Shown here in pieces: positions 1 to 64,000 of a stretch of DNA of 64,000 bases. The notes beneath the pieces are model-generated. The model saw nothing but the letters and a program-made list of their open reading frames with translations. It made no database searches and was not told the origin of the DNA. The position numbers and the translations under genes were made by a program. This DNA comes from Macrostomum lignano (lineage: Eukaryota), in contig NIVC01000587.1 in assembly GCA_002269645.1 (NCBI GenBank), forward strand, positions 372,001 to 436,000, written 5' to 3'. Each line of letters opens with the position of its first letter. The first letter of the stretch is position 1.

Positions 1-231
1 AGCTGCGTCATGCCATTGAAAACGCTTGGCAGCAGCTTTCCCAGGACTTTCTGCGCCGCCTCATCCTGGGGATGCCCCGCAGAGTCGCCGCACTTCAGCG
101 TGCGAGGGATCGTTCTTAAGCATTTGTGATTCTAACTGCATATTGCAAAAAAATAACTGTGTTGATTTTTCTCGAATGACGTTTATTATTGATTCACTCG
201 CGGCGACTTATTTGCGTAACTCGAGGGTTGA
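1..231 (+). mobile_element. 3' end of a Tc1/mariner-type DNA transposon (transposase C-terminus fragment)
   Basis: Frame from nt 3 reads LRHAIENAWQQLSQDFLRRLILGMPRRVAALQRAR, matching the Tc1 C-terminal pattern LxxAIxxAW...LI.SMPRR..A...ARG. It is truncated by the window edge and probably frameshifted at the very end. The right TIR and TA TSD were not confirmed. Confidence 0.6.
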
Positions 232-814
232 ATTGTGAGTGAGAAGTCCTCCCTCCCACAAGTCCGCCTCTACCGGCCTCCCCCTCCATAAGCTCCGTCC
301 CTATAAGCTTCGACTGTCTCTGCACTGTCTCTCAATCTTGCGAGTGACGCAACTTATAGCTATACGCCACAAGACGACTTGGGTTGAGGAATGAAGTGGG
401 GGAAGGGGATCGCGGTGTGCGAGAGTTGGACGGATTAAAGCTACGCCTCAGTTTTCTCGGATCTTTTATTTCAGAATAGTCCAAGCTAGAAGCTAGCTCA
501 CTGGCGCATAGAGTGGCGGCTTTTTTCAATGTTGCTTTGTCAGTGTGGATTCTCAACTTGACTGACAAGATACGAGTATTTTGTATGACTGGGTTCATAA
601 CTTGACTGAATGACGATATAGCTGCATGTGGATCTAATATCCCCACGATTACTAACCAAAGAAATAAAATGTCTAGCTTTTGATGAGATTGTGAGACTAC
701 ATGTACATACAGTATACACATGTATAAACTATACTAGACAAACAACTACACTACCAGCGTAGCTCGAATACACGTACACGTTGGTATACTTCAATCGGTC
801 GAATAAATAGAAAA

Positions 815-1400
815 ACCATCCTCCATCAACTCCGCCCCTTCGACCCCCCTCCATCAGCTCCGCCCCTACCACCCCCCTCCAACAGCTCCGCCCCTACCGT
901 CCCCCCTTCATCAGCTCCACCCCTATCGCCCCCCCTCCAACAGGTCCGCCCCCTCCAATTACAGGTCCGCCCTTACCACCGCCCCCCATCAGCTCCGCCC
1001 CTACCGCCCCCATCAGCTCCGCCCCTACCGCCCCCCATCAGCTCCGACCCTACCGCCCCCCATCAGCTTCGACCCTACCGACTCCCATCAGCTCCACCCC
1101 TACCGCCCCCCATCAGCTCCGCCCCTACCGCCCCCCATCAGCTCCGACCCTACCGACTCCCATCAGCTCCACCCCTACCGCCCCCCATCAGCTCCGACCC
1201 TACCGACTCCCATCAGCTCCACCCCTACCGCCCCCCATCAGCTCCGCCCCTACCGCCCCCCATCAGCTCCACCCCTACCGACTCCCATCAGCTCCGCCCT
1301 ACCGCCCCCCATCAGCTCCGCCTCTTCAAAAGCTCCGCCGCTACCGCCCCCCATCAGCTCCGCCCCTCCAAAAGGTCCGCCCCAACGCCTCCCTTCATCA
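815..1400. repeat. C-rich minisatellite, ~25-bp unit CATCAGCTCCGCCCCTACCGCCCCC
   Basis: Direct tandem copies visible, with degenerate flanking copies; a related partial copy lies near 250-310. Confidence 0.9.
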
Positions 1401-2474
1401 GCTCCTCTACGACAAAGTAATGGTTAAACACAGCGTGCAGCTCTAAGACAGCGAATATACAGTTATCAACAAATCATTCTCTAGGAAACTTGATCGACAC
1501 AAATAATTGGCACCAGTATTGCTTTCGACTATGTAAACGAGACTTGCGCCAATTCAAATAGGACGCCATACGAGATCTTTGCGAGTATTGCAAGACAACA
1601 GTGGCAGAAAAAGACTAGAGTGGGAAGTGAGTTGCTTGCTTCCTATTCAGGTTAGTATTTTGCGTTGGTCTAACTTAAGCCTGGGGCACAGACTGCGGTC
1701 AGGGAAAGAGCAGGGAAAGTGGAAGTAGGAAAAGTGACTCCAATTTTATTTACGTACCAAGATTTCCTTGGTTCTATCCGCGATCCGAAGATCAAATATA
1801 CCAAGTCTGCGGAGCTCAGTCTGCTTTCCATATACTCGTACCTTTGCTTGAGGAGCATTTGGATCAGTGAGGAGTCTGGCTAAAGTCTCGTTTCGATTGC
1901 CAAAAGCGATACAGTACATGTATTACATTACAATGTATTTCAAGCGATTAAAATGATCATTGCGCTATAAGTTGCATACAGATTCATATTGGGGCCACAC
2001 AATGTGACATTATTGGCACAATGTTACGTCAATAAATGCAGAAGTATAGTATATAGTTGTAATACAGAAAAGCGACAATAGTTAGATAATGACATTGGAA
2101 ATTGAATTTCGCGATAGTATTACACCAACGCCACACGGCATTAACGCCGAACGAAAATGCACGGACTTGAAAGTAAACGATTTGCTTGGTTGCGTCGGAA
2201 TTAAATCAGTAAATCAGTAAGAAGCATACGCTTTTTAAATTGCGAGTACCCGGTATGCACCATCACAGTTCGCAGCTGGGCAAATTATTCTGAAGAGAAG
2301 AAGAATTACGATTTTATTAGCAGAGTTACGAGAAGGGGAGCCGCCGGGGGAGGAGGGGTAAGGGAAAGAGGAGGGTATAAAAGGCTATTTAAAAACACTG
2401 TAGCAGACGGGTTATGCATGACACAGTAAGTAAAACAGAGAGGAGGGAAGAGCGTAACGAAGGCATAACCAAGG

Positions 2475-2830
2475 AGAGTAGAGGGTGGGCGCTGGAGTGG
2501 AGGAGAGGGAGGGCGCTGGAGTGGAGGAGAGAGAGGGCGCTGGAGTGGAGGAGAGGGAGGGAGCTGTGGTGGAGGAGAGGGAGGGCGCTGGAGTGGAGGA
2601 GAGGGAGGGCGCTGGAGTGGAGGAGAGGGAGGGAGCTGTAGTGGAGGAGAGGGAGGGCGCTGGAGTGGAGGAGAGGGAGGGCGCTGGAGTGGAGGAGAGG
2701 GAGGGAGCTGTAGTGGAGGAGAGGGAGGGCGCTGGAGTGGAGGAGAGGGTGGGCGCTGGAGTGAAGGAGAGGGAGGGCGCTGGAGTGGAGGAGAGGGAGG
2801 GCGCTGGAGTGGAGAAGAGGGTGGGCGCTG
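2475..2830. repeat. 24-bp minisatellite GAGGGCGCTGGAGTGGAGGAGAGG
   Basis: About 14 tandem copies; produces spurious QRPPSPPL and ALEWRRGR ORFs. Confidence 0.9.
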
Positions 2831-2959
2831 GAGGGGAGTAGAGGATGGGGGCTGGAAAGTAAAGGAAGAGAGGGTAGGGGCTAGAGAGGGGGAGGCGCTG
2901 GAGGTGGAAAGAGGGGATAGTAGAGGCTGGATAGTGAAAAGTATAACGCGGGAAGGAGA

Positions 2960-4365
2960 AGTAAAGGAAAAGCAGGATGGTATGGAGGGTATATGGAGGG
3001 TATGAATGGGTATAGAAGGGTATGGAGAGTATAGGGAGAGTATGGAGGGTATATGGAGGGCATAGAGGGTACAGGGAGGCCATGGGTGGGTATAGAAAAA
3101 GTATGGAGGGTATGGAGGGTATGGAGAGGTTATAAGGAGAGTATAGGGATGGTTTGGAGGGTATAGGGATGGTATGGAGGGTATAGGAATGGTATGGAGG
3201 GTATAGGGATTGTATGGAGGGTATAGGAATGGTATGGAGGGTATAGGGATGGTATGGAGGGTATATGGAGGGTATGAATGGGTATAGAAGGGTATGGAGA
3301 GTATAGGGAGAGTATGGAGGGTATATGGAGGGCATAGAGGGTACAGGGAGGCCATGGGTGGGTATAGAAAAAGTATGGAGGGTATGGAGGGTATCGAGAG
3401 GTTATAAGGAGGGTAAAGGGATGGTATGAAGGGTATAGGGATGGTATGGAGGGTATAGGAATGGTATGGAGGGTATAGGAATGGTATGGAGGGTATAGGG
3501 ATGGTATGGAGGGTATATGGAGGGTATGAATGGGTATAGAAGGGTATGGAGGGTATAGGGAGAGTATTGAGGGTATATGGAAGGCATAGAGAGTACAAGG
3601 AGGCCATGTATGGGTATAGAAAAAATATGGAGGGTATGGAGAGTATAGGGAGGGTATAGAGGGTATAGGGAGAGTATTGAGGGTATAAGGAGGGTATAGA
3701 GAAGGTATGCAAGGGTGTAGAGAGGTATGGATGGATATAGGAAGTGTATGGAGGGCATAAGGGGTACAAGGACGATATGGAAGGTAAAGGGAGGGCATGA
3801 AGAGTATATGGAGGGCATAAGGGGTACAGGGAGGGTATGGAGGGTATAGAAAGGGTATAAATGGGTATAGGAATGGTATGGAGGGTATAGGGAGGGCATA
3901 AGGGATATAAGGAGGTATGGAGGGTGTAAAGAGGTATTGATGGATATAGGAAGAGTATAGAGAGATATGGATGGGTATAGGAAGGATATGGAGGGTATGG
4001 AGAGATATAGGCAGGGCATGGAGGACATATTGAGGGAGGGTATAAGGGTATAGAGGGTATAGGAAGGGTATGGAAGGTATAGGAAGGGTATGGAGGGTAT
4101 AGGAAGGGTATGGAGGGTATAGCGAGGGTATGGAGGTACAAGGAGGGTATATAGGGAGGGTATAAATGGGTATAGGGAGAGTATAGAGTATGGAGGGTAT
4201 AGAGAGATATAGGGAGAGTATACAGAGTATAGGAAGGTATAGAGTGTACAGAGGGTATATAGAGAGCATTAGGGTATAGGGAAGGGGTATGGAGGATGTA
4301 GAGAGATAAAGATGGATATATGAAGAGTATGGAAGGTACAGGGAGAATATAGGGAGGGTATAGAA
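2960..4365. repeat. Degenerate purine-rich low-complexity repeat (GTATGGAGG / GTATAGGG units)
   Basis: Repeated 9-10-bp motifs plus larger internal duplications; source of the long P/Y/I/S-rich ORFs. Confidence 0.85.
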
Positions 4366-6053
4366 GGTATATAATTCTGCATCTAAAAAAATTGTTTCTT
4401 GGGTAAAAAACAAAGCAAATTAGCAAACCTATTAAAAAATAACTAGTCATTATTCCCTTAAGCTATGTTAGCTATGGAAATTTTGCATTTAAAACTAAAA
4501 CCTAAAATAGTCTAAAACCTATAGACTATTTTATCCCTAAGCCAATTTGGTCATAGATTATTTAAACAATTTTAATTACCAATCCAAGGCAACAAATATT
4601 AATTAACAAAACTAGCATATAAACATAGATTTATATTATAAGTAACCATTAAATTTTATAATTTTTTAGAACTATAATATGAAAATGGTTAAATAACATA
4701 ATCTTACCTAATGCTATATAAATATATAGATATATCATAATTAAATAATAATATAACCTTGTATAGGCCTAGCTATACTAGGCCTAGACTTTGATAAAAT
4801 AAATGTTTGCAGGAAAGAAAAGTCTAGATACAAAATATCTATGATTATGGCCACAATAATTTTGGGGCAAAAACAAAATTTAAATAACAAAAATGAGAAT
4901 ATAGTCAAAACATTCTTATTTTATAAATGTAGGCCTGGCCTAATGGACTTTTTATGCTAGAAATTAACCATTTAATTTTTGTTTGGTTTTAAAAAATAAA
5001 ATGCTTTGATATTAAAAGCTTATTATTATCCCCATGCTGCATGCATTAAAACTTGATTTATTTGGTAGGCCTATATTTAATGATCAATGTGCTTCCCAAC
5101 CCCATCAAGTTTGATTTTAATTTTTCTAGGCCTAGGCCCCTATGCCAATTGTTAAATAGGTTGTAAATTAGGCCTATCAAATAAAAAATCAAAGTACCTT
5201 AGTAATCTGCAATCACCCCATTCCAAATTTTCTAGATCCCAATCTGAAATGAAACCAATAGAATAGGTCTAGTCTAGTCTAGTCAGTGTGGCAGAACCAG
5301 GTAGTAGGCCTAACGATGATGATATGATATATTTTAATGATATTCTGACAATCCATCTATCTAGGCTAGGCCCCTAAGTCATATCTAATATCCATATCTG
5401 TATTTTAGGGATCGCAGTCGCAGTCAGCTTAAACAAGCCTGCTGCTGGCACTTGTACTCAAAATTAAGCATATTCAAAATTGATGATGTATCGAAAGTTG
5501 CTTTAGGAATAACTAACTCTGTACAGTGAAATGTATGTAACTCCCGTTTTTTTTATAAACGAATAGAAAGCAATACTATTCAGTTGTGATTAGGCTACAA
5601 TATTGAATTTTGACGGTACTAGTTTGTTTGTCATTGTGCAGGCAATATGTACGAGTATCCAGCATGCAGTAAAGGCAACCAGCATGCAGGATATGCATGT
5701 TTATCGTACCTAAAATTGTGCTGAATTCGCGTATAAACTGCTGACACGGGTGGTTGCGTGGAATAAAACATTCGCTTTTAACTTTTACTAAAAGTTTTTA
5801 TAGATTTTTTCGCGCATTTTTTGTTTCATCTACACGGTGACTATGCTGTGCATGTACAAAAATTGAAACATTGTTATACGTGGCCATTTTTTGACGTGTG
5901 TCCGGCCTTTTTTGAAATTTGGCCTATGCCTCGGAGCCTTTCGGAAGCCTCAGCTATGAGCTGGACATCAGTGTCACAATCACACGTAGGCTTATAGGAC
6001 ACGTTTTTCTCGGCTTCGGAAGCGGTCAATACGTTTTGTGTACGCGAATGAAT

Positions 6054-6313
6054 GGGCCTTTTCATATTGCTTGTTCTGGTACCAGAACCAGAACCAATTT
6101 GTGAAGTATAACTTTTTGTCTCCATAACTAGAGGGAGATACGTGCTATAAAGTTTTTATTATTGAATGACAATCGCCAAAAAGAAAGTAAAAAATTGTGC
6201 TAAGTTAGGTTGTTAAGGCAGTCAAATATTAACAGAGTTTAATAGTTATACTGCTGTTTTTCTTGGAATTCCGAACCGATTCTGGTTCTGGAATTGGTAA
6301 TATGAAAAGGCCC
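6054..6313. mobile_element. 260-bp MITE with GGGCCTTTTCATATT TIRs and AAT 3-bp TSD (Harbinger-like, family uncertain)
   Basis: Left end gggccttttcatatt (6054); right end aatatgaaaaggccc (6313); aat flanks both sides (6051-6053, 6314-6316). Confidence 0.6.
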
Positions 6314-6559
6314 AATGAGAAATACTGAGCTGGACCAATTGGCTTACAGCCTCTTTCGAAGAAGTTAGCGCGTACTTTATTTTAATTTCAACTTAAATAA
6401 AGTGTTAAAAGTCAAGTGTTCTTAATATATGGACGTCATATGCCTAGTTTTCTTTTTAAGACCTATTTGAATTGGGAGGTTTTATTTTAGAGCCTATTTC
6501 ATAGTTTGCCTAGGCTAAATTTGTAAAATAAAAAAATAAAAACAAATATTAAGAGCAAG

Positions 6560-7443
6560 AGGCTTTTCACATTACCAATACCAATTTCAGAACCAGAATT
6601 GGTTTAGATCTTCCAAGAAAAAAAAGCAGTAGGCCTATAGCTATTTAACATTGTTAATTGTTTGACTGCTTTAACAGCCTCAATTTGCACAATTTTCACT
6701 TTCTTGCTTGGCTATTGCCATTCAATAATTACAACTTTGGCAATCTTCCAGTTTGTTTTGTGATATTAGGGCCTAGTTTTGAGTTTGTAATGGTGCATCA
6801 ACATAATGACATGCCAGAAAATGATGTCTCAGTCTATGGCCAAAAGGGATGCAAAATAGAGTCAGAGGAGTAACAGTAACAGTAACAGTGACAGTAATAG
6901 TCTATGGCCAAAATTGCCAACCACACCATCATGAATCATCGGCTCCATTTTGTCAACCCCTACGATGCCACAGTACATACCAACACAATAGAAGGATTGT
7001 GGGCACTAGTTAAGCTAAAGTTCTATAATATGCATAGTATATCCAATGCCCTCTTTGAACTATATCTTGAGGAGTTTCTATGGCATTGCCTATATCCTAG
7101 CGCAGCATTTGGCGCTGTGTTGTATTGGGTAGCGTAGTGCATTATTATCCTTTGTAACTTTGTTTTCTAGGCCTACCCCTTAATTGTTACTGTTATTCAT
7201 TAGACTCTATTTTGTATCCCTTTTGGCCATAGGTATCGTTTTCTAGTGTGTCATTATGTTGACATATCATTTCAAACTCAAACATAATATTGCGAAACAA
7301 ACTGGAAGATTGCTATAACTTTATTATTATAGCTTATATATCCATTATCTCTCCTACTTTAGGCCTAGGAGACAAAATTTTACTTCACAAATTAGATCTA
7401 GGCCCCTAGTTCTAGAACTAGAACAAGCAATATGAAAAGGCCC
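6560..7443. mobile_element. Second, more decayed and inverted copy of the same MITE family, interrupted by a Merlin-type insert
   Basis: 6560-6660 is the reverse complement of 6225-6313, and 7405-7443 is the reverse complement of 6054-6095. Confidence 0.5.
6725..7330 (+). mobile_element. Degenerate Merlin/IS1595 (ISXO2-like) transposon derivative: long inverted arms around a transposase C-terminal fragment
   Basis: ORF 6904-7137 NHRLHFVNPYDATVHTNTIEGLWALVK...LFELYLEEFLWH matches the ISXO2-like motif NH..FV.P..GVHTNTIEG.W...K...YL.EF.WR. Arms 6725-6890 and 7184-7330 align as inverted repeats. Confidence 0.75.
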
Positions 7444-9187
7444 TAACTAAGAAGAAATGTTATGTCTAGATTCTAAACTAAGATGCAATTTAAATTTATG
7501 TCTTAATGGTTTATCTGCAAATGTAAATAAATGGTTAGATTAGGAGGATTCTTATATTATAGGCCTAGACAATATATAAGCCTAGGCCTGTTAATTTAGA
7601 AAGATAGAATTAGAAAAACTTATTCAATATCAATAGGCTAGTAGTAGGCCCTAGCAATAGTTAATTCAAATAAGAATAAATAAAGTATTCTTTCAATTTA
7701 TAATCAGTGGTATAAGGGAAAGGCTAGGCAAAGGGGAATAAGGAGATGTATCTCTCCTATGGCTATAAGGCTATGCTAGCTATGGGTATAGTCGATAGTT
7801 CATACAATTTTTATAAAAGTTAGGCCTACCTTATACAATACTAATAAAAAGCAATAGTCTTACTAAAACTAGTTGTATCTCTCTATAAAAAATTCTGGCT
7901 ATGTGACTACTTAGGCCTATAATCTTGATTTTACTAAGTTTTGTTATTATAATCCTTGTTGAAAATTAATGACAAAAGTGAAATTGTTTATCAAAAGATA
8001 TTATATAAATTACCTATATTTAATTCTTATATATTAGCATTTCAAAATTCATATCAAATAAAAATCAATATCTAGGCATATAACTTAAGCAAAACTAATA
8101 ACAAAGGTTATATAGGGCCTATTCTCTTTTGTTATATAATAATTTAAGTAAGGCCTTGGAGAAATAATATATAGGTGATTATAGGATAAAATTAAAAGAA
8201 ATAGGCCTAGGCCTATCCATTTTATTTTACAATTACCTAACATTAGAATTATAATATAAATAATCTATAGTTTGAAAAATAAAAATTATTGAATGTAAAC
8301 TAGCACACTAGCCAAATATCAGTTAGGGCCTAGTCATTCTAAAGGCATAGAGTCCCAATCAATATCAAATAGCTTATTATTAAAAGAAGTTTTTATAGAT
8401 TTTAGACATTTTTCTATAGATTATACAAAAAAAACTCAAGTCTAGCCTTTATAATAACAATCATAGCAAAGCAATGCCATAATATATACTTTTTTAACTA
8501 TATAAAAATTATATCTAAGATAAGAATACTAAATACAATGTCACAAAAGTAGCAAGCTAGGCTAAATTTAAATTTATTGCAATTAAATTTATTTAGTAAG
8601 CTTAGGATTTTTAATTAATTAAAATTGCTATAACTAATCAAACTAGTTGCCTAATTACAAAGATTGTTTCTTGAGCATATTAAAAAAGTGACATTTTTAT
8701 GAATGGCTATCTAGCATGCTTTAAAAAGTGTTGGCACCAAAGGGGCTAAGGGGCTGCATGCCAGAAAGACAGAGGTGGTGTACTAGAGAGGCTAAGAGGT
8801 GGCATGCCAGAGGGGCTGAGGGGTGGCATGCCATAGGGGTGGTGCACTAGAGGCAAAGGGGTAGCATACACTTAAAGGGTGGCACATGGATATGACAATG
8901 TTAAAGGGATATCACCTAGATCTGCTATGCTCGGCGCGAAGTGTGTGATTCTTGGCACGTGTCCGCGGACTTTGAGAATTTATTCAAAGCTAAAATAACA
9001 AAAAAAGCAATTTAGTAACATAGCAAGATGAAGGCGTAAGCCAATTGCTCAAAGGTGCTCAGAATTTCATAGGCAGTAGACAATTTCACTTCAAGTGTAG
9101 TAATCTGTGAAACTTGCGCTTACTTTCATACTCATTGCCCTTTTATTGCATTTTTTCTACTCCAGCTGCAAGTCTAAACTACTTAAA

Positions 9188-10101
9188 ATGGGCCGCCGAA
9201 GGAAGGCTAGGAAGCCGCCGCCAAAGCAGAAGGCCATTATGCCGCTGGACATGCAGTTCAATTGTCCATTCTGCAATCATGAGAAATCTTGCGAAGTCAA
9301 GATGTAAGTGTGTGTACCTGAATGTGCACTTTAAAGACCCCTTTGCATTGCGCTTTGCACTTTGATCTCATTCAACTCTTACGGTTGTGTCTCACGTGTC
9401 TCATGTGAGATCTCATGGGTGCATGATATTTCCCGTTTCTTGTGTGATCTCACATGTGTACTTCACGTTTCTCATGTAAGATCTCATGGGTTCATTTCAC
9501 GTTTCTTATGTAAGATTAATGGGTTTATTTCACGTTTCTCATGTGAGATCTCTTAGGTGTGTGGTATTTCACGTTTCTAATGGCCGTGTGTGTATTTCAC
9601 GTTTCTCAAGTGAGATCTAATGGGTGTTTTATGCTTCTCATTGAGATCTCATGGGCTGTATTTCACGTTTCTCATGTGAGATCTCTTAGGTGTATGATAT
9701 TTCCCGTTTCTTGTGTGAGATCTCACAAGTGTACTTCTCGTTTCTCATGCGAGATCTCATGGGTTTATTTCACGTTTCTCATGCGAGATCTCATGAGCAG
9801 CTTTCACGTTTCATACGTGAATTTTCCTACAACGCATTTCGCGTTCCTGATACCTGAGATCTCTAATCATTGAACTATGGATTGTAACATCATAATTCCC
9901 ATTTTAAAAGCTTGCTAAACCAGCCACCATGAAAAAGCTTCAATTCTGGCACAAAATCATCTCAGGAATCGAGCAGCCGGCGTCGGCTCAATCTCCTGCC
10001 GGGTCTGTCTGGAAGACTTCCAGACCAACATTAACTACCTGTCCGAGCCTATAGACGTCTACGGCGACTGGGTTGACGCCTGCGAGGAGGCCAATGCGTA
10101 G
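9188..10101 (+). CDS. ELOF1: Transcription elongation factor 1 homolog (Elf1/ELOF1), 2 exons: 9188-9303 and 9966-10101, 83 aa
   Basis: [39 protein letters not shown]|[44 protein letters not shown]. CxxC...CxxC zinc ribbon; phase-2 GT-AG intron (at|gtaagt ... ctcag|g); 252 nt in total. Confidence 0.97.
9365..9870. repeat. Degenerate tandem repeat in the ELOF1 intron (TTTCACGTTTCTCATGTGAGATCTC core)
   Basis: About a dozen imperfect copies fill the intron. Confidence 0.8.
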
Positions 10102-10614
10102 CTTTCAGTGCCACAGTGGTCTTTAGACTGCTAATTAATCAATACAGTGCATTGATTGGCTTGGTAAAACTGCTTCTCTGCTTTCCAGGGGTTTGCGAAT
10201 GATGCGATATAAATAAGTGAAAGCAAAGATTAGTGTTATTGTTGCTATTGTTGTCAGTATGTGTTATGTTTTCATTCCTAAAACTGTTTATAAGTCAGTC
10301 CCAGGCTCGAATTTCTTCCGTATTTGTCTGTTCCGCTTCGTTGAATAATAATTTTTGTACCTATAATAATTCTTGTGCATTGCACTGTATAGTGCGGTTT
10401 TAGTCTGTCTTTATTGGTTTTTTGTTTAAACTTGTATCGCGGGTTTGTGTGTGTATTAGTGAAAGTTATTGCGCAATATTAATTTATTATTCAACAATAC
10501 AATCCCTGTTTGTTTGCATTGGTTTTTTTAAGTCAGTTGATTGGCATATTCTGGCTATGGAATTTAATTATTTATTTGCTTATAACTTGAACAATGTAGG
10601 TAGGCACTTCTAAG

Positions 10615-11090
10615 GCAGTTCTTAGAAACGCCAATCGCTAACAGGATTCTTTCTTAGAAACGCCAATCGCTACCATGATTCCTTCTGAGAAACGGTGTGG
10701 AGTATTTTTTTCTTAGAAACCGTGTAAAGTTTTTCCTTTCTTAGAAACACCAATCGCTACCATGATTCCTTCTGAGAAACGGTGTGGAGTATTTTTTTCT
10801 TAGAAACCGTGTAAAGTTTTTCCTTTCTTAGAAACACCAATCGCTACCATGATTCCTTCTGAGAAACGGTGTGGAGTATTTTTTTCTTAGAAACCGTGTA
10901 AAGTTTTTCCTTTCTTAGAAACACCAATCGCTACCATGATTCTTTCATAGAAACAGAGTAACATATACTTTTTTTGAAACGCCAATCGCTACTGTGATTC
11001 TTAGAAAGAAAGTTTTTTTCTTTCTTAGAAACACCAATCGCTACCAGAATTTTTAAAATAGTGTAGAGTAGTTTCCTTTCTTAGAACCAA
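10615..11090. repeat. 87-bp tandem repeat built from TTAGAAAC sub-repeats
   Basis: caccaatcgc recurs at 10748, 10835 and 10922. Confidence 0.85.
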
Positions 11091-11111
11091 TCTTACTTGA
11101 TTATATTGCAG

Positions 11112-11570
11112 TCAAGCGACGCCAACTGTTGCGCCCGCTATGCGGAGGCGGCGTCGGCACCAAAATCAAAGCAAAAGAAGAAGCGGCAGCAGCGGCAAAG
11201 GCGAAGTCGAAAAGAGAAGCTGCGCATTGAGGCAGCGCAGCCAATGCAGAAAGCTAACGGCCAGTCTTCGCCTGTAGTGCTGGTCGCCTATCGAAAAATC
11301 GATCAATCTGAAGATCAAAATAGAAAATCGTTAAGCCCAAAACCGCTGCAGCCGTCACCACCGAAGCAGCCTGGGTCAGTTCAAGAAGTCGCTGGCGTCG
11401 CCCCGACGGCGGTGCAGCAGTCCCAGTCGCAGCTGAACGTATTCAATCCGCAGCCGCCAAGCGCATTGAAGCGGCTTCGGCCACGTCAGCAGCAGCACCG
11501 GGGGAAACAGCTCCTGTCCAGGCTGAAGCGATGTCGATCGAAACGCCTTACTGACGGTGGCAATAAATAA
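11112..11570 (+). CDS. Candidate orphan terminal exon, Gln/Pro/Lys-rich, product unknown
   Basis: GC-rich open frame after a ttgcag acceptor-like site, ending in TAA. No recognisable domain and no upstream exon linked. Confidence 0.3.
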   Translation, partial: SSDANCCARYAEAASAPKSKQKKKRQQRQRRSRKEKLRIEAAQPMQKANGQSSPVVLVAYRKIDQSEDQNRKSLSPKPLQPSPPKQPGSVQEVAGVAPTAVQQSQSQLNVFNPQPPSALKRLRPRQQQHRGKQLLSRLKRCRSKRLTDGGNK

Positions 11571-12507
11571 CTGAGACTTGAGAAACTACTTTTATCTCTT
11601 TGTGACAGCTGGGCTCTAACAGCTGGCTCCGTATTTAATTGTGTGACATTCTATTCAGAATCCAAGCATTGTACACCCTTTCCCCTGGCGCCCTGGTTTA
11701 ATCTGCATGGCTGATTGAGAGAGCTCGCTTGTTGCATTTTCTATTTTTCTATGGCATCTGTTCTTTTTTGCTCACAAAATTATGATTACTGCAAATTAAT
11801 GTAAATATTGGCATACAAGCCTTTGAGTACGTGTAAATTTTCACATTTATTTCTACTAAAAACGGTGCATATCCAACACGATTGCTGATGTCTTCTGCTC
11901 GTGCAACAATACACAAATTTTACTTTTAGCCTGAAGGCTATAATTTGTTTTTCGATACATAATGATGTAAATCTGTGGCTCATTTTTAGAGTTAAAAATC
12001 ATTTTAAAAGTACATAGACCCGATGCTTAAAAAATGCCACATACCTGACTCAGCTGCAGGGGGTTTCGGGCATCCGGATGCTGCGGGGAGGCGTCGACGC
12101 CCATTTCGCCAAGCCCTGGCAACCACGAGCAGCTGGGGCTGTGGTGGTGCCGCTGTCCGCAGCGCGGTCCTCCGGAGAGTCCAGGAGGTAGATAGATGGT
12201 CGCTAGCCCGGTAGCCCTTAGATAGCGGGCGAGCTGGTGGAAATTGCCGGGCCTAAAAACGTTGGATAAATCTGTCCGCAACGGCTGTGTAAATCCACCA
12301 GAGGTGGCAGTGGGTGGAGGGTCTCAGGTAGCGCCGAGAGTTGCGATGGTCAAGGATGACCCCCAGACATCTGGTTTATAGTGTCGAATCATAGTGAATA
12401 AAGTCAGCAATAGAAGCATACGAGCTACACTCATTATCAGCGCAATGTGGTCTCGTATCGTGTGTTTCAATGTCGGTTTTTATTGTACAATTTAGGCATG
12501 AAATAAG

Positions 12508-15500
12508 GGGAGTACGAGATCTGCTAGCCGAAATCTGCTAGCCGAAGTTTGCTAGCCGAAATGTGCTAGCCGAAATCTGCTAGCCGAAGTTTGCTAGCGA
12601 GAAATTTGCTTGCCGAAATCTGCTAGCCGAAATCTGCTAGCCGAAATGTGCTAGCCGAAATGTGCTAGCCGAAATCTGCTAGCCGAAATGTGCTAGCCGA
12701 AATCTGCTAGCCGAAGTTTGCCAGCCGAAATGTGCTAGCCGAAATCTGCTAGCCGAAGTTTGCCAGCCGAAATCTGCTAGCCGAAATCTGCTAGCCGAAA
12801 TCTGCTAGCCGAAGTTTGCCAGCCGAAATGTGCTAGCCGAAATGTGCTAGCCGAAATCTGCTAGCCGAAGTTTGCCAGCCGAAATCTGCTAGCCGAAATC
12901 TGCTAGCCGAAATCTGCTAGCCGAAATGTGCTAGCCGAAATCTGCTAGCCGAAATCTGCTAGCCGAAATCTGCTAGCCGAAGTTTGCTAGCTGCCTTGCT
13001 CTCGTAGCTGTTGCATGTTATTTGCTGTGTTTTGATTCCGATTTGAGCTGCTTTGATTCGTACGAGTAAATATATAACTTATATACCATATACTGCCACT
13101 ACCAGCCATTAAGACTGAAAGTTGTCTGTATAGATAAGTTTAAATTTAACTACCTGAACTACAGCTGCCTGAGCTACCTGAACTACGGTCTTACAGCTGA
13201 TAATGCTAAAACATTATCAAATGTCGTACGAGTAAAAAAGGACAAAAAATTATAAATGATTTTGACGATTTCCAAGTGCAGTTTTAGCATATACAGTACT
13301 TAAGATATTTTCCATCGCTTACGGCACTGTGTACAAGCAAAAACTCTATGCAGGTGTGGCCCACAAGCTCTTACCCTGTGATCATGGATGTAATATATTT
13401 ACTTTATTCAATAGTGTTAGCTCGGAGTCGATTATTGAATCACTTTCACTTGACAATCAAGCTGCATGCTCTCGCGGCTTACTTTGCCTTCTTTCGTTCT
13501 TTTTTATTTATTCTTTAGCGCTGCCTTTGCTCATTACAACTCTATGGGTTTGGCCAAAGACAGCATACCGACGCACACACAAGCCGATACTAACAAATAG
13601 CTTGTATATGAACTTTTCAATCCACCTACGTTAAAACCTAAATATTATTTTCTTTTTGTCTATGACGTCATCTACTGATTGCGTTTTAACACGTACATGT
13701 ACGAGAACCCACGGCGAAGGCTAGTTGTCCCATGATTTTGCGGGCCGCACGGCCCACGGAATCGTCAATGTGTGCCCACGATTTTAGTCTATGGCATTTA
13801 TTATTAAGCGTAGAAAAAGATAAATTTATCGAAGTAACAGTACATGCTAGCCAGCATAACAAAAGTACATTTATAAACAATACGTCAATAGCAGAATAGT
13901 TCATCAATGCTTCATCAAAAGCCATGCAGCGTTAAAGATAGAAGCTGAGTCTTACACCGTCTTTCTCAAGCACTGTTTGTCTCCTTTACAAATCGATGGA
14001 TACTAGCCCGAAAGCCACGAATCGTATCCGGTGCATAGGTCTTCGTTCCAAGCGCAGGATTAGCTCGCAGACTTACGTACCAGAGGCGCAGATAGCCGTC
14101 TAAGTAGCTTTCAATGTCATCAGGCAGGTTTTTCTCTCGAAGAAATTTCTTGAACCGATTAATTTGATTCTTAGTGGTTGCTAAGGTAGATGCCGACTTT
14201 GACGACTGTTCAAGTCGTTTGATGTCCTCTAGTTCTTGTACATCTAAGTCGCGATACGAATCTTCCTGAGTCCGTAGTTCCGCCAAAAACGTTTCCACGT
14301 CATTGAGGTCCAGGATTGGCAATCCCGACCACTGATCGACAGACGTCTTCGCGCTCATGGACGCAGTTTGGACATGAATTCCAATTCAGCACTATCCAAG
14401 CCACTAATATCGCCAGTGGCGATTCTTTGCAAATTGATCATGCCTCGTGCTCAATAATTAGTGGTCGTGCTTGTTGACTTCCATATATATATTCGCTCTT
14501 TTCTTCAGGATTCTATCAGCTGTTGCAAAAATACAGTTTAAAAAGCCTGAGTATTACCACAGACTAAAGTGGCGGGCAGGAAAGATTTTGAACGCGGGCA
14601 GGAATGAATTCTGTGCCCGCTAGTTTCGTCTATGGGTAATGCTTAGTGGCGCCCTCGAAATGATGAGACAACACAGTTCTGTCTATGCATTTTCGGGCAG
14701 AAATGAGACGGAATCCTCGGTCTGCGAAGGCAGACCTCGGATTTCGCTCGTTCCTGCCCTCAAATCCATATGTTGTACTCGCGGGCTGCGATCTCGTCTA
14801 GCCCGGTCGTTTTGTTTCCCCGGTGTAGCGGGTTCGGTGCGGGACTGCCCCGGGCGCGCGGCGGAGGGATGGACAGAGGACGAACGACTGGCGCTCCTCG
14901 AGGCGGATGGCCACTCCGAGGGGAAGAGGAAGAGATGCGACCCGGGGCGCACAGGCACTCCTTGGTCACGGAAGGCTCGGGGTACTTCCGCGGTCAGCGG
15001 AACGGATAGCCACTCAGAGCCGGCCCGGGAGTCACCGAGGTGAATGTGGAACGAGGTGAAGGTGAAGGATTGGCCGGGGCGTACAGACACTCCAGACCAA
15101 TCAAGAGATACGAGGTGATGGATTAGCTGGGGCGTACAGACACTCCAAGCCAATCGAAGAGTGCAGGTGAGCAAGGGGGTGAGTAGGTGAAGCGATGAGG
15201 CGGCGAGGATGGAGGGAAGACACGTGCAGAGAGCCCCAAAAAACGCGAACGCAACCCGAATAAACGTAATTTAAGCTCACCGGGCGGGGTCAAATCGACT
15301 CATGCAACGCAGTTTATTTGGCCGTAGTAACTGTTCTGGCAGCTCGGAGACGGCGGGTGGCACGGATTAGCTGGTGATGCACTGTTCGAGAATTCACTGG
15401 GCTCGTGCAGTTTTTTGTACTTTTACAGTAGTTTCACTACTCAGTAGCTGGTGTAGCCCTAACCGAAAACCAAGCAGCGTGCCACCGGCCGGCTCCAAGC

Positions 15501-17020
15501 CAGCTAATAAATAGTATGCAGAAAAAATGGGGGAGTGGGCCAAACCGGCCTGAGCGCAAACACACACAAAACAGAACCCTGCGAGCACCCCACCCTAGCC
15601 CAGCCAATCAAAACACGCGCTGGGTAAGGCTTTACGAACGAGGGGGGGGGGTAGAAAAGCGAGGGTCTGCCGGCCCAGCCAGCCAATCAGAGCACACGTT
15701 GGCTGCCTAAAACCAAAGCCGGCTGAACCAACTCAAACCAGCTAGGCCGGCAGACCGGGCGGTTCGCATGCACCAAAAAAAAACAAGTTGATGAGAAGGT
15801 CATTGTGGCGCAGGCCACAACACATAGACAGAACCATTAGGCGGCAGATTAGGTTGTCCAGATTAAGTCGTCCCCACAACAGATTGCCTTCTTAATTTAC
15901 TCTGACTACCGAGAGCGGGCAAACAAAACAACTTCTTGTCATACGAGTGCTAGCTACAAAGAAATTTCGGATTCAGTAATTTTTAATTGCATTATATTAC
16001 GATACAACAATGCAGGCTGCAATTATTTTTATATATTGCAATTTGCAGATCACTGCTAATAAGCACGACAAAGAGATTAGAGCGAAAAACGCAAATTTAT
16101 TTGTCCTGCATGATAAGTCCTGCAAAGTTTCTTGCGAAATTGGACAAGAAAAAATGTGTCTAGCAAATTACAACTTCGTAAATTGCTGTTCGCCGGTTTT
16201 GGTTAGATTATCGCTAGCAGATTTCGGCTAGCAAAATCCTCGCTAGCAAAATTCCTGCTAGCAAACTTCGGCTAGCAGATTTCGGCTAGCAGACTTCGGC
16301 TAGCGGATTTCGGCTAGCAAACTTCGGCTAGCAGATTTCGGCTAGCACATTTCGGCTAGCAGATTTCGGCTAGCACATTTCGGCTAGCACATTTCGGCTA
16401 GCACATTTCGGCTAGCAGATTTCGGCTAGCAGATTTCGGCTAGCAGATTTCGGCTAGCAGATTTCGGCTAGCAGATTTCGGCTAGCAGATTTCGGCTAGC
16501 ACATTTCGGCTAGCACATTTCGGCTAGCACATTTCGGCTAGCAAACTTCGGCTAGCAGATTTCGGCTAGCACATTTCGGCTAGCACATTTCGGCTAGCAA
16601 ACTTCGGCTAGCAGATTTCGGCTAGCAGATTTCGGCTAGCAGATTTCGGCTAGCACATTTCGGCTAGCACATTTCGGCTAGCACATTTCGGCTAGCACAT
16701 TTCGGCTAGCAAACTTCGGCTAGCAGATTTCGGCTAGCACATTTCGGCTAGCACATTTCGGCTAGCAAACTTCGGCTAGCAGATTTCGGCTAGCAGATTT
16801 CGGCTAGCAGATTTCGGCTAGCACATTTCGGCTAGCACATTTCGGCTAGCAAACTTTGGCTAGCAGATTTCGGCTAGCAGATTTCGGCTAGCAGATTTCG
16901 GCTAGCAGATTTCGGCTAGCACATTTCGGCTAGCAAACTTCGGCTAGCACATTTCGGCTAACAAATTTCAGCTAGCAAACTTCGGCTAGCAGATTTCCTG
17001 CTAGCAAATTTCATAGACCC
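12508..17020. mobile_element. Foldback/Mutator-like non-autonomous DNA element, 4.5 kb, with tandem-repeat TIRs
   Basis: 9-bp TSD TGAAATAAG at 12499-12507 and 17021-17029; GGG termini (gggagtacgagatctgctag vs reverse complement gggtctatgaaatttgctag). Inverted arrays of a 14-bp unit AATCTGCTAGCCGA at 12518-12992 and 16205-17010. Confidence 0.85.
13408..14456 (-). mobile_element. Internally deleted Crypton-like (tyrosine recombinase) element nested in the foldback element
   Basis: ORF 14358-13966 (STLATTKNQINRFKKFLREKNLPDDIESYLDGYLRLWYVSLR...TYAPDTIRGFRASIHRFVKE) resembles the N-terminal core-binding region of Crypton/DUF3504-type recombinases. 6-bp terminal direct repeat TCAATA at 13408-13413 and 14451-14456. 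The catalytic domain was not seen. Confidence 0.65.
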
Positions 17021-17454
17021 TGAAATAAGCAATAATCAATCTTTTACATGATTATGAATGCATTCGGTAATTACAAGTATCAATAGCTAAATGAAGCAAA
17101 ATTAAACAGCGTCTACGAGATAAGATTTTAATAACGAGCAGATGTAGGATTAGGTACATGTACTTAGGACTTCTGATTCTATATAGATTTGTAAAGATGT
17201 CCAATTTATACAGTACTCGTAAGAGAATGGTCGGGAGAGAAATGATGCATCGACTTGAATCTTGCTTGATCTTGTCTCATTATGAGTTGCTGCAGTCGGA
17301 AAGTGGCGGATCCAGGTGGATTCACTGTCGGTTCACATAAGCGATAGCTACACTGTACGTGCGCGTATGACTACGAGCTGTCACCAACTTCTGCTTTCTA
17401 CTTTTTAATACGTCTTTGGGACGTCATTATCATGGTTCTCAATGACGTCGCTAT

Positions 17455-17812
17455 CTTCTTCATGGTTCTCTGGGACAACGTATCCTCCCCATGGTTCTCT
17501 GGGACGTCGCTATCCTCCCCATGGTTCTTCTCTGGGACGTCGCTATCCTCCTCATGGTTCTCTGGGACGTCACTATCCTCCCCATGGCTCTTCTCTGGGA
17601 CGTCACTATCCTCCCCATGGCTCTTCTCTGGGACGTCGCTATCCTCCCCATGGCTCTTCTCTGGGACGTCGCTATCCTCCCCATGGCTCTTCTCTGGGAC
17701 GTCACTATCCTCCCCATGGCTCTTCTCTGGGACGTCGCTATCCTCCCCATGGCTCTTCTCTGGGACGTCGCTATCCTCCCCATGGCTCTTCTCTGGGACG
17801 TCGCTATCCTTT
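17455..17812. repeat. 33-bp minisatellite CTCTGGGACGTCGCTATCCTCCCCATGGCTCTT
   Basis: About 11 copies just downstream of the MATH-BTB stop codon. Confidence 0.9.
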
Positions 17813-17861
17813 CCACGTTCTTAATTTTAGCGGATTTCTGGATCTGCCACTGCCATGGGCA

Positions 17862-20800
17862 CTACTCGGTTTGACTTCCTCCGTCATCCTCTGCGGGTAG
17901 CACGGTGTCCGACGACAATGAATTATTATCGCCCGCTTTTTGGGAGGCGTTCTTAGCTACAGCCGATGTCGGCGGAGGCAGTGGCGGTGGCATTGTTGGA
18001 AGCTGTTCCGAACCAGGTGTCGAAAACTGCATCTCGTCCTTGAAGTCGAGATAGGCCTGCAAGAAGGCTGCCTTGCGCGTCTCGTCGAGCTCTCGGAAGT
18101 GGCGCGCTTCGCGTAGGCCACCGCGCCAGGGCAGGCTGGCCGCGATTCGGACACACTGCTCGGCCAAATCCGGACACTGCAGCGACTCTTGGCACACAAA
18201 GTAGTAGAGTGAAATCCGTTCCGCGTCTGGGGCTGGGTGCTCGCCTAGCTTGCTGAGTAGAGGGGATTAGAACGGGTATTCTCTGTGTGAGACGATCGAT
18301 ATATTTCCATAAATACAAAAGGATATCCTCACTAACTAATGTCTACAAGAGAAGCACCGAGCTTCTGCTAGCCGTTGGTTGAGTTTACTTCATTGCGTAA
18401 CTAATTTTCACGACTATAAACCAATTCAATGCGATTGGGGTGCGTCAGCCGCTTGTGCGCGAGAGTGTGTGCCGCGTTGATTTTACGAATCCATGTGTCC
18501 TTCAAAAGCTAGGATTCAAAAATCGTGCTTTTTATTATACAAAAGAGGCCACGTCCTTACACAGGTTTTAAGACTCCCACTTCCTTAGTGAGTCAAGAGT
18601 GTACTCGTAACTAAAGCACTTGAAGTAAGACGAAGTTCTGCTAACTTTTCCTGGTGATGCAATCACTAATGTAGCGTCGTAAATTTACAACCCTCTATAG
18701 ATGTATAGATGTATTTGGTGCTTACAATCACAGTGTTGGATGATTAACTCGTACAAAATACATGTACGATGATTTTGTCATGGATTAAGGTTTTAAGGTT
18801 CAGTCTGGTCCTCGGCTGTCAGGACCCAAAGTTTTTGCATTTAAATTCTTTCCCTTGTTGTACATTAACGCTTCTTATTGGCTAAGGCAAGGGCAATTAT
18901 TACTAGAAGGTGCTGTTGTATGACAACTGTATGCAGTACGTCTGACCCCTATGGCAAGTTTCAACGGCAGCTTTTAGTGGTCCTTGGGCAGGGGTCGTGT
19001 CCTCAGCTTTGCTCGCTGAGGCGCACGCATTATTTGCTGGGGCGACAGAGCATTTAGAATAGGATGGAAGCTAGCTTTAGCGTATAAAATCTATCACTTC
19101 ACAGGCAATCTTATCTGTATATGTTGTAAGCTTAATAATTGTAAGAAAATTGGGAATTACCTGTCAATGTACTGCATACAGCTCCATGCAAGGCTGTGCA
19201 CCTGGTACTTGGCTGCTAAACGACTCAGCGGCTTTAAAGTTTCGTCGTCCAGAACGTCTGCGTAGCCCGGATACATGAACTGCAGCATCAGGTGCACGTC
19301 CTGAGGTTGTTGGGCGCCGGTTTACAGTTTGAACTGAAGTTCTGGAACTCAATCTACCTGAGAGACACTGAACACGGTGTTGTACACTCTGAGACATCTC
19401 ACCTGAATCCGGTCTTCGCTGAGCACGACCTGGCCCTGCCGGGACTCCAGGCTGTCCGGCCTGGCCAGCAGGGCGGCAAAGTAGTCAGAGTTGAGCGCCA
19501 GCACCGCCCGGTGCACGTGAAAGGTGGCCAGCTGTACGCGCAAGCGGAAGTCGGCGCCCATCTGACACCTGGCGAAATTGTGCCGCCGCTCTGGGTACAG
19601 AAATTGCGACGCGTCGAACACCTGCAGGACGCCGCTGAGCTTCAAGTGTTTGACGCCGTTGATTGAAAAGGCGAGCGCCTCGAGCTCCGAAGCTCTGGCG
19701 AAGCGCGCCCAGCCGCGGCAACTGTCGCGCTGGTCAAACTGGCGACGACCGGCGCTGCGACGCTCAACGCTCCGACCGCTGGGGCCGGCGAGGCGGACTG
19801 CAAATTCGACAGAGCAGCTGGCCGACTCGGCTAACGTCTGCGGCTCGAACTTGAGGTAAAGCGACACGTAGGGATCGGAAGCACGTCCGGACGGTGGTTG
19901 GCTTCTTGATTGGATAGGAATAGAACATGGGAAAGCTGTGCTTGGAGCATTGTTTGACACGTACGTCAGCGTGGTTAATTAGTTTTTACGAGCCTAAAGC
20001 AGATCAATTTATAGTCTGGTGTGCCAGCGGCCCACAGGCTCGATTCCAAATGCAGTCACATTAATTTGGGACTTAATTGGAATCTCGGCTTGGATCTGCT
20101 CGTGGAATTAACGTCCTTGAGAGCCAACCCTCAAGACAAAGTGAAGTGTACGTGTACATGTCTGAGGATAAATAAAGTTAGGGCCGCTGTACACTCCTGT
20201 GTGAGTGTGTGCTGTGCGTTTGACTTGTGTGTCTGCTCAGGGAAGTCGGCTGAATGGGCAGCAATGGGCGGTAATTTAGTTGCCAATGCACTTTACCCCA
20301 ACTCAAATCTCCTCTCATTTACCTGTTGCTATCAGGTGAGTCACATCGCCTCATTCGCAGCTTCCAGTTGACTCGGCCAGCTCTGGAACATTCCTTCAGC
20401 GAGTACAGCAGCCGCGCTCCCGTCTGCACGAGCCGGCGCACGTCCGAGTAGGGGACGTTGATGCCGAACTTCAGGCTGTACAGAGTCAGGTCTCTTGGCG
20501 CCTGCTGCTGCTGCGGTTGAATCTGACCATCGTAGCTTTGAGTAGCGTCGGCTTTGTCCCTAAGGGTGCATGAGAATTCGGTGCAAGCAAAGTGAATTTG
20601 ACTTAATTTACACACACGCTATACGTACATACATACAGTCGATTGCATTGCACCAAACCAAAGCTAGCCTGGCCTAGCATCAGCGCTCATCGTGGGAGTC
20701 AAGATTTTCTTCTTGAGCTCTACGCGAGCTTCCTGCATCCCTGCATGCCTCGGGATGCGGGTTGCAGGACTATTCTTTGATTCCTCAGAAAATGAACCGT

Positions 20801-22281
20801 GAGAGAAGCACAGAACCTACTGATTCAGACCTGAACTATAATATTGTGCACAAATATTACCTTGCCCACAAATGCCACTGTTGCATATGCTGCTGCTCAT
20901 TCAGTTGATGTCGCTGATTCTGAATTGGCTGGTATGAGTGCTTCTGTTGTTGCTCTTGCTGATTGTTCTGCTCCTGCTGATGACTCTGCTGGCTTTGCTG
21001 TTGCTTCTGCTCCTCGTCCTTTTGCTGCTGCTTTTGCAGATCCTCCTGCTTATTTTGTAGATCCTCCTGTTGCTTCTTTTGCAGATCCTCCTGCTGATTT
21101 TGTAGATCCTCCTGTTGCTGCTTTTGCAGATCTTCTTGTTGCTGCTTTTGCAGATCCTTTTGTTGCTGCTTCTGCAGATCCTCTTGCTGGTGTTTTTGCA
21201 GATCTTCTTGTTGCTGCTTTTGCAGATCCTCTTGCTGCTTTTTCTGCAGATCCTGTTGTTGCTGCTTTTGCAGATCCGCTTGTTTCTGCTTTTGCAGATC
21301 CTCTTGTTGCTGCTTTTGCAGATCCTCTTGCTGCTGTTTCTGCAGATCCTGTTGTTGCTGTTTTTGCAGATCCGCTTGTTTCTGCTTTTGCAGATCCTCT
21401 TGATGCTTTTGCAGATCCTCTTGTTGCTTTTGCAGATCCTCTTGCTGCTTTTGCAGATCCTCTTGCTGCTGTTTCTGCGGATCTTCTTGTTGCTGCTTTT
21501 GCAGATCCTCTTGATGTTTTTGCAGATCCTTTTGTTGCTGCTTCTGCAGATCCTCTTGCTGGTGTTTTTGAAGATCTTCTTGTTGCTGCTTTTGCAGATC
21601 CTCTTGCTGCTGTTTCTGCAGATCCTGTTGTTGCTGCTTTTGCAGATCCGCTTGTTTCTGCTTTTGCAGATCCTCTTGATGTTTTTGCAGATCTTCTTGC
21701 TGCTGTTTTTGAAGATCCTCTTGCTTCTGTTTCTGAAGATCCTCTTGTTGCTTTTGCAGATCCTCTTGCTGCTGTTTCTGAAGATCCTCTTGCTGCTGTT
21801 TTTGAAGATCCTCTTGCTGCTGTTTTTGAAGATCCTCTTGCTGCTGTTTTTGAAGATCCTCTTGTCGCTTCTTTTGCAGATCCTCTTGCTGCTGTTTCTG
21901 CAGATCCTCTTGTTGCTGCTTTTGCAGATTCTCTTGCTTTCGCTTTTCAAGATCTTGTTTTTTGCTGCTCCTGTGTGGAAGATTTTTTTGCCCTTGCTGT
22001 TGCTGTCGTTGCTTTTGCTGATTTAGGATGTACTGCTTTTGCAGGTCCAGATATTGCCGCATTCGCTGCTGCTGCAGCTGGCTCTGCGCCGGCGGCACAG
22101 GCAGCTTTCGGTGCTGCTGGTGCTGCAGCTGATACTGCGGTGGTGGCAGCGGCAACGGCGGAGGGGCCTTTGATGTACTTCTGTCGCCAACCGCGGCTCT
22201 GTCGTAACTGCTGCCGTTACCGGCCATTTTAGCCACTTTTTTACCTGCTCTTCTGCCAGCCAAGAGTTTTCTAACACGCAT
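17862..22281 (-). CDS. MATH-BTB (SPOP/TDPOZ-like, putative Cul3 adaptor) protein with Gln-rich repeat N-terminus; exons 22281(or ATG 22227)-20861, 20559-20323, 19904-19403, 19300-19161, 18252-17862
   Basis: Phase-consistent GT-AG junctions (2,2,0,2). MATH-like YVSLYLKF...VEFAVRL...RQFDQRDSCRGWARF; BTB ADFRLRVQLATFHVHRAVLALNSDYFAALL...DVHLMLQFMYP...LAAKYQV; C-terminal BACK-like helices. Confidence 0.85.
20015..20290 (+). mobile_element. tRNA-derived SINE copy (5'-decayed), same family as 55251-55550
   Basis: Shares gccagcggccca..ggctcgattccaaatgcagtcacattaatttggg...ggaatctcggcttgg with the 55.3-kb copy; intronic. Confidence 0.75.
21035..21935 (-). repeat. Coding tandem repeat, ~38 units of 21/24 nt encoding (Q)QQEDLQK
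   Basis: All unit-length variants are multiples of 3 and keep the frame of ORF 22281-20857. Confidence 0.85.
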
Positions 22282-22609
22282 GCAGAATTAAAAATTTTTT
22301 CTCGAGCGCATTTCTCTGCAGTTCAGGCCTGTGCATCTTTTCTATTCACAAGCGTCTTGCTGTGACTGTGTGCTGCGCTTGGGGTGGCCAGACATTGTTC
22401 GAACCGAGGGTGGGGCACAAAATTGCATTTTCTGGCGGCAGGTGTTTGCTACACTTTACCTATGCTTTGCTTTGCGGGGCAGTTCAACGCTTAATACCCC
22501 GAGGTAGACTGCACTCTCTCTCTCTCTCATGCTCGTTGGCATTGTAATTTCGACTATGCATGGATAGATTGACTGCCAAGAATGCTATGAAATCAATTAA
22601 TTATGACTG

Positions 22610-22752
22610 AGGACTGTATTATATGACTGAGGACTGTATTATATGACTGAGGACTGTATTATATGACTAAGGACTGTATTATATGACTGAGGACTGTATT
22701 ATATGACTAAGGACTGTATTATATGACTGAGGACTGTATTATATGACTGAGA
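22610..22752. repeat. 20-bp minisatellite ATATGACTGAGGACTGTATT
   Basis: About 7 tandem copies. Confidence 0.9.
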
Positions 22753-23456
22753 ATTATGTTTACATCTAAGGACTAAGTAGAAAACTTCCACAGCAAATGC
22801 CAAGAGGGTTTGTGCCACGAAACTTGTCAATGACAGTGAATTCCACGCAATGGAGACTTTCTGCGTATATTTAGTCTTCATATATATTGTAAAATGACAA
22901 ATACTTTATTAACTGATAGTGATTACATATGCCGACAAAACAGTTAATATTCGTTGTAAAGTCTTATCACCATCTATTAGTGCCAGCATTGAGTGCGGCT
23001 CAAGACATTTAATAGATTGTAAAATTTTATCTGCAAGTCTGTATTATAATTATAAATGAAGTGCGCGCGTATTGCTACTGATAGTCTGTGGTCAGTAGCG
23101 AGATGAAGATGCGCGAATACTGACGAAATTATTTTTTTCTCAACAAATTCCATCAGTCGGTGGCAAATATTCCATTAAATTTATTCTCCTCAGATTGCTT
23201 AGCAGCTCGTGAATTTGACTGATAACCTCAGCCCGCATAAAGCTAGCTAATTGGCCTTTCTAAAGCCAGGCAAATTGTATAAAAATGAACCTGTCACTTC
23301 CAAATCAACTCGATACTAGAATAGATTCTAATTTCTGCACCGGTTGCGTTTTTCTTGCAAGTTAAAACATTTTAGCATCCCGTCTAGTCACTCTGGAACT
23401 AAAATTAATCTTTCTGTAGTCACTCTAAGAACTATAATTAAACTTTCTGTTTGTTA

Positions 23457-23765
23457 GGGTTGTAGCCTAGTGGTTAGAGTGTCGGACTCACAACTTGAAG
23501 GTCGGGGGTTCGATTCCCGATCCCACTGGAACAATTTGTTTCCTTGAGCAAGACACTTAAACTCTGCATTGCTTCAGCTCACCCAGCTGTAAAATGGGTG
23601 CCAGCATTAGCTGGGGTAATTGAGGGTGGGTGGCGACCCCCCAGTCCTTGGACTGAACAGCCGTACGCAGCCTTCAGATGCGCCGCGCAATAGCTGCGGC
23701 TGAGCTGTCGGTTGCACATCTGGCCTAATTGGGGTGGGTGTAATCAATTATTATTATTATTATTA
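23457..23765 (+). mobile_element. tRNA-derived SINE with V-domain-like core and (TTA)n tail
   Basis: A box TAGCCTAGTGG, B box GGTTCGATTCC, core TCCTTGAGCAAGACACTTAA...CCCAGCTGTAAAATGGGTGCC, tail ttattattattattatta; inserted into a CTAGTCACTCTGGAAC repeat. Confidence 0.8.
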
Positions 23766-25504
23766 GTCACTCTAGAACTACAATTAACGCTTCTAGTCCC
23801 TCTGGAACAGTTTTCAACCTTTCTAGTCACTCTGGAATTATTGTCACGTCTTCTAGTCACCCTGGAACCGCAATTAACCTTTCTACTCAATCAATCTAAA
23901 CACCCCGAAATTATCACCCCATTCTACTCAACTAAGAACTGTATGTGCCTCCTCTACATATAGCAACTTGTAATCTATTCGATATAAGATGTCCTGACAG
24001 GATCCTACATCGTCTCACCGACTAAGCTTAGGCTACTACGAATGTACAAATTCGTTGGCATTCAGGAAACGCAGGAAAAAGAAAATTATAAGCGAGATGA
24101 AAAGAAAGGAGGGGTTCAGGAAACGACCCGCAGGTTCCGACTTACTAAGGCAAACTGAGTGACATGTAGGCAGCCCAGCCTACATATCCGGTACAATTTC
24201 ACTGCGATAACAAAGCGGGGTCCCGCCCGCATTTCCGGACCTCAGGAACTCCTGCATCGATGCTTCTACAAGCGTACAGGTGCCCGGCAGTTTTTTGCCA
24301 CAGGAAATTGTCGTTGGGAGTCATTAAGAATTTGCTAGGGAGACTAGACATACTAGAACCATACTAAGGTCAATATAGTGTGAGCAATGGTAGATTGTAT
24401 AGTATGTTGCGGAGTTAAATAATAGCCAAAGCACTGGCTATGATTCAACAATGCAACATTCATGTGCTATACAAGCGCATTGTATACCATTTTTACCCAG
24501 CACACCGGTCATTTTAACGCACTTTTAAATTTGATTTGATTGGACGAGAGATGGGGTGGGTGAACTTGGGCAGAGAGTATGATGTACATTGATTACGGTT
24601 GTGTCGAGGACCAGTTAAATTGACAATCAGATAAGATAATGGGCGAGTCTATAACTCAGTCATAAATGTTTAATTAGTTAAATAAAAGCATAGCAGTGTG
24701 CCTGCTCTTATCAATTGGAAAAATCTGGAGCCGCTGGAGTCGCTGAATGGTGTAATTTTTGACTTGTAATTGTGTCTGGGTAAAAGTTCTTTACAATGCT
24801 GCAGTATTCAACTCATAGCATTGCATTACCAGTTAGTACTGTTCACTTTAGCTATAAATAGATTGCAAAAAGTCTGGGTGAAGCTTTGAGTCCGGTTACA
24901 TACTGTAATATTGCGGTACTATAGCTGAGCGATAAGAAAACTATGGCGTTTTCATAATTATAAAACAAAATAAGAATGAAATAATATTATATGAAAGTGC
25001 TTTCCGAAATTGGAATTCAATTAATTATTGGAAATCCAGCAGGTTTCTGCGCAAACTGGATCGGTCGTCTCCCATGCCGTTGCCCGTTATTAGAAACCTA
25101 AAAATTGAAATTATTCAAATTTATGATCTGGTTAGCGTTCTCATCAAATCTAATTGAGAACTGGATATTGAGTAGTCATAGAGCTCGGGAAATGAACAGT
25201 CATGTAGTCATAGAATCTGGTGGAATGAGTGGTCATAGCAGTCATAGAGTATAATGAATGACCGGTCATGTGGTTATTAAACCTAGGGAATGAGTGATCA
25301 TAGCAGTCATAGAATCTGGTGGAATGAGCCGTCATAACAGCCATAAAATATAGTGAATGAGCGGTCATGCGGTTATTGAACCTTGGGAATAAGCGATCAT
25401 GCAGTCATACAATATAGAGGTTTTTAGGCCATACAAAGCAACTAATGGAGAGCCATTAGATCTGAGGACAGAGAGGTCATAGATCTGGAGCTAAGCATAT
25501 TTAC

Positions 25505-60053
<34,549 letters not shown>

Positions 60054-60197
60054 CTGCGGGCGGTGGTGGAGTGGCGTGGTACAACTGAAGCGAGCTGTGC
60101 CAACAGTTTGTGCAGCTCAGACAAGAACGGCATGATCTGCGTACACCGAGAGTCAACACAGGATGCCTTACACAAGAGTTTTGGAGCTAGACTGTTT

Positions 60198-60285
60198 ACT
60201 TTTTTGTTTACTGTTCAGTTTACTGTTCAGTTTACTGTTCAGTTTACTGTTCAGTTTACTGTTCAGTTTACCGTTCAGTTTAAGT
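60198..60285. repeat. 12-bp repeat GTTTACTGTTCA
   Basis: About 7 copies. Confidence 0.85.
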
Positions 60286-61224
60286 TCAGTTTATTCTGAT
60301 AACAGTTTTTTACGATTCCCCTTTACCGTTGTTGAAGTGTTCTCATTTGACATAAACTTTGACATAAGAGCAAAGACAGGTTTGGCCATGGACAACACGC
60401 AAATTTCTGACTGAGAAACTCCCATGCCCATATAAGAGCTAGCTTTGCTGACTGCAGCAAGAGAAGCTCGGTGTTTAACACTGATATTTAACAAGCCTGT
60501 CCTTGTTGCAGTCGCAGACTTAATCAAACTTAAAATAACTTGCAAAAGTTAAATGGCACTGCTGAAAATGCAACGTTAGCGTCAATCAACTAAGGGATCA
60601 ATAAAGAGCGCCATTGAATTGAATACATTGTAGGAGCAATAGGGATAAAAAACAGGACGTATAGACTGGAGCGGCATCTTTACTTTTCTCTCCTTTTTGA
60701 AATTCAATTACCTTAGCCCTTAGCTCAAGTACTTCTCTGCCTGCCTGCCTGCCTCCTTATCTATCTTCATCCCCAGCTAGGTTAGCTAGTACTGAGCAAG
60801 CGTACCCTGAGCACAATCTGTCATTGAGTCCGGTGGGGCAGCTCAGCTCACCTAGTACACGCAGTGTAAATTCTCGACTAATAATGTCCTTGCTAAAAAA
60901 ACGATTTTATCTATTTTGACCTGCGCTGCGAGCTCTTAACTCGTAAATCGTACAGTTTTAGTAAAGTCGGTAATACGCTTATATTGATCTGCGATTAATG
61001 CTGACCTGAATTCATTGTTACTAGTAGGATTTGCGCCAGTCTCTTCAGATCTCTCAGCATGATTTGAGTCTCAAGAGTCCAGCATCTTGCAAGACTATTA
61101 TCTACCTAGGTCTCTGTTTCTCTATGCTTTCTGTGGTCTTCAACCCTAGTCTTAATTCGCTTGTCTCTGTCCTCTATCACCTCCGTCTCTTGCACAGTTG
61201 TCTCCAGTCTATTGCACAAGCGCT

Positions 61225-62415
61225 TTTGGTCTCTATTCCGCCTGTCTATAGTGTCTATCCTGACTGTCTCTGGTCTCTATTCCGCCTGTCTATAGTGTCT
61301 ATCCTGACTGTCTCTGGTCTCTATTCCGCCTGTCTATAGTGTCTATCCTGACTGTCTCTGGTCTCTATTCCGTCTGTCTATAGTGTCTATCCTGACTGTC
61401 TCTGGTCTCTATTCCGCTTGTCTTTGGTGTCTATCCTGACTGTCTCTGGTCTCTATTCCGCTTGTCTTTGGTGTCTATCCGGACTGTCTCTGGTCTCTAT
61501 TCCGCCTGTCTATAGTGTCTATCCTGACTGTCTCTGGTCTCTATTCCGTCTGTCTATAGTGTCTATCCGGACTGTCTCTGGTCTCTATTCCGCCTGTCTA
61601 TAGTGTCTATCCTGACTGTCTCTGGTCTCTATTCCGCTTGTCTTTGGTGTCTATCCTGACTGTCTCTGGTCTCTATTCCGTCTGTCTATGGTGTCTATCC
61701 TGACTGTCTCTGGTCTCTATTCCGTCTGTCTATGGTGTCTTTCCTGACTCTGGTCTCTATTCCGCCTGTCTATGGTGTCTATCCTGACTGTCTCTGGTCT
61801 CTATTCCGTCTGTCTATAGTGTCTATCCTGACTGTCTCTAGTCTCTATTCCGTCTGTCTATAGTGTCTATCCTGACTCTGTCTCTGGTCTCTATTCCGTC
61901 TGTCTATAGTGTTTATCCTGACTGTCTCTGGTCTCTATTCCGTCTGTCTATAGTGTCTATCCTGACTCTGTCTCTGGTCTCTATTCCGCCTGTCTATAGT
62001 GTCTATCCTGACTGTCTCTGGTCTCTATTCCGCTTGTCTATGGTGTCTATCCTGACTGTCTCTGGTCTCTATTCCGTCTGTCTATGGTGTCTATCCTGAC
62101 TGTCTCTGGTCGCTATTCCGTCTGTCTATGGTGTCTATCCTGACTGTCTCTGGTCTCTATTCCGCTTGTCTTTGGTGTCTATCCTGACTGTCTCTGGTCT
62201 CTATTCCGTCTGTCTATGGTGTCTATCCTGACTGTCTCTAGTCTCTATTCCGTTTGTCTATAGTGTTTATCCTGACTGTCTCTGGTCTCTATTCCGCTTG
62301 TCTTTGGTGTCTATCCTGACTGTCTCTGGTCTCTATTCCGTCTGTCTATAGTGTCTATCCTGACTGTCTCTAGTCTCTATTCCGTCTGTCTATGGTGTCT
62401 ATCCTGACCGTCTCT
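61225..62415. repeat. 44-bp minisatellite CTATTCCGCCTGTCTATAGTGTCTATCCTGACTGTCTCTGGTCT
   Basis: About 27 copies. Confidence 0.92.
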
Positions 62416-63049
62416 GCATGGTCACTATTACTTGTCTTCATCGTCGGTTGTACATGTCTTTGACCTTTATCATACGTGTCTCTGTGACTATTCTACTTGT
62501 CCAAGGTTTCTATTACAATGAACTCTGTCTCTATCCTCTATCGCACCTGCCTCTAGTCTCTATCTCGCCTCATGTTTCTTCGGGATATTTTACACACTTT
62601 GCACAGATACTTCACACGCATTCCGTACTTTACTAATCTCTAAGTGCCTCACAGAATTGATGACACAAGCCTGTAGGGCATGACAGGATTTTTGTAGCAG
62701 CGCGAGAGAAAGCTTCTATTAGATCGTTGCATACTCAGCCCCGAGGTGAAGCCAGGGGGTACAGATGAAGGGAACCGGGCATTTCTGCACTCTAAGCCAG
62801 CATACCATAAACGATGCCAATTCTGATCGATCAGCTTTTTTGCATTCGAGTACAGCTAAGTTCTCGGTGTCACAAAGTAAAGGCAGTTAAAGCTGGTTTA
62901 GTCACGCGCCACTTTCCCCATTCCACACCAGGCAGGCCAGGGTGGGTTCCCGCAGCACTTGTGCAAAGATTTCGACTTTGTACACACTGTGTAGACCTAT
63001 CTTAGTATACTCGTAGCAATGTACATTATAACGTGATTTTCATTCCTAG

Positions 63050-63600
63050 CCAATAACATTTCAAACAGCCTACCAAAGAACTAAGCGATTGTGGCGATCA
63101 CTACCGATATGTTGCGTTAAAAACTTTGCGCTGACGATTTTTTATCGCAATTTTATGAAGCCTACCGAGTTTCCAACACTATTTAATTTACCATGAGGAG
63201 CCCACAGGACGCCGCGCAAGTTAAAGCATCAGAAGAGGCATTCCATCCCAAGATCCCTTAACTAAGTGGGCCCTTTTAGGATGGCCGAAAAGTTTTTGAT
63301 GGACCAAGTTAAACCGCATGCAGCGACCAGCCCTCTGGGAGCTGTGTGGACAGCTTGATTAGGCTGGAGTCTGCTAGATGGAGCTCGCTTTTACAAGTTC
63401 AAAGTACTTCTAGGCAATGGAAAGCTAGGCCTAAAAAGGGGGATTTTCCAAGTTAATGCTCGAATTAATGCATGCAGGGAGGTGGCGATTGCTGAATTAC
63501 CCGGGTAATTTAATCAGCCGTGCTGTCACCTTTGCTCTAAGAAGCTGAGATAGACACAAGGAAGAGGTTCATCAGCTGCACAAGAATATTGTTTTACAAT
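63050..63600 (+). mobile_element. Possible highly decayed Gypsy-like pol fragment (RNase H-integrase junction)
   Basis: Broken frames give N..AD.LS-like (63120-63150) and QDPLTKWALLGWPK motifs; many stops and frameshifts. Confidence 0.25.
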
Positions 63601-64000
63601 CTGCTAATATCAAAAGTTTGTAACTTTCCAATCGTGTCAAAAACAGAACCTCCCATTTGAATTTCGATTTAGACTTTGGTCCAGCGCAACCTTTCTAATT
63701 ACAGCATCAAGATTGCGCCTTTCACAATCAGCGATGATTTATGAAGCCAAACTGTCTGGCTGAACTTCTGGCCGCTAGCAGGTCATAAAATGATAGGCCG
63801 AAACTCTGTTTACGGCAGCGTCACAGCTTTTCCAGCTCGGAAGCAGAAATATAAAATCTGTAAAGCAGGATAGCCGTAGCGTCCCAATCGGACATTTTAG
63901 GGATTTTTAGGCGAAAAAGCAAGTAAATATTAATGTTTATAATGAAGTACAGTTAAATACGTGTGGAACCCTGATTGATAAGCTTTTCTGACAAAGATAC

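What the first reader, a model, noticed from the sequence alone, without database searches (positions are those of the whole stretch)
4760..8335. Dense TA-GGCC-TA motifs that are demonstrably insertions at TA sites (candidate footprints of an unidentified TA-targeting element)
I count at least 14 exact TAGGCCTA in about 3.6 kb (e.g. two near 4764-4787, 5066, 5127, 5169, 5305, 6630, 7168, 7360, 7560, 7821, 7912, two at 8202-8216). About 8 variants TA-G(2-3)-C(1-4)-TA also occur, against only 2 exact copies noticed in the rest of the window. Two paired inverted-repeat arms serve as internal controls. (i) 6241-6270 reads aatagttata-ctgc, while the reverse complement of its partner at 6630 reads aatagctataGGCCTActgc. 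(ii) The arm at 6767 reads atattaGGGCCTAgtttt, while the reverse complement of its partner at about 7285 reads atattatgttt. So TA became TA+GG(G)CC+TA. By analogy with the known Tc1 footprint TA-CATG-TA (two terminal nucleotides from each end plus the duplicated TA), this implies repeated insertion and excision of a TA-targeting element with GG...CC ends, concentrated in one chromatin domain. Stacked forms (taggcctaggccta) suggest re-use of the regenerated TA.
Basis: partly seen in the sequence, partly recalled or inferred. Interest (0 to 1): 0.75.

Follow-up and report, generated by a model that had tools for sequence, protein, structure and literature searches.

The report
Recurrent TAGGCCTA insertions at TA sites
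In one AT-rich, transposon-riddled stretch of the flatworm Macrostomum lignano genome, TA dinucleotides keep turning into TAGGCCTA by a clean 6-8 bp insertion that still differs between copies of the locus; the cause, most likely the scar of an unidentified TA-targeting transposon, is not yet found.

Summary
There are 14 exact TAGGCCTA in 4764-8215, against about 1 expected in the whole window. Seven further TA-G(2-4)C(2-4)-TA variants lie in an AT-rich block at about 4380-8660.

The window is Macrostomum lignano contig NIVC01000587.1. The block lies upstream of an ELOF1 gene.

The indels between them are real.

Two further haplotypes or homeologs of the locus from the same assembly allow polarisation. 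Six motif-type indels fall in 2.45 kb. Four of them are polarised by an independent outgroup, and in each the motif is the derived insertion at a TA; the other two are unpolarised or messy. One insertion (7912) is private to the window's haplotype, whose branch carries only 2 substitutions. Three or four more events lie just upstream.

The rate is about 0.5 insertions per TA per substitution per site. It is confined to this block: none occurs in about 12 kb of adjacent DNA or in another triplicated locus.

The mechanism is unproven. A Tc1/mariner-like excision footprint fits the anatomy, but no TA-flanked GG...CC element exists in about 150 kb examined. Templated copying gets no support. Deletion, substitution and artefact are rejected.

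The parts
4380..8660 (.). AT-rich, CpG-poor, non-coding block upstream of ELOF1. It is a nest of polymorphic DNA transposons and carries the motif at about 5 per kb.
   Evidence: GC 0.22-0.39. CpG o/e 0.05-0.26 against 0.8-1.1 elsewhere. No Pfam hit apart from one transposase remnant.
4764..4786 (.). Two exact TAGGCCTA (4764-4771 and 4779-4786).
5066..5073 (.). Exact TAGGCCTA.
5127..5142 (.). Stacked TAGGCCTA + TAGGCCCCTA sharing one TA.
5169..5176 (.). Exact TAGGCCTA.
5305..5312 (.). Exact TAGGCCTA.
5362..5376 (.). Stacked TAGGCTA + TAGGCCCCTA.
6054..6313 (+). Transposon 'T' copy 1. It is a 260-bp MITE with TIR GGGCCTTTTCATATTGC. It is absent from haplotype L001, whose empty site GAATGAATGAG gives a 3-bp TSD of AAT. 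It carries no motif and serves as the outgroup for copy 2.
   Evidence: TSD class per PMC4482050
6559..7443 (-). Transposon 'T' copy 2, inverted relative to copy 1 and about 18% diverged from it. It has an internal inverted repeat (D 6740-6881, D' 7185-7313) and an IS1595-like transposase remnant at 6904-7137. It holds 5 motif insertions.
6630..6637 (.). TAGGCCTA, a 6-bp insertion relative to copy 1 (TTATA|CTGC). It is present in all three haplotypes, so it is an older event.
6767..6775 (.). TAGGGCCTA, a 7-bp insertion. It is absent from haplotype L001 and from the paralogous arm D', so it is derived in the window/L002 lineage.
7168..7175 (.). TAGGCCTA, 6 bp absent from L001 (CTAGCCC against CTAGGCCTACCCC). 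There is no independent outgroup.
7360..7367 (.). TAGGCCTA, a clean 6-bp insertion. It is absent from L001 and from copy 1.
7399..7408 (.). TAGGCCCCTA, an 8-bp insertion. It is absent from L001 and from the other three TIR arms, which read CCAGAACCAGAA without interruption.
7560..7567 (.). Exact TAGGCCTA, shared by all haplotypes.
7645..7653 (.). TAGGCCCTA, shared by all haplotypes.
7821..7828 (.). Exact TAGGCCTA, shared by all haplotypes.
7912..7919 (.). TAGGCCTA present only in the window's haplotype. L002 and L001 read ACTACT-TA-TAATC. This is the youngest event: its branch carries 2 substitutions in 2392 columns.
8113..8121 (.). TAGGGCCTA, shared by all haplotypes.
8202..8215 (.). Stacked TAGGCCTAGGCCTA. 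In L001 the second unit has decayed to GGCTTA by substitution.
8324..8332 (.). TAGGGCCTA, shared by all haplotypes.

Best explanation
Shown. In this AT-rich transposon nest of Macrostomum lignano, TA dinucleotides repeatedly acquire a clean insertion of G(2-4)C(2-4) plus a second TA. Usually this is TA to TAGGCCTA. The process is germline, recent, still polymorphic among copies of the locus, and strongly local. The copies then decay by ordinary substitution (TAGGCCTG, TAGAGCCTA, GGCTTA).

Inferred. Each event is a 2-bp staggered break at TA, which gives the TA duplication. Both broken ends carry the same few G residues on their 3' strands and are then joined, which gives G(n) followed by C(m), a palindrome. 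The best-known process that does this is integration and later excision of a TA-targeting cut-and-paste transposon (Tc1/mariner/pogo-like chemistry). Its inverted termini would be G-runs, and 2-4 terminal nucleotides of each end would stay on the flanks. This is the analogue of the Tc1 scar TA-CA|TG-TA. The element itself has not been found.
For: Enrichment and specificity.

Polarity:
- 7399 is absent from 3 paralogous TIR arms and from haplotype L001.
- 6767 is absent from arm D' and from L001.
- 7360 is absent from copy 1 and from L001.
- 7912 is absent from both other haplotypes.
- A 14-bp L001-private insertion containing TAGGCC at about 6806 is absent from arm D'.
- Two independent clean insertions lie 11 bp apart in L002 (6163) and L001 (6779). 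TAGGCCCTA in L001 (6047) faces TA in L002.
- No site has the motif in both transposon arms, as ancestral presence would require.

Rate: 6 events against 94 substitutions in 2392 columns with 320 TA sites.

Anatomy matching a TIR-transposon scar:
- The TA duplication is exact.
- The core is always G-run then C-run, never CCGG.
- New events are born as GGCC x6, GGGCC, GGCCC and GGCCCC.
- There is no flank preference beyond TA.
- Regenerated TA sites are re-used at about the chance rate.

The block is a landing pad for cut-and-paste elements. Five different polymorphic DNA-transposon insertions lie within about 12 kb.
Against: - No TA-flanked element with GG...CC termini occurs in the window or in L001, L002 and L004-L006, about 150 kb in all.
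- No haplotype carries an element at a site where another has the scar.
- No intact transposase lies in the window. The Tc1-like piece at 1-117 is a 45-aa remnant.
- One-sided scars (TAGGTA, TACCTA) are not enriched.
- Four-C cores need longer retained ends than the 2-3 nt known for Tc1/mariner (own knowledge).
- I know of no Tc1/mariner family with G-run termini (own knowledge).
- The density (about 4% of TA sites) and the locality are extreme for footprints: 0 events against about 17 expected in another AT-rich locus.
- Five of 6 new events sit inside one 750-bp transposon copy (P=0.004), which the model does not predict.
Confidence: 0.42

Rival explanations
1. Element-free break-and-fill. 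A TA-specific nuclease, for example a domesticated transposase, makes a 2-bp staggered cut. Or breaks arise at fragile AT-rich palindromic DNA. In either case the ends are filled in, each 3' end receives a few untemplated G residues from a polymerase with terminal-transferase activity, and the ends are ligated. This gives TA-G(n)C(m)-TA.
For: - It yields the same anatomy as the best explanation without needing the missing element.
- Core length is variable at birth.
- New events cluster in the inverted-repeat-rich transposon copy 2, which also has higher substitution divergence (about 4% against 2.6%).
Against: - The core has a strong mode at exactly 2+2. Cores of 1+1 (TAGCTA) and one-sided forms are not enriched, which is odd for untemplated tailing.
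- A general repair signature should appear at other indels, but none of about 35 other indels of 4 bp or more has it.
- No telomerase-like continuation (TAGGGTTAGG) is seen.
Confidence: 0.2
2. Self-templated spread. A nascent or broken 3' end terminating in TA pairs with the TA of a neighbouring TAGGCCTA, copies GGCCTA and returns. This would be template switching or polymerase-theta-type templated insertion, so that the motif begets the motif.
For: - Activity is highest where motif copies are dense and absent where they are rare.
- One event in L001 is a complex 14-bp insertion. Thirteen of its nucleotides equal the reverse complement of a motif copy 760 bp away.
- Rare core variants recur locally.
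Against: - New insertions share no more flank identity with other motif copies than random TA sites do. P ranges from 0.07 to 0.99 for 9 events, and the 13-nt match has P=0.25.
- Eight of 9 events are exact G(n)C(m)+TA with no copied flank and no accompanying deletion.
- New events avoid the motif-rich flank: 1 among 205 TA sites there against 5 among 78 in the transposon.
- The model does not explain the origin of the first copy or the palindrome.
Confidence: 0.12
3. The motif is ancestral and the short allele is a precise deletion between the two TA (microhomology or slippage). Alternatively, the motif arises by substitution, for example from CAGGCCTG or as a residue of C-to-T hypermutation.
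For: - Two-sequence comparisons alone cannot polarise an indel.
- The block is CpG-poor and TpA-rich.
- Some CCAG to CTAG changes occur in one arm.
- One variant (CTAGGCATA at 8072) was lost in L002 in a complex event.
Against: - Every case with an independent outgroup shows the motif as derived.
- No motif site is shared by paralogous arms.
- CAGGCCTG and CAGGCCTA occur 0 times in the block.
- Nine clean 6-8 bp indels cannot be substitutions.
- Substitutions seen at motif sites destroy the motif or change it by one step; they do not create it.
Confidence: 0.03
4. The motif cluster is functional and kept by selection, for example as a homotypic cluster of binding sites for a palindrome-binding factor upstream of ELOF1. 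This reading is not exclusive of the mutational origin.
For: A perfect 8-bp palindrome lies dense in an intergenic block next to a promoter.
Against: - Copies decay freely by substitution between haplotypes.
- They arise inside dead transposons.
- They also occur in unrelated AT-rich DNA.
- There is no spacing regularity.
Confidence: 0.05

Closest known systems
Tc1/mariner (IS630-Tc1-mariner) excision footprints, e.g. Tc1 TA-CATG-TA and the Sleeping Beauty canonical scar TAC(A/T)GTA (own knowledge)
   Same: The TA target is duplicated. A few nucleotides from each inverted terminus are left between the two TAs, so the scar is a short palindrome or near-palindrome. Scar length varies by 1-2 nt. 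The regenerated TA can be hit again.
   Different: No donor element is known or found. The core is G-run/C-run, whereas known families end in CAG/ACAG/CCAG/TTAGG-type sequences. The density is about 4% of TA sites in one 4-kb block, and the rate rivals base substitution. One-sided scars are missing.
N-nucleotide addition at V(D)J and NHEJ junctions by family-X polymerases (own knowledge)
   Same: G-biased untemplated addition to both 3' ends gives G-rich then C-rich junctional inserts.
   Different: Here the length is nearly fixed at 2+2, the site is strictly TA with a 2-bp duplication, and the events are germline and locus-restricted.
Polymerase-theta templated insertions at break repair sites (own knowledge)
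   Same: Small insertions bounded by microhomology, with local clustering.
   Different: No flank copying above chance, almost no accompanying deletions, and a single insert sequence.
Mobile GC clusters and short palindromic elements in AT-rich organelle genomes, e.g. yeast mitochondrial GC clusters (own knowledge)
   Same: GC-rich palindromes pepper AT-rich DNA, insert with duplication of a short AT-rich target, and are polymorphic between strains.
   Different: Those elements are 30-60 bp hairpins in mitochondria. This is a 4-6 bp core in nuclear DNA of an animal.
Pangu/PIF-Harbinger (PHIS) MITEs (PMC4482050).
   Same: T has GG-starting TIRs and a 3-bp AAT (ANT) duplication shown by an empty site.
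   Different: T does not target TA and cannot give a TA-GGCC-TA scar. Its internal coding remnant is IS1595/Merlin-like, so its superfamily is unsettled.

Membership tests
Tc1/mariner-type excision footprint | The insert is flanked by a duplicated TA, where the unoccupied allele has a single TA. | tested here: met
   Clean at 7912, 7360, 7399, 6630, L002 6163, L001 6779 and L001 6047.
Tc1/mariner-type excision footprint | The inserted bases are the terminal 2-3 nt of the two inverted ends of a resident element. | tested here: inconclusive
   The core is symmetric, G(n) then C(m), as inverted ends would give. No element is available to compare with, and cores of up to 4 C exceed the known 2-3 nt.
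Tc1/mariner-type excision footprint | A TA-flanked TIR element with matching termini exists in the genome. | tested here: not met
   None in about 150 kb (the window plus five loci) by TIR scans. The whole genome could not be searched with these tools.
Tc1/mariner-type excision footprint | An occupied allele exists at a site that carries the scar in another haplotype. | tested here: not met
   Three haplotypes were compared over about 4.5 kb. All polymorphic sites are scar against plain TA.
Templated (polymerase-theta type) insertion | The insert plus adjacent bases are copied from a nearby template, with junctional microhomology and often a deletion. | tested here: not met
   Flank identity is no better than for random TA sites. 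Eight of 9 events have no deletion.
RIP-like or CpG-decay residue (substitution origin) | The motif differs from the ancestral state by C-to-T or G-to-A substitutions, not by length. | tested here: not met
   All informative cases are 6-8 bp (one 14 bp) length differences. CAGGCCTG is absent.
PHIS/Pangu MITE (element T, the internal control) | A 3-bp ANT target duplication and TIRs starting GG or AG. | tested here: met
   The empty site in L001 reads GAATGAATGAG, against AAT|GGGCC...GGCCC|AAT in the window. The criteria come from PMC4482050.
PHIS/Pangu MITE (element T, the internal control) | Relationship to a PHIS (IS5-like) DDE transposase. | tested here: not met
   The only coding remnant inside copy 2 matches DDE_Tnp_IS1595 (E=5e-6, at the gathering cut-off). 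It may be a nested fragment.

The most novel reading that the evidence does not exclude
The micro-insertion is not a transposon scar. It would instead be the product of a dedicated or hijacked enzymatic activity: a TA-specific staggered nuclease plus symmetric G addition, or an element-free self-propagating palindrome. That activity would write TAGGCCTA into AT-rich, break-prone DNA. This would be a sequence-specific germline mutational process in an animal, with a per-site rate near that of base substitution.
Probability: 0.3. Interest if true: 0.85.

Novelty: new variant of a known kind. Interest (0 to 1): 0.64.

Why it matters
If these are footprints, M. lignano harbours a very active, unrecognised TA-targeting cut-and-paste element. 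M. lignano is a regeneration model with established transgenesis. The visits of this element can be read from the genome even where no copy remains, so it is a candidate natural gene-transfer vector and a source of germline instability.

If they are not footprints, this is a new kind of sequence-specific mutational process.

Either way, the motif is a countable and polarisable marker. It could be used to date AT-rich DNA and transposon copies, to separate haplotypes or homeologs in this neopolyploid genome, and to measure local break and repair activity. Each insertion also creates a StuI site and in-frame TAG stops, which matters for annotation and cloning.

Tried and rejected
Rejected readings:
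- Mitochondrial or other foreign coding origin of the block. No long ORFs appear under codes 1, 4, 9 or 14, and there are no Pfam hits.
- tRNA or Rfam features. None were found.
- Periodic satellite origin. The spacing is irregular and there is no TRF array.
- RIP-like origin. The substitution spectra between arms are not strongly GC-to-AT, except in one arm.
- Telomerase healing. No TTAGGG continuation is seen.
- Element T (GGGCC...GGCCC ends) as the donor. Its target duplication is AAT.
- TA-flanked MITEs at the locus. On inspection they have 7-bp and 9-bp duplications.

Literature: the word searches for TAGGCCTA returned mainly bacterial, primer and other unrelated papers; judging by titles and abstracts, none concerned this motif. 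An M. lignano transposon paper held nothing on DNA-transposon families.

Dead ends:
- Exact look-ups of four window ORFs found nothing.
- The homology searches with the IS1595-like remnant and with the P-like transposase ORF found nothing.
- I first took L001 to be the window's own contig and corrected this. The source is L003, and L001 is a third haplotype.


Full report
**1. What and where**

[quoted passage not shown] A two-exon ELOF1 gene at 9188-10100 encodes a protein 100% identical to the UniRef M. lignano entry. Members of that protein cluster lie on contigs of assembly GCA_002269645.1. One of those contigs, NIVC01000587.1 (locus L003), is 100% identical to window 1-20101 at an offset of 834.

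The window is mostly minisatellite arrays at about 50% GC. The finding lies in the one strongly AT-rich stretch, about 4380-8660, with GC 0.22-0.39. It sits between a GGAGGGTATG minisatellite and the ELOF1 promoter. The block has no tRNA or Rfam match. It has no coding signal apart from a 77-aa IS1595-like transposase remnant. It is CpG-poor, with o/e 0.05-0.26 against 0.8-1.1 elsewhere.

**2.

- TAGGCCTA occurs 16 times in the window against 0.98 expected. Fourteen lie between 4764 and 8215.
- Seven further TA-G(2-4)C(2-4)-TA and five TAGGCTA lie in the block.
- TAGGCCTA is the block's commonest 8-mer: 14 observed against 0.15 under a dinucleotide Markov model.
- Fourteen of 35 GGCC in the block are flanked ta..ta, against none of 252 GGCC elsewhere.
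- Among all words TA-X-TA with X of 2-6 nt, only this family stands out. TACCGGTA and TAGCGCTA are absent, and TAGGTA/TACCTA do not appear among the enriched words.
- Per TA site, the block carries the motif about 65 times more often than the rest of the window.
- The bases next to the motif show no preference beyond TA.

**3.

Self-comparison shows two copies of one non-autonomous DNA transposon, here called T, with TIR GGGCCTTTTCATATTGC.

- Copy 1 is a 260-bp MITE at 6054-6313.
- Copy 2 lies at 6559-7443 in the opposite orientation. It has an internal inverted repeat (D 6740-6881, D' 7185-7313) around the transposase remnant.
- The copies are about 15-20% diverged.

It adds two more: 7360 (+6/7) and 7399 (+8). 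At 7399 the other three TIR arms read CCAGAACCAGAA without interruption. No site carries the motif in both arms.

**4. New evidence: three copies of the locus**

The same assembly holds two other versions of this locus.

- L002 (NIVC01004371.1) is 98.7% identical over window 5753-8778.
- L001 (NIVC01000330.1) aligns from window 6314 onwards and is about 3% diverged in substitutions.

In the three-way alignment of window 6314-8765 there are 2392 ungapped columns and 320 TA sites. The window-specific branch has 2 substitutions, the L002-specific branch has 19, and the L001 branch has 73.

Six of the ten indels of 5 bp or more are of the motif type:

| Position | Change | Present in | Absent from |
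|---|---|---|---|
| 6767 | +7 | window, L002 | L001, arm D' |
| about 6806 | +14, TACATTAATAGGCC | L001 only | window, L002, arm D' |
| 7168 | +6 | window, L002 | L001 |
| 7360 | +6 | window, L002 | L001, copy 1 |
| 7399 | +8 | window, L002 | L001, three TIR arms |
| 7912 | +6 | window only | L002, L001 |

6767, 7360, 7399 and 7912 are each polarised by an independent outgroup as a derived, clean insertion at a pre-existing TA. The L001 event near 6806 is derived too but complex: 14 bp with two adjacent substitutions. 7168 has no independent outgroup and needs one adjacent substitution. The insertion at 6630 is shared by all three haplotypes but absent from copy 1, so it is older.

Just upstream, where only L001 and L002 are collinear, there are more events:

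- L002 6163 and L001 6779 are two independent clean TA to TAGGCCTA insertions 11 bp apart.
- L001 6047 reads TAGGCCCTA where L002 has TA.
- L001 5794 lies inside a 42-bp insertion.

Motif copies also decay by substitution: TAGGCCTG at 7590, TAGAGCCTA at 6483, GGCTTA in L001. One variant (8072) was lost in L002 in a complex replacement.

Insertion at TA is therefore shown. Deletion, substitution from CAGGCCTG (0 copies) and assembly error are rejected.

**5. Rate and locality**

- Six events against 94 substitutions gives about 0.48 insertions per TA per substitution per site.
- A systematic scan of all pairwise alignments found no motif-type indel in the remaining aligned DNA of this locus. 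It also found none in about 12 kb of alignments among three copies of another locus, L004-L006.
- The first 5 kb of L004-L006 are as AT-rich as the block (GC 0.32-0.35) and 7% diverged. The block's rate predicts about 17 events there, and 0 are seen.
- That DNA nevertheless carries 2-5 motif copies against 0.22 expected. So the motif is a wider feature of AT-rich M. lignano DNA, while recent activity is patchy.
- Within the block, 5 of the 6 new events fall in 6700-7450, inside T copy 2, which holds 78 of the 320 TA sites (P=0.004). They occurred in both lineages and not in the motif-rich flank. This is unexplained.

**6. The neighbourhood is a transposon nest**

Several insertions are polymorphic among the three haplotypes:

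- T copy 1. The empty site in L001 reads GAATGAATGAG, giving a 3-bp AAT duplication. With GG-starting TIRs this fits the Pangu group of PIF/Harbinger-like elements (PMC4482050).
- A 4.1-kb P/THAP9-like transposon in L002 with an 8-bp duplication.
- Two different MITEs inserted within the same 9 bp, one per haplotype, with 9-bp and 7-bp duplications.
- A 4.5-kb foldback-like element at window 12508-17020 with a 9-bp duplication.

None of these targets TA.

**7. Mechanism**

What must be explained is an exact duplication of TA, a core that is always a G-run followed by a C-run, a strong mode at GGCC, and variable cores at birth (GGCC x6, GGGCC, GGCCC, GGCCCC).

The simplest geometry is a 2-bp staggered break at TA whose two ends each carry a few G residues on the 3' strand before joining. 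A cut-and-paste element with inverted G-run termini and TA target specificity would produce exactly this on excision. The evidence against it:

- No TA-flanked GG...CC element in about 150 kb.
- No occupied allele in three haplotypes.
- No enrichment of one-sided scars.
- The extreme locality.

An element-free variant, with a TA-specific nuclease or fragile-site break followed by symmetric G addition, is given about 0.2.

Templated copying from neighbouring motif copies was tested. New insertions share no more flank identity with other copies than random TA sites do. They are clean, and they avoid the motif-rich flank. This reading is given about 0.12.

Telomerase-type extension finds no support.

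Stacked forms occur at roughly the frequency expected if regenerated TAs are ordinary targets: 3 against 1.2 expected.

**8. Comparison, novelty and limits**

The anatomy works like a Tc1/mariner excision scar. Membership fails on the two features that need the element itself. I found no description of this motif or process in the searchable literature, though that search matches words only.

I rate it a new variant of a known kind, with a substantial chance (about 0.3) of being a different, element-free process.

The genome-wide census, transposon-family consensus sequences and a donor search therefore remain to be done.

Noticed in passing
window 12508-17020: A 4.5-kb segment absent from both other haplotypes. 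It is flanked by a 9-bp duplication (TGAAATAAG) and has termini GGGAGTACG.../...CATAGACCC. Sub-terminal arrays of a 14-nt minisatellite lie in inverted orientation (12515-12991 and 16213-17012). It looks like a polymorphic foldback/Mutator-like element. It carries a 130-aa ORF at 13966-14358 (minus strand).
   Followed up: partly
window 6054-6313 and 6559-7443: Transposon family T (TIR GGGCCTTTTCATATTGC). Copy 1 is an insertion polymorphism with a 3-bp AAT duplication, which is Pangu/PHIS-like. Copy 2 encloses an IS1595/Merlin-like transposase remnant at 6904-7137. Its superfamily is therefore ambiguous.
   Followed up: partly
L002 1588-5730: A P-element/THAP9-like transposon (THAP and transposase ORFs) with an 8-bp duplication GTTGAGCC. 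It is absent from L001. Left of window 5752 (L002 6272) the window and L002 are not collinear at all.
   Followed up: partly
L001 6234-6632 and L002 about 5915-6025: Two unrelated MITEs are inserted within the same 9 bp of AT-rich DNA in different haplotypes. One has a 9-bp TSD (ATAAAAATA) with a TIR of about 55 nt. The other has a 7-bp TSD (AAATATT) with TIR GGGCAATCTTCAAG. This is a very narrow insertion hot spot.
   Followed up: partly
window 4380-5400 and 7450-8660: The AT-rich flanks are almost free of CpG (o/e 0.05-0.26), with TpA excess and mild CpA/TpG deficit. The rest of the window has CpG o/e of about 0.8-1.1. This suggests past cytosine deamination or methylation confined to this block.
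   Followed up: no
window 6700-7450: Five of six recent motif insertions fall in this 750-bp inverted-repeat-rich part of T copy 2 (P=0.004). Substitution divergence is also higher here, about 4% against 2.6%.
   Followed up: partly
window 1-64000: Minisatellite density is extraordinary: 94 TRF rows, with arrays of 14-61-nt units up to 2.2 kb. Many lie inside introns of a multi-PDZ gene on the minus strand (exons near 26.4, 31.1, 52.5, 54.0, 54.9 and 59.2 kb). (GTA)158 lies at 31452-31925.
   Followed up: no
window 9188-10100; L004-L006 10001-10316: ELOF1 exists as an intron-containing copy (this locus, three haplotypes) and as an intronless copy in a different gene neighbourhood (three haplotypes). 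The intronless one is possibly a retrocopy.
   Followed up: no
window 1-117: A 45-aa C-terminal remnant of a Tc1-like transposase (LRHAIENAWQQLSQDFLRRLILGMPRRVAALQRA...). No upstream coding part or recognisable TIR is present, and it is not a candidate donor.
   Followed up: yes
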